A stretch of 64,000 nucleotides of DNA from Pristiophorus japonicus (lineage: Eukaryota), in the NCBI RefSeq assembly GCF_044704955.1, contig NC_091984.1, forward strand, positions 148,118,001 through 148,182,000. The letters run 5' to 3'. The notes below the pieces were generated by a model. The model was given only the letters and a program-made list of their open reading frames with translations. It was not told where the DNA came from and ran no database searches. This document shows, in pieces, positions 1-64,000 of this stretch. The translations under genes were made by a program, and so were the position numbers. How positions within the stretch are numbered: position 1 is the stretch's first letter; every line of letters starts with the position of its first letter.

Positions 1-672
1 ACATATCAAGAAAGACTGGATCAACTGGGCTTGTATTCACTGGAGTTCAGAAGAATGAGAGGGAATCTCATAGAAACGTTTAAAATTCTGATGGGTTTAG
101 ATAGGTTAGATGCAGGAAGAATGTTCCCAATGTTGGGGAAGTCCAGAACCAGAGGTCACAGTCTAAGGATAAGGGCTAAGCCATTTAGGACCGAGATGAG
201 GATAAACTTCTTCACCTAGAGAGTAGTGAACCTGTGGAATTCTCTACCACAGAAAGTTGTTGAGGCCAATTCACTAAATATATTCAAAAAGGAGTTAGAT
301 GTAGTCCTTACTATTAGGGGGATCAAGGCGTATGGCGAGAAAGCAGGAATGAGGTACTGAAGTTGCATGTTCAGCCATGAACTTATTGAACGCAGGCTCG
401 AAGGGCCGAATGGCCTACTCCTGCACCTATTTTCTATGTTTCTATGCTTGAACTGTACAAAACACTGTTTCGGCCACAGCAGGAGTACTGCGTGCAGTTC
501 TGGTCACCACATTACAGGAAAGATGTGATTGCACTGGAAAGGGTGCAGAGGTTACAGGGCTACGGACAAAGAGCTAGAAAGTGGGATGAGGCTGGATAGC
601 TCTTGATCAGCCGGTGCAGACACGGTGGGCTGAAACGGATTCCCTCCATGCTGTGAATTTCTATGATTCTAT
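1..672 (+). mobile_element. Two abutting CR1-type LINE 3' fragments
   Basis: ORF2 C-terminus (YSLEFRRMRGNLIETFKI...RTRGHSLRI) followed by 3' UTR and (TTCTATG)n-type tails near 432-446 and 658-672. Confidence 0.85.
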
Positions 673-784
673 CATGGATAGATGCATCTACAACAGGTAG
701 ATTGATGAGGACGAGGTCAAGTAGGTTTTTCCCTTGTGTTGGTTCTCTCCCCACCTGCTCTGGGCCCAGTCTGGCAGATATGTC

Positions 785-1665
785 ACAGAATCATAGAATC
801 ACAGAGGTTTACAGCACAGAAGGAGGCCATTTCAGACCATCATGTCCGCGCCGCCCAACAAAGAGCTACCCAGCCTAATCCAACTTTCCAGCTCTGGGTC
901 CATAGCCCTGCAGGTTACGGAACTTCAAGTGCACATCCAAGAACTTTTTAAATGTGGTGAGGGTTTCTGCCTCTACTAACGAAGGACCTAATATTCCAGG
1001 TCCTGACCTACATCCTGAAGGGTGGAAGATGCCTGTGCGTGGATTTTTTTTAACATGTGGTGACCGTTGCACACCAGCCTTCACACGGGCTCGACAGAGC
1101 TAGGTCTTGGTCCAGTGGCAAGGGTTAACCAGGACGACTGGAGACCTGCTCTGCTGTACGGACCGAGTGTGCACACATATCGCAGTGTGGGCTGGCCCGT
1201 GCTGCCCCTGGGCCCCTGGCCACACCCCCACGACCCTCTGGGTGAAGAAATTTCCCCTCAAGTCCCCTCTAATCCTCCCCTCAATTACTTTAAATCTATG
1301 CCCCCTGCTTGTTGAGCTGGAGGAAGAAATTCAGAAACTCCAATCCTGAGTTCAAGCACAGACCATTGCTTCCTTGAGTATGAATTGAAGCATAATTAAA
1401 GTTACATGCTCTGTTGAAGATTTTGTTCATGGGAATAAAACTTATTTTACTGTAGGAGAGAGCAATTTCAGATAATATTTTTGTGCCTGGCTAACAGAAA
1501 TAGGTCCATCCTACCAACTCTTTCCAGGCCCCTCATAATTTTATACACCGCAATCAGGTCTCCCATCAGCCTCCTCTGTCCAAAGAAAACAAACCCAGCC
1601 TATCCCATCGTTCCTCATAGTTAAAATTCTCCAGTCCAGGCAACATCCTCGTAAATCCTCTCTTT
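785..1665 (-). mobile_element. Fragmented CR1 3' end interrupted by other repeats
   Basis: Reverse-strand tail (agaatcatagaatc) and CR1 C-terminal peptides (VEAETLTTFKKFLDVHL); resumes at ~1228-1320 and ~1500-1665. Confidence 0.65.
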
Positions 1666-2194
1666 AACGTCTCGTCCGAAGAAATCATACTGTTAATGAA
1701 ACACTGAAGGCAAGAACTTTGAAATGGTGGGAATACTCAATGTATCAAGACAGGAACATTGTCAACATTGATTGTGACATCATGCACTCACAACCTCCCC
1801 ATAGTATGCACAATGTGAGCACCAGACCCGAGGACAGAACCCAAGGAGATGTGCCCAGCACCAATCCAGGACAATGATCAATGTAAAGCCAAAGCTGAAT
1901 GTTATCAGGGCTGCTTTGCCGATGATTGGCCCTGTGATCGCGGGCACCAGCAGCACACACACCTCTTGTGGGTACAGTCGTGTTGTGGTTATGTTGCTGC
2001 AGAGCACTCCACAGGCCTGCACTAATAATCCCCACAATCTCACCATGGCCCTTTGACTATTTCAATTCACCTCTTTTTTAAATGCTGGAAATAAAAAGCT
2101 GGTCTCAGTAAAAGTGACCACAAAGCTGTCAAATTGTCACAAAAGCCCAATTGGTTCAGTGACGTCCTTTAGGGAAGGAAACCTGCCGTCCTTG

Positions 2195-2630
2195 CCACAT
2201 AAAAGGTTACTGCCCAAGATAAGAGCTCACGCGGTTGGGGGTAATATATGAGCATGGATAGAGGATTGGCTAACTAACAGCAAACAGAGAGTCGGGATCA
2301 ATGGGTCATTTTCAGGTTGGCAAACAGTAACTAGTGGGATGCCGCAGGGATCAGTGCTGGGGCCTCAACTATTTACAACCTATATTAATGACTTGAATGA
2401 AGGGACCGAGTGTAATGTAACCAAATTTGCTGATGTACAAAGATAGGTGAGAAAGCAAGTTGTGAGGAAGACACAAAGATTCTGCAAATGGATATAGACA
2501 GGCTGAGTGAGTGGACAAAGATTTGGCAGATGGAGTATAATGATGGAAAATGTGAAGTTATCCACTTTGGTAGGAAAAATAAAAAAGATTATTATTTAAA
2601 TGGGGAGAGATTACAAAATGCTGTGGTACA
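2195..2630 (+). mobile_element. CR1 RT fragment
   Basis: SGMPQGSVLGPQLF, KFAD and WQMEYN..KCEVIHFG motifs. Confidence 0.85.
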
Positions 2631-2767
2631 GTTCATTGATGTCTTCCTGCAGTCTACAGCTTTCTTCTTCATTATCAACCATAGCCGATTTTAGTATCAT
2701 CTGCAAAATTAGTATAATCTGTAATCATACCCCCTACATTCAAGTCTAAATCATTGATATATACCAC

Positions 2768-4555
2768 AAAAAGCCAGGGACCCAGCACTGATCCCTGCCG
2801 AGCCCCACTGGAAACAGCTTGCCAGTCACAAAAACACCCATCAACCATTACCCTCTGCTTCCTGCCTGTGAACCAATTTTGGATCCAACTTGTCACTTTG
2901 CCCTGGATCCCATGAGCTTTTACTTTTGTGACCAGTCTGCCTTGTGGGAGCTTCTCAAAAGCCTTGTTAAAATCCAAATACACTGCATCATATGCACTGC
3001 CCTCACCGACCCTCCTGGTTATCTCCTCAAAAAATTCAATCAAGTTATTCAGACACGACCTTCCCTTAACAAATCCATGCTGACTGTCCTTGATTAATCC
3101 GTGTTTTGTTAAATGAAGACTCCTCCTATCCCGCCCCCGAGGTTAGGCTGACTGACCTGTAGTGACTCGATCTATCCCTTGCTCCCTTTTTAAACAAAGG
3201 TACCACGTTTGCAGTGCTCCAGTCCTCCGGTACCTGTGATTGCAATGTCAGCATTGCCCCTCTCGGCCAGCTCGGTCAGTAGTGGTGCTACCGAGACACT
3301 CTTGGTGATGGACAGTGAAGTCCCCCACCCAGAGAACACTCTGTGCCCTTGCTACTCTCAGTGCTTCTTCCAAGTGGTGTTCAACATGGAGGAGTACTGA
3401 TTCATCAGCTGGGGGAGGGCGGGAGGTGGTAATCAGCAGGAGGTTTCATTGCTCGTGTTTGACCTGATGCCATGAGACTTCATGGGGTCCGGAGTCAATG
3501 TTGAGGACTCCCAGGGCTACTCCCTCCCGACTGTATACCACTGAGCTGCCACCTCGGGTGATGGAGGAGTCTGGGACATTGGCTGAAAGGTCTGATTCTG
3601 TGAGTAGGACTATGTCAGGCTGGTGCTTGACTAGTCTGTGGGGCAGCTCTCCCACTTTTGGCACAAGTCCCCACTTTTGGTGAGGAGAACGTTGCAGGGT
3701 CAGCACTGAGCCTGGGTCCGCTGTCCTAGGCGGTCCGAGCTGCTGTTATTCTGCCTGATTGGACGGTTATTATTAGAGACTCAGACCACAGCACAAATCC
3801 CCCGTGCAAAAAATAACTGAAGAGACTGTCAGATCGGAAGAATGAAACTTCACCCACAGAGGAAGTGAAAGAGGGAGGTTGTCACAGCTGTATGTTTATT
3901 AATGACACAGGAGAAAACTGTGAACCACGCTCACAGACTCGAATCTTACAGCACAGAAGGAGGCCATTCGGCCCATCGTGCCTGTGCCGGCTCTTTGACA
4001 GAATTACCCAATTAGTCCCCCCCCCCCCTCTCTTTCCCCGTAACCCAGCAAATTGATCCTTTTCAAGTATATATCCAATTCCCTCTTGCAGACCTGGGCC
4101 CACAGTATTAGACTGCCCCTAACCTGGGCACAACATTGGCATCTCATTCATTCACTGGGACAGGAAATGCCTGGTGTGGGAAATGGAGCCCAGAGCTCTG
4201 AACATTCCCCCTCCTCTCCTGAGGAAGGATTCATGCTGGGGTCCAGTTCCATGGGCCCCGACAGCACGTTCCGACCTCACCCACTTCCCCATTCCATGTG
4301 TGTAAGCCTGGACCCTCTCAGCAGGATATCCGACTGCAGGAGGCCTCACCACTGTGTCCAGCACTGTCCTCACCCGAAATCCACACACAGCCTACATTGA
4401 TCTGGGGCCTTTAACGTGCCAAAGGTCTCAAGACACTTCACATCGCTGCTGTAAGAACGGGGGGAGAGGGGGTTGTGGGGGCTTTTGGAAGGGTGATTGA
4501 AGGCTTGGGTGAAAGGATGGTGTTTGATGGAGGAGAGAGAGCTGGAGAGGGGGCG
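2768..4555 (+). repeat. Segmental duplication module, copy A (antisense LINE RT/endonuclease fragments + unique DNA)
   Basis: Same order of pieces and same chimeric junctions as 55849-57087 + 58716-59232; partial inverted copy at ~45645-46368. Confidence 0.9.
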
Positions 4556-4559
4556 CAAT

Positions 4560-7500
4560 TAGAACATAAGAAATAGGAGCAGGAGTAGACCATATGGCCC
4601 CTCGAGCCTGCTCTGCCATTTAATATGATCATGGCTGATCCGATCATGGACTCAGCTCCACTTCCCTGCTTGCTCTCCATAACCCCTTATTCCCTTGTCG
4701 GTTAAGAAACTGTTTATTTCTGTCTTAAACTTATTCAATGACCCATCTTCCACAGCTCTCTAAGGCAGCGAATTCCACAGATTTACAACCCTCAGAGAAG
4801 AAATTCCTCCACATTTCAGTTTTAAATGGGCGGCCCCTTATTTTAAGATTATGCCCCAGAGTTCTTGTCTCCCATATCAGTGGAAACAGCCTCTCTGTAT
4901 CCACCTTGTCAAGCCCCCTCATAATCTTACATGTTTCGATAAGATCACCTTTCATTCTTCTGATTTCCATTCAGTATAGGCCCAACCTACTCAACCTTTC
5001 CTCATAAATCAATACCCTCATCTACAGAATCAACCTAGTGAACCTTCTCTGAACTGCCTCCAAAGCAAGTATATCCTTTCTTAAATATGGAAACTAAAAC
5101 TGCACGCAGTATTCCAGTTGTGGCTTCACCAATACCCTGGATAACTGTAGCAAACACTTCCTTGCATTTATACTCCATCCCCTTTGCAATAAAGGCCAAG
5201 ATTGCATTAGCCTTCCTGATCACTTGCTGAACCTGCATAATAACCTTTTGTATTTCATGCACCAGGACCCCCAGTTCCCGCTGTACTGCAACACTTTGTT
5301 ATTTTTCTCCATTTAAATAATAACTTGCTCTTTGATTTTTTTCTGAAAGTTTATAACCTCACTGTTTCCAACATTATACTCCATCTGCCAAATTTTTGCC
5401 CATTCACTTAGCCTGTCTATGTCCTTTTGCAGGTTTTTTGTGTCCTCCTCATACCTTGTTTTTACTCCTATCTTTGTATTGTCAGCAAACATGTCTACAT
5501 TACACTCGGTCCCTTCATCCAAGTCGTTAATATAGATTATAAATAATTGGGGCCCCAGCACTGATTCCTGCGGCACCCCATTAGTGACTGATTGCCAACC
5601 CGAGAATGAACCATTTATCACGATTCTGTTTTCTGTTAGTTAACCAATCCTCTATCCATGTTTATATATTACCCCAACTCCGTGAACTTTTATCTTGTGC
5701 ATTTAATGTGGTACCTTATCAAATGCCTTCTGGAAATCCAAATAAATCACATCCACTGGTTCCCCTTTATCCACCCTGCTTATTACATCCTCAAAGAATT
5801 CCAGAAAATTTGTCAAACATGACTTCCCCTTCATAAATCCATTCTGACATTGCCTGACTGAATTATGTTTTTCCAAATGTCCTGCTACTGTTTCTTTAAT
5901 AATGGACTACAACATTTTCCCAACAACAGATGTTAGGCTAACTGCTCTATAAGAACATAAGAATTAGGAACAGGAGTAGGCCATCTAGCCCCTCGAGCCT
6001 GCTCCGCCATTCAACAAGATCACGGCTGATCTGGCCGTGGACTCAGCTCCATTTACCCGCCCACTCCCCGTAACCCTTAATTCCCTTATTGGTTAAAAAT
6101 CTATCTATCTGTGATTTGAATACATTCAATGAGCAAGGCTCAACTGCTTCCTTGGGCAGAGAATTCCATAGATTCACAACCCTCTGGGAGAAGAAATTCC
6201 TTCTCAACTCAATTTTAAATTGGCTCCCCGTATTTTGAGGCTGTGCCCCCTAGTTCTAGTCTCCCCGACCAGTGGAAACAACGTCTCTGCCTCAATCTTG
6301 TCTATCCCTTTCATTATTTAAAATGTTTCTATAAGATCACCCCTCATCCTTCTGAACTCCAACAAGTAAATACCGAGTCTACCCAATCTATCATCATAAG
6401 GTAACCCCCTCATCTCCGGAATCAGCCTAGTGAATCGTCTCTGTACCCCTCCAAAGCTAATGTATCCTTCCTTAAGAAAGGTGACCAAAACTGCACGCAG
6501 TACTCCAGGTGCGGCCTCACCAATACCCTATACAGTTGCAGCAGGACCTCCCTGCTTTTGTACTCCATCCCTCTCGCAATGAAGGCCAACATTCCATTCG
6601 CCTTCCTGATTACCTGCTGCACCTACAAACTAACTTTTTGGGATTCATGCACAACGACCCCCAGGTCCCTCTGCACCGCAGCATGTTGTAATTTCTCCCC
6701 ATTCAAATAATATTCCCTTTTACTGTTTTTTTTCCCCCAAGGTGGATGACCTCACATTTTCCAACATTGTATTCCATCTGCCAAACCTTAGCCCATTCGC
6801 TTAACCTATCTAAATCTCTTTGCAGCCTCTCTGTGTCCTCTACACAACCTGCTTTCCCACTAATCTTTGTGTCATCTGCAAATTTTGTTACACTACACTC
6901 TGTCCCCTCTTCCAGGTCATCTATGTATACTGTAAACAGTTGTGGCCCCAGCACCGATCCCTGTGGCACACCACTAACCACCGATTTCCAACCCGAAAAG
7001 GACCCATTTATCCCGACTCTCTGCTTTCTGTTAGCTAGCCAATTCTCTATCCATGCTAATACATTTCCTCTGACTCCACGTACCTTTATCTTCTGCAGTA
7101 ACCTTTTGTGTGGCACCTTATTGAATGCCTTTTGGAAATCTAAATACACCACATCCATCGGTACACCTTTATCTACCATGCTCATTATATCCTCAAAGAA
7201 TTCCAGTAAATTAGTTAAACATGATTTCCCCTTCATCAATCCATGTTGCATCTGCTTGATTGCACTATTCCTATCTAGATGTCCCGCTAGTTCTTCCTTA
7301 ATGATAGCTTCAAGCCTTTTCCCCACTACAGATGTTAAACTAACCGGCCTATAGTTACCCACCTTTTGACTGCCCCCTTTTTTTAAACAGAGGCGTTACA
7401 TTAGCTGCTTTCCAATCCTCTGGTACCTCCCCAGAGTCCAGAGAATTTTGGTAGATTGTAACAAATGCATCTGCTATAACTTCCGCCATCTCTTTTAATA

Positions 7501-10360
7501 CCCGAGGATGCATTTCATCAGGACCAGGGGACGTGTCTCCCTCGAGTCCCATTAGCCTGTCCAGCACTACCCCACTAGTAATAGTGATTATCGCAAGGTC
7601 CTCCCTTCCCATATTCCCGTGACCAGCAATTTTTGGCATGGTTTTTGTGTCTTCCACTGTGAAAACCGAAGCAAAATAATTGTTTAAGGTCTCAGCCATT
7701 TCCACATTTCCCATTATTAAATTCCCCTTCTCATCTTCTGAGGGACCAACATTTACTTGAATTACTCTTTTCCGTTTTATATATCGGTAAAAGCTTTTAC
7801 TATCTGTTTTTATGTTTTGCGCAAATTTACTTTCATAATCTATCTTTCCTTTCTTTATTGCTTTCTTACTCATTCTTTGCTGTCATTTAAAATTTTCCCA
7901 ATCTGCTAGTTTCCCACTAACCTTGGCCACCTTATACGCATTGGTTTTTAATTTGATACTCTTCTTTATTTCCTTGGTTATCCACGGCTGCTTATCCCTT
8001 CTCTTACCGCCCTTCTTTTTCACTGGAATATATTTTTGTTGAGCACTATGAAAGAGCTCCTTAAAAGTCCTCCACTATTCCTCAATTGTGCCACCGTTTA
8101 GTCTGTGTTTAAAGTCTATTTTAGCCAACTCTGCCCTCATCCCACTAGTCCCCTTTGTTTAAGCATAGTACGCTTGTTTGAGACACTACTTCCTCACCCT
8201 CAATCTGTATTACAAATTCAACCATACTATGATCACTCATTCCGAGAGGATCTTTTACTCGGAGATCGTTTATTATTCCTGTCTCATTACACAGGACCAG
8301 ATCTAAGATAGCTTGATCCCTTGTAGGTTCTGTAACATACTGTTCTAAGAAACAATCCCGGATACATTCTATGAATTCCTCCTCAAGGCTACCCCGTACG
8401 ATTTGGTTTGACCAATCGATATTTAGGTTAAAATCCCCCATGATTACTGCCGTTCCTTTTTCACATGCCTCCATTATTCCCTTGATTATTGCCCGCCCTA
8501 CCGTGAAGTTATTATTTGGGGGCCTATAAACTACGCCCAACAGTGACTTTTTCCCCTTACTATCTCTAATCTCCACCCACAATGATTCAACATTTTGTTC
8601 ATTAGAGCCAATATCGTCTCTCACAACTGCCCTGATATCATCCTTTATTAACAGAGCTACCAGACCTCCTTTCCCTTCTTGTCTATCTTTCCGAATTGTC
8701 AGATACCCCTGTATGTTTAATTCCCAGTCTTGGCCCCCCTGCAACCACGTTTCTGTAATGGCCACCAAATCATACCCATTTGTTCCGTCAACTCATTTAC
8801 TTTATTTCGAATGCTGCGTGTGTTTAGGTAGAGTGTTTTAACATTAGTTTTTAAACCATGATTTTTAGTTTTGACCCCTCCTGCAGCCTCTTTATATTCA
8901 TACATATTGTCCCTTCCTGTCACCTTGTGGTTTACACTTACCCCGGTGCTACTCTGCTCTGTTGCCTCCTGCCTTTTGCATTCTTTCTTGGGGTCCTGTT
9001 CATCTGAGCTCTCACCCACTCTAACTAGCTCAGAGCCCTCTCCTGGGTTCCGAATACTCCTTGCATTGAGGCACCGAGCTTTCATGCTTGCCTTTTTATT
9101 GAATTTTGACCCTTTAGAATTTTGCTGTACAGTGGTCCTTTTTGTTTTTTGCCTTGGGTTTCTCTGCCCTCCACTTTTACTCATCTCCTTTCTGTCTTTT
9201 GCTTTTGTCTCCATTTTGTTTCCCTCTGTCTCCCTGCATTGGTTCCCATACCTCTGCCATTGTTTCCTGCTTTTTGTCTGCATCTTTTTTTAATATGGGC
9301 ATTACATTTGCAGTTTTCCAATCTGCTGGGATCTCCCCAGAATCCAGGGAATTTCGGTAAATTACAACCAATGCATCCACTATCCCTGCCGTTACTTCTC
9401 TTAAGACCCTAGAATGTAAGCCATCAGGTCCAGTGGATTTATCCGCCTTTAGTCCCATTATCTTACTGAGAACCACCTCCTCAGTGATTGTGATTGTGTG
9501 AAGTTCCTCTCCCCCCCCCATAGACCCCTGACTATGCACTGTTGGGATATTTTTAGTGTCCTCTACTGTGAAGATTGCTACAAAATATTTGCTCAGTGTT
9601 TCTGCCATCTCCATGTTCCCCATGTTCCCCATGACTAATTCCCCGGTCTCGTCCTCTCAGGGACCAACATTTATTTTTGCCGCTCTTTTCCTTTTTATAT
9701 ACCTGTAGAAACTCTTGCTATCTGTTTTTATATTTTATACTAGTTTACTTTCATCTTCCCTTTCTTAATCTTTTTTTAGTCATTCTTTGCTGGATTTTAA
9801 AAGCTTCTCAGTCTTCTGTCCTCCCACTAGTTTTGGCCACCTTGTATGCCCTTGTTTTTAAATTGGATACCGTCCTTTATTTCTTTAGTTAGCCACGGAT
9901 GGCTATCTTTTCTTTTGCACCCTTTCCTCCTCACTGGAATATATTTTTCTTGAGAGTTGTGAAATATCTCCTTAAATGTACGTCACTGTTCATTAACCGT
10001 CCTACATTTTAATCTATTTTCCCAGTCCACTTTAGCCAACTCTGCCCTCATACCTTTGTAGTCTCCTTTATTTAATCTTAGTATACTAGTTTGAGATTCA
10101 ACTTTCTCGCCCTCCATCTAAATTTGAAAATTCAACCATGATATGTTCACTCATTCCAAGGAAATCGTTTACTGGGAGATTGTTATTAATCCTGTCTCAT
10201 TGCACAAGACCAGATCTAAGATAGCCTGCCCCCGGTTGGTTTCGTTACATACTGTACAAGGAACCTGTCCCTTATGCACTCTATCAACTCTTCTTCAAGG
10301 CTACCCTGACCAATTTGATTTGTCCAATCAATGTGCAGGTTAAAATCACCCATTACCAAT
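4560..10360 (-). mobile_element. Older CR1 ORF2 (4560-5950 and 9260-10360) split by a younger CR1
   Basis: 3' tail at 4561. Sequence at 5940-5950 (ttaggctaactgctctat) continues at ~9260 (gtttcctgctttttgtctgc), the normal CR1 NYRPVSL region. Confidence 0.8.
5951..9259 (-). mobile_element. Near full-length-ORF2 CR1 LINE (APE endonuclease + RT), frameshifted
   Basis: ORFs 8145-8768 (AITETW, GVVYRPP, MGDFN, SDH), 7355-7873, 6703-7362 (YLDFQKAF, PQGSVLGP, FADD), 6422-6622; tail aagaacataagaa at 5951. Confidence 0.95.
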
Positions 10361-10609
10361 CATACCATGAGAACTTCCAGCGCGAGCTGCTCCAGTGAGC
10401 GATGGCTTCGAGGTGGGTGATTGGGTGATGTCATCAGGACCCAGGTCGCTGTTTGGAGCGTGGGCAGAAACATCGGCGGACCCAGGTAAAGCAGAAGGGA
10501 GTGGGAAGGTCGCGGGGAGGTGGTGAGTGATCGAGGTGGAGGAGCGATGAGGGATCGTGGCTGAGATTTGGTTGGTGATCGTGGCGGAAGTCTGGCAAAT
10601 GTTTGGTGC

Positions 10610-11044
10610 GGAGGGGGAGGGAGGGGGGGAAGGGGGGAAGGGGGAGGGGGGGAAGGGGAAGGGGGAGGGGGGGAAGGGGGAGGGGGAGGGGGGGGGAGAA
10701 GGGGAGGGGAGGAGAAGGGGGAGGGGGGGAGACGGGGGAGGGGGGGAGACGGGGGAGGGGGGGCGGGGAGTGGGGGGGGTGGGGAGGGGGCGGGGAGGGG
10801 GAGGGGGGAGGGGCGGGAAGGGGGAAGGGCGGGAAGGAGAAGTGGGAGGGGGGAAGTGGGAGGGGGGAGGGGAGGCGAGGGGAGGGGGGAGGGGGAGAGA
10901 GGGGAAGGGAGAGAGAGCAGGGGAAGAGAGGGAGGGGGAGGGGAGGGAGAGAGAGGGGGGAGGGGAGGGAGAGAGAGGGGGAGGGGGAGGGAGAGAGAGG
11001 GGGGAGGGGAGGGAGAGAGAGGGGGGAGGGGAGGGAGAGAGAGG
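10610..11044 (+). repeat. Polypurine (G/A) low-complexity tract
   Basis: ~435 bp of almost only G and A with many G4-7 runs, ending at an assembly gap. Confidence 0.95.
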
Positions 11045-11244
11045 NNNNNNNNNNNNNNNNNNNNNNNNNNNNNNNNNNNNNNNNNNNNNNNNNNNNNNNN
11101 NNNNNNNNNNNNNNNNNNNNNNNNNNNNNNNNNNNNNNNNNNNNNNNNNNNNNNNNNNNNNNNNNNNNNNNNNNNNNNNNNNNNNNNNNNNNNNNNNNNN
11201 NNNNNNNNNNNNNNNNNNNNNNNNNNNNNNNNNNNNNNNNNNNN
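11045..11244. other. Assembly gap (200 N)
   Basis: Run of N. Confidence 1.
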
Positions 11245-11375
11245 TCTGACAGTGCAGCGGTCCCTCATTTCTGCCCCTCTGACAGTGCAGCTCTCCCTCA
11301 GTCCTGCCCCTCTAACAGTGCAGCACTCCCTCAGTTCTGCCCCTCTGACAGTGCAACACTCCCTCAGGACTGCAC
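11245..11375 (+). repeat. 33-bp minisatellite derived from a SINE core
   Basis: About 4 copies of tctgacagtgcagcactccctcagttctgcccc at 11245, 11278, 11311, 11344; the same motif occurs once in the SINEs at 13253 and 29113. Confidence 0.9.
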
Positions 11376-12789
11376 AGTAGTGTATGGCTTTATTTTGCAC
11401 TCAGGTCCCTGGAGTGGGGCTTGAACCCACGATACAACATTGCATCACTGGATGCCGCACAGCCTGAGCTGTGAGTCATATCCCGACCTCAGTTGGAACA
11501 GCTAACTCAGAACAAACAACAACAGCAACTTTTATACAACACCTTTAACACAGTAAAACTCCCCGAGTGCTTCACAGGAGTGTTACAAAATAAAGATTGA
11601 CAGCGAACCACGTAAGGAGACATTGAAAATTGCAGCTCAAATTGTGAGTGAAATTGGCAGTGCTGTCTTCATACCAAAAGGGGGCGATGTTGGTTCTGAA
11701 AAGACCAAATTTTTGGACAATTTCTGTGTCACTCAATTGATTGGTTTGTAAAACCCGTTTGTACCAAACCTCCAGTCAGGTTTGCAGAATCATTTCCAGT
11801 TCCCCACGTGTCATTTGATGATGGATCTCAGCGTGTATCTCCTTGTCCGCTCGTGAGGCGGTGTCTCAGACCGATTGGTGGGTCAGCAGCCACTCCGCAC
11901 TGCAGCGATCATCAGCAGGCCTTTCCACTGTGGGAGGCCTCACCGCGGAGCTCGGTGCACGGGGTATATCCACACAGAGACGCTCTGCCGCCAGGTACAG
12001 CAGCAACAACCCGCATTGCTACAGCAACTGGAACATTAGAACAACATCCCGAGGCAGCTGACAGAGGCGTAATCTGGTCAAAGTGGTGCTGAGCCAAAGG
12101 GGGAGGAGCTGGGAGGGTGATTAAAACCCTCAGTCACAGATTGGGTTTGAAGGGAGGTCTTAAAAGAGGAGAGGGGTGGAGTGGCAGAGAGGTTTAGGGA
12201 GCAGGGAGTTAGGGCCCAGGCAGCTGAAGGCACGGCCCCCAATGGAGAGGGAAGGGAAGGGGGGATGGATAAGAAGCCTGAGCCAGATACAGCGGCCCTG
12301 AACACAACAACAACTTGCATTTATATAGCGAGTGTTGTGACAATGACAGACAGTGAGAATATAACCCTGATAATGTAACACAGTATTTGCAGCACTTGAC
12401 ACTGTGGGGAAAGCTTGTAATTTTAAATCCATGAGCTGTACATAAGCGAGAGCAGGACCTGTTTGTGGCCGGTGCGGAGATCACCACTTACAGAAGGTAG
12501 TTACTGTAGGGAATTCAGGGCCACAGTGACCTCCTGGACTAGTTTCCATCGCCTGGGGGGAGAGCGGGGGTGGTTGGAGAGGAGTTTCCCAGATTTATTT
12601 CCCCCAATGGGTTTTTTCCCTGGTTTTTCGCCTCTCCCAGGAGATCAGGTAGTTTTGGGTGGGGTGGAGAGTCTATACTGTGATACACAAGGTATCACAA
12701 TTGTGTGGGACGGGCTGGATGGACCACAGGGTCTTTACCTGTCAGTCACTGTCCGCGGGTTTGGGTTTCAAAGACGTGGAGCTCAATTG

Positions 12790-13390
12790 GAAAGAAAGAC
12801 TTGCATTTATATAGCGCCTTTCACCACCTCAGGACGTCCCAAAGCGCTTTACAGCCAATGAAGTACTTTAGTCACTGCGGCAATGGAGGAGACACGACAG
12901 ACAGCAAGCCCCCACATGTGACTATGACCAGATAATGGGCCCAAATTGCGTATCGTCCCGAGTGGGGTGGTAACTTTTCCCACGCCCAAGTGCCGCCACG
13001 GATGCGAAATTGGGATCACGGCCCCTGACAGGAAGTGGAGCGCAATGTGGCACGCTGCACTTCCCCTGGGGGTGGGCTTGGGGGGGCGAGTGTCCGACTG
13101 CATAATCTGTTCTTTTGTGATGTTGGTTGAGGGATCAATATTGGCCGGGACACCGCTGAGAACTCCTCTGCTCTTCTTAAAAATAGTGGCACAGGATAGT
13201 TAATGTCCACCTGAGAGGGCAGACAAGCCTCTTTCCTGAAAAACAACCCCTTCCGACAGTGCGGCTCTCCCTCAGTACTGCACTGGGACTGTCAGTCTAG
13301 ATTTCGGAGCTTAGTCTCAGGGATGGGACTTAGAACCCACAACCTTTGGTCTCAGAGGTGAGTGTGCTGCCCATTAAGCCACAGCTGACT
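12790..13390 (-). mobile_element. tRNA-derived Deu-type SINE (SacSINE1-like), with an internal insertion at ~12937-13100
   Basis: Minus strand starts GTCAGCTGTGGCTTAATGGGCAGCAC...GGTTCTAAGTCC (A/B boxes) and ends in an L2-like tail GGCGCTATATAAATGCAAGTC. Confidence 0.75.
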
Positions 13391-14116
13391 GAGCTGAAAA
13401 CCAAAGGCCCATTAATGGCCCATCGATGGTGTTCGCCCTCAGTCGGGTGAACAATCCAGAAATTATGGCCTGAATGAAGTAGGCCAGACCATTATTTGCT
13501 TTTTTTTAGTTTGAATTTATTTCTGCTAAGTTAGTCCTTAGTCTATTAAATAGAGGCATGGCAGGGCAGTTCTGTCCTGGATGCTTCTCGTGGCCTGGAT
13601 GACCACATGTGCAGGAAGTGTCACCAGCTACAGCAACTCGAGCTCCGCGTGTCGGAGATTGAGCGGTGGCTGGAGTCACTGCGGTGTATCTGCGAGGCTG
13701 AGAACTTCGTGGATAGCACGTTTCTAGAGGTGGCCACCCGCAGCTTAAGAGTGTGCAGGCAGAGAGGGAATGGGTGACCACCAGACAGAAGAGGAGATCC
13801 AGGCAGGTAGTGCAGGAGTCCCCTGAGTCCATCTCACTCTCCAACCAGTATTGTGTTCTGAGTACTGGTGGGGGCGATGGTGCCTCTAGGAAGTGCAGCC
13901 AGAGCCAAGTCCACGGCACCACGGGTGGCTCATCTGCACAGGGGGGAGGAAGGAGAGTGGAAGAGCAATAGTGGTAGGGGATTCGATAGTTGGGGAACAG
14001 ACAGGCATTTCTGCGGCCGCAGACATGACTCCAGGATGGTATGTTGCCTCCCTGGTGCCAGGGTCAAGGATGTCACTGAGTGGCTGCAGTACATTCTGAG
14101 GGAGGAGGGTGAACAA

Positions 14117-14821
14117 TGTGGAATTGTATTTTTATCTAAGCTGATACCATTCGGTATTTGTGTGCCCTTTGCAATATATATATAACAAAATGGAGTCCTG
14201 GTCCTTCCAGAACTTTCTGCATGAAAGCAATCAGCTTGCATAAACAGCTAAACCTGGTTTGAGATGGCTGATGGCCATCAGACAGCTAGGAGACAAGTCA
14301 TGCTGAGACAAGTACCGCCCCCCCATGGTGCTCTCCTATTGTCTACACGACAAGAGTTCCATGTCACCCCACCCTTTTCTTCTAGACTCAAACCACCAGC
14401 CATTATCTCTTGTAGAGACCTCATCCATTTGATGCAAACAGATAAACTGACTAGGAAACTGAACAATCCTGACACAATGCAAGACAGGTAATAGCTCATT
14501 ACCTCACTCTCATGGAGTAATGGCCGGCTGGCCAACGAATAACCCTGACAAAAGGAAATATCTGGAAACCATGTCAGGACAAGGATGTAGTAATTAACTC
14601 TTTATCTGTATTCACTGACTACGAGACAGAGCCAATACACAGGGAGAGGCCATAACTTGGGTTTTACTGTATAAATATCTTGTGAAACTGTACCATTTCG
14701 GAGGTGTTCACTTAGCTCTTGACTGAGTGTGACCTGCCCCTTGCTTGCAAGTAAATTAAAGAAACTTCTGCCGGAGCTGTAAGTGTCGGAGTCATTCTTT
14801 TCGGAGGTCGAGATTTCGACA
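14117..14821 (+). repeat. ERV 5' LTR (705 bp)
   Basis: Direct repeat of 20502-21209, roughly 98% identical by eye; TATAAA at 14670, ATTAAA at 14755. Confidence 0.95.
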
Positions 14822-14830
14822 GTTACTTCT

Positions 14831-14848
14831 TGGAGGTTCCACCGAGAT
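14831..14848 (+). promoter_or_regulatory. Primer binding site, tRNA-Gln
   Basis: TGGAGGTTCCACCGAGAT is the reverse complement of the vertebrate tRNA-Gln 3' end (ATCTCGGTGGAACCTCCA). Confidence 0.9.
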
Positions 14849-15759
14849 GCATACTCTCTGTCCTGTGAATAAAACGGATACAGGCATAGTGCCTCTCCAG
14901 TGAAAGGCTTCAGTGGCCAAAACAAGGTGAGCCTTTTGCTCGCAAGAGGTTTCTTCACTGTTGAATCGCATATGTAATCTGTTGTCCACAGGGGAGGTAC
15001 TGCAATCTACAAGACTCGACATTTAAAACCTAAAGATATTTTTTTATAACCACTTCTTTCTCAACTTGCAAGCAGAAGAGAACGGGTTCTGGAAAAATCT
15101 CGAAACAGCCCGGGGAAGGTTTCAGTCGGTAAGGGAGCGCTCGTCGATCGAAAAAGGTTCCTGAAGGTTCTTATTAGAAAAAAAAAGCGCTAATCAATTG
15201 AAGGTTCTTATGTGATAAGAGTTTTATTGTTTTTAATTAGGAAAAGGTTCTTATGTGATAAGAGTAGGAAAAAAAAAGAAGCGCAATCGATCAAAGGTTC
15301 TTCTGTGATAAGAGTTAGGGTATGGAACCATAAGTTTTATAAGTTTTATTAGGATAAGTTAAGGACTCGGTCTGTAGTGGCATACAACGCAGACTGAGAA
15401 TTGATTATTTGTTTAGATAGAGTGTAAGGTTATGATTTGTATACTCGCGTGAATATTGTTTGTCCTAGCTGTCCTTGTTGTACTGTCGTGTGCAATACCT
15501 TTGTGCGACATTGCCATTAGAGAAACCGGAAGAATCACTAAGGAAAATTGTGATTCGGAAAAAAAAACAAGGATTGATTGAGAAAAGAAACAGTAACTGA
15601 TTGATCAACTACGGTTGGTTTGTGCCAACATATCTCACACACCCAGACAGAGCCCGAATTAAGAGCCTTTTCAGGCCACGTAACGGCCAGGAGAAGTGGG
15701 CATAGAGAACTCGGTTGGCCGAAAGGATTGTGAGATCAGAAACTGTGGAAAATCTTAAT

Positions 15760-16050
15760 CATGCAGAATGGGTGCCAGAGCAAGTTAAAACACCACAAAA
15801 GGCACACCAGCCTATGTCATGCTCCAGAATTGTGGTCAGTCTTCAATTGACCAAAGAAAAAAAACGGTAAAGTGGACTAAGGGTGAAAACAGGCCATTTC
15901 CACCCGATGGTTCATTTAATTTAGAGAGAACAACATGTCTAGAGGAGTGTCTTATAAACAGAGATCCAGGTAGAAAAAAAAGGAAAGTAATAGAAAAGGC
16001 CTGGGTTCCGATTCTTCAAGCCCATGTAAAATTTAACAGAGGAAGTAAAT
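15760..16050 (+). pseudogene. gag: ERV gag N-terminal (matrix-like) remnant
   Basis: KWTKGENRPFPPDGSFNL resembles the W..FP..GSF motif of class I matrix; no CA/NC follows. Confidence 0.55.
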
Positions 16051-16431
16051 TAAATGCCATAAGAGAACCTGATAGTGACTTATGGATTAAAAAAAGGAGA
16101 AGCTTTATTGAATGGAGAGAGACTTTTGTGAATGTCTTGTCTTTGAATGAGAGTGGTGAATGTCTTGTCTTTGAATGAGAGCGCTTCTGTGTTTTTTTTC
16201 TTGTGTCTGGAAACCTATTTGGAAGGGTTGTGGAGCTGCCTGTTTGTTTTAGCTCCACCCACTTTTTCAAACAAAGTGAAGTTTTTTAACCCTTCATAGT
16301 GTTGTCCTGTATGTGGGAAGTTTAAGACATTTTAAGTTAGAAGCGCAGGTGTGGATTTATTCGGATGAGAAGTTACGGAGCTAGGAAATGCACAAAGGGT
16401 AGGTTTGTTGAGACATGGTCCCGGTGGTTAA

Positions 16432-16483
16432 AAGTTGTAATGCCTTGGGAAGTTGTAATGCCTTGGGAAGTTGTAATGCCTTT
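16432..16483 (+). repeat. 18-bp tandem repeat x3 inside ERV
   Basis: aagttgtaatgccttggg repeated. Confidence 0.9.
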
Positions 16484-16809
16484 TTAAAAAAAAAAGCCTT
16501 TGTGGGTCTCTCGAGGTGCAGGCTGGGGGAATACACTCTCATTGTCCTTGGTGTAAAATCTTGGTACAAAAGCTTCTAGCTCAGTAAGAGGATTTGTTTT
16601 TTTTGATAAAGAGTGGCAGTACAATAGTTGAATTGGGATTTTGAGATATTTGAGGTGATCTCCTTGATCAACATTTTGGGTGTATTGGAAAAATCTTGGG
16701 TTTGGAAGCCTTTTAATAAGATTAGAAAACAAGTACTTTACATTCTGTGATCTGTGAATCACTATAAGCATAAATGAGAAATCCGTGTAACACACTGATT
16801 CTTCCAGTT

Positions 16810-19060
16810 CAGAAGCCCACACAAATGGAGGTTTGTCCATGACCTACGAGCTGTGAATGAATCTACTATATTCTCACAATGCTTAAAGAAGGATTTGGAA
16901 TGAAGTATCCCGGAATGCTTTCCAGAGTCTTAGGCAGCCCCTCACTTCAGCACCAGCCTTGGGATTACCAGATTACACTCAGCTATTCAACTTATTTGTG
17001 CATCACAAGTCGGGTTTTGCACAATCTGTTTTGACTCAGTTACATGGGGACAGGCAGCGGCCGGTAGCGTATTTCAGTACCCAACTAGACCCAGTGACAC
17101 GCGGACTACCAAGATGTCTTCCTTCGTTGGCAGCAGCTTATTATGCTATGCAACAGGCTCAGACAATAACTCTAAATCATCAGACCATTTTGTATATCCC
17201 ACACTCTGTCGAGATTTTACTTACTAAATGTGCCACCCAACACCTAACCTCTGCAAGAACCACTAAATATGAAGTCGAACTGTTATCAAATCCGAACCTT
17301 ATCATCAAAAGATGCACTACCTTAAATCCAGCCACTCTACTCCCCACGGAAGAAGACGGCGAACCCCATTCATGTGAAATGGTAACCGAATTAGTGACTA
17401 AACCACGTATCAATCTAACAGATGTACCAATGTGTAACCCTGATTTAGTGTACTATGTTGACGGATCAGCCCTACGAAATGATAGGGGCCAACCTAGAGC
17501 GGCTTATGCAATTGTAATCCAGTTTAATGTTGTCGAAACAGTCTCTCTTCCAGACTCCTTTTCAGCCCAACAAGCCGAATTGTTTGCGTTAATTCGAGCC
17601 TGTATTCTGGCTGAAGGACAAACAGTTAATATCTACACTGACTCCAGGTATGCTTTTGGGGTATCACATGACTATGGACAAATTTGGAAGATTCGCGGGT
17701 ACCTGACTTCTTCAGGAACCCCTATCAAAAGTGGAAAATCTTCTGCAAGCCATTCAATGCCCCTTGAAACTTGCCATTATCAAATGCCAAGCACATACAG
17801 GCCAGTCGAATGAGGTGGCACTTGGGAATGCCAGAGCTGATAATGCAGCTAAGTCAGCAGCTGTGTCAAAAGGGGGGATGCAGGTGTCATTGTTCCCACT
17901 AAGGAAAAATAATTGCTCAGTCCCGCCACCCACTATTAATGACGTGCTGACCTTTCAGACACAGGCCAGTACGGAGGAGGTGGTGACCTGGACGAAGGAT
18001 CAATGTTATAAAAATCCAGAAGGAATATGGGTTCACCACGACGGCCGTGTGGTGGCCCCTAGATCCTTACTTCCATGGATAGCCCGATGTGTTCATACAT
18101 TCACACATGCAGGCAAAGGGGGATTGGCAGATTATATTTTGGCAACTTGGTATGCACCAGGTATTTCGGCAATTGCAAAACAAATCTGTGAAAATTGTGT
18201 TACCTGTCAGACAATGAATCCGGGTAAGACGGAAAAAGTAGAATCTGCCTCCCACCCAAATCCAGTCGGGCCTTTTGTACATTTACAAATGGATTTTATT
18301 GAATTACCTATGTGTATGGGATTCAAGTATGTATTAGGTATTGTAGATGTGTTCTCGAGATGGATTGAAGCCTTTCCATGTAAAAAGGCCAATGCCACTA
18401 CTGTTGCTAAATGTTTGTTAAAGGAAATCGTACCGTGCTTCGGAATCCCTGCCATGCTTTCTAGTGATAACGGGAACTGTTATAAGAGAAATGTGTAAAG
18501 CTTTGCAGGTTAATCAACGTTTTCATTGCAGTTATCATCCACAATCAGCTGGATTTGTTGAAAGATATAATGGAATGCTTAAAAATAAGCTGGCAAAATT
18601 ATGCAATGACACTGGACTGAAATGGACAGAACTGCTGCCTTTAGCTTTGATGGTAATGTGATCTGCAACCAACAGAACAAAAGGCCTGTCACCGCATGAG
18701 ATAGTTATGGGACGTCCCCAACGACTACCTTTTACAGCACCATTTACTGCAAAACAAATGGACATCCACAAAATGGAGGAAAATATGTTGAATTATTGTA
18801 TTGCACTAACCAAATGTATTTCCAGCTTTCATTCACAGGTAAAGGGAGCTCAAGTCAAGCCAGCGGAAGGAAGTGTCATAACCTGGAGCCAGGGGAATTT
18901 GTTTACATCAAGATTTTTAAAAGAAAAAGCAGTCTACAGCCAAGATTCGAAGGACCATACCAGGTCTTGCTGGCGACCAATACTGCAATCAAGGTAAAGG
19001 AAAGACCAACATGAATCCATGCATCCCATTGCAAACGGGCACCCGACCAGGAGGAAGGGA
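16810..19060 (+). pseudogene. pol: ERV pol remnant (RT fragment, connection, RNase H, integrase)
   Basis: KWRFVHDLRAVN at ~16823; SAPALGLPDY..RPVAYFS; RNase H YVDGS/SAQQAEL/IYTDSRYAF; IN HHCC, LQMDFI, SSDNG, YHPQSAG.VER, GPY. Frameshifts and stops; YxDD core missing. Confidence 0.9.
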
Positions 19061-20471
19061 AGAAGGAATCAGAGGAACAGAAAAAGGAAGACTGAATAAG
19101 GAACTGTATGGACTATGGGGACTGATGGTGCTTGGCTTGACAGGGTTTTACTTTGCATTATTGATTACACCAGGGGTACAGACCCGGCACCGAAGGGAAT
19201 TGCAAGTAAACGTATTTATGGCACTGAGTCATAGGTATGCTCAAGAAAGAAACTTGTCGAGTTGTTGGATATGTTCCCATGTACCTGTCCACTCCGAAGG
19301 GGGCATTCCCCTGAGATCGGTCCCCTTTAACGAATCAGAAATGGTAGAATAGGACAAACCTAACTAAGGGGCCAGAAACGAAGGAGCAAACAGAATGGAG
19401 GTCGGCAGGGTATAAACTTACAGCCTTCCAGGGATGGTACCAGCCCAATTATGATAATAACCATCAGGCTCCCTTCCTAAGTATTACTCCCAGAATAGAA
19501 AATCCCGAAGGTATAATATGCCTCGTGAGTAATGAAACTAAAGGACCAGAAATGGGACGCAGCAAGTGTTCCCAAATGACTAAATGGCAAGCCACAACTA
19601 ATCCCACTGAGAGAAAGATAGCAACCGTTGGCTAGACAATGGTCCATAACAAAGCCCCAGGTGAAGGGTGGGAAGGTGAGACCACTCGAGTAGGGATGGC
19701 GCAAAAGGACCAGGAGCTGACGTCCTATAATTGCACCTACTTTATTTGTGGCCATAAAGCCTACCCATGATTACCAGCCAACTGGACAGGGTCCTGTTAC
19801 TTAGGATATGTGGTACCCTTTATCAGATCAATAAAGACTCTAAGGGATGCCGATGGAAGTCATAGACTTAAACGGGATTTGACATGGCTAAACGGAATAT
19901 TCAAGGTAATGGTGCCACCTTATGGAATAGCATCAACCGAATGGCAGTTACGGTAACTGGCTAACTTAGTTGAATCAGTAGCCAACGCAACTTCCCAAGC
20001 CTTTGAAGGGGTAACTGATGAAATGGTAGCTATTCGAACAGTGGCTCTCCAAAATCGTATGGCCTTAGATTATCTCCTAGCCAAGGAGGGAGGGACATGC
20101 GCATTAATAGGTGAAGAATGCTGTACGTATAGCCCAGATAAATCAGAAGAAATCGGCAGTCTAGCTGAATATATCAGGAAAAAGGTAATAGAGTATAAAC
20201 AGATAGTTGGCCAGGATGGTATCACCTTGTGGGGTGGGCATCGGGATGGTTGGGATCCCTAGGGAAATCTGTGGTACAGAGTTTGATCATATTCCTACTG
20301 ATAGTCTTCGCCCTGTATCAATTATTTGTCTTGGTTAAGTGTTGCTGTGCCAGGGTGGGAAAAACCATATTACCTACCGAGACCACGGCTAGAGTTATGG
20401 TAGCAACAACTACTGAAGGCTCTTGTGTGGAAATGGAAATGGAGAGACTGTACAAGATCAGAATGGATTGA
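19060..20471 (+). pseudogene. env: ERV env (gamma-type), disrupted
   Basis: Hydrophobic signal, CWIC in SU, furin RLKR at 19864-19875, immunosuppressive domain LQNRMALDYLLAKEGGTCALIGEECC (CX6CC), TM helix SLIIFLLIVFALY. Confidence 0.9.
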
Positions 20472-20501
20472 GTTGTCCTTGTGAAGGACAAAATGGGGGA
20501 A

Positions 20502-21209
20502 TGTGGAAATGTATTTTTATCTAAGCTGATACCATATGGTATTTGTGTGTCCTTTGCAATATATATAACAAAATGGAGTCCTGGTCCTTCCAGAACTTTC
20601 TGCATGAAAGCAGTCAGCTTGCATAAGCAGCTAAACCTGGTTTGAGATGGCTGATGGCCATCAGACAGCTAGGAGACAAGTCATGCTGAGACAAGTACCC
20701 CCCCCCACCCCGCCCATGGTGCTCTATTGTCTACACGACAAGAGTTCCATGTCACCCCACCCTTTTCTTCCAGACTCAAACCACCAGCCATTATCTCTTG
20801 TAGAGACCACATCCATTTGATGCAAACAGATAAACTGACTAGGAAACTGAACAATCCTGACACAATGCAAGACAGGTAATAGCTCATTACCTCACTCTCA
20901 TGGAGTAATGGCCGGCTGGCCAACGAATAACCCTGACAAAAGGAAATATCTGGAAACCATGTCAGGACAAGGATGTAGTAATTAACTCTTTATCTGTATT
21001 CACTGACTACGAGACAGAGCCAATACACAGGGAGAGGCCATAACTTGGGTTTTACTGTATAAATATCTTGTGAAACTGTACCATTTCGGAGGTGTTCATT
21101 TAGCCCTTGACTGAGTGTGACCTGCCCCTTGCTAGCAAGTAAATTAAAGAAACTTCTGCCGGAGCTGTAAGTGTCGGAGTCATTCTTTTCGGAGGTCGAG
21201 ATTTCGACA
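20502..21209 (+). repeat. ERV 3' LTR (708 bp), preceded by PPT
   Basis: PPT gaaggacaaaatgggggaa at 20483-20501, then TGTGG...TTCGACA. Confidence 0.95.
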
Positions 21210-24200
21210 ACAACCAGAGGTTGTGGTCCATATCGGTATCAATGACAGGTAGAAAGAGGGATGAGGTCCTACAAACAGAGTTTTGGGAGCTAGGAGAGAG
21301 ATTAAAAAGCAAGACCTCAAAGGTAGTAATCACCGGATTACTCCCGGTGCCACGTGCTAGTGAGTACAGAGATAGGAGAATAGAGCAGATGAATGCGTGG
21401 CAGTAGAGATGGTGCAGGAGGGAGGGTTTTTTGTGTCCTGAGACATTGGGACCATTTCTGAGGGAGGTGGGGCCTGTACAAGCCGGATGGGTTGCACCTC
21501 AACAGAGCCGGGACCAATATCCTCACAGGGGGCTTTGGTAGTGCTGTTGCGGAGGGTTTAAACTAGCTTGGCAGGGGGATGGGAACCGGAGAATAGATTC
21601 AGAGGGGAAAGAAGCAAAGCTGGAATTGGAAAGCAGAAAACTAGACAGTGAATTTGGAAGACCAAGGAAACAAAGCCTAGAAAATAGACAACAAGGCAGT
21701 TTGGCAGTGCTAAATGGTATATACTTCAATGCATGGAGTATAGGGAATAAGGCAGATGAGCTGAGAGCACAGATAGACACTTGAGAGTACGATATTATAG
21801 CTATTACTGAGACATGGCTGAAAGAAGGGCAGGTATGGCAGCTCAACATTCCTGGTTACGGGGTTTTCAGACGGGATAGAGAGTGGGATAAAAAAGGAGG
21901 GGGTCGCAGTTGTGAAACAATTGAAAGAAACAATTACAGCTGTGAGGAGGGATGATATGTCAGAAGGATCATCAAATGAGGCCATATAGGTCGAATTGAA
22001 GAATAAAAAAGGGGTAATCACACTGCTGGGAGTGTACTATAGACCCCCAAACAGTCAGAGGGAGAGAGAAGAGCAAATATGTAGGCACATTTGTGACAAG
22101 TGCAAAAACTATAGGGCAGCAATAGTAGGGGATTTCAACTACCCTAATATTAACTGGGATAAAATTAGTGTGAAAGGTATAGAGGGTGCGGAATTCCTAA
22201 AATGCTTTTGGGAGGACTTTTTTAGCCAGTATGTAATAAGCCCAACAAGGGATGGGATGGTTCTGGACTTGGTTTTGGGGAATGAAGAGGGGCAGGTGGA
22301 AGGGGTATCAGTGGGAGAGCATTTTGGTGCTAGTGATCATAATTCAGTTAGATTTACGATTGTTATGGAAAAGGACAAAGATAGAGCAGGAATAAAAGTT
22401 CTCAATTGGGGAAAAGCCAATTTTGCTGAGCTGAGATGAGATTTGGCCAAAGTGGACTGAAAACGGCTACTTGAAGGTAAATCAGTGTCAGAGCAGTGGG
22501 AGGCATTCAAGGAGGAAATCCTGTGGTTTCAGAGTAAGTCTGTTCCCTTAAAGAAAAAGGGTGGGACTAACAAATCTAGAGGCCCCTGGATGTCAAGGGA
22601 TATATAGTGTAGGATAAAGTAAAAAAGGGAGGCTTATGACAGATACCGAGGGCTCAATACTGCAGGAACTTTAGAGGGGTATAGAAAGTGCAGGGGTGCA
22701 ATTAAAAAGGAAATTAGGAAAGCAAAGAGAGAGCATGAAAACATTTTGGCAAGTAAAATCAAGGAAAACACAAAGATGTTTTTCAAATACATTAAGAGCA
22801 GGAGGATAATTAAAGAAAGAGTAGGGCCTATTAGAGACCATAAAGGTAATCTGTGTGTGGAGGCAGAAGACATGGGTATGATTCTCAAGGAATACTTTGC
22901 GCCTGTTTTCACAAAAGAGAGGGGCGATGCAGACATTGCAATCAGGGAGGAGGAGTGTGAAATATTAGATGAAATAAACATAGTAAGAGAGGAAGTATTA
23001 AGGGGCTTAGCAGCTTTGAATGTGGACAAATCCCCAGGCCCGGATAAAATGTATCCCAGGCTGTTAAGAGAAGCAAAAGAAGAAATAGCAGAGGCTCTGA
23101 CCAACATTTTCCAATCCTCTTTGACTACAGGTGTGGTGCCAGAGGACTGGAGGACTGCTAATGTTATAACTTTGTTTAAAAAGGGAGAAAGAGATAGATC
23201 GAGTAATTACAGGCCAGTCAGCGTAACCTTGGTGCTCGGAAAATTATTGGAAAAAATTCTGAGAGACAGGATAAATCTTCATTTGGAATGACACGGATTA
23301 ATCAAGGACAGTCAGCATGGATTAGTTCAGGGAAGCTCATATCTGAATAACTTGATTGAATTCATCGAGGCTGTAATAAGGAATGTCCATGAGGACAGTG
23401 CATATGATGTAGTGTAGATGGATTTTATCAAGGCTTTTGATATATGGCAGACTGGTCACGAAAGTCAAGTCCATGGGATGCAGGGCAAAGTGGCAAGTTG
23501 GATCCAAAATTGGCTCAGAGGCAGGAAGCAAAGGGTAATGGTTGATGGGTGTTTTTGTGACTGGAAGGATGTTTCCAGTGGGGTTCCGCAGGGCTCAGTA
23601 CAAGATCCCTTGCTTTTTGTGGTATATATCAATGATTTAGACTTGAATGTAGGGGGTATAATGAAGATGTTTGCAGATGATAGCAAAATCGGCCGTGTGG
23701 CTGATAATGAAGAAGAAACCTGTAAACAGCAGGAAAATATCAATCAACTGGTCAGGTGGGGAGAACATTAATGAATGGAATTCAATCCAGAGAAGTGGAT
23801 TTGGGGAGGGCGAACAGGGTATTAAATGGTCGGACAATGAGAGTTGTAGAGGAATAAAGGGACCTTGGTATACATGTCCACAGATCCCTGAAGGTAGCAG
23901 GCCAGGTAGATGGGTTTTTACGACAATCCGGCAGTTTCATGGTCACCATTACTGACACTAGCTTTTTATTCCAGATTTATGTAATTAATTGAATTTAAAT
24001 TCCCCAGCTGCCGTAGTGGGATTTGAACTCGTGTCTCTGTATTATTAGTCCAGGCTATAGTAGTCCAGACTTTCAAAGAGCCAGCACAGGTTTGGTGGGC
24101 CAAGTGGCCTCCCTCTGTGCTGTGAGATGCTGTGATTAAGGAGCGGGGCTCCAGCTAGCGTAGGCAATGTGGGTGCAAGGATTGAAAGCAAGGGTTTGGG

Positions 24201-24339
24201 TGGAGCCCATATAGATGTACCACAAGGGGGCGCTACATCATCGATTGATCCAATTATTGGCAGCGGGGAAACCAGGGATGGAAATAGCTTCAATAAAATG
24301 CATGCTGCGACTTTTAAAGTGGTCAACACCACCAGCACG

Positions 24340-25120
24340 ATCATAGAATCACAGAAAATTACAGCACGGAAGGAGGCCATTTTGGTCCATCGTGTCTGTG
24401 CCGGCCAACAAAGAGCTACCCAGCCGAATCCCACTTTCCAGCTCTGGGTCCGTAGCCCTGTGGGTTACAGCACTTTAAGAGCACATCCAAGTTCTTTGTA
24501 AATGTGGTGAGGATTTCTGCCTCTACTCCCTTTCAGGCAGTGAGTTCCAGACCCCCATCACCCTCTGGGTGAAGAATTGTTTCCTCATCTTCCTCTAACC
24601 CTTCCACCAATTACTTTAATTCTATGCCCCCTGGTTGTTGACCCCTCTGCGAAGGGAAATGGGTCCATTCTATCCACTCTATCTAGGCCCCTCATAAATT
24701 TAAATACCTCAATAAGGTCTCCCCTCAGCCTCCACGGAAAACACGCCCAGCAGATCCAATCTTTCCTCAAAGCTAAAATTCTCCAGTCCTGATAACATCC
24801 TCGTGAATCTCCTCTGTACCGTCTCTCGTGCAATCACATCTTTCCTGTGATGTGGTGACCAGGACTGCATGCAGTACACCAGCTGTGGTCAAACTAGTAA
24901 TTTCTACAGTTCAAGCATAACCTCCCTGCTCTTGTATTCTATGCCTCGGCTAATAAAGGCAAGTATTCCGTATGCCTTTTTAACCACCTTATCGACCTGG
25001 CCTGCTACCTTCAGGGATCTGTGGACCTGCACTCCAAGGTCCCGCCGTTCCTCCACCCCTCTCAGTACCCTCACATTTATTGTGTATTCCCTTGCCTTGT
25101 TGCCCCTCCCCAAATGCATT
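24340..25120 (-). mobile_element. CR1 3' fragment
   Basis: RRDLGVQVHRSLKVAGQVDKVVKKAYG; RLRGDLIEVFK; tail at 24341. Confidence 0.85.
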
Positions 25121-25424
25121 AGAACAAGGCTGCAGTTAGAGCAGCCTTTCCACCCGCTGACAGCACTCACTGAGTCTGACTCATGGCATCGATCTGCTGG
25201 ACATTGATCTGGAAACACCAGCCTCCTGGTGAGGGAATCAAGGCTCTGATGCGACTGATAAAAGTCAAGATGAGGTTGCGGAGAGGTACACAGCTGCTGC
25301 TGGACACAATGAACAGGAGGAGGCCATTCAGCCCCTCGAGCCTGTTCCGCCATTCAATCAGATCACAGCTCATCTGTATCTGAACCCCATCTACCCGCCT
25401 TGGTTCCGCAAGTTTCAAGGCCTA

Positions 25425-25810
25425 TACTCTCTAGAGTTGAGAAGAATAAGAGGTGATCTCATTGAAACATACAAAGTTCTGACAGGGCTTGACAGGGTAG
25501 ATGCAGGGAGGATGTTTCCTGTGGCTGGGGAGTCTAGAACCAGGAATCACAGTCTCAGAATAATGGGTCGGCCATTTAGGACTGAGATGAGGAGAAAACT
25601 CTTCACTCAGAGGGTGGTGAATCTCTGGAATTCTCTGCCCCAGAGGGCTGAGGATGCTCAGTGTTTGAGTATATTCAAGACGGATATCAATAGATTTTCG
25701 GATATTAAGGGAATCAAGGGATATGGGGACAGTGCAGGAAAGTGGAGTTGAGGTAGAAGATTAGCCATGATCTCATTGAATGGCGGAGCAGGCTCGAGGG
25801 GCCGATGGCG
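25425..25810 (+). mobile_element. CR1 3' fragment
   Basis: ORF 25437-25751 RRIRGDLIETYK...QRVVNLWNSLP, then the 3' UTR hairpin. Confidence 0.85.
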
Positions 25811-25869
25811 GGGGGGCGGGGGGAGATGGGAGCCTAGTCCTGGGGGGAGGGGAGAATGGCTCGTGGGGG

Positions 25870-26270
25870 GTCGATTTTTAAAATTCTCATCCTTGTTTTC
25901 AAATCCATCCATGACCTCGCCCCTCCCTTTCCCTGTAATCTCCTCCAGCCCCACAACCCCCCGAGATGATTGCACTCCTCTAATTCTGCCCTCCTGAGCA
26001 TCCCGGATTATGATCACTCAAACATTGGTGGCCGTGCCTTCTGTTGCCAAGACCCCAAGCTCTGGAACTCCCTCCCTAAACCTCTCCGCCTCTCTACCTC
26101 TCTTTCCTCCTTCAAGACGCTCCTTAAAACATACCTCCTTGGTCACCTACACTAATTTCTTCTTATGTGACTCGGTGTCAAATTTTGTATCTCATAATAC
26201 TCCTGGGAAGTGCCTTGGGACGTTTCACTATGTTAAAGGCGCTATATAAATACAAGTTGTTGTTGTTGAA
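25870..26270 (+). mobile_element. L2-type LINE 3' end
   Basis: GGRAF...PKLWNSLP..LR...SFKTLLKTYL and tail ggcgctatataaatacaagttgttgttg. Confidence 0.7.
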
Positions 26271-26334
26271 TTGAGGCAAAATCTGGTATTCTGGATGTCA
26301 CCGCTCCTTTTAACGCCCTCTCCAAAGTACGCAC

Positions 26335-26990
26335 AGCAAATGTAACGCCCCTATTTAAAAAAGGAGGCAGGCAGAAAGCAGGAAACTATAGACCAGTTAG
26401 CCTAACATCTGTCATTGGGAAAATGTTGGAGTCCATTATTAAGGAAGCAGTAGCAGGATATTTGGAAAAGCATAGTTCAATCAAGCAGAGTCAGCATGGT
26501 TTTATGAAAGGGAAATCATGTTTGACAAATTTGCTGGAATTCTTGAGGATGTAACAAGCAGGGTGGATAAAGGGGAACCAGTGGATGTAGTGTATTTGGA
26601 TTTCCAGAAGGTATTCGATAAGGTGCAGCCCCCTTAAAAGATAAAAGGCACAAGATAAAAGTTCAAGCGGTTGGGGGTAATATATTAGCATGGATAGAGG
26701 ATTGGCTAACTCACAGAAAACAGAGACTCAGGATAAATGGGTCATTTTCCGGTTGGCCAACAGTAACTAGTAGGTTGCCGCAGGATCGGTGCTGGGTCCT
26801 CAATTATTTACAATCTACATTAATGACGTAGATGAAGGGATCGAGTGCAATGTAGCCAAGTTTGCTGACGATACATAGATGGGTGGGAAAGCAAGTTGTG
26901 AGGAGGGCACAAAAAATCTGCAAATGTATATAGACAGACAAAGTGAGTGGGAAAAAAGTTGGCAGATGGAGTATAATGTTGGAAAGTGGC
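26335..26990 (+). mobile_element. CR1 RT fragment
   Basis: NYRPVSLTS, YLDFQK and FADD motifs. Confidence 0.85.
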
Positions 26991-27004
26991 ACACACACAT
27001 CTAC

Positions 27005-27160
27005 NNNNNNNNNNNNNNNNNNNNNNNNNNNNNNNNNNNNNNNNNNNNNNNNNNNNNNNNNNNNNNNNNNNNNNNNNNNNNNNNNNNNNNNNNNNNNNNN
27101 NNNNNNNNNNNNNNNNNNNNNNNNNNNNNNNNNNNNNNNNNNNNNNNNNNNNNNNNNNNN
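27005..27160. other. Assembly gap (156 N)
   Basis: Run of N. Confidence 1.
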
Positions 27161-27667
27161 AGCCACACTAATACTCAGGGACATGTACATGGTGATACAC
27201 TGACTGCTCCTCTCCCGAAGCTGAGGCCTCACTCGGTACAGTTTTGTGCTGCTGCCACGTGCCACACGTTAAGGAGAGAGAATGCAACGTTGTGACTGGG
27301 GCCACCTGCTCCCAGATTGCCCCCAGCAGTCAGCACTGAGTGCACAGTGCGATCCCACCATCGGGGGCTGCCCCAACACCCCCAGTGTGCAGAGTGAGAA
27401 CCAATGCTCAGACTGGGAGGGTTTAATCCCAGCAGCTTTTAGAGTCTCTGTGTTTAATCTTGTGCACTCCAGGGGTTCGAGGTCAAATTGATCGTTTTAA
27501 AATGATTGATAATTGGCTTTGATTCAAATCTCCTGCTGACGTGCCATTGATTGACAGCCCACCCAGCCAATCAGGACAGACACTTACTGAAATGCAGCCA
27601 ATCCAGCTGAGGGGGAGGTGGGACATTTCCAAAACACTTGCCAGACACAGACTGAATATTCTTAACG

Positions 27668-27673
27668 TTTATT
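27668..27673 (-). terminator. Probable poly(A) signal of the Ig light-chain C exon
   Basis: AATAAA on the minus strand ~590 nt after the C stop, followed by a GT-rich element (GTCTGTGTCTGGCAAGTGTTTTGG). Confidence 0.6.
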
Positions 27674-27963
27674 GTCTTTTACAGATTCACATTTACAGAA
27701 ACAAAACTTGAATAAACAGCCCAGCGAGAGCGAGCTGGAGACATTCACAGGGAGAATGCAGCTTTTTTAAAACAGTTGTGGGGATTTTCTCCACACGATG
27801 AGAATCCTGTCCCTTTAAACGGGGACAAAACCTTGAATTGTAACAGCAGGGTGAGCAGGGAGGAGGTCTGCTTACTGAAGCGGCACTTCGCAGCTTAACA
27901 TTAGTTTTACTCTGTTGACAGTCCTCAGCACCTTCGAGAGGTTTTACTTGGCAGCACGAGTCA

Positions 27964-28107
27964 ACACTGTCCCATCAAACCCTCCCAGGGCAGGTACAGC
28001 ATGGGTTAGATACAGAGTAAAGCTCCCTCTACACTGTCCCATCAAACACTCCCAGGGCAGGTACAGCACGGGTTAGATACAGAGTAAAGCTCCCTCGACA
28101 CTGCCCC
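27964..28107 (+). repeat. 67-bp minisatellite (~2.1 copies) in the C exon 3' UTR
   Basis: acactgtcccatcaaacactcccagggcaggtacagcacgggttagatacagagtaaagctccctct starting at 27964, 28031 and 28098. Confidence 0.9.
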
Positions 28108-28265
28108 AATAACGTGCTTTACCCCCTGACCCTCAGATGCTTTCCCTGACCCAGTCCCGAGAAGGAAGAGAGTAGAAATGCAGTGCTGACAATGACCTTT
28201 GCCCTCCCGGCTCACCCCCTGTTCTATTTAAAGTTGTGTCTCCCCCGCGGACTGTCCCTGACACA

Positions 28266-28594
28266 CTACGCACATTCTGCTCTCCTGACGCCCTTGCTGA
28301 GGGGAGAGGAGAGACTCTCGTGGGTGAGGCTGCAGGAGAAGCTGGCGTTGGACTCCCAGTCGGAGCCAGAGAGGGTCAGCAGGCTGCTGACACTGTAGGT
28401 GTTGTCCGAAGCTCGCAGGTAGTCGCTGGTCTGGACCCCGGCCGAAATGGTCGCCCCGTCCTTCTTCCACTCCACCTCCACCGCATCGGGGTAGAAGTGA
28501 TCGGCGAGGCACACCAGGGTGGCAGTGCCCTTGGTCGTGACCTCCTCCGGGGAGGGGGGCAGCAGGGTCAGCGTGGGTGGTGTCTTCCCTCAGC
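28266..28594 (-). pseudogene. IGKC: Immunoglobulin light chain constant exon, shark kappa (type III/NS4-like), with premature stop
   Basis: Acceptor ttctcctccctttcag, then GC TGA GGG AAG...: (S)*GKTPPTLTLLPPSPEEVTTKGTATLVCLADHFYPDAVEVEWKKDG...TYSVSSLLTLSGSDWESNASFSCSLTHESLSSPLSKGVRRAECA*. Both Ig Cys, the Trp and the penultimate Cys are intact. Confidence 0.93.
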
Positions 28595-28839
28595 CTGAAA
28601 GGGAGGAGAAGGATGTTTAATAGGTGTATATTAGTCTGTGTGTGTGTCTGTGTGTGTGTGTGTGTGTGTCACTGTGGGGATAATTCACATCTGATAACGG
28701 AGAGCTGGGTTAATGAACTCCTGTCTGGTGATTAACCATTAGAGGTGAGCAACACTAATTCTTAATCTTCTTCGCTTGGCTTGACAAGTTTAGTCTAAAT
28801 ATAAATGCGTTTGATGTTAAGGGTGACAAATCAAAACAC

Positions 28840-29247
28840 TTTACACACAATGAAGTACTTTGGGAGTGTAGTCACTGTTGTAATGTTGGAAACACGGCAG
28901 CCAAAATGTGCACAGCAAGCTCCCACAAACAGCGATGTGATGACGACTTGATAATCTGTTCTTTTGTCATGTTGGTTGAAGGATAAATATTGACCAGGAG
29001 ACTGGGGAGAACTCCCCTGCTCTTCTTCAAAATAGTGGCATGGGATCTTTTACATCCACCTGAGAGGGCAGACGGGGACTCAGTTTAATGTCTCATCTGA
29101 AAGACGGCACCTCCGACAATGCAGTGCTCCCTCAGCATTGCACTGGAGTGTCAGCCTAGATTTTTATGCCCAAGTTGCTGGACTGGGAATTAACCCCACA
29201 ACCTTCTGACTCAGAGGCGAGAGTGCAACGCACTGAGCCACGGCTGA
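28840..29247 (-). mobile_element. Deu-type tRNA-derived SINE in the J-C intron
   Basis: Minus strand TCAGCCGTGGCTCAGTG...GGTTGTGGGG head; homologous to 12790-13390. Confidence 0.8.
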
Positions 29248-29601
29248 TACTGAAAATCATATTGGACTGTTGTATAAACATCTGCAGTGCAGGATTGCCG
29301 CACATTCAGCACTGAAATGGTTAACAGTAAGAGTTCGTAAAGACTGAGTGTCCCGTTAAGACGCTGTTCACTGGCAGGAAGCTCGAACTGTAGATGGGTG
29401 GATACAGGGGAAACAGGCTCAGCAGTGAGAAAGCTCAGATCACACACAGATCGGGAGAACTTTATCAGGGAACATTGCGGCACACTTATATCAACATACT
29501 TCAGCAAGGCTTCATGTTGGGTGTCGGTGTAGAAGCTTCTAGATTGCATTTAAAAGCTTGCTGCCCAGCACCGGGGTGAGGTCAAGGGTGAGGCTACAAT
29601 T

Positions 29602-31187
29602 TGTAAGGGGTGATTTGCAAAGGGTCAGCTTTCCCTTCTGACCTTATATGAGTGGTCCCGAATCGCTCCCACACCCTTGGTTCTAGACACTGGAATTATG
29701 AAGGGACTGTGACAGACTTGGACAGACAATCGGTTTCAAGGTAGGAAGCAGGTATGGCTTTATTGTGTTTAAAAAGAAGTAAAAGGCACACCTTTAATAA
29801 CACACACACAGATCAATACACACTGAAGGGTACAACACATTGAATAAAATGTCAAATTACAGCCTGTGGGGAAAAGAATACCGCTTAAACTCTAAATGGG
29901 GTAAAGAGGAGAATGCAGATACATTTACACAAGTTATCCCAGCCTCCCCCCTCCCAATTCCCCTAACTAACTAAGTTATAGCTCTGAGGGTTCAGGGGCC
30001 ATGCTCACCAATCCCTTTAGACAGTTGCCGGTGAATCGTGGTTTCGGGGTTTGCTGCACTTGGCCTCCTAGGTGAGCTGTACCCCGGACGGAGGAGAGGA
30101 CTTCGGACTGCGTAGTCTTCAGTTGGGGTGCGTCCGTTGATGCGGTAATTTGCGTTTCGGATGTATGGGATAAGTAGCCACTTTCTTTGGTTTTAGTTAG
30201 TCCTTTTAGGTAATTTCTCACCCGTTGGCTGTTCAGAAGTAGATTGTAGAGTGGAGATAAATGTTGATTCTTCGGTTTTTGCCGAGTTGGTTTTGGTTGG
30301 TCGTTTTGCTGGTTGTGGTGGCCCGGGTTTGTCAATTTGGTTGCTGACAACCTTCCATTTCATGGGCCTCGTGCTCGGTCGGTCCTTGACGATTTCTTGT
30401 AGGTTGCTTCACGACTCCATTTCTTCACTCCGGCTGCTTGTGTCTGTCTGTGTTCATTTCGAGTCTGTGTCCTGTTCGAGTCTGTGTCCTGTTCGAGTCT
30501 GTGTCCTGTTCGAGTCTGTGTTCATTTCGAGTCTGTGTTCCTTTCGAGTCTGTGTTCTGCTAGTCCTGTGTTCTGCTACTTCTGTGTTCTGCTAGCTTTC
30601 CTTGTAAAACTGGGGGATAGATATATCCCAAAAAAAGGCTCCGTTATCTCCCATCAAATCTCTTGGGCTCTGTTTAAACTGTTCTGTCCATTGATTTTCA
30701 AATATCTCCTTTGTCAGCAGTAACTCGATTAGGGTGTGAGAATGTGCTATCACTGGTTTTGCATTGTTTTAGGATTGTCCAGTTTTTCTGACCATGATTT
30801 CCATTGTGCTTGATTGGGTAATTCGATTATCTCTTAGAGGGTGAATAGCCTGGGGTCCTTAATACATGAATTTGCTTCAGACGTTGGCCCCACCTCCTGT
30901 ATTTGGTAACTCTTTTTCGCAGCCAAAATATTGTAGAATCTTAAAATCGATATGCTCCTTCCCATAGATGTTTAGGGTATCTCAAGCTTCTGTAATTTAG
31001 GTCCATTTTGAATTCCCTTTCCTACGAGTCCAAACACTGGGGGGGGGTCTCCATGAATGCATCCCCTTTTAACCCCCGCAGGCTTCGTCTGCCCCTTTAA
31101 ACTCATTTTAAAAGCCCAGAAAGGGATTCTTCTCCTCTGTAGGGGAAAGGTACCTGGAATCTTTGCGAGATATTGGTAAATTCTACA
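29602..31187 (-). repeat. 3' LTR (1586 bp)
   Basis: Direct repeat of 37705-39238; preceded by PPT CAGGGGGAA (31196-31188); AATAAA at 29764-29759. Confidence 0.95.
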
Positions 31188-31746
31188 TTCCCCCTGTGAT
31201 ACCATATCACTTATGGTATCATCTTCGAGGTGAGCAAAGTTCCTGACTCCCAAGAGATAACCTTCTCCGTAAATTAGCTAAACTAATACCCAAAATGCAT
31301 TACACTTATGTAACATCACCATAGATGCACACTTTTCCCTTTACAGGTACAAACTTTTTACATTTATACCCTCCCAGCTTGGAGGGGGTTCAATCACTAC
31401 AATTGTATTTCAGCACAGTTACATTTCATTTCAGTTACATTATATTCACCAGCATATAGGCAACGTACAACCACATTACAGAAGGGAAAAAAACATAGAT
31501 TAAAATTAAACAACATCAATTGGTCTCCTGAGGTTTGTCCATTACCCGGTAATGTCTGGATCCTGCCCTTGAGAACTGCTCTCAGGCTGGCTGACACACA
31601 AGACAAACTCAAAATAATCACCTCAACATTACTGCAACATTAACCTCAATTCTAAACGAAACCTTAAAATGTAAAATGGTGCAGTCAGCTGCCTTAAACT
31701 AAAATTAGAGCTATGTACAACCTCCACCCGTCTCCGGGTGGCCTGG

Positions 31747-34700
31747 TTAGTCCCTGTCAGGCCCATGCCTTGTGCGGCCTGATAGCCGCCTGGGTGCTAG
31801 GGTTTCCCCGCAGCCGGTGAGCTGGAGACCCTTGTCTCTGGGACAGCTCATTGCTACTGCTCCTGTGAGACCCTCACCGCTGGAGGCGGCTGGCTGGTGG
31901 TCCCTACTCTGAGCGGCCTCTGTACTTCTGACCTTCGGCCTTTCCTGTCGGGCTGCCCTTCTCCTAGGGTAGAATCGCTGAGGCTCAGATGCCAGTGACC
32001 ACAGTATCTTTGGCCGTGGTGTACGGAGGGTCCTTCTCAGGGCTTGGGTTACTGGGGGTGCGTCCGAATCCCAAACGATGGGTGGGATAGCCCCTCCAGT
32101 ACTGCAATTCACCGCCACTATAGGCACGGTTTCTGAGCCTGCCACATTCCCTGTGGCCCTCCACCGTCGGGGGCGGCCAACGGAGGGTCCCTGTCCTGAG
32201 GACGGTTCACCCCTCCCGGCTGCCCTCTGTGCTTGGCTGACCCTGGGTTGTACAGCTTGCACTGGTTGATGTGGAACCACTTAGTACGGTGGGGCAGCTT
32301 TATGGCACAGACCATCGGGCTTGCCTTGTCCACAATGCTGTATGGCCCCATATATAATGCTTCAAAAACACTGACCTGAGCATAGTTCCTCACCATGACC
32401 TGGTCCCCTATCTCCCATTCGTGGTGTTTGCTAGGTTCTAGCAGCAATTGGTTCCCCTGATGCTGTCTGCCCATGTTACTAGCAGCCTGCCAGTGAATCT
32501 GTTTGAGGTGTTCAAACAGGTTCCTGACAAACCGGTCCCGGTTCACCTCTCTGAGCTGACCTTCTGTGAGCACCGGGGTTCGGATATGGGTGGGGTTCCG
32601 CATGATCCGGCCAGTCATGAGCTCGTATGGGGAATATCCGATGCTCTTTGACTGGCTGGGCTCGGATCCCCATTAGGACCAACGGTAAGACCTCCACCCA
32701 CTTTTGGGGTGAGTCTCTCGTTTCCTTCCGCAGCTTTTCTTTAATGGTGCAGTTTAAATGCTCCACAATACCGGATGACTGTGGATTGTGGGCAACGTGC
32801 CATTTCCCCTCAATGCCGAGCACCTTAAGGGTTGCCTGCATTACCTGCCCGGTGAAATGGCTCCCCTGGTCCGACTCCACATACTGTGGGAGTCCCCACT
32901 GGGAGAACACTTCCCTCACTAGAATCTTAGCTGTCCCTCGTGCGGTGGCTGTTCGGCAGGGGAAGGCTTCAACCCATTTTGAGAACACGTCCATCAGGAC
33001 TCGGAAGTATTAGTAGCCTCCCTGGGCGGTGAGTAGGGGCCCGATGTAGTCAATTTGGATTGACTGCCATGGTCCCTCTACCCTCCTGACGTGTCCTAGG
33101 GACACCTTCCTTTTCTGGGGGTCAGGGTTGTTCGTAGCACACACCAGGCAGTTCGCACAGAACTCGCGGACATCCTCCTTGAGTCCCGGCCACCATCCTG
33201 CCTGTTCCACCCGTTGCCAGGTGGTCTCAGGCCCGGGGTGTCCCGCTCCTGGACCCTCATGGGCCAGTTTTAGGAATTCCCTCTGGTGCTGCTGTGGCAC
33301 GACCCATTGTCCCTCTTTAAACAGCATGCCTTCCTTAACGGTAATGGCTGCTGTGCCGTACGGACCTTCTACTCTCTCTCCTCTAGCTAGCACATTCAGG
33401 ACAGCTTTCAGGACTGGGTCCTGTGCCTGAACTGTTTTTAAGTCCGGGGCCAAAGCTATACCTGTACTCACCGCTGCCCTGTTCTTATTCTTGACCGCTG
33501 CTATGCGGCCGGTGTCATAGGGGTCCCAGAACTTTCCCGTGCGGGCACCTTCTTTGGCCAGTTTGTCAGCCTGTTGGTTTCCCTCTGCTAGGGGTTCAGT
33601 TTTTGAATGGGCCTTCACCTTATGTATGTAGACCTTTCTTTCTTCCCCCAAGATTTTCTCCAGCAGGGGCTTGATTGCCAGGGGTCTCCCATCAGCGGAC
33701 ATGTATCCGCGACGGGACCAGAGAGCCAGGTACTCCGTACATGAATTGCAGGTGAACATACTGTCCGAGCAAATCGTGTACGGAGTAGGGAATTCCTCGG
33801 GGTGGATCACCACGTACATTACGGCGGACAGTTCAGCGTGCTGGGCCCTCATGGTGCTGGGCAGCTTGATTGCCAGGGCAATATCTGCCCTTGGGTCATA
33901 GACTCCGCACCCAGTGAGTCATTCGCCAACAGATACCGTGCTGGACCCGTCCACGTAGATGTCCCGGCCTGTAGGGTGTAACCCAGCCTGAAGGCCAATG
34001 CTCACCTCCCATACCCCTTCTATGGAGCACCTGTGGGCTTTCCCAGGATAGATTAGGTTGGCTGCGAGCCTTGATCACGGGGGCCTTCTACTCTGAGGTC
34101 CATCTGGGAGAGGAGCAGGGTCCAGCGAGCAATGCGGGCACTGCTCACCGTCCTGTCCTTAATCCTCCCATCTAGGAGCATCTGAGTCGGTGTGTGGTGG
34201 GTTAGGAGTGTTAGAGGAGACCCTTCCGTGAAGATGAAAGATCTTTTCACTGCCCAATGTGTGGCTCGGAGATGTCTCTCACAGTTGGAGTACCACTTCT
34301 CCACATCTGTTGGGATACTGGAGGAGTAAACCACTAAGGCCAGTAAGGCCGTGCTGCTCTTGAAGCAGCACTGAGCTCAAATTGTCCCCGCTGGCTGCCA
34401 CCTCCAGGAAAAACTCCTTTCCTACATCTATCGTACCTGCAAGTCCTTCTTGAGCTGATTAAATGCTGCCTCGCAACCCTCATCCCAGTCCCACTCTACA
34501 CCCTTGTGTAGGAGCCTGAGCAGAGGGGCTGCAGTGGCTGCATAATCCTCAATGAAGTCTCTGTAGTACCCGGTGAGTCCTAGAAAGGATCTTACCCCTG
34601 TCACTGTGTTGGGGGCTGGTAACTCCTGTACTGCCTCCCTTCTAGCCTTGTCTATGGCCCTTTCCCCAGCACGCACAGTCAGCCCCAGGAATTTGACTTC

Positions 34701-35870
34701 CTTCTGGCCGACCTGTGCCTTCTTGGGGTTTACTTTAAACCCTTCTTCTTTTAGCAGCTCCAGCAGCTCAGCCAGCAGTGGGCCATGCTCCTCCCCCTGA
34801 TCGGTGAACAGGAGCAGGTCATCCACATACTGCACCAACTGCTGGGGTCTGCTGAAGCCCTTTAAACAGTTCGCCATGCATTGGTGAAAAATGCTGGGGC
34901 TGTTGTGGAAGCCTTGGGGAAGACAGTTCCACGTGTATTGTTGGCCCTTAAAGGTTTTAAAGGAATGGACCAGAACCCATTTGAAATGTCCAGCACCGTG
35001 AAAGTGGTCGCGGATGCTGGAATACTCCCTATGAGATCCGCTACGGCTGCTACAGTGGGTGCACAGGCAGTGATATTCTTATTTAGTATTCAATAGTCCA
35101 CGGTGGCCCTCCATGAGTTGTTCGGTTTCTTAACCGGCCACAGTGGAGAGTTCACACGGGTGGCTATCGGTCTTAACACCCCTTGCTCTACCAGTGATCC
35201 CAGCGCCGTTGTCAGGTCTGCCTCTGCCTCCCTGGGGAAGTTATATTGCTTTTGTGGTCGGGTCATGGGGTCCCCTACTATACTAACTTCCAGCCCCTGT
35301 TACCCTACCACAGTCATGTTTGTGGGTGGCGAATGCTGCAAGGTGTGCCCGTACATATGCCTGGTACTCCACTGGGGTGTTACTGACCAGTAATTCCAAG
35401 TCATAACCGTCCTTTGGCTTCACGGTACACAATGTTCCCTTGGCCCCTTTTTCTGGGATCACCGCCACCTCACCTTCCCTGTCAGTCACTATGGCTCCCC
35501 ATAGACAGTGGTTCCTGAGATCCACTAGGATCTGGTGGGCAATGATAAAATCAGCCCCCAGGATCCCTTTTCCCTTCTGCTCCCATTCCATCAGGACACA
35601 CTTCCATTTGGTTTTGAGTGTCCCTAACTGAATGGTGAGCAGGATGGAAAACGAACCAGTTTGCTCATTGCCTGTGAACCCCACTAGACTGTACGGGACC
35701 CCGTTCGATAGAGGTGAGGTAGCTGGGTTATCTGCATATACAAGGGTGCTGGAAGCACCAGTATCTAGCAGGTAGGTCCCTTTCACTTTCTCCACCTCCA
35801 TCGTAACGCAAGGTCTCTTCCAGGAATCATACTCTCGGGAACACAGGTACACAGGCTGAGCTGGCTCTAG
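31747..35870 (-). pseudogene. pol: pro-pol polyprotein (protease, RT, tether, RNase H, integrase), frameshifted
   Basis: LLDTGAS; FTVLDISNGFWSIPL; QYTWNCLPQGFHNSP; QYVDDLL; tether with FLEVAAS..VSSARIARWTLLL; RNase H YVDGS/AQHAEL/ICSDS/EGNQQAD; IN H..H, C..C, IQIDYIG, ESDQG, PQSSGIVE, GPY. Confidence 0.9.
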
Positions 35871-37703
35871 TCATGCATCTGGGTGGGTTGGAGCAGAGGG
35901 TTTTACCGTACCGGCTACTGCACCAGTTGCGATAGCTACTGCTCCCTGTCCGTTTATGAGTGTCTGTAGGGCGGCTACGAGTGTCTCATATGAGTCGGGT
36001 GTTCCTGCCCCGGCCTTACGGGCTGGGGCTGAAGTGGCCTTTCCCTTAGTCCCTTTCCATGGGTTCCTACAGTTCTTCCTCCAGTGCCCACTTTTCCCAC
36101 ACCCAACACACTCGCCTCCTTTATGGGGAGGGTTCCCACTTTCCTGATGCCACTCTCTCTTGCCTTAGCTGGGTTTAATCTCATGGACCCTCCCTTTAGA
36201 GGAGGGCTCCTCTGTCCCTCTACCGTTCCGGTAAGCCAGGGTCAACTGTCTGACCACTGTCTCCTCGGTGGTTCTGGGATCTCTTGGATCGAACCAGACC
36301 TCGACTTTTGCCTTTACTCCAGGTAAGCTGTTTGCCACCAGGCTGCGGAGCCAGTGAGCCAGCTCGTTAGGGTTCAGGTGGGCCCGGTCAAGAACCCCAC
36401 TACAGGCCCTTTCGTAGACCGGCCACAACCTGTCGGCGAAAGCCTGTGGAGTCTCCCCATAGAGCTGCACTGTTTTCTCCACTCGGGAGAAAGGACTCCC
36501 GTCGTTCATACCCATGGCCTCTGGAACCTCCTCCTTAACTGTAGCGTACGTGTTTCGCCCCTTTCTGCTGTCTGCAGAGAGGGAATGGCACAGCTTGGTG
36601 TCTAGTGAGAAGAGCAACAGCTTAGCCTGCTCCGAATCATCGCACCCGTTAATATCCCCTGTGTGTTCCACTTCCAGGAAGTGTACCGAGGGATCCCCCT
36701 GTTGGGTGAGCTTACTTAGGTGGCCTATCATAGCCCTCAGTTTTTGGGTGTCGTGGGGGACTACGAAGTTGCATTCTAGGGGTCCTGCTGCCCCATTGGC
36801 ATCAGGCGGGCCAAACTTCTGCTGCCGGACCGGGTCCATTGGCCCTGGTTTCGGCCCTTCTTGTATTGGCTTGCCCTCTTCCCCCTGCTGCCAAGCCGAA
36901 TTAAAACTCGGGGCTGCCGGTGTTAGTAGTTCGTAATCCTTGCCTGCCCCGCACTCTGGCTGACACCCCTGCTGCCCGGGGCCATTCCTGGGAGCTACAG
37001 GTGGTGACTGAGGGGTTTCTCCTTGCCCAACCAGGTGTTCCTGGGCTAAACCCGGGTTTATCAGGCACACCATGCCTTTAGCCCAGGATAGAGCAAGGTT
37101 CAAGCTTTGGATCTGCTGCTGGCAGCGGCCGTGGTCTCCTGGCTCAAATTCCCTGGTACTGGCTACCTTATAGGCTACCTGAATGTGTCTCACCCTCTCC
37201 CCATACTCTTTAACTTGCTTGGCGAGGCAGGAATTCTCTTCCCGCAACGCCCGTTTGCTATTCTTGGCTTCAATAATCTGACACCGTAAAAGGTCCAGTT
37301 GGGTTTTGTGCCTTTCTTTAGTGAGCTCTCTACTTTCCTTTAACTGTCCCACCTCTGTCCACAACCTTTCCCCGACTGTGGCCCTTGCGCTGGACCTCTC
37401 TTCTGCCTGTCTCAATACTCCCTTTAATTTCTCATTCTCCTCATCTCGAAGCCGGGTCTGTTGCTGAAGGCAAATTAGCCAAATGGCCTTCTCTATCGTC
37501 CTTTTATGGTCCTTGTTATCGGTCCATTGAGCTGCAGCATCTTCTGGATGCTCAGCATACAATAGATCGATTACCCACTCCTTAGCCACATTTACCCTCT
37601 TAAACACATATGAGGAAATCTCCTCTTCCATTTTGCTTTGTTTCCTGAAACCAGTCTCTCTCTTATCACGTCCCTTGTACCAGTGTCCTATCTGGGTTGC
37701 CAT
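35871..37703 (-). pseudogene. gag: gag (coiled-coil N-terminus, capsid, CCHC knuckle, PSAP), single premature TAA
   Basis: The 512-aa ORF stops at TAA 36167-36165, but the same frame continues GKREW...CVGCGKSGHWRKNC...KPSAPTHPDA to TGA at 35873-35871. Confidence 0.88.
37685..37702 (-). promoter_or_regulatory. Primer binding site, tRNA-Arg
   Basis: TGGCAACCCAGATAGGAC, 2 nt after the LTR; 16/18 match to the complement of vertebrate tRNA-Arg(CCG) 3' end (TGGCGACCCAGATGGGAC). Confidence 0.75.
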
Positions 37704-37704
37704 G

Positions 37705-39238
37705 TGTAAGGGGTGGTTTGCAGAGGGTCAGCTTTCCCTTCTGACCTTATATGAGTGGTTCTGAATCGCTCCTACACCCTTGGTTCTAGACACTGGAATT
37801 ATGAAGGGACTGTGACAGACTTGGACAGACAATCGGTTTCAAGGTAGGAAGCAGGTATGGCTTTATTGTGTTTAAAAAGAAGTAAAAGGCACACCTTTAA
37901 TAACACACACACAGATCAATACACACTGAAGGGTACAACACATTGAATAAAATGTCAAATTACAGCCTGTGGGGAAAAGAATACAGCTTAAACTCTAAAT
38001 GTGGTAAAGAGGAGAATGCAGATACATTTACACAAGTTATCCCAGCCTCCCCCCTCCCAATTCCCCTAACTAACTAAGTTATAGCTCTGAGGGTTCAGGG
38101 GCTATGCTCACCAATCCCTTTAGACAGTTGTCGGTGAATCACGGTTTCGGGGTTTGCTGCACTTGGCCTTCTAGGCGAGCCATACCCCGGACGGAGGAGA
38201 GGACTTCGGACTGCGTAGTCTTCAGTTGGGGTGCGTCCGTTGATGCGGTAATTTGCGTTTCGGATGTATGGGATAAGTACCCACTTTCTTTGGTTTTAGT
38301 TAGTCCCTTTTGGTAATTTCTCACCCGTTGGCTGTTCAGAAGTAGATTGTAGAGTGGAGATAAATGTTGATTCTTCGGTTTTTGCTGAGTTGGTTTTGGT
38401 TGGTCGTTTCGCTGGTTGTGGTAGCCCGGGTTTGTCAATTTGGTTGCTGACAACCTTCCATTTCATGGGCCTCGTGCTCGGTCGGTCCTTGATGATTTCT
38501 TGTAGGTTGCTTCACGACTCCATTTCTTCACTCCGGCTGCTTGTGTCTGTCTGTGTTCTGTTCGTGTCTGTGTTCCTTTCGAGTCTATGTCCTGTTCGAG
38601 TCTGTGTTCTGCTAGTCCTGTATTCTGCTAGCTTTCCTTGTAAAACTGGGGTATAGATATATCCCAAAAAAAGGCTCCATTATCTCCCATCAAATCTCTT
38701 GGGCTCTGTTTAAGCTGTTCTGTCCATTGATTTTCAAATGTCTCCTTTGTCAGCAGTAACTTGATTAGGGTGTGAGAATGTGCTCTCATTGGTTTTGCAT
38801 TGTTTTAGGATTGTCCAGTTTTTCTGACCATGATTTCCATTTTACTTGATTGGGTAATTCGATTATCTCTTAGGGGGTGAATAGTTCCCCCAGACAGTCT
38901 GGGATCCTTATTACACGAATTTGCTTCAGACGTTGGCTCCACCTCCTGTATTTGGTAACTCTTTTTCGCAGCCAAAATGTTGTAGAATCTTAAAATCGAT
39001 ATGCTCCTTCCCATAGATGTTTAGGGGATCTCAAGCTTCTGTAATTTTGGTGCATTTTGAATTCCCTTTCCTATGAGTCCAAACACTGCGGGGGGGGGTC
39101 TCCATGAATGAATCCCCTTTTATCCCCCGCAGGCTTCGTCTGCCCCTTTAAACTCATTTTAAAAGCCCAGAACGGGATTCTTCTCCTCTGTAGGGGAAAG
39201 GTATCTGGAATCTTTGCGAGATATTGGTAAATTCTACA
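37705..39238 (-). repeat. 5' LTR (1534 bp)
   Basis: Direct repeat of 29602-31187. Confidence 0.95.
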
Positions 39239-39439
39239 AATTAGCCTCAGTGTACCGGGGCCAGGCAGGGTCACTACTCCCAAATGATCCCGAGACCTCC
39301 TGGAAGGTCAGAGTGCATGGACAATGGGCGAGGGTCAGGATCAGGGCCCTCCCACTTCAATGAAAGAAAGCCTTGAATTTATATAGCACCTTTCACAAAC
39401 TCAGGACATCCCAAAGTGCTTTACAACCAATTGCACACA

Positions 39440-39920
39440 GGAAGATTTACGAGGATGTTGCCTGGACTGGAAAATTTTAGCCATAAGGAAAGATTGGATA
39501 GGCTGGGGTTGTCTTCTTTGGAATAAAGGAGGCTGAGGGGAGACCTTATTGAGGTGTATAAAATTATGAGGGGCCGAGATAGCATGGATAGGAGGGACCT
39601 AGTTTTCCTGAGCAGACAGGTCAACAACCAGGACATAGATTTAAAGTAATTGGTAGGAGGTTTAGAGGGGATTTGAGGGGAAATGTCTTCAACCAGAGGG
39701 TGGTGGGGGTCTGGAACTCACTGCCTGAAAATGTGGTAGAGGCAGAAACCATCACCACATTTGAAAAGTACTTAGATGTGCACTTGAAGTGCTGTAACCT
39801 ATAGGGCTACGGACCAAGAGCTGGAAAGTGGGATTAGGCTGGATAGATCTTTGTCGGCCGGTGCGGACACGATGGGCCGAATGGCCTCCTTACATGTTGT
39901 AAATTTCTCTGATTCTATGA
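39440..39920 (+). mobile_element. CR1 3' fragment inserted in a SINE
   Basis: RRLRGDLIEVYKIMRG and tail ttctctgattctatg; SINE sequence on both sides (39365-39430, 39930-40112). Confidence 0.8.
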
Positions 39921-40111
39921 AGTTCCCAGACTGCAATGAGATCCTGACCAGATCATCGGTTTTAACTATGTTGGTTGCGGGATAAATTTTGACCAGGACA
40001 CTGGGAAGAATCCCCTTGCCCTTCCAGTAGTGATTATGAGATCTATCATGTCCACCTGAGAGAGCAGACGGGACTTCGGTTTAACGTCTCATCTGAAAGA
40101 CAGGACCTCTG

Positions 40112-42850
40112 ACAGAGGGATGATATGTTAGAAGGATCATCAAATGAGGCCATGTGGGTTAAACTGATTAACATAAAAGGGGCAATCACATTGCTGGGTG
40201 TGTAATATAGATCCCTAAACAGTCAGAGGGAGATCGAAGAGTAAATATGTCGGCAAATTGCTGAGAAGGTCAAAAACAATCGGCCAACAATAGTCGGGGA
40301 TTTCAACTCCCCTCACATTAACTGGGATGGAATCAGTGTCAAAGGTATAGAGGTCCCAGAATTCTTCAAATGCATTCAGGAGAACTTTTATAGCCAGTAC
40401 GTAGCAAGCCCAACAAGGGAGAGGGCGGTTCTGGGCTCAGTTTTAGGGAATGAAGCTGGGCAGGTGGGAAAGATATTTTGGTGCTAGTGATCATAATTCA
40501 GTTAGATTTAGCGTAGTTATGGAAAAGGACAAAGATGGAGCAGGAATAAAGGTTCTCAATTGTGGTAAGGCCCATTTTACTAAGCTGAGAGGTGATTTAG
40601 CAAAAGTGGGCTGGAAACAGCTACTTGAAGGTAAATCAGTGTCAGAGCTGTGGGAGGCATTCAAGGGGGAGATAGTAAGGGTTCAGAGCAAGTATGTTCC
40701 CACAAAGGAAAAGGGTGGCACTCCCAAATCTAGTTATGAGGAAAGATTGGATCGGTTGCAGTACAGTGGGACCTGGGGGTACTTGTGCATGAAACACAAT
40801 AGGATAGTATGCAGGTACAGCAAGTGATCAGGAAGGCCAATGGAATCTTCGCCTTTATTGCAAAGGGGATGGAGTATAAAAGCAGGGAAGTCTTGCTACA
40901 GCTATACAGGGTATTGATGAGGCCACACCTGGAATATTGCGTGCAGTTTTCGTTTCCATATTTACGAAAGGATATACTTGCTTTGGAAGCAATTCACAGG
41001 AGATTCACTCGGTTGATTCTGGAAATGAGGTGGTTGACTTTAGAGGAAAGGTTGAGTAGGTTGGGCCTCTACTCAATGGAATGCAGAAGAATGACAGGTG
41101 AACTTATGGAAACATATAAGATTATGAGGGGGCTTGACAAGGTGGATGCAGAGAGGATGTTTCCACTAATGGGGGAGACTAGAACAAGAGAGCATGATCT
41201 TAGAAGAAGGGGCCTCCCATTTACAACTGAGATGAGGAGAAATTTCTTCTCTCAGAGGATTGTACACCTATGGAATTTGCTGCCTCAGAGAGCTGTGGAA
41301 GCTGGGACATTGAATAAATTTACGACAGAGATTGACAGTTTCTTAAATGATAAGAGGATAAGGAGTTATTGGGAGCGGGGAAGTGGAGCTGAGTCCATGA
41401 TCAGATCAGCCATAATTTTATTGAATGGCGGAGCAGGCTCGAGGGGCCATATGGCCTACTCCTGTTCCTATTTCTTATGTTCTTATGTTGAAGGTAAATC
41501 AGTGTCAGAGCAGTGGGAGGCATTCAAGGGGGAGATAGTGAGGGTTCAGAGCAAGTATGTTCCCACAAAGGAAAAGGGTGGCACTCCCAAATCTAGAGCC
41601 CCTGGATGTCGAAGGGCATACAGGGTAGGTTAAGGCAAAAAAGGGAAGCTTATGTCAGATACCCAGAGCTAAATACTGCAGAAAGCCCAGAGGTGTATAG
41701 AAAGTGCAGGGGTGAAATTAAAAAGGAAATTAGGAATGCAAAGAGAGGGTATGAAAAAATATTGGCAAGTATAGTCAGGAAAAACTCAAAGATGTTTAAT
41801 AAATACATGAAAAGCAAGAGGATAACTAAAGAAAGAGTGTGGCCTATTGGAGACCAAAAAGGTAACCTGCGTGTGGAGGCAGAAATGTGGGAATAGTTAT
41901 AAATGAATACTTTGTATCTACCTTCACAGAAGAGAGGGACGATGCAGACATTGTAATTAAGGAAGACAAGTGTGAAATATTTGATGAGATAAACATAGTG
42001 AGTGAAGAAGTATTAAGGGGTTTAGCATATAATCTATTCAATGTTGTTAAGTGAAGCAAGGGAGGAAATAGCAGAGGCTCTGACCATAATTTTTCAATCT
42101 ACCCTGTTTCCAGGTGAGGTGTCGGAGGACTGGAGGACTGCTAACATGGTACCTTTGTTTAAAAAGGGGGAAAGAGATAGGCCGAGTAATAACAGGCCAG
42201 TCAGCTTAACCTCGGTGGTGGGAAAATTATTGGAAACAATTCCGAGGGAGAGGATAAATTGTCATATAGAAAGGGACGGATTAATCAAGGACAGTAAGCA
42301 TGGATTTGTTAAGGGAATGTTGTGCCTGACTAACGTGATTGAATTTTTTGCGGAGATAACAAGGAGGGTCGATGAGTGTTGCATTTTTGATATAGTCTAC
42401 ATGGATCTTTGCAAGGCTTTTGGCAAGGTCTCACATGGCAGAAAAGTAAAAAGCCCATGGGATCCAAGGGCAAGTGGCAAGTTGAATCCAAAAATGGCTC
42501 AGTGGCAGGAAGCAAAGGGTAATGGTCAACAAGTGTTTTTGTGACTGGAAGGCTGTTTCGAGTATTGTTCCGCAGGGCTCAGTACTAAGTCCCTTGCGCA
42601 TTGTAATATACACCAATGATTTAGAATTCAATGTAGGGGACATGATTAAGAATTTTCTGATGATACAAAAATTGGCTGTGCGATTGATAGTGAGGAAGAA
42701 AGCTGTAGACAGCAGGAAGATATCAATGGACTGGTCAGGTGGGCAGAACTGTGGCAAAAGGAATTCAATCCCGAGAACTGTGAGGTAATGCATTTGGGGA
42801 AGTCTAACAACGCAAATGAATACACATTACATGACAGGACACTGAGAATT
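40112..42850 (+). mobile_element. CR1 ORF2 (EN-RT) with a nested CR1 3' insertion (40734-41487)
   Basis: EN (GDFN, SDHN) and RT motifs; the nested copy has ORF 40809-41633 and a ttcttatg tail. Confidence 0.88.
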
Positions 42851-45645
42851 CCCTGGATTCTTGGGAGGTTCCAGCAGTTTGGAAATCTGCAAATGTAACG
42901 CCCCTATTTAAAAAAGGAGGCAGACAAAAAGCAGGAAATTATAGACCAGTTAGCCTAACATAACTGTGGTTGGGAAAATGTTGGAATCCATTATTAAAGA
43001 AGCAGTAGCAGGACATTTGGATAAGCAAAATTCGGTCAGGCAGAGTCAGCATGGATTTACGAAGGGGAAGTCATGTTTGACAAATTTTCTGGAGTTCTTT
43101 GAGGATGTAACGAATAGGGTGGATAAAGACTTCCAGCAGGCATTTGACAAGGTGCCACATAAAAGGTTACTGCACAAGATAAAAGTTCACGGGGTTTGGG
43201 GTAGTATATTAGAATGGATAGAGGATTGGCCAATGAACAGAAAACAGAGAGTCACGATAAATGGTTCATTCTCGGGTTGGCAATCCATAACAAGTGGGGT
43301 GCTGCAGGGATCAGTGTTGGGACCCCAACTATTTGCAATCTATATTAATGATTTGGATGAAGGGACCGAGTGTAACGTAGCCATGTTTGCTGATGATACA
43401 AAGATGGGAGTAAAAGCAATGTGTGAGGAAGACACAAAAAACCTGCAAAAAGGCATAGACAGGCAAAGTGAGCTGGCAAAAATTTGGCAGATTCAGTATC
43501 ATGTTGGAAAGTGTGAGGTTATGCACATTGGCAGAAAAAAATCAAAGAGCAAGTTTTATTCGAATAGAGAAAAATTGCAAAGTGCTGTAGTACAGCGGGA
43601 CCTGGGGGTAATTGTGCATGAAACACAAAAGGATAGTATGCGGGTACAGCAAGTGATCAGGAAGGCCAATGGTTTCTTGGCCATTATTGCAGTGGGAATG
43701 AAATATAAAAGCAGGGAAGTCTTGCTTCAGTTATATAGGGTATTGGTGAGGAATACTGCGTGCAATTTTGGTTTCCATATTTAAGAAAGGATATACTTGC
43801 TTTGGAGGCAGTTCAGAGAAGGTTCACTAGATTGATTCCAGAGCTGAGGGGGATTGTCTTTTGAGGAAAGGTTGAGTAGGTTGGGCATCTACTCATTGGA
43901 ATTCAGAAGAATGAGAGGTGATCTTATCGAAACATGTAAGATTATGAGGGGGCTTGACAAGGTGGATGCAGAGAGGATGTTTCCACTGATAGGGGAGACT
44001 AGAACTAGGGAACTGAGGTGAGAGTGAGATGAGGAAGAATTTCTTCTCTCAGAATCTTTAATCTCTAATTATTCTCTAATCTCCGGATTACTCCCGGTGC
44101 CACGAGCTAGTGAATACAGAAACAGGAGGATAGAGCAGATGAATGCGTGGCTGGAGAGATGGTGCAGGTGGGACGCTTTAGTTTCCTGAGGCATTGAGAC
44201 CGTTTCTGGGGAGGTGGGACCTCTACAAACCGGCCGGGTTGCTCCTCAACAGAGCCGGGACAATATCCTCGAGGGGAGCATTTGTTAGTCATGTTGGGGA
44301 GGGTTTAAACTAGCTTGGAAGGGGGATGGGAACCTGAGAATAGATTCAGTAGGGAGGGGACTAAAGCTGGAATTAGAAAGCAAAAATAAATAAAGTGAGT
44401 TTGAAGGAGAGAGGAAACAAGCAGATAAAAAGGGTAAAAAACAAATTCAAAGACTCTTTGTCTAAATTAGAAAATAGATGAGTTGACGGCACAAATAGAT
44501 ACAAATGAATATGATCTGATAGCCATTACAGAGACGTGGTTGCAAGGTGACCAGGACTGGGAACTAAATACTCAGGAGTCCTTGACAATCCGGAAGGACA
44601 GACAGAAATGTAAAGGAGGTGGGGTTGCTCCATTGATAAAGGATGGAATCACTGCAATAGTGAGAAATGATATTGGCTCAAATGATCAGGATGTTGAAAC
44701 AGTTTGGATGGAGATAAGGAATAATAAAGGGAAAAAGTCACTGATGGGCGTAGTCTATAGGCCCCCTAGCAGAAGCAACTCTGTTGGTCGGAGTATAAAG
44801 CAAGAAATAGTGGTGGCTTGTAAAAAGTGAACAGCAATAATCATGGGTGATTTTAACCTCCACATTGATTGGATAAATCAAATCAGGCAGGGTAGTCTTG
44901 AGGAAGAGTTCATAGAGTGCATAAGAGATGGATTCCCTGAGCAGTATGTAACGGAACCAACCAGGGGGCAGGCTATCTTAGATCTGGTCCTATGTAATGA
45001 GACAGTATTAATAAACAATCTCCTAGTAAAGGATACCCTTGGACTGAGTGATGATAACATGGTTCAATTTCAAATTCAGATGGGGTGGGGGGGTGAGAAA
45101 GTTGGATCTCTAACCAGCGTACTAAGCTTAAATAAAGGAGACTACAAAGGTATGAGGGCAGAGTTGGCTAAAGTGGACTGGGAAAATAGATTAAAGTATA
45201 GGACGGCTGATGAACAGTGGCGTACATATAAGGAGATATTTCACAACTCTCAAGAAAAATATATTCCAGTGAGGAGGAAATGGTGTAAAAGAAAAGATAG
45301 CCATCTGTGGCTAACTAAAGAAATAAAGGACGGTATCCAATTAAAAACAAGGGCATACAAAGGGTCCCAAACCAGTGGGAGGACTGAAGATTGGGAAGCT
45401 TTTAAAAGCCAGCAAAGAATGACTAAAAAAGTGATTAAGAAAGGGAAGATAGACTATGAAAGTAAACTAGCACAAAATATAAAAACAGATAGCAAGAGTT
45501 TCTATAGGTATATAAAAAGGAAAAGAGTGGCTAAAGTAAATGATGATCCCTGAGAGGACAAAACGAGGGAATTAATAATGGAAAACATGGAGATGGCAGA
45601 AACTCCGAACAAATATTTTGTATCAGTCTTTAGAGTAGAGGACAC
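42850..45645 (+). mobile_element. Stack of CR1 fragments (RT 42850-44055; ORF1 end + EN 44075-45645)
   Basis: ORFs 42966-43784 (FADD), 44483-44830 (AITETW, VYRPP), 44843-45553. Confidence 0.88.
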
Positions 45646-46368
45646 TGAGATGAGGAGGAATTTCTTCTCTCAGATGATTGCAAATCTGTGGAATTCGCTG
45701 CCTGAGAGAGCTGTGGAAGCTGGGTCAGAGAAGATATTTAAGACAGAGATAGATAGTTTCTTAACACTCAATGGAATAAGGGGTTATGGGGAGCGGGCTG
45801 GGAATTAACCTGAGTCCATGATCGGATCGGCCATGATCGTATTAAATAGTGGAGCAGGCTCGAGGGGCCCTGTGGCCTACTCCTGCTCCTATTTCTTATG
45901 TTCTTTAACTGGGGAGGAGTGGGAATAATTGGGTAATTCTTTCAAAGAGCCGGCACAGGCACGATGGGCTGAATGGCCTTCTTCTGTGCTGTAAGATTCT
46001 AGGCTGTGAGCGTGGTTCACAGTTTTCTCCCGTGTCGTTAACAAACGTACAGCTGTGACAACCTCCCTCTTTCACTTCCTCTGTGGGTGAAGTTTCATTC
46101 TTCCGATCTGACAGTCTCTTCAGTTATTTTTTCCATGGAGGATTTCTGCTGTGGTCTGAGCATCTAATAATAACTGTCCAATCAGGCAGAATAACAGCAG
46201 CTCGGACCGGCTAGGACAGTGGACCCAGGCTCAGTGCTGACCCTGCAACGTCCTCCTCACCAACATCTGAGGACTTGTGCCAAAAGTGGGAGAGCTGCCC
46301 CACAGACTAGTCAAGCACCAGTCTGACATAGTCCTACTCACAGAATCAGACCTTTCAGCCAATGTCCT
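45645..46368 (-). repeat. Segmental duplication module, copy C (inverted, partial)
   Basis: Reverse complement of ~56620-57350, including the CR1-tail junction ttcttatgttctttaa|ctggggaggagtggga. Confidence 0.88.
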
Positions 46369-46612
46369 ACTGCCCCCTCTCTCCGCCCCCAAAATCCCAT
46401 GAATCCTTAAACAGGAACCCTTTTGAAGAACAGTGTGTTCTGAGATCCTGGCTGGGAGAGATTCTGTGCTGAGAAAACAATCGCTACCATTCGTGAAAAA
46501 GTACTCAGTAAAATAATGGAACTAAAGGTGGACAAGTCCCCTGGACCTGATGGCCAGCATCCTAGGGTCTTTAATGAAGTGGATGCATAAATTGTGGATG
46601 CATTGGTTGAAA

Positions 46613-49495
46613 TCTATCTTTCCTTTCTTTATTGCTTCTTAGTCATTCTTTGCTGTCGTTTAAAATTTTCCCAATTTTCTAGTTTCCCACTAACCTTGGC
46701 CACCTTATACTCATTGGTTTTTAATTTGATACTCTCCTTTATTTCCTTGGTTATCCACGCCTGGTTATCCCTTCTCTTACCGCCCTTCAAAAGATAGACA
46801 AGAAGGGAAAGGAGGTGGGCTAGCTCTGTTAATAAAGGATGATATCAGAGCAGTTGTGAGAGATGATATTGGATCTAATAAACAAAATGTTGAATCATTG
46901 TGGATGGAGATTAGAGATAGTCAGGGGAAAAAGTCACTGGTGGGCGTAATTTATAGGCCCCCAAATAATAACTTCACAGTGGGGCGGACAATAATCAAGG
47001 GAATAATGGAGGCATGTGAAAAAGGAACGGCAGTAATCATGGGGGATTTTAACCTACATACCGATTGGTCAAATCAAATCGCACAGGGTAGCCTTGAAGA
47101 GGAATTCATAGAATGCATACGGGATTGTTTCTTAGAACAGTATGTTACAGAACCTACAAGGGAGCAAGCTATCTTAGATCTGGTCCTGTGTAATGAGACA
47201 GGAATAATAAACGATCTCCTTGTAAAAGATCCTCTCGGAATGAGTGATCACAGTATGGTTGAATTTATAATACAGATTGAGGGTGAGGGAGTCGTGTCTC
47301 AAACGAGCATACTATGCTTAAACAAAGGGGACTACAGTGGGATGAGGGCAGAGTTGGCTAAAGTAGACTGGCAACACAGACTAAACGGTGGCACACTTGA
47401 GGAACAGTGGAGGACTTTTAAGGAGCTCTTTCATAGTGCTCAACAAAAATATATTCCAGTGAAAAAGATGGTCGGTAAGAGAAAGGATAACCAGCCATGG
47501 ATAACCAAGGAAATAAAGGAGAGTATCAAATTAAAAACAATGCATATAAGGTGGCCAAGGTTAGTGGGAAACAAGAAGATTGGGAAAATTTTAAACGACA
47601 GCAAAGAATGACTAAGAAAGCAATAAGGAAAGGAAAGATCGATTATCAAAGTAAACTTGCGCAAAACATAAAAACAGATAGTAAAAGCTTTTACCGATAT
47701 ATAAAACGGAAAAGAGTGACTAATGTAAATGTTGGTCCCTTAGAAGATGAGATGGGGGATTTAATAATGGGAAATGTGGAAATGGCTGAGACCTTAAACA
47801 ATTATTTTGCTTCGGTCTTCAAAGTGGAAGACACAAAAACCATGCCAAAAATTGCTGGTCATGGGAATGTGGGAAGTGAGGACTTTGAGACAATCACTAT
47901 CACTAGGTGGGTAGTGCTGGACAGGCTAATGGGACTCAAGGTAGACAAGTCCCCTGGTCCTCATGAAATGCATCCCAGGGTATTAAAATAGATGGCGGAT
48001 GTTATAGCAGATGCATTCGTTATAATCTACCAAAATTCTCTGAACTCTGTTTAAAAAAGGGGGCAGAAAAAAGGCAGTTAACTAAAGGCCGGATAGTTTA
48101 ACATCTGTAGTGGGGAAAATGCTTGAAGCGATCATTAAGGAAGAAATGGCCGGACATCTAGATAGGAATAGTGCAATCAAGCAGACGCAACATGGATTCA
48201 TGAAGGGGAAATCATGTTTAACTAATTTACCGGAATTCTTTGAGGATATAATGAGCAAGGTGGATAGAGGTGTACCGATGGATGTAGAGTATTTGGATTT
48301 CCAAAAGGCATTCGACAAGGTGCCACATAAAAGGTTACTGCAGAAAATAAAGGTACGCGGAGTCAGAGGAAATGTATTAGCATGGATAGAGAATTGGCTA
48401 ACTAACAGAAAGCAGAGAGTTGGGATAAATGGGTCCTTTTCAGGTTGGCAATCGGTGATTAGTGGTGTGCCACAGGGATTGGTGCTGGGGCCACAACTGT
48501 TTACAATATACATAGATGACCTGGAAGAGGGGACAGAGTGTAGTGTAACAAAATTTGCAGATGACACAAAGATTAGTGGGAAAGCGGGTTGTGTAGAGGA
48601 CACAGAGAGGCTGCAAAGAGATTTAGATAGGTTAAGCGAATGGGCTAAGGTTTGGCAGATGGAATACAATGTCGGAAAATGTGAGGTCATCCACCTTGGA
48701 AAAAAAAACAGTAAAAGTGAATATTATTTGAATGAGGAGAAATTACAACATGCTGCGTTGCAGAGGGACCTGGGGGTCCTTGTGAATGAATCACAAAATG
48801 TTAGTTTGCAGGTGCAGCAGGTAATCAGGAAGGCAAATGGAATGTTGGCCTTCATTGCGAGAGGGATGGAGTACAAAAGCAAGGAGGTCCTGCTGCAACT
48901 GTATAGGGTATTGGTGAGGCCGCACCTGGAGTACTGCGTGCAGTTTTGGTCACCATACTTAAGGAAGTATATACTAGCTTTGGAGGGGGTACAGAGACGA
49001 TTCACTCGGCTGATTCCGCAGATGAGGGGGTTACCTTATGATGATAGATTGAGTAGACTGGGTCTTTACTCGTTGGAGTTCAGAAGGATGAGGGGTGATC
49101 TTATAGAAACATTTAAAATAATGAAAGGGATAGACAAGATAGAGGCAGAGAGGTTGTTTCCACTGGTTGGGGAGACTAGAACTAGGGGGCACAGCATCAA
49201 AATACGGGGGAGCCAATTTAAAACCGAGTTGAGAAGGAATTTCTTCTCCCAGAGGGTTGTGAATCTGTGGAATTCTCTGCCCAAGGAAGCAGTTCAGGCT
49301 AGCTCATTGAATGTATTCAAGTCACAGATAGATAGATTTTTAACAATAAGGGAATTAAGGATTATGGGGAGCGGGCGGGTAAGTGGAGCTGAGTCCACGG
49401 CCAGGTCAGCCATGATCTTGTTGAATGGCGGAGCAGGCTCGAGGGGCGAGATGGCCTACTCCTGTTCCTAATTCTTATATTCTTATGTTCTTATG
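46613..49495 (+). mobile_element. Young CR1 LINE (ORF2 EN-RT; 453-aa open RT/C-terminus) nested in an older CR1
   Basis: ORFs 46856-47611, 47497-47991, 48110-49471; same subfamily as 5951-9259; host CR1 sequence resumes at 49496. Confidence 0.95.
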
Positions 49496-50915
49496 TACCA
49501 AATTCTGGAGAGGTCCCAGCAGATTGGAAAACCGCAAATATAACGCCCTTATTTAAAAAAGGGAGACAGAAAGCAGGAATATAGACCAGTTAGTCTAACA
49601 TCTGTCGTTGGGAAAATGCTGGAGTTCATTATCAAGGAAGCAGTAGCAGGACATTTGGGAAAGCAGAATTCAATCAAGCAGAGTCAGCCTGTTTTTATGA
49701 AAGTGAAATCATGCTTGACACATTTGTTGGAGTTCTTTGAGGACGTAACACGCAGGGTGGCTATGGGGGAACAAGTGGATGTGGTGTATTTGGATTTCTA
49801 GAAGGGATTCAATAAGATACCACATAAAAGATTACCACTCACGATAAGAGAACATGGGTTTGGTGCTAATATATTAGCATGGATAGAGGATTGGTTAACT
49901 CGCAGAAAACAGGGAGTCAGGATAAATGGGTCATTTTCTGGTAGGCAAACGGTAACTAGTGGGGTTTCACAGGGATCGGTGTTGGGGCCTCAACTATTTA
50001 CAATCTATGGTAATAACTTGTATGAAGGGACCGAGTGTAAAAAATCGAATAGCAAATTATTATTTAAATGGAGAGAGATTACAAAATGCTGCAATACAGA
50101 GGGACCTGGGGGTCCTTGCGCATGAAACACAAAAAGTTAGTATGCAAGCACAGCAAGTAATCAGGACGGCAAATGGAATGTTGGCCTTAATTGCAAGGGG
50201 GATGGAGTATAAAAGCAGGGAAGTCCTGCTACATCTGTACAGGGTATTGGTGAGACCACACCGAGAGTACTGTGTACAGTTTTGGTCCCCTTATTATAAG
50301 GAGGGATATATTTGCACTGGAGGCAGTTCAGATAAGGTTCACGAGGTTGATTCCTGAGATGAAGGGGCTGACTTATGAAGAAAGGTTGAGCAAGTTACCA
50401 GAACATAAGAAATAGGCCCCTCCGCCATTCAATAAGATCATGGCTGATCTGATCATGTACTCAGCTCCACTTCCATGCCTGCTCCACCTATACTCTTTGG
50501 AGTTTAGAAGAATGAGAGATGAACTTCTTGAAACATGTAAGATTCTGAGGTGGCTCGACAAGGTAGATGCAGAGAGGATGTTTCCACTCATAGGGGAATC
50601 TAGAACTCGGGGGCAGAGTTTAAGAATAAGAGGTCACCCATTTAGAATTGAGATGAGGAGGAATTTCTTCTCTCAGAGGGTTGTAAATCTGTTCAATTCT
50701 CTGCCTGAGAGAGTTGTGGAGGCTGTGTCATTGAATATATTTAAGTTGGAGATAGACAGATTTTTGAACGATAAGGCAGTAAAGGATTATGGGGAGCGGG
50801 CAGGGAAGTGGAGCTGAGCCCAGGATCAGATCAGCCATGATCTTATTAATTGGCAGAGCAGGCTCGAGGGGCCAAATGGCCTAGTCCTGCTCCTATTTCT
50901 TATGTACTTATGATT
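49496..50915 (+). mobile_element. Older CR1 RT/3' end (continuation of 46495-46612)
   Basis: ORFs 49616-49801, 49959-50357, 50440-50817; tail at ~50895-50915. Confidence 0.85.
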
Positions 50916-53292
50916 CTTTAGCCGAGAATTTCCCCGGTGTGGTGCCAGCCATTTAGAGGGTTTTGTTGAAATAATCGCAGCCGCCTTGCTTGCGGCCCGG
51001 GACATGTCATCCACCATTTTGGTTAGGGCCTTACCGCAGTCGTTGGCAGCACTCGCCTCACAATGAGGATTGTCAGATGGTGACACCAATGCCTGGCTCG
51101 AGCCATGACTGTTAATTGGGGCGTTTGCGCTCACCATATGGCCCTGCCCTAAGCACACACAGAAAAGCAGGCGTGAAGCAGCCCTGCACAGATGCTGTTG
51201 GTGCTTCTTAACGGGCCACACATCTTTCAGGTATGTTGGCATTTAAGCTCTGGACTGTTTAAAACAATATACTTTATGGAAGTAGTGGCTTGGTGCAATA
51301 AATGTTCAATGCTTTTTCAGTGTGCAGGGAATGCAAGGGGTGCTGCTGGACATGTTCAAGGCCTTGGGTGGTAAAGAAAGGTCCCTGCAAAGATCAGGAA
51401 TGCTGGAAATACTCAGCAGGCCAGGCAGCATCCATGGAGAGAGACAGAGTTAATGTTTCAGCTCAAGATGCTGCCTGACCTGCTGAGTATTTCCAGCATT
51501 TACTGCCTTTATTTCAGATTTCCAGCTTCTGCTCGCAAAGGGAGGAGGAGGAAGTGGAAGGAAGGAGGCAACCCAGACAGCCGCTTTCTGGCCGGGATAT
51601 CTGGGATCGAATCATCGCCTGTGGTCCCAGTGACCACAACCCCAATCCCCTTTCAGCATTAGTCCCACACCTTACCGTCCCTCTGTTACTGACCATCACA
51701 GCGTCCTCTTGGCCACAATGCTGAAATAAAAGCCCCCACAAAGCAAACTTTTCAATCCAACTTTATCCATATCTGCATCCAATAATACATCAAAAGATCA
51801 ACTGATCGCCATTAGTCACTGTCTTGTGTGTGTCTTTGCCTATCGTACTGATGTCACGCAGTGCTACCCCAGGGGCTGCAGCAGGGCTGCTGGAAGGCTG
51901 CTGACTTTCAGTGGGGGACACTGCAGATGGCCTTGCTGGTCGACCTTGAGGAGCGGGTGGCTGGGAGTGAGAAATCGAGTGATGGTGTGCCTTCACTCTC
52001 CTCTCGCTCTGCTTGGTCACCCGTGGGCTGGGCAGGCTGGATTTGGGTGTGTGAAATGAGGAAGGGTGGAGTTGTGGTGAGGGGAGGCGGGAAAGCAAGA
52101 GCTGCCTGCTTACACCCTGCACACCTTGTAAATTAGAAGCGATTCTAATTCTGAGGGGGGAAGTGGGACGTGAGAAGGAAGATAACGTACGAGGATACCA
52201 GCATCTTATATCTCAGCCATGCCCCTGCCAAGAATGGCCTACAGCGTCTTCTCCAAGGGGGTGAGGTGAGGCTGGGACTGGGAGGTGTGCCTGGTGTTTG
52301 GTACAGATTGTTGGTACGTGAGCGATTGTGGGGGGCAGGGGGTCGGACATTAAGCAGTGTGCGAGGTTAGTGGTGCAGTTGGTAGGAGACGGCTTTTGAA
52401 GATGCTCGACCTGACCTTGACCAGTGGTCTGAGGGCATGAAACTTCTGTGGGCAGTGGTGCCAGATGGTGGGGGCGACATTGCATCCAATATTAGATCAA
52501 AAAGCCCACTAATCCCCCTGTGCATTCCCTTGGTGTCTGCCTTGTGTGTGTCTTTGCCTGTCCGAGTGCTCCTATGCACTGATACCCCAGGGGCTGCAGC
52601 ATGGCTGCTGGAAGGCTGCTGACTTTCAGTTGGGGAGACTGGTGATGGCCTTGGAGAGCGACCTCGAGCAGCTCTGGGCCTGGAAGGCCCGGCTGCGGAC
52701 TGTACCACCTCGGCCTTGGCGGCAGCAGTCTGGGCTGGCTGGCTGACAGACAACAGCATCGACACTGGCGGAGTGGCAGTGGTGGGATTAGAAATGCTGT
52801 CATTCTGAGAGAGGGCAGTAGGTTTGTGCACCACGGAGCCACTGCCACTCCCCTGGGGGGAGGGGGCGCATCATTCCTGGGGGACAGATTACTGGTCTGC
52901 TGTGACACCCTGCAAGCCCTTTGAACACTGGAATTTGCAGCCATGATGGCAGCAGTCTGAGATTTCATGGCGTTGGGTGGCTGCTGCTTGTGCTGCAATG
53001 GAAGCCGAGACATCGACCATCAGACGCTGCATCATGGCCGGGTCCACAAGGGCCCCAATGGAGTGGGCCACCATTCCGTGCTGGAAAGGATGGGCTCCAA
53101 GCTCTGCACAAAGCCCTGTGCCAAGCTGGTGCCCGACTGCTCCGTGCTCCTTGACATTGAGTGCAGGCTTTCTGGCAGACTTCCCAATACACCAAGCATT
53201 TCATTGTACATACCCATCAGCCTTCTTCTGTAGCCCGCCCATCGCAGTACTCATCTGAGTCCTCTACACCAGAACCCGTGTGTGACCTCACC

Positions 53293-53527
53293 TGATATGT
53301 CCTTACTATACAGTATAAATGCACACGAGGCCCATGCTTGAGAGAAGGTCAGTCTGTGACCTGTCCTTTATTCCTTAGCACTCCAAGTGATGAAGGTGGG
53401 TGGAGCTTCCCCTTTTGTACCTGAAGGCCCAGATTAGGAGTGTCTCCCACCTAGTGGTCATTGTTCTCACAGTGTACAACTTTGGCCAGATTATACATGG
53501 GTTACAATGCTGGTTGAATACATGACA
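53293..53527 (-). mobile_element. Solo LTR (235 bp)
   Basis: TG...CA ends, perfect 5-bp TSD TCACC (53288-53292 and 53528-53532), AATAAA on the minus strand at ~53372-53367. Confidence 0.85.
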
Positions 53528-54249
53528 TCACCCTCCGGCGAGCTGGAACCTGCGCCACCCTTGCCCCCTGCCCTGGCTGCAGGCCCCTCGTGCCCGGTGT
53601 CTCACCACGTGCCTCCACACTACCCTCTACATTATACGCAGTGTCAGTATCTGAGCTGGTGGCTGCGAGTGTGAAATGGAGGGACGGTGTGTCTTCACCA
53701 TCATGTCTTCTGTCTTTTCCACCTCTTGCTCTTCCAACACTGCCTGGCCAAGTGGCAGTTCCTGGGTATGTAAAAGGAGAAAGGTACAAGGGGAGGGTTG
53801 CAGTGCGGGGAGGGTGGTGGGGGGGTCGCTGTAAGAGGGTCATGCTTTACACCATCTGCAGCTTGTAAATCAGAAGGGATTGTGGACTGAGGGGGACGTG
53901 GGATGTGAGAAGGAGGATTAGGTACGGCCATACCATCATCTTCTATGTTTCTGCCCCGCCACTGGCCACGAGCTCAGCGATGGGCACGCCAATGATGGCG
54001 AGCACCGTCTCCTCCACGGGGGTAAGGACATCTGGGCGCGCCTGCCCCCCGCCACTGAGCTCCTGCTGCCTCGGGTTCTGGGCCACCTTGCTCTGCAAGA
54101 GAGGGAAGTGTATCGGTGAGTGTGGTGCCATGTGTTTGGGTGATGTGCCATGGTTGAATAGCTGGCAGTATGTGCAAGCTGTGAGATGTGGGCATGAGGC
54201 TTGCAGCAGAATCTAAGTGTGTGAGGGTGAGGTGAAGCTGTGAGTGTGG

Positions 54250-54560
54250 ATGTTTCCCCTCATGGGGGAATCTGGAACTAGGGGGCATAGTCTTAGAATA
54301 AGGGGTCCCCATTTAAGATGGAGATGAGGAGGAATTTCTTCTCTCGGCGGGTCGTGAATATTTGGAATTCTCTTCCCCAGAGATCTATGGAGGCTGGATC
54401 ATTGAATATATTTAAGGCTGAGATAGACAGATTCTTGCGTTATGGGGAACAGGCAGGAAAGTGGAGGTGAGGCCAAGATCAAATCAGCCATGATCTTATT
54501 GAATGGTGGACCAGCTCGAGGGGCCGTATGGCCCACTCCTGCTCCTATTCCTTATGTTCT
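54250..54560 (+). mobile_element. CR1 3' end inserted in the Harbinger intron
   Basis: MFPLMGESGTRGHSLRIRG...; ttatgttc tail. Confidence 0.8.
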
Positions 54561-55242
54561 TGTACATGAGTCCTGATTGCTAGAGATTGTTGGTAGTGGG
54601 TGATGGGGGTGTGGTGCATTGAGCAATGTGTGAGACTAGTGGAGCAGTTGGTGGGACACGGCATTTGAAAATGAATTCACCGACATTGACCATCCTCATG
54701 AGGTCATTGAACATTTGGCGGCACTGCATCCCGGTCCTCGGATCCTGGAGTCACTGCCTTCGAAACGTTTGTCTGGTGAAGTCTCCTTGCCCCCTGTGAG
54801 TAGAGAACATCTCTCCCCCTCGGCACCTCCTCCTCCAAGGCCTCCAGTGCAGCGCTGGAGGATCTTGGAGCCGGCTCTCTCCCCTGTTGTGTCATCAGTA
54901 CGTCTTGGTCTAGGTCAGAATGTCTTCCACAGCCACTTCCAGCACCTGCTCCAGACACATTTCACTTGTCCATTAAGAGGTGCAGGCCAGCTTTAACTGG
55001 TGCCAGCCTCACACAACCTTGGGCCCCGGGCGCTGAGGCCTGTAGCCACTCAACAGCACAGTTAGTGCTGGGTGCACGCACCAATCATGTAGGTTAGCAG
55101 GCAGCACAACGTTAGCTTGCTGCCTGCATCGGGAGCTACGGGCGTGGGTTAATCCCGCATCATGATCCTCGCGCCCATTTGCAGGGCCTATCGAATTTAT
55201 TCCCCATAGAGTCCGTGATCATAGAGATTCTGCACCGTGTGA

Positions 55243-55373
55243 GGGAGGGGATTAAATGGGTGGGAGAGTCCATGATAGGGTCGGGTGTACATGGTGTGTG
55301 GGAGGGGATTAAATGGGTGGTAGGGTCCATTATAGGGTCGGGTGTACATGGTGTGTGGGAGGGGATTAAATGA
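55243..55373 (+). repeat. 57-bp tandem repeat (~2.3 copies)
   Basis: ggaggggattaaatg... restarts at ~55244, 55301 and 55358. Confidence 0.85.
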
Positions 55374-55848
55374 GCTAATGGGTAAAAGGCCTTTTCTCAT
55401 TCCAGGTATTTGATATTTTGAAGGAAAATGAAACTAGGGAGAGTTCCACTCGCTCCCCCGTGACCTTGGGAATTATGGTTGGGTGAAAGAAAGAAAAAGA
55501 CAGACTTGCATTTATATAGCGCCTTTCACATCTTCAGGATGACAAAGCGCTTTACAGCCAATGAAGTACTTTTTGAAGTGTAGTCACTGTTGTAACGTGG
55601 CAGCCAATTTGTGCACAGCAAGATCCCACAAACAGCAATGTGATAATGAGCTGATAATCTGTTTCAGTGATGATGGTTGAGGGTGAAAGAAGAAAGTGTG
55701 TCCTATTCTCCTGAACTGTCAGCCCATGGGTTTTTTATTCATTCATGGAATGTGGGCGCTGCTGACAAGGCCGGCATTTATTATAAGAACATGAGAAATA
55801 TGAGCAGGAGTAGGCTATTTTGCCCCTCGAGCCTGCTCCGCCATTTAA

Positions 55849-58800
55849 TAAAAAGCAAGGGACCCAGTACTGAGCCCTGCGGAACCACACTGGATACAGG
55901 CTTCCAGTAAGAAAAACACCCATCAACCATTACCCTTTGCTAACTGCCTCTGAACCAATTTTGGATCCAACTTGTCACTTTGCCCTGGATCCCATGGGCT
56001 ATTACTTTTGTGACCAGTCTGTAATGTGGGACCTTAACAAAAGCCTTGTTAAAATCCATATCCACTGCATCATACGCACTGCCCTCATCGACTCTCCTTG
56101 TTATCTCCTCAAAAAATTCAATCAAGTTATTCAGACACGACCTTCCCTTAACAAATCCATGCTGACTGTCCTTGATTAATCCGTGTTTTGTTAAATGAAG
56201 ATTCCTCCTATCCCGCCCCCGAGGTTAGGCTGACTGACCTGTAGTGACTCGATCTATCCCTTGCTCCCTTTTTAAACAAAGGTACCACGTTTGCAGTCCT
56301 CCAGTCCTCCGGTACCTGGGATTGCAATGTCAGCATCGCCCCTCTCGGCCAGTTCGGTCAGTAGTGGTGCTACCGAGCCACTCTTGGTGATGGACAGTGA
56401 AGTCCCCCACCCAGAGTACATTCTGTGTCCTCGCTCCTCTGAGTGCTTCTTCCAAGTGGTGTTCAACATGGAGGAGTACTGATTCATCAGCTGAGGGAGG
56501 GCGGGAGGTGGTAATCAGCAGGAGGTTTCATTGCCCGTGTTTGACCTGATGCCATGAGACTTCATGGGGTCCGAAGTCAATGTTGAGGACTCCCAGGGCC
56601 ACTCCCTCCCGACTGTTTGCACTGGGAGGGACATTGGCTGAAAGGTATGATTCTGTGAGTAGGACTATGTCAGGCTGGTGCTTGACTAGTCTGTGGGACA
56701 GCTCTCCCACTTTTGACATAAGTCCCCAGATGTTGGTGAGGAGGATGTTGCAGGGTCAGCACTGAGCCTGGGTTCGCTGTCCTAGCCAGTCCGAGCTGCT
56801 GTTATTCTGCCTGATTGGACGGTTATTATTAAAGACTCAGACCACAGCAGAAATCCCCCGTGCAAAAAATAACTGATGAGATTGTCAGATCGGAAGAATA
56901 AAACTTCACCCATAGAGGAAATGAAAGAGGAAGGTTGTCACAGCTGTACGTTTGTTAATGACATGGGAGAAAACTGTGAACCGTACTCACAGCCTAGAAT
57001 CTTACAGCACAGAAGGAGGCCATTCGGCCATTCGTGCCTGTGCTGGCTCTTTGAAAGATTTACCCAATTAGTCCCACTCCTCCCCTGTTAAAGAACGTAA
57101 GAAATAGGACCAGGAGTCGGCCACACGGTCCTTTGAGCCTGCTCCGCCATTTAATACGACCATGGCTGATCCGATCATGGATTCAGGACCACTTCCCACC
57201 CCGCTCCCCATAACCCCTTATTCCCTTGTCGGTTAAGAAACTGCCTATCTCTGCATTATATTTATTCAATGACCCAGCTTCCACAGCTCTCTGAGGCAGC
57301 GAATTCCACAGATTTACAACCCACTGAGAGAAGAAATTCCTCCTCATCTGTTTTAAATGGGGCACCCCTTATTCTTAGATTGTGCCCTCTAGTTCTATTC
57401 TCCCCCATCAGTGGAAACATCCTCTCTGCATCCAACGTGTCAAGCCCCCTCATAACCTTATATGTTTCGATAAGATCACCTCTCATTCCTCTGAATTCCA
57501 ATGAGTAGAGACCCAACCTACTTAACCTTTCCTCAGAAATCAACATCCTCATCTCCTGAATCAACCTAATGAACCTTCTCTGACCTGCCTCCAAAGCAAG
57601 TATATCCTTTCTTAAACATGGAATCCAAAATTAGTGTGTCCACATCAATACCCTGTATAGCTGTAGCAAGACTTCCCTGCTTTTATACTCCGTCCCCTTT
57701 GCAATAAAGGCCAAGATTCCATTGGCCTTTCTGATCACTTACTGTATCTGCATACTAACTTTTTGTGTTTCATGCACAAGTACCCGCTGCACCACAGCAC
57801 TTTGCAATCTTTCTCCATTTAAATAATAACTTGCTCTTTGAATTTTTCTGCCAAAGTGCATGATCTCACACTTTCCAACATGACACTCCATCTGCCAAAT
57901 CTTTGCCCACTCACTTAGCCTGCCTACGTCCTTTTGCAGGTTTTCTGTATCCTTGTCACACATTGCTTTTCCTCCCATCGTTGTATCATCAGGAAACTTG
58001 ACTACATTATATTCGGTTACATCATCCAAGTCGTCAATATATATTGTAAATAGTTGGGGTCCCAGCACTGATCCCTGCGGCACCCCACTAGTTACTGATT
58101 CCCAACCCGAGAATGAACCATTTTTGCAGACTCTCTGTTTTCTGTTAGTTAGCCAATCGTCTATACATGCTAATATATTACCCTCAACCCCGTGACCTTT
58201 TATCTTATGCAGTAACCTCTTATGTGGCATCTTGTCAAATGCCTTCTGGAGGTCCAAATACACCACATCCACTGGTTCCCCTTTATCTACCCTGCTCGTT
58301 ACATCCTCAAAGAATTCTGCAACTTTATCAAACATGACTTCCCCTTCATAAATCCATGCTTACTGTGCCTGACTAAATTATGCTTATCCAAATGTCCTGC
58401 TACTGCTTCTTTAATAATGGACTCCGACATTTTCCCAACCACAGATGTTAGGCGAACTGATCGAAAGTTTTCTGCTTTTTGTCTACCTCCTTTTTTAAAT
58501 AGGGGCGTTACATTTGCAGTTTTACAATCTGCTGGGACCTCCCAAGAATACAGGGAATTTTGGTAAATTACAACCAATGCATCCATTGTCCCTGCCACGA
58601 CTTTTCATAACACCTTGGTATGCAAGCCATCAGGTCCAGGGGATTTATCCGCCTTTAGTCCCATTATCTTACTGAGTACCACCTCCTTAGTGATTGTGAT
58701 TGTGTTAAGTTCCTCGCCCCCGTAACCCAGCAAATTGTTCCTTTTCAAGTATATATCCAATTCCCTCTTGCAGACCTGAGCCCACAGCACGAGACTGCCC

Positions 58801-59232
58801 CTAACCTGGGCACAACATTGGCATCTCATTCTTTCACTGGGACAGGAAATGCCTGGTGTGAGAAATGGAGCCCAGGGCTCTGAACATTCCCTCTCCTCTC
58901 CTGAGGAAGGCTTCATGCTGGGATCCAGTTCCATGGGCCCCGACAGCACGATCCAACCTCACCCACTTCCCCATTCCACGTGTGTAAGCCTGGACCCTCT
59001 CAGCAGGATATCCGACTGCAGGAGGCCTCACCACTGTGTCCAGCACTGTCCTCACCCGAAATCCACACACAGGCTGCATTGATCGGGTGCCTTTAATGTG
59101 CCAAAGCTCTCAAGACGCTTCACATCGCTGCTGTAAGAACTGGGGGAGCGGGGGTTGGGGAGGCTTTAGGAAGGGTGATTGAAGGCCTGGGTGAAAGGAT
59201 GGCGTTTGATGGAGGAGAGAGAGCTGGAGAGG
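55849..59232 (+). repeat. Segmental duplication module, copy B, interrupted by a minus-strand CR1 (57088-58715)
   Basis: Colinear with 2768-4555 once the CR1 is removed. Confidence 0.9.
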
Positions 59233-59474
59233 AGGCGGGATTAAAACCGGGAGTTCAGAGATCGGGGACGAGGTGTCTGAAGACTCTGCCCATCAACAGT
59301 GGGATGCACGAAGCAGCGATGGGTAAGAGGCTGGAGTGAGGAGACCGAAGGGCCCGGGGCGGGGGTGGGGGTGGGGTGTAGCTCAGCAGGACGCAGAGGT
59401 ACGGTGGAGAGAGGCCATGGAGGGAATCGGAGACAAGGCTTTCAAACTTGATGTGTTGGGGGTTGAGGGAGGCA

Positions 59475-60550
59475 GTGTAGGTCAGTGAGGTTATGGGGAG
59501 AAGGTCAGTGAGGTCAGGGGCAGTAGGTCAAGGGTGAGAGGTATTCGGTCTGGGGTAGTAGGTCAGTGGCAGTAGGTTAGTGAGGTCAGTAGCCGTAGGT
59601 CAGTGAGGTCAGGGGTAGTAGGTCAAAGGTCAGGGGTAGTAGGTCAGTGAAGTTGTAAGGTTTACACATTTCATGATCGAGGCTCAGCAAGAGGCCACAG
59701 ACTGAAATGGTTTAAAAGAAACCTTTGGGACTGTTGGGCGGGAGAAAGATTGCCAGCCAGGGGCAGGTGGTGACTGATAACTGATTAGTGCGATTCCTGG
59801 GGTCAGGAACGAGACCCGATTAACATCGAGACAAAGGGTTTGATACAATCAAGCAGAGGAGCCCATGGAATAATTAGCCGGAGGGGAAAACCAGTTCCCT
59901 CTGGAGACTCCATGTCTGCGAAAACCCAGGCTAACAAAGGATCCCACAAGGTGTGCATTTTTGGATAACGGGGCACAAAAGATAAGGAGTTATCTTTTGC
60001 CCTGTCGATTCTGTGTGTGAATTGTGGCCATCCGAACATATCCAGACCCATCATCACAGCCATCGAGACTCATCCAGATACATTATCTGAAAGGCAGCCC
60101 AGCAGGAGATGTGTATAATCGAATGGATATATCTGTAAGAGCTGAGAACAAGAACTCAGAGAGAGGAACAACAGGTCGAAGAAACACCTCAGACCAGCAG
60201 GTCAATGAACTACAGCCATGAAGCAGCAGCGGGGACCCAACACCTTCCCTCGCTCCACGAGCCGACAATCGACAACAGCAGCAACTGGCTGGAAGGGCAA
60301 TTGTATGTCTTCGGTCAATCTCTAAGAAGTCTTGCTGCGTAATGTTTATTTGGTTTTTGTGTAATAAACAAACAGTTGGGTTAAGCCTAAACTTTGCATT
60401 ACGTGGAGTCTTTCCCGTAATTCCCGAGGTTCATGAATCAGAGAAGAGTGGGAAACCAACAACCTACAAGGTCAGGGGTAGTAGGTCAGTGAGGTCAGGG
60501 GTAGTAGGTCAGTGAGGTCAGGGGTAGTAGGTCAGTGAGGTCAGGGGTCA
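59475..60550 (+). repeat. 23-bp AGGTCA-rich minisatellite split by a solo LTR
   Basis: Unit aggtcagtgaggtcaggggtagt; degenerate at 59475-59653, clean at 60469-60550. Confidence 0.9.
59654..60468 (+). mobile_element. Solo LTR (815 bp)
   Basis: TGTA...TACA termini, TSD AAGT/AGGT (1 mismatch), AATAAA at 60363; inserted into a tandem repeat unit. Confidence 0.75.
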
Positions 60551-60795
60551 TATTGGAACAGCACTTGGTGTGAGGCAGGGTATGGACACTGCATTTTGGA
60601 AAGTTGGGTTTTATGGAGAGTGGATGAAGGAAGCTGGGAGGGGACATCGGAATAATCGAATGTGGCGATGAGACAAGCTCAGCTAAGGGTTTCTTCCATC
60701 AAGGGGCTGATGTAGGGTGGAGATGGGCAATGTTGGAGATGGAAATAAGAGGCCGATGCAATAGAGAGGGTGTGGGGTTCGAAGTTCAGTCTTTG

Positions 60796-61052
60796 GAGGA
60801 CCAATAGGAAGGAGCCATATTTCCTGGACCCGATTCGAGAACCAATGGGAAGGAGCCATGTTTCCTGTGCCCTATTGGAGGTCCAATAGGAAGGAGCCCG
60901 ATTTCCTATTCCCTATTGGAGAACCAATAGGAAGGATCCATGTTTCCTGGTCCCTGTTCGGGGACGAATAGGAAGGAGCCAGGTTTCCTGTTCACTACTG
61001 GGGGACCAATAGGAAGGAGCCATGTTTCCTGGGCCCTATTGGAGGACCAGTG
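60796..61052 (+). repeat. 41-bp minisatellite x~6
   Basis: Unit ~gaggaccaataggaaggagccatgtttcctgggccctattg. Confidence 0.9.
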
Positions 61053-61529
61053 GGATATGGAGTGCGGACCCTTCCTGTTGTAAACGTGCAATCGTCGGCA
61101 GCTGATCCCAGTAAAAACACCCTGAACCGGAGCGGGGCCATGGAAGGGGAAGGAAAGGGGAAGGGAATCGAAGATGTTCTGAGCAGACAGGATGGGGCAG
61201 TGGGTCAGACCCTGTCCTGTCGCTCCAGCTCACAATGATGGGGTGAGGATCTCCTCCCTCTGCTGGGCCTTCATGAAATGAGCTTTCTGTCCAATCCGGT
61301 CCCCACTGAGAATAGGGCCACAGCACAGAACGGCCCTTAACTGGGGAATAAACAGCTAGTTTACTGAGAGAGGCCAAGGGATGGCCACTGTGGGGAATGG
61401 GGCCTTACTCCAGGAGAAGGTATGGTCTGGGGTCAAGGGTTAACATCCATTGGTGGGGCAGGGCACAGGGAGGTTTACTCTGCATTTCAGTGTATTGCAC
61501 CTGGGAGTCTGTGGGGAAGAGAGAGGGAG

Positions 61530-61752
61530 AAAGAGGAAGTAATGGAGAGAGAGAGGGAGGGATGGAGAGAGAGGGGGGGATGGAGAGAGAGGGGGGGAAT
61601 GGAGAGAGGAAGGGAGAGGGAGGTGAAGAGGGAGGGAGACAGACGGGGAGAAGAAGAGGAAGTGAAATGTGCTGATGTGGCTTTCTCTGGGTGAAGACAT
61701 TTACATACTGAGAGATGGGCAGTGAGACTCTCTCAGGCTGCAGGTTTATAAA
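61530..61752 (+). promoter_or_regulatory. Ig V-kappa promoter
   Basis: PU.1 box AAGAGGAAGT 61531-61540; Ets-IRF element GAGGAAGTGAAA 61656-61667; octamer variant ATTTACAT 61699-61706; TATAAA 61747-61752, 60 nt before the ATG. Confidence 0.75.
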
Positions 61753-61811
61753 GCAGAGCCCAGTGAAGGGCAGTTTATCAGTAAGCAGGCACAGGGACAG
61801 GAGCAGACACC

Positions 61812-62375
61812 ATGATTTCACCCATCCAGCTGATCTGGCCTCTGGCATTCTGCGTCGCAGGTACCAATCTCTCTCCTTCCACGTTTAATATCTCCCTGCT
61901 GTCGATTTCTGTCCAACTCTACTGACCAGTGATTGAAGGGCAAATGCTGACACTAGAGGAGAGCTCAGTGTCTCGAGCAACCTCTCATTTTACAGCGTCT
62001 TTCTGTGACAGTGTTTACTTCACTTTCTTTCCCCATTTCCCCCTCAGGTATCAGTGGGGACGTCATCATGACCCAGTCTCCCCCGGTGCTGTCAGTGAGT
62101 GAGGGACAGACTGCAACCATCACCTATACCGCCAGTGCATCCGCCAGCAATGATGTTCATTGGTACCAGCAGAAAGCCGGGCAGAAACCCACTCTGCTGA
62201 TCTATAATGCAGTATCTCGTTTCACTGGAACCTCCAATCGCTTCACCGGCAGTTACCAGTCCAACACGTACACCCTGAGCATCAGCAACGTGCAGAGAGA
62301 AGATGTCGCAGTCTATTACTGTCAGCAATATTACAGCTCCCCTCACGTTCAGTAAAGGAACCAAGCTCAGACTGA
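61812..62375 (+). pseudogene. IGKV: Germline-joined Ig light chain L-VJ, shark kappa (type III/NS4-like), out of frame
   Basis: Leader exon 61812-61860 MISPIQLIWPLAFCVA(G), GT-AG intron 61861-62047. Exon 2 GISGDVIMTQSPPVLSV...ITYT...WYQQKAGQKPTLLIY...EDVAVYYCQQYYSSP is fused directly to J TFSKGTKLRL in the +1 frame. Donor GTAAGT at 62376. Confidence 0.95.
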
Positions 62376-62499
62376 GTAAGTAAACCCCAATGCTCCGTTA
62401 TTAACACTTTAAATACTGAATCTTTCCAAGACACAAATGCTGAATATGCGAAGGTGTTAGTTTACATATGATTACACTCGAGCCTCCCGTCTTTTCTCA

Positions 62500-62895
62500 T
62501 CTAAATCTATCAGCATATTCCCTTCTCCCTCATATCCCTGTCTAGCCTCCCCTTAAATACATCGATACTATTCACTTCAATCACTCCCTGTGGTAGCCAG
62601 TTCCACATTCCCACCACTCGCTGGGTAAAGAATTTTCTCCTGAATTCCCGATTGGATTTCTTGCTGACTATCTTATATTGATGGCCTCTAGTTCTGCTCT
62701 TCCCCACAAGTGGAAACACTCTCTCTGTATCCACTCTATCAAAACCTTTCCTCATGTTAAAGAACTCGATCAGGTCACCCCTCAGCCTCAAGAGAAAAGA
62801 GCCCCAGCCTGTTCATCCTTTCCTGATATGTACACCCTCGCATTTCTGGTCCCATCCTTGTAAACCTTCACTGCACCCTCTCCAGTGCCTGTGTA
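62500..62895 (-). mobile_element. CR1 fragment in the J-C intron
   Basis: RLRGDLIEFF...RTRGHQYK...FFTQRVV. Confidence 0.8.
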
Positions 62896-63424
62896 TGGGT
62901 TATATAATATGGTGGAGAGCTGCGGTGAATGAAAGGGTTAATTGAAGAGTGCTGTGTATGACAGGGAGCCCGGCTGTGTTCCTTTACCCACACTCCCCCT
63001 TCACCCAGCAAAGTATAAGTAACGAACTGTTACCCACCGTGTGGAGGAGATCTGGACGTTGGCACACTGCGGTCCCATCCCTGCACCATCCCCGGAAATC
63101 GGTCCCGAGCCTCCTGCCTGTCTCAGTGTGACAGACACGGTGTGTGAGACACGGGCAGAGTGTGGGTGTGAGTGAGTGAGCTCGCTGGGGGCAGTCTGTG
63201 CTCCTGTCACAGTCTCTGATATAACTGAGCTCAGCCTCAGCACACTGACACTCCCGAGGTCCCGCCTCCCCCAGCTCCAACTCTGATCTGTCCAGCCCCC
63301 GCTCACCTCCTGTCCAACTTCTGATCACAAACAGGGGCAGCAGGGCTCGCAATCCGGCGGCTGCAGTGCTCCAGGGTTGTGGGGAGACTCTCAGTTGCTG
63401 TTTCTGTGGCTCGAGTTCAGCATG

Positions 63425-63620
63425 ATATTTATCCCGCAACCTACATCGCTTAAAAATCTCAATTACCTCATTGTTGTGTGTGGGAGCTTGCTGTGCACAA
63501 ATTGGTTGCCGTGTTTCCCACATTACAACAATGACCGCACTTCAAAAATGTACTTCATTGGCTGTGAAGCACTTTGAAAAATCTTGAGGTGTGAAAGGCG
63601 CTATATAAATGCAGGTCTTT
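63425..63620 (+). mobile_element. SINE 3' fragment
   Basis: Ends ggcgctatataaatgcaggtc; homologous to the other Deu-type SINEs. Confidence 0.7.
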
Positions 63621-63721
63621 CTTTAATTTCTCTTTTCTTTTTATTAACTGGGACTCGCACAATTCCCCTGCTGATTAAACCTGGACCCAGCAGAAAATCC
63701 CCAGATCACGGACTAACGTTC

Positions 63722-64000
63722 CATAAGAACATGGGAATTAGGAGCAGGAGGAGTCCATTCGGCCCCTCGAGCCTGCTCCGCCATTCAATGAGATCATGGC
63801 TGATCTTCTACCTCAACTCCACTTTCCTGCACTGTCCCCATATCCCTCGATTCCCTTAATATCCAAAAATCTATCGATCTTCGGAATATTCTCAAGGACT
63901 GAGCCTCCACAGCCCTCTGGGGGAGAGAATTCCAGAGATTCACCACCCTCTGAGTGAAGAAGTTTCTCCTCATCTCAGTCCTGAATGGCCGACCCCTTAT
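63722..64000 (-). mobile_element. CR1 3' end (runs off the window)
   Basis: Tail cataagaacat and 3' UTR hairpin ggcccctcgagcctgctcc. Confidence 0.85.

Follow-up and report, generated by a model that had tools for sequence, protein, structure and literature searches.

The provirus on the minus strand of a 64,000-nt window from Pristiophorus japonicus is, in the preferred reading, a dead member of an endogenous retrovirus (ERV) family that has no env and is nested among env-bearing relatives, in the snakehead retrovirus (SnRV)/class III part of the retrovirus tree. The env gene was likely lost once, and the family then likely multiplied by germ-line retrotransposition in a host that is likely a shark; a probability of about 0.85 is given to this reading. 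The window is the whole stretch of DNA that was analysed (positions 148118001-148182000; genome total 5.9 Gb), and the features of the element, in window coordinates, are as follows.

29602..39238, minus strand: whole element, a provirus of 9,637 nt, read from 39238 to 29602
39239..39242, with its partner at 29598-29601, strand not applicable: target-site duplication AATT
37705..39238, minus strand: 5' LTR, 1,534 nt, TG...CA, with AATAAA at 37867 and an internal 17-nt tandem repeat
37685..37702, minus strand: primer-binding site for tRNA-Arg(CCG), directly adjoining the 5' LTR, 16 of 18 nt matching here
35874..37631, minus strand: gag, predicted to be helical and likely coiled-coil in its N-terminal half, with a single CCHC knuckle; a stop at 36167 breaks the frame
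35867..35873, minus strand: in-frame gag/pol stop, TGA then CTAG, conserved among siblings
35286..35870, minus strand: aspartic protease (Pfam E=1e-4), LLDTGA at 35771
34431..35299, minus strand: reverse transcriptase (RT; RVT_1 E=3e-24), broken by frame changes
34056..34430, minus strand: tether, a degenerate Gypsy-type RNase H (PF17917, RT_RNaseH, E=1.9e-9 at 34376-34056)
33520..33970, minus strand: second RNase H, of the cellular type (PF00075 E=5.9e-16), D/E/D/H/D motifs present
32121..33300, minus strand: integrase with H2C2 zinc finger, DDE core, GPY motif and SH3-like end, broken here
31283..31712, minus strand: about 430 nt in place of the env region, which takes about 2.9-3.0 kb including env in env-bearing sisters
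31188..31196, minus strand: polypurine tract
29602..31187, minus strand: 3' LTR, 1,586 nt, TG...CA

The ends of the element agree with the initial annotation, which had described LTRs of about 1.55 kb, a 4-bp target-site duplication, a tRNA-Arg primer-binding site and a very short leader. The two LTRs measure 1,534 and 1,586 nt, and AATT flanks both sides. The primer site is directed at the 3' end of host tRNA-Arg(CCG) plus CCA; the window copy keeps 16 of the 18 nt, and in 12 of 19 siblings the site is an 18/18 complement of the end of the host tRNA-Arg(CCG) gene plus CCA. On direct reading, a gag-frame ATG at 37703-37701 lies partly within the primer-binding site, both in this copy and in most siblings, and the following ATG stands 74 nt past the LTR. 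The 17-nt tandem repeat (30429-30600; 38532-38630) is present in unequal copy number in the two LTRs. Divergence of the LTR pair (K2P) is 0.036, or 3.6%; the insertion would be about 80 million years old with the 2.2e-10 per site per year used in Han 2015 (PMC4422223, part available), and about 8 million years old with the mammalian rate.

Protein analyses were performed on stop-free segments, unrepaired. The single CCHC knuckle of Gag, claimed earlier, is present at 36164-35874, with a Pfam score (E=0.02) below the cut-off. The claim of a coiled-coil Gag is plausible at most for the N-terminal half: the single-sequence structural model contains long N-terminal helices, and 43% of residues 50-160 are E, K, R or Q, but the pLDDT of the model is 41. 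All three RT motifs named before were located (LDISNGFW at 34993, LPQGFHNSP at 34922 and YVDD at 34829). The succession of a degenerate RNase H tether and a complete second RNase H was likewise recovered; two RNase H-like domains, not one, were found by Pfam, with the catalytic motifs of the second kept. The window copy is nevertheless dead, because gag carries the stop at 36167, which is seen in none of the 19 aligned siblings, frame changes occur near 35296, 34955, 34085 and 32660, and there are additional in-frame stops.

The stop between gag and pol is of another kind, being kept in every one of the 19 siblings whose codon could be aligned (12 with TGACTAG, 5 with TGACTAA). A TGA-CTA context is a read-through signal in other viruses, and the TGA-CTAG at the gag/pol border is likely to be such a signal here.

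The family is large. In a DNA search with the RT, the best 40 of 4,165 candidates were scored and both halves of 20 were retrieved; these 20 siblings run collinear to the window copy, and the 3' LTR is reached in 18. Their 4-bp duplications are exact in 12 of the 17 with both ends located, with one mismatch in 3 more, and the duplicated targets differ among siblings. Sixteen sibling LTR pairs have diverged by 0.010-0.039. Exact 21-nt words matched at least 314 junctions of polypurine tract and LTR and at least 1,564 LTR starts, with 0 for reversed controls. For the RT, dN/dS is about 0.27 (66 non-independent pairs from 12 env-less copies), a value biased low, with stop-free frames only and CpG decay raising dS. 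Two sharks, Heptranchias perlo (77%) and Scyliorhinus torazame (75%), supply the closest named proteins, and a shark host is therefore likely.

Some copies of the family carry information of other kinds. The locus L003/L051, about 240 kb from the window, has the same flanks as the window element and is a segmental duplicate of this insertion. Near-identical copies on the small contigs C1231 and C113 are segmental duplications or haplotigs, and the sibling L014/L062 has additional tandem LTR copies at both ends. Pol proteins of the clade (P0001, P0003-P0010, P0048-P0049) are labelled NYNRIN-like or Gypsy integrase-like in public databases, and such proteins are therefore missed by searches for retrovirus names.

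The initial annotation held the element to be env-less or env-deleted and left it to the genomic siblings whether env lies between integrase and polypurine tract. In an integrase search, 150 places were scored and 40 were retrieved, mainly in the 66-76% identity band; 10 of these are further members of the family, with DNA identity of about 90% or above, and 30 represent sister families (74-80%). Five env probes were used (SnRV, loki, foamy and two shark Envs; threshold E<=1e-3). None of 30 family copies, nor the window copy, matched any of the five, whereas env-like matches were found in 25 of the 30 sister-family loci in the same genome (two of them marginal, three unusually far downstream). 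The distance from the integrase motif to the polypurine tract is 1,049-1,099 nt in 15/20 siblings with both marks located. Blocks at window positions 31756-31712 and 31283-31228 are shared with 7 of the 14 sister loci compared (L102, L111, L114, L116, L118, L119, L126), and the spacing between these blocks is about 430 nt in the window vs about 2.9-3.0 kb in the sisters, so that about 2.5 kb is missing.

Phylogeny gives the same picture. In an integrase DNA tree, 16 env-less copies form one clade (support 100) within the env-bearing loci, and in an RT tree that includes 9 of the 12 retrieved sister loci the family falls inside the shark clade at 99.9. Homologous gag is present in all 12 of these sister loci and the knuckle in 11, and the sister families share gag, pol and LTR blocks with the env-less family. 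Deletion, and not only absence, of env is supported by the flanking blocks and the nested clade, and env was likely lost once from env-bearing ancestors; we infer the direction and the timing of this loss. A single deletion followed by autonomous retrotransposition is the simplest history. The copies examined number 30 out of several hundred, so a rare env-bearing member of the family, or Env supplied by a helper, may exist.

For an intact copy, the cycle would begin with transcription from the 5' LTR. The first frame would be translated into Gag, extended to Gag-Pol where the TGA is read through; reverse transcription would be primed by tRNA-Arg(CCG) and the plus strand at the polypurine tract. 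The second RNase H would remove the RNA, the tether being presumably structural, and integration would leave the 4-bp duplication. After the loss of env, copies would have spread within germ-line cells by retrotransposition. Both read-through and intracellular spread are what we infer. The mouse families IAP and MusD, as well as ERV-L, are env-less ERV families of high copy number; the same env loss and amplification appear in the present family, in another retroviral clade and another host. In the available text of a preprint, high copy number after env loss is a stated trend (bioRxiv 10.1101/2021.11.23.469661).

The position of the family was examined in RT trees. From 100 rows, 32 (near-duplicates and surplus Gypsy/gamma) were removed first, giving a tree of 68 rows; 21 further rows were dropped for the AU tests and a C20 mixture tree (47 rows), and supports were read by bipartition. 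SnRV was represented by Pol P0054 and genome L088 (10,688 nt), and lokiretroviruses by L089-L091 (recognised from their motif and gene order and from weak similarity to PF00523) plus P0239. Seventeen foamy genomes were retrieved, with five rows in the 68-row tree and three in the AU test; ERV-L, ERV4, Odin and fish foamy-like elements are absent from the trees as named references. In the 68-row tree, the canonical retroviruses without loki are supported at 99.5/100. The family joins frog, coelacanth and other Pols at 92.2/91; this clade joins SnRV alone at 68.6/56, and SnRV plus class III-like rows at 87.8/85. The C20 tree gives 97 each for the canonical retroviruses and for the clade of family, frog and coelacanth, with SnRV in a polytomy, and an exclusive clade of family and SnRV meets borderline rejection in the AU test (p=0.0485). 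The sisterhood with SnRV is weak, and 'SnRV-like' therefore names a grade. On these RT sequences the family is placed among the canonical retroviruses, as a deep-branching lineage in their SnRV/class III part, and not with the lokiretroviruses; the deep branching proposed at the outset is retained, and the best match to lokiretroviruses is not. The marks of canonical Retroviridae were found in the RT within the canonical clade, the dual RNase H and the env-bearing ancestry.

The other domains give less clear results. The RT identity of P0002, a close relative, is 42% to SnRV, 33% to loki and 31-34% to foamy viruses. By BLAST, its tether is 40% identical to loki vs 27% to SnRV, and its integrase 42% vs 36%. 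Trees of RNase H and integrase are poorly supported: RNase H joins loki and foamy at 90.4/40, loki integrase nests among the frog and coelacanth relatives of the family at 92.5/52, and tree support for an integrase close to CGIN1/loki is 52/41, where BLAST ranks loki above SnRV. Searches with representative proteins returned mainly multi-domain Gypsy proteins, and BLAST of Gag against SnRV Gag and loki Gag gave no significant match.

A first case in cartilaginous fish of an env-less lokiretrovirus, or of an Odin-like element, would account for the dual RNase H, the long LTRs, the helical Gag N-terminus and the BLAST ranks of tether and integrase; moreover, relatives are annotated as NYNRIN-like, and loki integrase is placed beside CGIN1 in the available part of PMC7947760. 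It is nonetheless extremely improbable. Loki forms a separate 100/100 clade, and the grouping is rejected by the AU test (p=0.0018). The RT has LPQG, as canonical retroviruses do, rather than the PFG found in the loki rows of the alignment in PMC7947760 (accessible portion). With a loki RT query, nothing above 40% identity was found among the 150 scored places in the genome; a loki pattern search in the genome gave 0, a viral-contig scan for loki found nothing, and none of six chondrichthyan genomes is positive in the portion of PMC7947760 available. A mosaic, in which a canonical RT is combined with a tether, an RNase H or an integrase taken from, or kept alongside, the loki lineage, and thus a distinct basal lineage, is a less remote idea, although still an unlikely one. 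It draws on the BLAST ranks, on the positions of loki integrase and of RNase H in their trees, and on an attachment to SnRV that is not firm. The bootstraps concerned are, however, 40-52, the SnRV branch is long, so that slower evolution accounts for the BLAST ranks, and trees of RNase H and integrase are called difficult in the available part of PMC7947760; such a mosaic would also be compatible with env loss.

That an ordinary Ty3/Gypsy retrotransposon gained an additional RNase H is hardly credible at all. The element has no env, and the top PDB match of P0002 is Ty3 (232 bits, vs 230 for a gammaretroviral RT/RNase H entry), but the RT does not fall within Gypsy in the tree (AU p=0.025), where the RT of Ty3/Gypsy elements belongs, the family has two RNases H vs their single one, and its sisters bear env. 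The initial view of a retrovirus and not an ordinary Gypsy element was thus upheld. Placement in Spumaretrovirinae was tried and rejected (AU p=0.0012 with 3 foamy rows), and the Gag has a knuckle; NGFW and YVDD, which had been read as recalling foamy viruses, are both common to SnRV. A different question is the route of spread. Reinfection with Env provided in trans could have drawn on the env-bearing sisters in the same genome, which share gag, pol and LTR blocks with the env-less copies; these sisters are, however, only 70-80% identical in DNA, and purifying selection on the RT fits autonomous replication, yet fits both routes. This route is considered rather improbable, and env loss followed by germ-line retrotransposition is preferred.

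Among known systems, SnRV and the SnRV-like ERVs (clade Huo; PMC6001957, part available) are the most similar, with one knuckle, a coiled-coil Gag (weakly supported here) and an in-frame gag-pol stop. SnRV has the RT motifs of the window element in its row of the loki paper's alignment, with the 42% RT identity to P0002 given above; a coiled-coil Gag, one zinc finger and suppression of an in-frame stop are described for it in the accessible part of PMC2717909, and direct reading of its genome gave the single knuckle and the in-frame stop. The same part of that source describes foamy Gag as being without a zinc knuckle. SnRV-like ERVs are, as reported in the part of the source available, the main ERV type in coelacanth. 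The family differs from SnRV in having no env, no accessory genes seen, a TGA and not a TAG stop, another primer sequence and a very short leader; it is not a firm sister of SnRV, and its own sister families do carry env. The SnRV primer site is presumably of the tRNA-Arg type. CmiERV lineage I of elephant shark (PMC4422223, part available), compared by description only, clusters with SnRV and has a length of 9.56 kb and an LTR divergence of 0.033, but the Han 2015 screen, in the same part of the paper, counted env-bearing elements only.

Lokiretroviruses (PMC7947760, part available) share the tether plus second RNase H and the BLAST similarity of tether and integrase, but their RT lies in another clade. 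The tether plus second RNase H is common to all retroviruses and is non-diagnostic for loki. Gag of loki Bik-1 has a coiled coil, and loki env is related to paramyxovirus F; the window element is without env, and the Env of its sisters weakly matches loki Env. Odin, described in the available part of PMC9040795 as a sister of loki found in sea anemones, likewise has tether, second RNase H and no env; the window element is set apart by an RT inside the canonical retroviruses (99.5/100, in a tree with no Odin sequence) and by a loss of env, which here came about from env-bearing ancestors. ERV3/ERV4 have a 5-bp duplication, no zinc finger and no GPY/F in the accessible text of PMC4299795, in contrast to the 4-bp duplication, knuckle and GPY of the family.

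The Env of the sisters offers a further lead. Sister Env frames contain a cleavage-like site of basic residues, and a hydrophobic stretch lies C-terminally; their identity to the Envs of another lineage of shark ERVs is about 24%. Their profile matches SnRV Env weakly (HHalign E=2e-4, probability 47%, 344 columns) and loki Env also weakly (E=4e-5, probability 70%, 92 columns). No match to the Pfam fusion-protein family was found in three of three sister Env frames, nor in five Env frames of the env-bearing families L022-L041, and PF00523 gave one sub-threshold match in the genome. The model of sister Env from an 18-row alignment (pLDDT 35) is too poor for a fold search, as is that of Gag (pLDDT 41). 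Because there is no Pfam match and the fold is of low confidence, the F-type identity of sister Env is a lead only.

A large, separate set of env-bearing ERVs (L001, L022-L041), with 12,278 candidates for an Env query, has a two-knuckle Gag in the two loci scanned, and the RT of this set is on the foamy side of the tree with modest support (88/89). The families L022-L041 were rejected as a source of the env-less family (AU p=0.002). The homology of their Env to sister Env, despite a distant Pol, suggests env exchange or deep shared ancestry.

It is possible, though tentative, that the shark clade and its relatives in frog and coelacanth make up a basal canonical lineage that has no name yet, and that this lineage kept a tether and an integrase resembling those of loki together with an Env of the paramyxovirus F type, homologous to those of SnRV and loki. 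If so, the common ancestor of canonical retroviruses and loki would already have had an F-type envelope, contrary to independent env capture. Scenarios of env origin, including an ancestral F-type Env, are considered in the available portions of PMC7947760 and PMC9040795, and foamy Env is F-like by structure in that of PMC11468914. An F-type Env ancestral to all retroviruses, for which present support is weak, could be tested through the many shark Env copies.

Other elements are present in the window. At 16887-18495 on the plus strand, a second retrovirus-like fragment has tether, RNase H, H2C2 finger and integrase core by Pfam, and LINE-type fragments with endonuclease and RT domains, which we take to be likely of CR1/L2 type, lie at 6706-7395 (minus strand) and 40800-49470 (plus strand). 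A viral-contig scan for the family gave no match. In the literature searched, which left most subscription papers and Repbase outside its scope, no description of the family was found; related shark elements may be contained in the supplements to Han 2015, to Xu 2018 and to an anamniote Env preprint.

As the family is not a lokiretrovirus, it does not extend the host range of lokiretroviruses. It fits the known pattern of an ERV that loses env and then retrotransposes, and documents env loss followed by amplification in cartilaginous fish. Its env-bearing sisters still exist alongside it in one genome, which allows the deletion to be mapped and dated.

Follow-up and report, generated by a model that had tools for sequence, protein, structure and literature searches.

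A decayed, env-less endogenous retrovirus of Pristiophorus japonicus with an in-frame UGA-CUAG stop between gag and pol

Organization and decay of the element

The analysed window, a 64,000-nucleotide stretch of Pristiophorus japonicus DNA (NC_091984.1, positions 148,118,001 to 148,182,000), carries on its minus strand a decayed full-length endogenous retrovirus (ERV) of 9.6 kb, which is bounded by two LTRs and lacks env. In window coordinates it comprises the following features.

39239-39242 and 29598-29601: left and right copies of a 4-bp target-site duplication, AATT
37705-39238, minus strand: 5' LTR of about 1.53 kb, with TG...CA ends, 17-bp tandem repeats and AATAAA at 37867
37685-37702, minus strand: primer-binding site (PBS), beginning with TGG 2 nt past the LTR
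35874-37703, minus strand: gag, with an apparent N-terminal coiled-coil region (by eye), a retrotransposon/Ty3-type capsid and one CCHC knuckle
35889-35900, minus strand: PSAP motif 9 residues from the Gag C-terminus, a candidate late domain
35867-35873, minus strand: gag stop in an in-frame UGA-CUAG (type II readthrough) context
35663-35861, minus strand: tentatively predicted extended stem-loop, beginning 9 nt past the stop, with arms 35861-35845 and 35681-35663
32256-35870, minus strand: pol, with protease (DTG), reverse transcriptase (RT, YVDD), tether, RNase H and integrase (H2C2, rve, SH3-like), and many stops and frame changes
31188-32255, minus strand: stretch of about 1.07 kb between pol and the 3' LTR, with a polypurine tract at its end
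29602-31187, minus strand: 3' LTR

The LTRs with their TG...CA ends, the target-site duplication, the PBS and the polypurine tract are hallmarks of Retroviridae, and the domain matches give pol the order protease, RT, tether, RNase H and integrase. Pfam families were matched by the knuckle, aspartyl protease, RT, RNase H and integrase, the knuckle and protease below the curated cut-offs. The main Gag piece matched no Pfam family; in the Atlas it groups with retrotransposon-gag capsid clusters with a score of 0.94. The PBS, which we take to be that of an arginine tRNA, shares 13 of 18 letters (by eye) with the PBS of the snakehead-type locus L001. The LTRs are unusually long (1.5-1.6 kb), and the tandem repeats inside them (38532-38630 and 30429-30578) differ in copy number.

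The absence of env from this copy, stated in the initial annotation, is borne out by the 1.07 kb ahead of the 3' LTR, in which the longest ORF has 170 codons, no ORF is env-like and none of three env probes finds a match. As env loss is common in ERVs, this absence lowers only the case for an infectious form and leaves retroviral membership unaffected. The initial annotation had overlooked a second in-frame stop, the TAA at 36167-36165, which lies upstream of the zinc knuckle and breaks gag here, as well as the frame changes in pol and at least 11 further stops (at 35285, at 35243 and nine in the aligned pol pieces). With these extra stops and frame changes this copy is dead and unable to make Gag-Pol itself. 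The two LTRs differ by 54 mismatches in 1522 aligned columns, which at the rate of PMC4422223, over which its author advises caution, would very roughly correspond to 80 million years.

The window contains other elements. A second, unrelated ERV occupies 14115-21209 on the plus strand, with a pair of 0.7-kb LTRs that are 96.5% identical, tether, RNase H and integrase at 16875-18832 and an env-like piece at 19209-20181; it has no gag or RT match and is thus probably internally deleted. Fragments of LINE-type endonuclease and RT are found at 46730-49471 (plus strand) and 57739-58359 (minus strand).

The gag-pol junction and its inheritance

The minus-strand read initially reported for the end of gag, AAA CCC TCT GCT CCA ACC CAC CCA GAT GCA TGA CTA GAG CCA, was recovered from the window, and translation of 37727-35200 on this strand confirms that gag, the TGA (35873-35871) and the protease ORF (35870-35286) have one frame in common. 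The retropepsin profile match begins at residue 17 after the stop and the catalytic DTG lies 36 codons past it; the sole in-frame ATG ahead of the active site is residue 24, at 35801, i.e. 23 codons past the stop. The in-frame UGA followed by CUA corresponds to the type II signal (UGA-CUA/CGG) as defined in PMC13517186. UGA-CUAG promotes readthrough in vertebrate cells, where the motif is conserved through vertebrates and UGA-CUA alone yields 1.5% readthrough in human cells, according to the available text of PMC4132726. Counted without regard to position, TGACTAG is no more frequent in the window than chance predicts (6 observed vs 8.2 expected). CTAG has a frequency of about 0.3-0.4% and follows only 1 of the 98 TGA triplets on the coding strand of the element, that one being the gag stop. 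It is the position of TGACTAG, rather than the frequency of the word, that is unlikely by chance.

Sibling copies were followed over 35560-36420 in contigs from four runs (X1, X2, X3 and X7; three studies, two organisms), of which X1 is possibly the source of the window itself. At 36167 X1 disagrees with the window over 18409.5 of its 18646.7 depth, and X2, X3 and X7 disagree over their entire depth, which amounts to about 99-100% in each of the four runs. The stop at 36167-36165 is thus private, and its profile was used as the control for what such a copy-specific stop looks like in the contigs. The gag TGA behaves differently: among the 40 of 127 variant rows listed none falls within 35860-35924, which includes PSAP and TGA-CTAG and where the X1 bin depth is about 165,000. 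In three long contigs spanning the stop, 6 of 7, 14 of 15 and 14 of 16 differences are placed elsewhere, one or two in each being without known position, and the stop triplet is found at its usual place in two diverged loose ends from X1. A sense codon such as CGA in sibling copies, which according to the initial annotation would have made the TGA a copy-specific nonsense mutation, was not encountered among the rows listed.

More distant Gags were compared as proteins; in all three full-length homologues (P0001, P0003 and P0004, 39-46% identity) the C-terminus falls no more than 5 columns from this stop. They are the full-length ones of 24 Gag hits, most of the others being fragments. Taken together, the contigs and homologues indicate that TGA-CTAG is inherited and not a copy-specific nonsense change. 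As to the suggested conservation across family copies, TGA-CTAG and PSAP show no variant in close siblings among the rows listed; at the greater distance of the full-length homologues PSAP is found in only one of three.

In this copy the PBS and the first ATG in frame with gag overlap (37703-37685, minus strand), which leaves almost no leader. P0001 and P0004 likewise start with MAT, and a second common methionine lies about 24 codons further on. P0001 is the skate protein LOC144598870, an intact Gag of 588 amino acids with 39% identity that is annotated as a host gene with isoforms; it may represent either a recent provirus or a gag gene co-opted by the host. No other Gag homologue is named, and this one points to a cartilaginous fish as host of the element.

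Affiliation of the element and recurrence of its stop context

The closest named RT is that of L001 (42.5% identity over 228 residues), a locus that agrees with published SnRV in RT and in its UAG-GGC junction, and among the reference sets of PMC9040795, as far as accessible, the DISNGF motif of the element RT occurs in SnRV only. A quick tree of 37 rows joins the window with the Pol homologue P0002 (100) inside a 25-row retroviral clade that includes L001 (SH-aLRT 100), apart from 12 Gypsy-like rows. Within this clade the neighbours of the window are coelacanth and frog Pols, in a loose grouping (80, drawn open), and the window falls outside the starred group containing L001. The deep branches have SH-aLRT values of 80-86; P0054-P0071, L003, L005, L007 and L011-L015 were left out. 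The element thus appears to be class III or SnRV-like (clade Huo, PMC6001957), a tentative assignment without placement in a named lineage. From the sequence it does not appear to be a gamma, foamy or loki element, three groups of which the tree contained no reference. ERV RTs of cartilaginous fish belong mostly to clade III (PMC11089739). No relative of P0002 was found in viral_contigs, and an alignment query returned one locus and 14 in metagenomes, none of this family.

Several known systems resemble the element in part. SnRV (clade Huo; CmiERV lineage I in elephant shark, PMC4422223) likewise has an in-frame gag-stop-pol arrangement, a CCHC knuckle, a similar PBS and DISNGF, but its junction reads UAG-GGC, env is present and Gag contains no P[TS]AP; the element, having neither UAG-GGC nor env, was rejected as snakehead retrovirus proper. 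XtERV-S, a class III frog ERV, shares the in-frame gag-TGA-pol order, for which suppression has been proposed, as well as tether plus RNase H and a PSAP near the Gag C-terminus (496-499 of 530). It differs in its TGA-CAG context, YIDD, a dUTPase after the integrase, the lack of a CCHC knuckle, a 5-bp target-site duplication, a serine PBS and env (PMC8278194), whereas the element has YVDD, one CCHC, a 4-bp duplication, no env and no dUTPase motif in a simple pattern scan; on these grounds the XtERV-S/ERV-L lineage was rejected. Lokiretroviruses have a dual RNase H as the element does, but also a mononegavirus-like env, and sharks are not among the hosts listed in the available text of PMC7947760. 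Membership in this group was rejected on RT motifs (CPFG and IYVDD-type vs LPQGF and QYVDD in the element), compared by eye with Loki-Str, Loki-Bsp and Odin rows.

The layout is therefore not new, since an in-frame gag-TGA-pol with a C-terminal PSAP has already been published for XtERV-S (PMC8278194). The initial annotation had set the UGA of the element against the UAG of gamma- and epsilonretroviruses and the spliced pol of foamy viruses. This contrast was drawn too sharply, as UGA gag-pol junctions are known from XtERV-S and from SSSV, ZFERV and the frog ERV of Rhinella marina; the latter three are distantly epsilon-related and, unlike the element, have the contexts UGAAGA, UGACGA and UGAAGU (PMC13517186).

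What is new is the more modest point that UGA-CUAG recurs in a bullfrog class III ERV, in four lokiretrovirus consensus sequences and in a teleost-type ERV. An African bullfrog relative of XtERV-S reads TGA CTA GAG, the same nine letters as the element (PMC8278194 file 5, on the assumption that its sequence is the bullfrog one in Fig. S5). In the lokiretrovirus supplement (PMC7947760), 4 of the 17 TGACTAG places listed, read by hand, terminate gag and are followed in the same frame by a protease D[ST]G motif; these four consensus sequences (places 1, 13, 14 and 17) read TGA-CTAG-G. The words 'stop' and 'readthrough' are absent from the main text of that paper as available. The teleost-type ERV, L009, has an in-frame TGA-CTAG junction reading UGA-CUA-GAA.

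TGACTAG was found at no place in the supplements of the Odin paper (10 files with some rows truncated, apparently mostly protein alignments and so uninformative) or in the elephant-shark CmiERV file, in which line breaks may conceal matches. UGACUA is absent among the UGA-type retroviruses in the accessible part of the 2026 review PMC13517186. A search that left out most subscription journals and Repbase returned no published description of UGA-CUAG in a retroviral gag-pol junction, which does not prove its absence.

A single stop characterizes every locus among L001-L015 that shows a one-frame gag-pol junction: besides the UGA-CUA-GAA of L009 there are UAG-GGC (L001), UAG-CAA-UUA (L002, L003), UAG-CGC (L004, L005) and UAG-AGG (L008, L010, L015). 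Apart from L009, 6 further retrovirus-like junction types or copies in this set have a single in-frame stop. In L006 the frames overlap; the junction could not be read from L007 and L011-L014. The UAG-CAA-UUA of L002 (2915-2923) and L003 (2467-2475) is the type I (TMV) readthrough motif in a fish-type retroviral gag-pol junction; the accessible text of PMC13517186 states that this motif is not found in animal viruses.

Probable readthrough and alternative explanations

We infer opal readthrough, and its rate, from the observed layout, inheritance of the stop and recurrence of its context. In the active ancestor a single unspliced RNA would have carried gag and pol in one frame. The majority of ribosomes would terminate at the UGA and produce Gag, while in a few percent of passes they would read the UGA as an amino acid, most likely by means of a near-cognate tRNA, and go on to make Gag-Pol, which the protease would cleave to release the enzymes. 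The 3' CUAG context would aid readthrough and the downstream stem possibly as well. The C-terminal PSAP may have acted as a TSG101-binding late domain, which is the weakest step of this explanation. Because the TGA is inherited, homologous Gags end there and in-frame UGA-CUAG recurs in unrelated elements, the opal readthrough proposed initially is supported, and we consider it probable that Pol of this family was made in this way. The explanation as a whole, an env-less class III/SnRV-like family whose active ancestor produced Gag-Pol by UGA readthrough, appears probable.

Alternatively, the TGA could be an ordinary terminator and Pol be made separately from Gag, either from a spliced mRNA as in foamy viruses or by reinitiation at the ATG at 35801. 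This ATG is in frame and precedes the DTG, the gene caller puts the start of the homologue P0002 at about the same position, and foamy viruses, to which class III ERVs are related, start pol separately (PMC8278194). A start at 35801 would, however, drop the first residues of the retropepsin profile match, and separate expression needs neither the kept frame nor the leaky context, yet both recur across lineages, which makes it an improbable route to Pol. A further alternative is that gag and pol once formed a single ORF and that the TGA is a nonsense mutation in it, restricted to this copy or fixed in a sub-lineage of non-autonomous elements. In favour of this, decay of the copy is heavy and at least 12 other stops interrupt it, and variant rows beyond the 40 of 127 listed might contain minority forms with a sense codon. 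Against such an origin, the TGA is unlike the control private stop at 36167 in the sibling contigs and three diverged Gags share this end. A search for longer protease-bearing forms, which is weak evidence, returned one protein from 833 candidates, and this is Pol only and not a Gag-Pol fusion. We therefore regard a nonsense mutation as highly improbable and favour readthrough.

A stimulatory stem for readthrough is so far a lead only. Folding of the approximately 150 nt 3' of the stop, as the initial annotation suggested, gives no stem signal (z +0.74 at 153 nt). A 214-nt fold predicts the long-range stem with z -3.47 and 0 of 200 shuffles, at a length picked after five trials. When gag-pol is scanned, 6 of 35 windows reach z <= -3, two of which overlap the stem region and four are among the other 33. 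Of the four pairs of the long-range helix that can be seen in the diverged contig X7 record 28, two are broken (by eye), and one outer stem pair falls where this copy differs from nearly all siblings, so that the predicted alphavirus-like stem is not backed by conservation. The fold of a decayed copy is no fair test in either direction. For L009, folds 3' of its stop give no structure signal, all 5 windows having z > -1. In alphaviruses the nsP3-nsP4 junction combines UGA-CUA/CGG with an extended 3' stem (PMC3159437), to which UGA-CUAG and the predicted stem of the element would correspond, with a spacer of 8-9 nt in VEEV (PMC3159437) vs a predicted 9 nt here. While readthrough and stem are measured and conserved in alphaviruses and in vertebrate UGA-CUAG genes (PMC4132726), those of the element are predicted from sequence, the stem without covariation.

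Textbook retroviral readthrough relies on UAG and a pseudoknot. It is conceivable, although in our judgement rather unlikely, that type II, alphavirus-like readthrough at UGA-CUAG is an overlooked and deeply distributed mode of Gag-Pol production, shared by shark and frog class III, teleost and loki elements and here accompanied by an extended 3' stem. Such a mode may even be ancestral for retroviruses and lokiretroviruses and have given rise to UAG-pseudoknot readthrough, frameshifting and pol splicing. If the recurrence holds, basal retroviruses use a leaky context that is common to alphaviruses and vertebrate host genes, and the junction context provides a simple, countable character for the evolution of Gag-Pol expression. 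Taken by itself, the locus is unremarkable: both the type of ERV of which it is a dead copy and its type of recoding are already known.

P(T/S)AP motifs bind TSG101. In this Gag, PSAP as a late domain is plausible, with the chances about even, and the opposite reading, in which PSAP arose by chance in a Gag tail that is rich in proline and of low complexity and has no ESCRT role, is equally balanced and compatible with readthrough. The motif is retained at the same place in P0003 at 46% identity, is expected in about 1% of shuffled pieces (the motif having been chosen post hoc) and has counterparts in P0005 and P0021, where PPxY or P[TS]AP occur elsewhere in Gag; the C-terminal PSAP of XtERV-S is annotated as a late domain (PMC8278194). 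Pointing to chance, it is missing from the C-termini of P0001 and P0004, the Gag of L001 has neither P[TS]AP nor PPxY, and env is missing from this copy. A PDB search with P0003 matched the zinc knuckle only. The budding ancestor that had been deduced from PSAP is expected from phylogeny anyway, so that the weak inference from a motif present in one of three homologues is not needed; the place of the element among retroviruses and its env-bearing relatives are more direct grounds for an enveloped ancestry.

Follow-up and report, generated by a model that had tools for sequence, protein, structure and literature searches.

A probable germline-joined kappa pseudogene of the shark Pristiophorus japonicus, with V and J fused on a three-nucleotide overlap

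An immunoglobulin kappa gene of Pristiophorus japonicus has its V segment fused directly to J. In our judgement it is quite probable that this pseudogene arose when the two segments were joined on a shared CTC in a germ cell or early embryo, likely through RAG cutting followed by end-joining without TdT, and that the joined gene is likely inherited. The gene lies in a stretch of 64,000 nucleotides, hereafter the window (NC_091984.1, positions 148118001-148182000, given below as C8:148118001-148182000 of a 5.9-Gb assembly). Germline-joined kappa genes, one of them frameshifted, have been known since 2000; what is new here is an unusually clean and recent example together with its exact parent.

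Structure and identity of the fused gene

V abuts J at 62344/62345 (AGC TCC CCT C ACG TTC AGT AAA GGA), and a scan for RSSs found none near the gene. The other features of the gene are collected in Table 1. The octamer-like element of the putative promoter is one base off the octamer consensus, which we take to be ATTTGCAT. An intact, open C exon lies 7.9 kb 3' of J, at about C8:148188265, beyond the window. A preliminary description, made from the letters of the window alone, had placed J in the +1 frame with an in-frame TAA and a retained GTAAGT donor, and the sequence bears this out. A processed retrocopy, which that description had also rejected, is ruled out by the retention of both the leader intron and the 7.9-kb J-C intron. 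The loss of Cys23, the FSKG motif and the CTC overlap (positions in Table 1) are features that it had not mentioned.

Table 1. Features of the joined kappa gene, in window coordinates
Feature	Position	Strand	Basis
Octamer-like element ATTTACAT	61699-61706	+	Same letters in three split paralogs; putative function
TATA-like box	61747-61752	+	Sequence; putative function
Leader exon, ATG at 61812, MISPIQLIWPLAFCVA plus 1 nt	61812-61860	+	Sequence; matches NS4 leader primer
Leader intron, 187 nt, GT...AG	61861-62047	+	Sequence
Kappa V exon, open to the junction; parental last 2 coding nt (TA) missing	62048-62344	+	Pfam V-set, E 5e-16; 100% identity with split copies on C113 and C1231
Cys23 to Tyr (TAT), older than the join	62125-62127	+	Comparison of V copies
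CTC microhomology, 3 nt, coding joint	62342-62344	+	Common to V end and J start of split sisters
J segment, +1 frame, FSKG instead of FGKG (change at 62351-62353)	62345-62375	+	FSKG also in split sisters
Premature stop TAA in V frame	62353-62355	+	Ends 20 nt before J splice donor
J splice donor GTAAGT	62376-62381	+	A contig from run X5 follows the window up to 62375, then passes into the C exon for 30 nt

The gene is identified from its sequence as a shark immunoglobulin kappa (NS4/type III) cluster, on the strength of primer matches, intron length and the RSS layout of its unrearranged relatives. In the kappa layout a 12-spacer RSS lies 3' of V and a 23-spacer RSS 5' of J, and this arrangement was found in the split sisters described below. 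Two primers given by Lee et al. (2000; PMC2193156), the nurse-shark NS4 leader primer NSL and the NS4 J primer JL5, have a single match apiece in the window, that of NSL at 61814 (two mismatches allowed and one counted by eye in each case); the leader intron of nurse-shark NS4 is reported there as 186 nt. The best PDB matches of the V domain were antibody light-chain domains and engineered antibody fragments.

The gene does not encode a functional germline-joined light chain, having a frameshift, a Tyr at Cys23 and FSKG in its J segment. The two substitutions are shared with its split sisters: among the 61 V copies examined, TAT at Cys23 occurs in six, namely three joined copies and three split sisters, while the other 55 have TGT. 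The parent was crippled by both changes before the join; we infer that, with its parent already defective, the join cannot have been favoured by selection for an antibody chain. The predicted product, comprising a leader, a V domain without its first cysteine, a J strand and a C domain, is most likely non-functional. Nonsense-mediated decay follows a rule of 50-55 nt before the last exon junction; because the premature stop ends 20 nt before that junction, the RNA may escape decay.

The coding joint

Three split sisters of the gene were found, at C113:38264, C1231:354786 and C8:148426803, with V 99.7-100% identical to that of the joined gene and the same FSKG J; the C113 copy is identical to the joined gene across promoter, V and J. 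In these sisters the V segment ends as ...CC-CTC-TA|CACTGTG-12-ACAAAAACC and the J segment begins as GGATATTGT-23-CACTGTG|G-CTC-ACG. A 12-RSS, a spacer of about 1.5 kb (1503-1575 nt between V and J anchors) and a 23-RSS sit exactly at the point where V meets J in the joined gene, which confirms the fusion without RSS read in the preliminary description. The joined gene corresponds to the sister ends minus both RSSs, the intervening DNA and six coding nucleotides, with no bases inserted. The alignment to unjoined paralogs that had been proposed as a check thus fixed the extent of trimming, and the absence of N nucleotides, first noted in the joined gene only, holds against the parental ends. 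P nucleotides are likewise absent; trimmed coding ends would not retain them, and no P nucleotide records a hairpin. The parental ends meet on their common CTC.

The gene has the marks of a germline-joined immunoglobulin gene: V and J are directly joined and nothing is left of either RSS or of the spacer, it derives from split ancestors, being nested among split sisters with a support of 100/100, and its coding ends were trimmed with little or no N addition (6 nt lost, none added). A blunt join of the parental ends would already have been in the +1 frame and a loss of 6 nt keeps that frame; the joining event itself thus put the gene out of frame. As a join on the parental CTC gives exactly the present frame, no later loss of 2 nt is needed. 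The CTC overlap is present at both positions in 42 of 53 split clusters, and, if trimming were flat, 5-12% of joins would be expected to have this junction. A join between clusters, with V from one copy and J from another, was rejected, because the sequence tracks one and the same sister, C113, on both sides of the junction (for 1.58 kb on the downstream side). A search of the assembly for a reintegrated precise signal joint with one exact pattern gave no matches, which is not proof of absence.

Copies of the gene and a second joined gene

The J pattern has 59 matches in the assembly, 44 on C8 and 15 on unplaced contigs. The regions examined numbered 64, made up of 58 of these 59 matches and six others; the match left out, C53:106367, has a split heptamer. 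Both V and J are present in 57 of the 64 regions, of which 53 are split and four joined. All four joined clusters share the same junction; three are copies of the window gene (on C8, C1231 and C53) and the fourth is a different gene at C8:146964276. All 53 split clusters keep both RSS borders, and none of them has a similar deletion ending away from the RSSs. The FSKG pattern has eight matches, consisting of the three joined copies, the three split sisters and two from another clade, with no fourth sister. The in-frame paralogs with the same junction that the preliminary description had proposed to look for did not turn up in the exact-junction and J censuses, all four joined clusters having the out-of-frame junction.

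The gene at C8:146964276 (L004) is an older joined kappa gene with the same CCCTC|ACG junction. Its CDR3 and J differ from those of the window gene, it has kept Cys23, and it carries several replacement changes; it is 94.7% identical to its nearest split V region, and the 30 kb downstream of it yielded no C exon. A tree was built from 54 of the 57 clusters (three with a disrupted V 5' end were left out); in it the joined state requires at least two origins, as forced by the starred branches, and a single origin is allowed by 0% of 200 bootstrap trees. At the bases 6 nt before and 7 nt after the junction, the window gene matches its split sisters and not C8:146964276. Given the chance of 5-12% per join, two matching joins are only suggestive of a microhomology bias and do not prove it.

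The three joined copies of the window gene have one differing site over 40 kb. Those on C1231 and C53 differ at six sites in 100 kb, while those on C8 and C1231 have one difference between -28.4 and +21.3 kb; beyond this block, C8 and C1231 are 99.5% identical at +22 to +42 kb and 95-97% farther out, and they do not align upstream of -51 kb. Nor do C8 and C1231 have joined and split copies in the same order. One end of C1231 matches C8:146.1-146.3 Mb, after which the cluster order departs, and C1231 may be a structurally different haplotype. The nearest split copy, on C113, differs from the joined copy of C1231 by 18 substitutions in 36.7 kb upstream and is 98.9-99.3% identical to it downstream. 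The locus is a mosaic, with a switch in ancestry 1.6 kb downstream of J.

The kappa array, on C8:143.5-148.6 Mb and C1231, has about 45-50 clusters in mixed orientation and repeated units of ~250 kb. The split sister at C8:148424914-148426829 has a damaged V heptamer (CACTGGT, not CACTGTG) and for this reason probably rearranges poorly. Three related split clusters, at C8:143586457, 145396692 and 147523232, are without the V splice acceptor region and have a 1-nt deletion in J. In an outlying cluster 11 Mb from the main array (C8:159520007-159564841), V is read from the minus strand and J-C, 37 kb away, from the plus strand. The break falls within the spacer, both RSSs survive, and the cluster could rearrange by inversion only. 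Within the window, an orphan kappa C exon at 28260-28594 (minus strand) is 99% identical to the C exon of the joined gene, has TGA as its first full codon and matched no V or J partner in the window; a second orphan C lies on C8 ~77 kb upstream of the junction. The window also contains retroelement fragments (6703-7395, 16887-17813, 33010-33918, 42954-43784 and 46730-49471) with reverse transcriptase, RNase H, integrase zinc finger and LINE-type endonuclease domains, as well as an open frame of 520 aa (36165-37727, minus strand) and one of 276 aa (40803-41633), neither of which matched Pfam.

Origin of the join and alternative explanations

It is very likely that the V-J join is of germline origin, because it is found on three contigs in two contexts with no unrearranged twin, and because the junction is present in sequencing runs X3 and X5. 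A somatic join would leave the unrearranged twin as the majority allele; searches with the FSKG pattern and private substitutions found no unrearranged allele with the flanks of the joined copy in the assembly, which argues against a somatic origin. The DNA-type run X3 yielded a 57-nt contig at 62315-62371 with a depth of 15 and no differences. This is exactly the span of 27 junction-specific 31-mers that are absent from all other clusters compared, although the contig, with 30 and 27 nt on the two sides, falls below the bridging bar of 31 nt. In run X1, from the same sample (S1), three V-RSS contigs account in full for the depth of 41.9 at 62335-62339; S1 is possibly the sample of the assembly itself, its tissue not being on record. 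Run X5 (sample S2, study P2) yielded a 108-nt contig with a depth of 17.6 that matches 62298-62375 exactly before passing into the C exon. This contig is a spliced VJ-C product, made up of 47 nt of V, 31 nt of J and 30 nt of C. The V, J and C bases that it covers do not distinguish the copies, so the transcript could stem from a somatic join of a split sister; the kind of run, tissue and individual of X5 are not on record. The coverage of run X6 misses the junction, and runs X7 and X8 (organisms B and C), which have little power, showed no join and a single split-J contig each.

It is improbable that the assembler captured a somatic V-J join carried by a B-cell clone of the sequenced tissue. 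Such a clone would be compatible with the identity of the split C113 copy over promoter, V and J and with the lack of a junction contig in X1, and none of the source tissues is recorded as sperm or non-lymphoid; moreover, the joined copies are near-identical over 50 kb and could be one locus assembled three times. However, a 243-Mb scaffold has the join on its main path, two further contigs have it too, and the joined copy has 21 private substitutions within 8 kb on each side that are found in none of the three split sisters. The depth of 15 at the X3 junction, when compared with 354.5 as the sum over all ~60 loci of the J family, also speaks against a somatic clone, the comparison being rough since depth is no copy number. 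The same junction occurs in a second sample (X5), and somatic NS4 joints of nurse shark are described as often having N bases (PMC2193156). The preliminary description had argued for a germline join from its out-of-frame state. The germline origin is supported by copy structure and runs, but that argument for it is weak, and the frame is no proof in itself, because B cells do carry non-productive joins.

The alternatives that accept a germline event have still smaller chances. An in-frame germline join with a 9-residue CDR3 that later lost 2 nt, the second option of the preliminary description, is highly improbable: the junction is indeed 2 nt short of the common in-frame product, and most of the nurse-shark joined genes are in frame (four of six; PMC2193156), but the CTC overlap yields the sequence in one step, two clades would each have to have suffered the same loss, no in-frame joined paralog occurs among the 57 clusters with V and J, and in a parent already without Cys23 an in-frame join would not have been favoured. 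Gene conversion, copying the junction into a split cluster from an older joined gene or a cDNA, is equally improbable and largely refuted. It would account for the identity of the junction with that of C8:146964276 and fits the mosaic locus, with its ancestry switch downstream of J, yet the bases close to the junction follow the split sisters and not the older gene, a tract of less than 12 nt would be required while deleting 1.5 kb, and both introns are kept. Microhomology of 3 nt is common at deletions made by ordinary repair, so the overlap here, like the lack of P bases, would suit a RAG-independent deletion of the V-J spacer by slippage or alternative end-joining. This is nonetheless very unlikely, the least probable of these accounts, as both ends lie within 5 nt of the heptamers (~1e-5 per event, a crude figure that assumes uniform breakpoints), the deletion would have occurred in two clades, and deletions ending away from the RSSs are missing from the 53 split clusters.

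The preferred reading remains an unselected germline join, the other option of the preliminary description, which is supported by the exact fit of the parental CTC join to the present frame and by an independent gene with the same junction. In a germ cell or early embryo, RAG would likely have cut at the 12-RSS and 23-RSS. Trimming would then have taken the coding ends back to the CTC overlap, to be ligated with no N nucleotides added, presumably where TdT was low, and with loss of the spacer; the joined chromosome would have been inherited and later reshuffled within the tandem array. We infer RAG as the cutter because the ends lie 2 and 1 nt inside a 12/23 RSS pair. Microhomology may have guided the join: among TdT-free joins made in vitro, nearly 60% are reported to use 1-2 nt of microhomology, which biases both trimming and ligation, most strongly without TdT (PMC11963759).

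The join appears to be young. At 7e-10 per base per generation, the rate reported for the epaulette shark (PMC10587355), about 350,000 generations would account for the distance to C113 on the upstream side. This is a loose upper bound and a rough figure, the rate being from another species and the locus a mosaic. The single difference between joined copies corresponds to about 14,000 generations, a rough figure that rests on one site and the rate of another species. C113 may be the split allele of the joined copy, which would make the join a polymorphism.

Discussion

The closest known genes are the germline-joined NS4 genes of nurse shark, for which Lee et al. (2000; PMC2193156) describe six members (R4, R7, R18, RE18, R6 and R19) from at least five joining events. 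According to that account, R19 has a frameshift in CDR3 and omission of one CDR3 nucleotide restores its frame, some members have P nucleotides, there is little sign of TdT activity, the youngest join is 0-7 Myr old, and joined genes are expressed in pups. The window gene resembles them in isotype, full excision of the RSSs, trimmed ends, little sign of TdT and multiple recent origins. Joined genes are a minority of clusters in both species, about 10% in nurse shark as reported and 2 of 44 clusters with V and J on C8 here. The V-J spacer is 1.3-2.0 kb in all clusters here but one (5.6 kb), in contrast to about 0.5 kb in nurse shark, and both joins here are out of frame, whereas in nurse shark four of the six are in frame and two are pseudogenes. 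The window gene differs further in that its ends are fixed by a sister identical in V and J, that it has no P bases, that its parent was already defective, and that two independent joins share one microhomology junction. According to a commentary on the nurse-shark work (PMC2193153), Lee et al. found no joined/split polymorphism.

The joint also resembles TdT-free in vitro joins and those of neonatal mice as described in PMC11963759, with interior germline-encoded microhomology, trimming on either side and nothing inserted. Such joints form somatically, in lymphocytes, whereas the window joint is likely fixed in the germ line. Like lambda/type II in sharks, sigma-2/type I in skates and IgM1gj (PMC5192425), the gene is a pre-joined antigen-receptor gene of a cartilaginous fish. 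Those genes are described as in frame and expressed as antibody chains, whereas the window gene cannot encode a light chain. We found no paper that connects microhomology with the germline-joined immunoglobulin genes of sharks in a search that excluded most subscription journals, and we do not claim that the connection is unpublished.

Selection for a pre-made antibody cannot explain the join, since the parent was already defective. Together with a second gene that independently took the same junction, this argues that germline joining is a neutral side effect, destructive to clusters in most cases, and that the useful in-frame genes are the minority kept by selection. More tentatively, germline V(D)J recombination may be ongoing, neutral and stereotyped, with the CTC overlap repeatedly killing kappa clusters where TdT is missing and the window join still segregating against C113; we regard this fuller picture as possible but rather doubtful. 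If it is true, one junction-specific assay of sperm DNA could measure the rate of germline RAG activity directly. The case for such activity in sharks rests largely on a few nurse-shark clones with assumed parental ends, whereas here the ends are read from sisters. The junction offers a single sequence for assay in sperm and in populations, and the joined copy is a candidate joined/split polymorphism.
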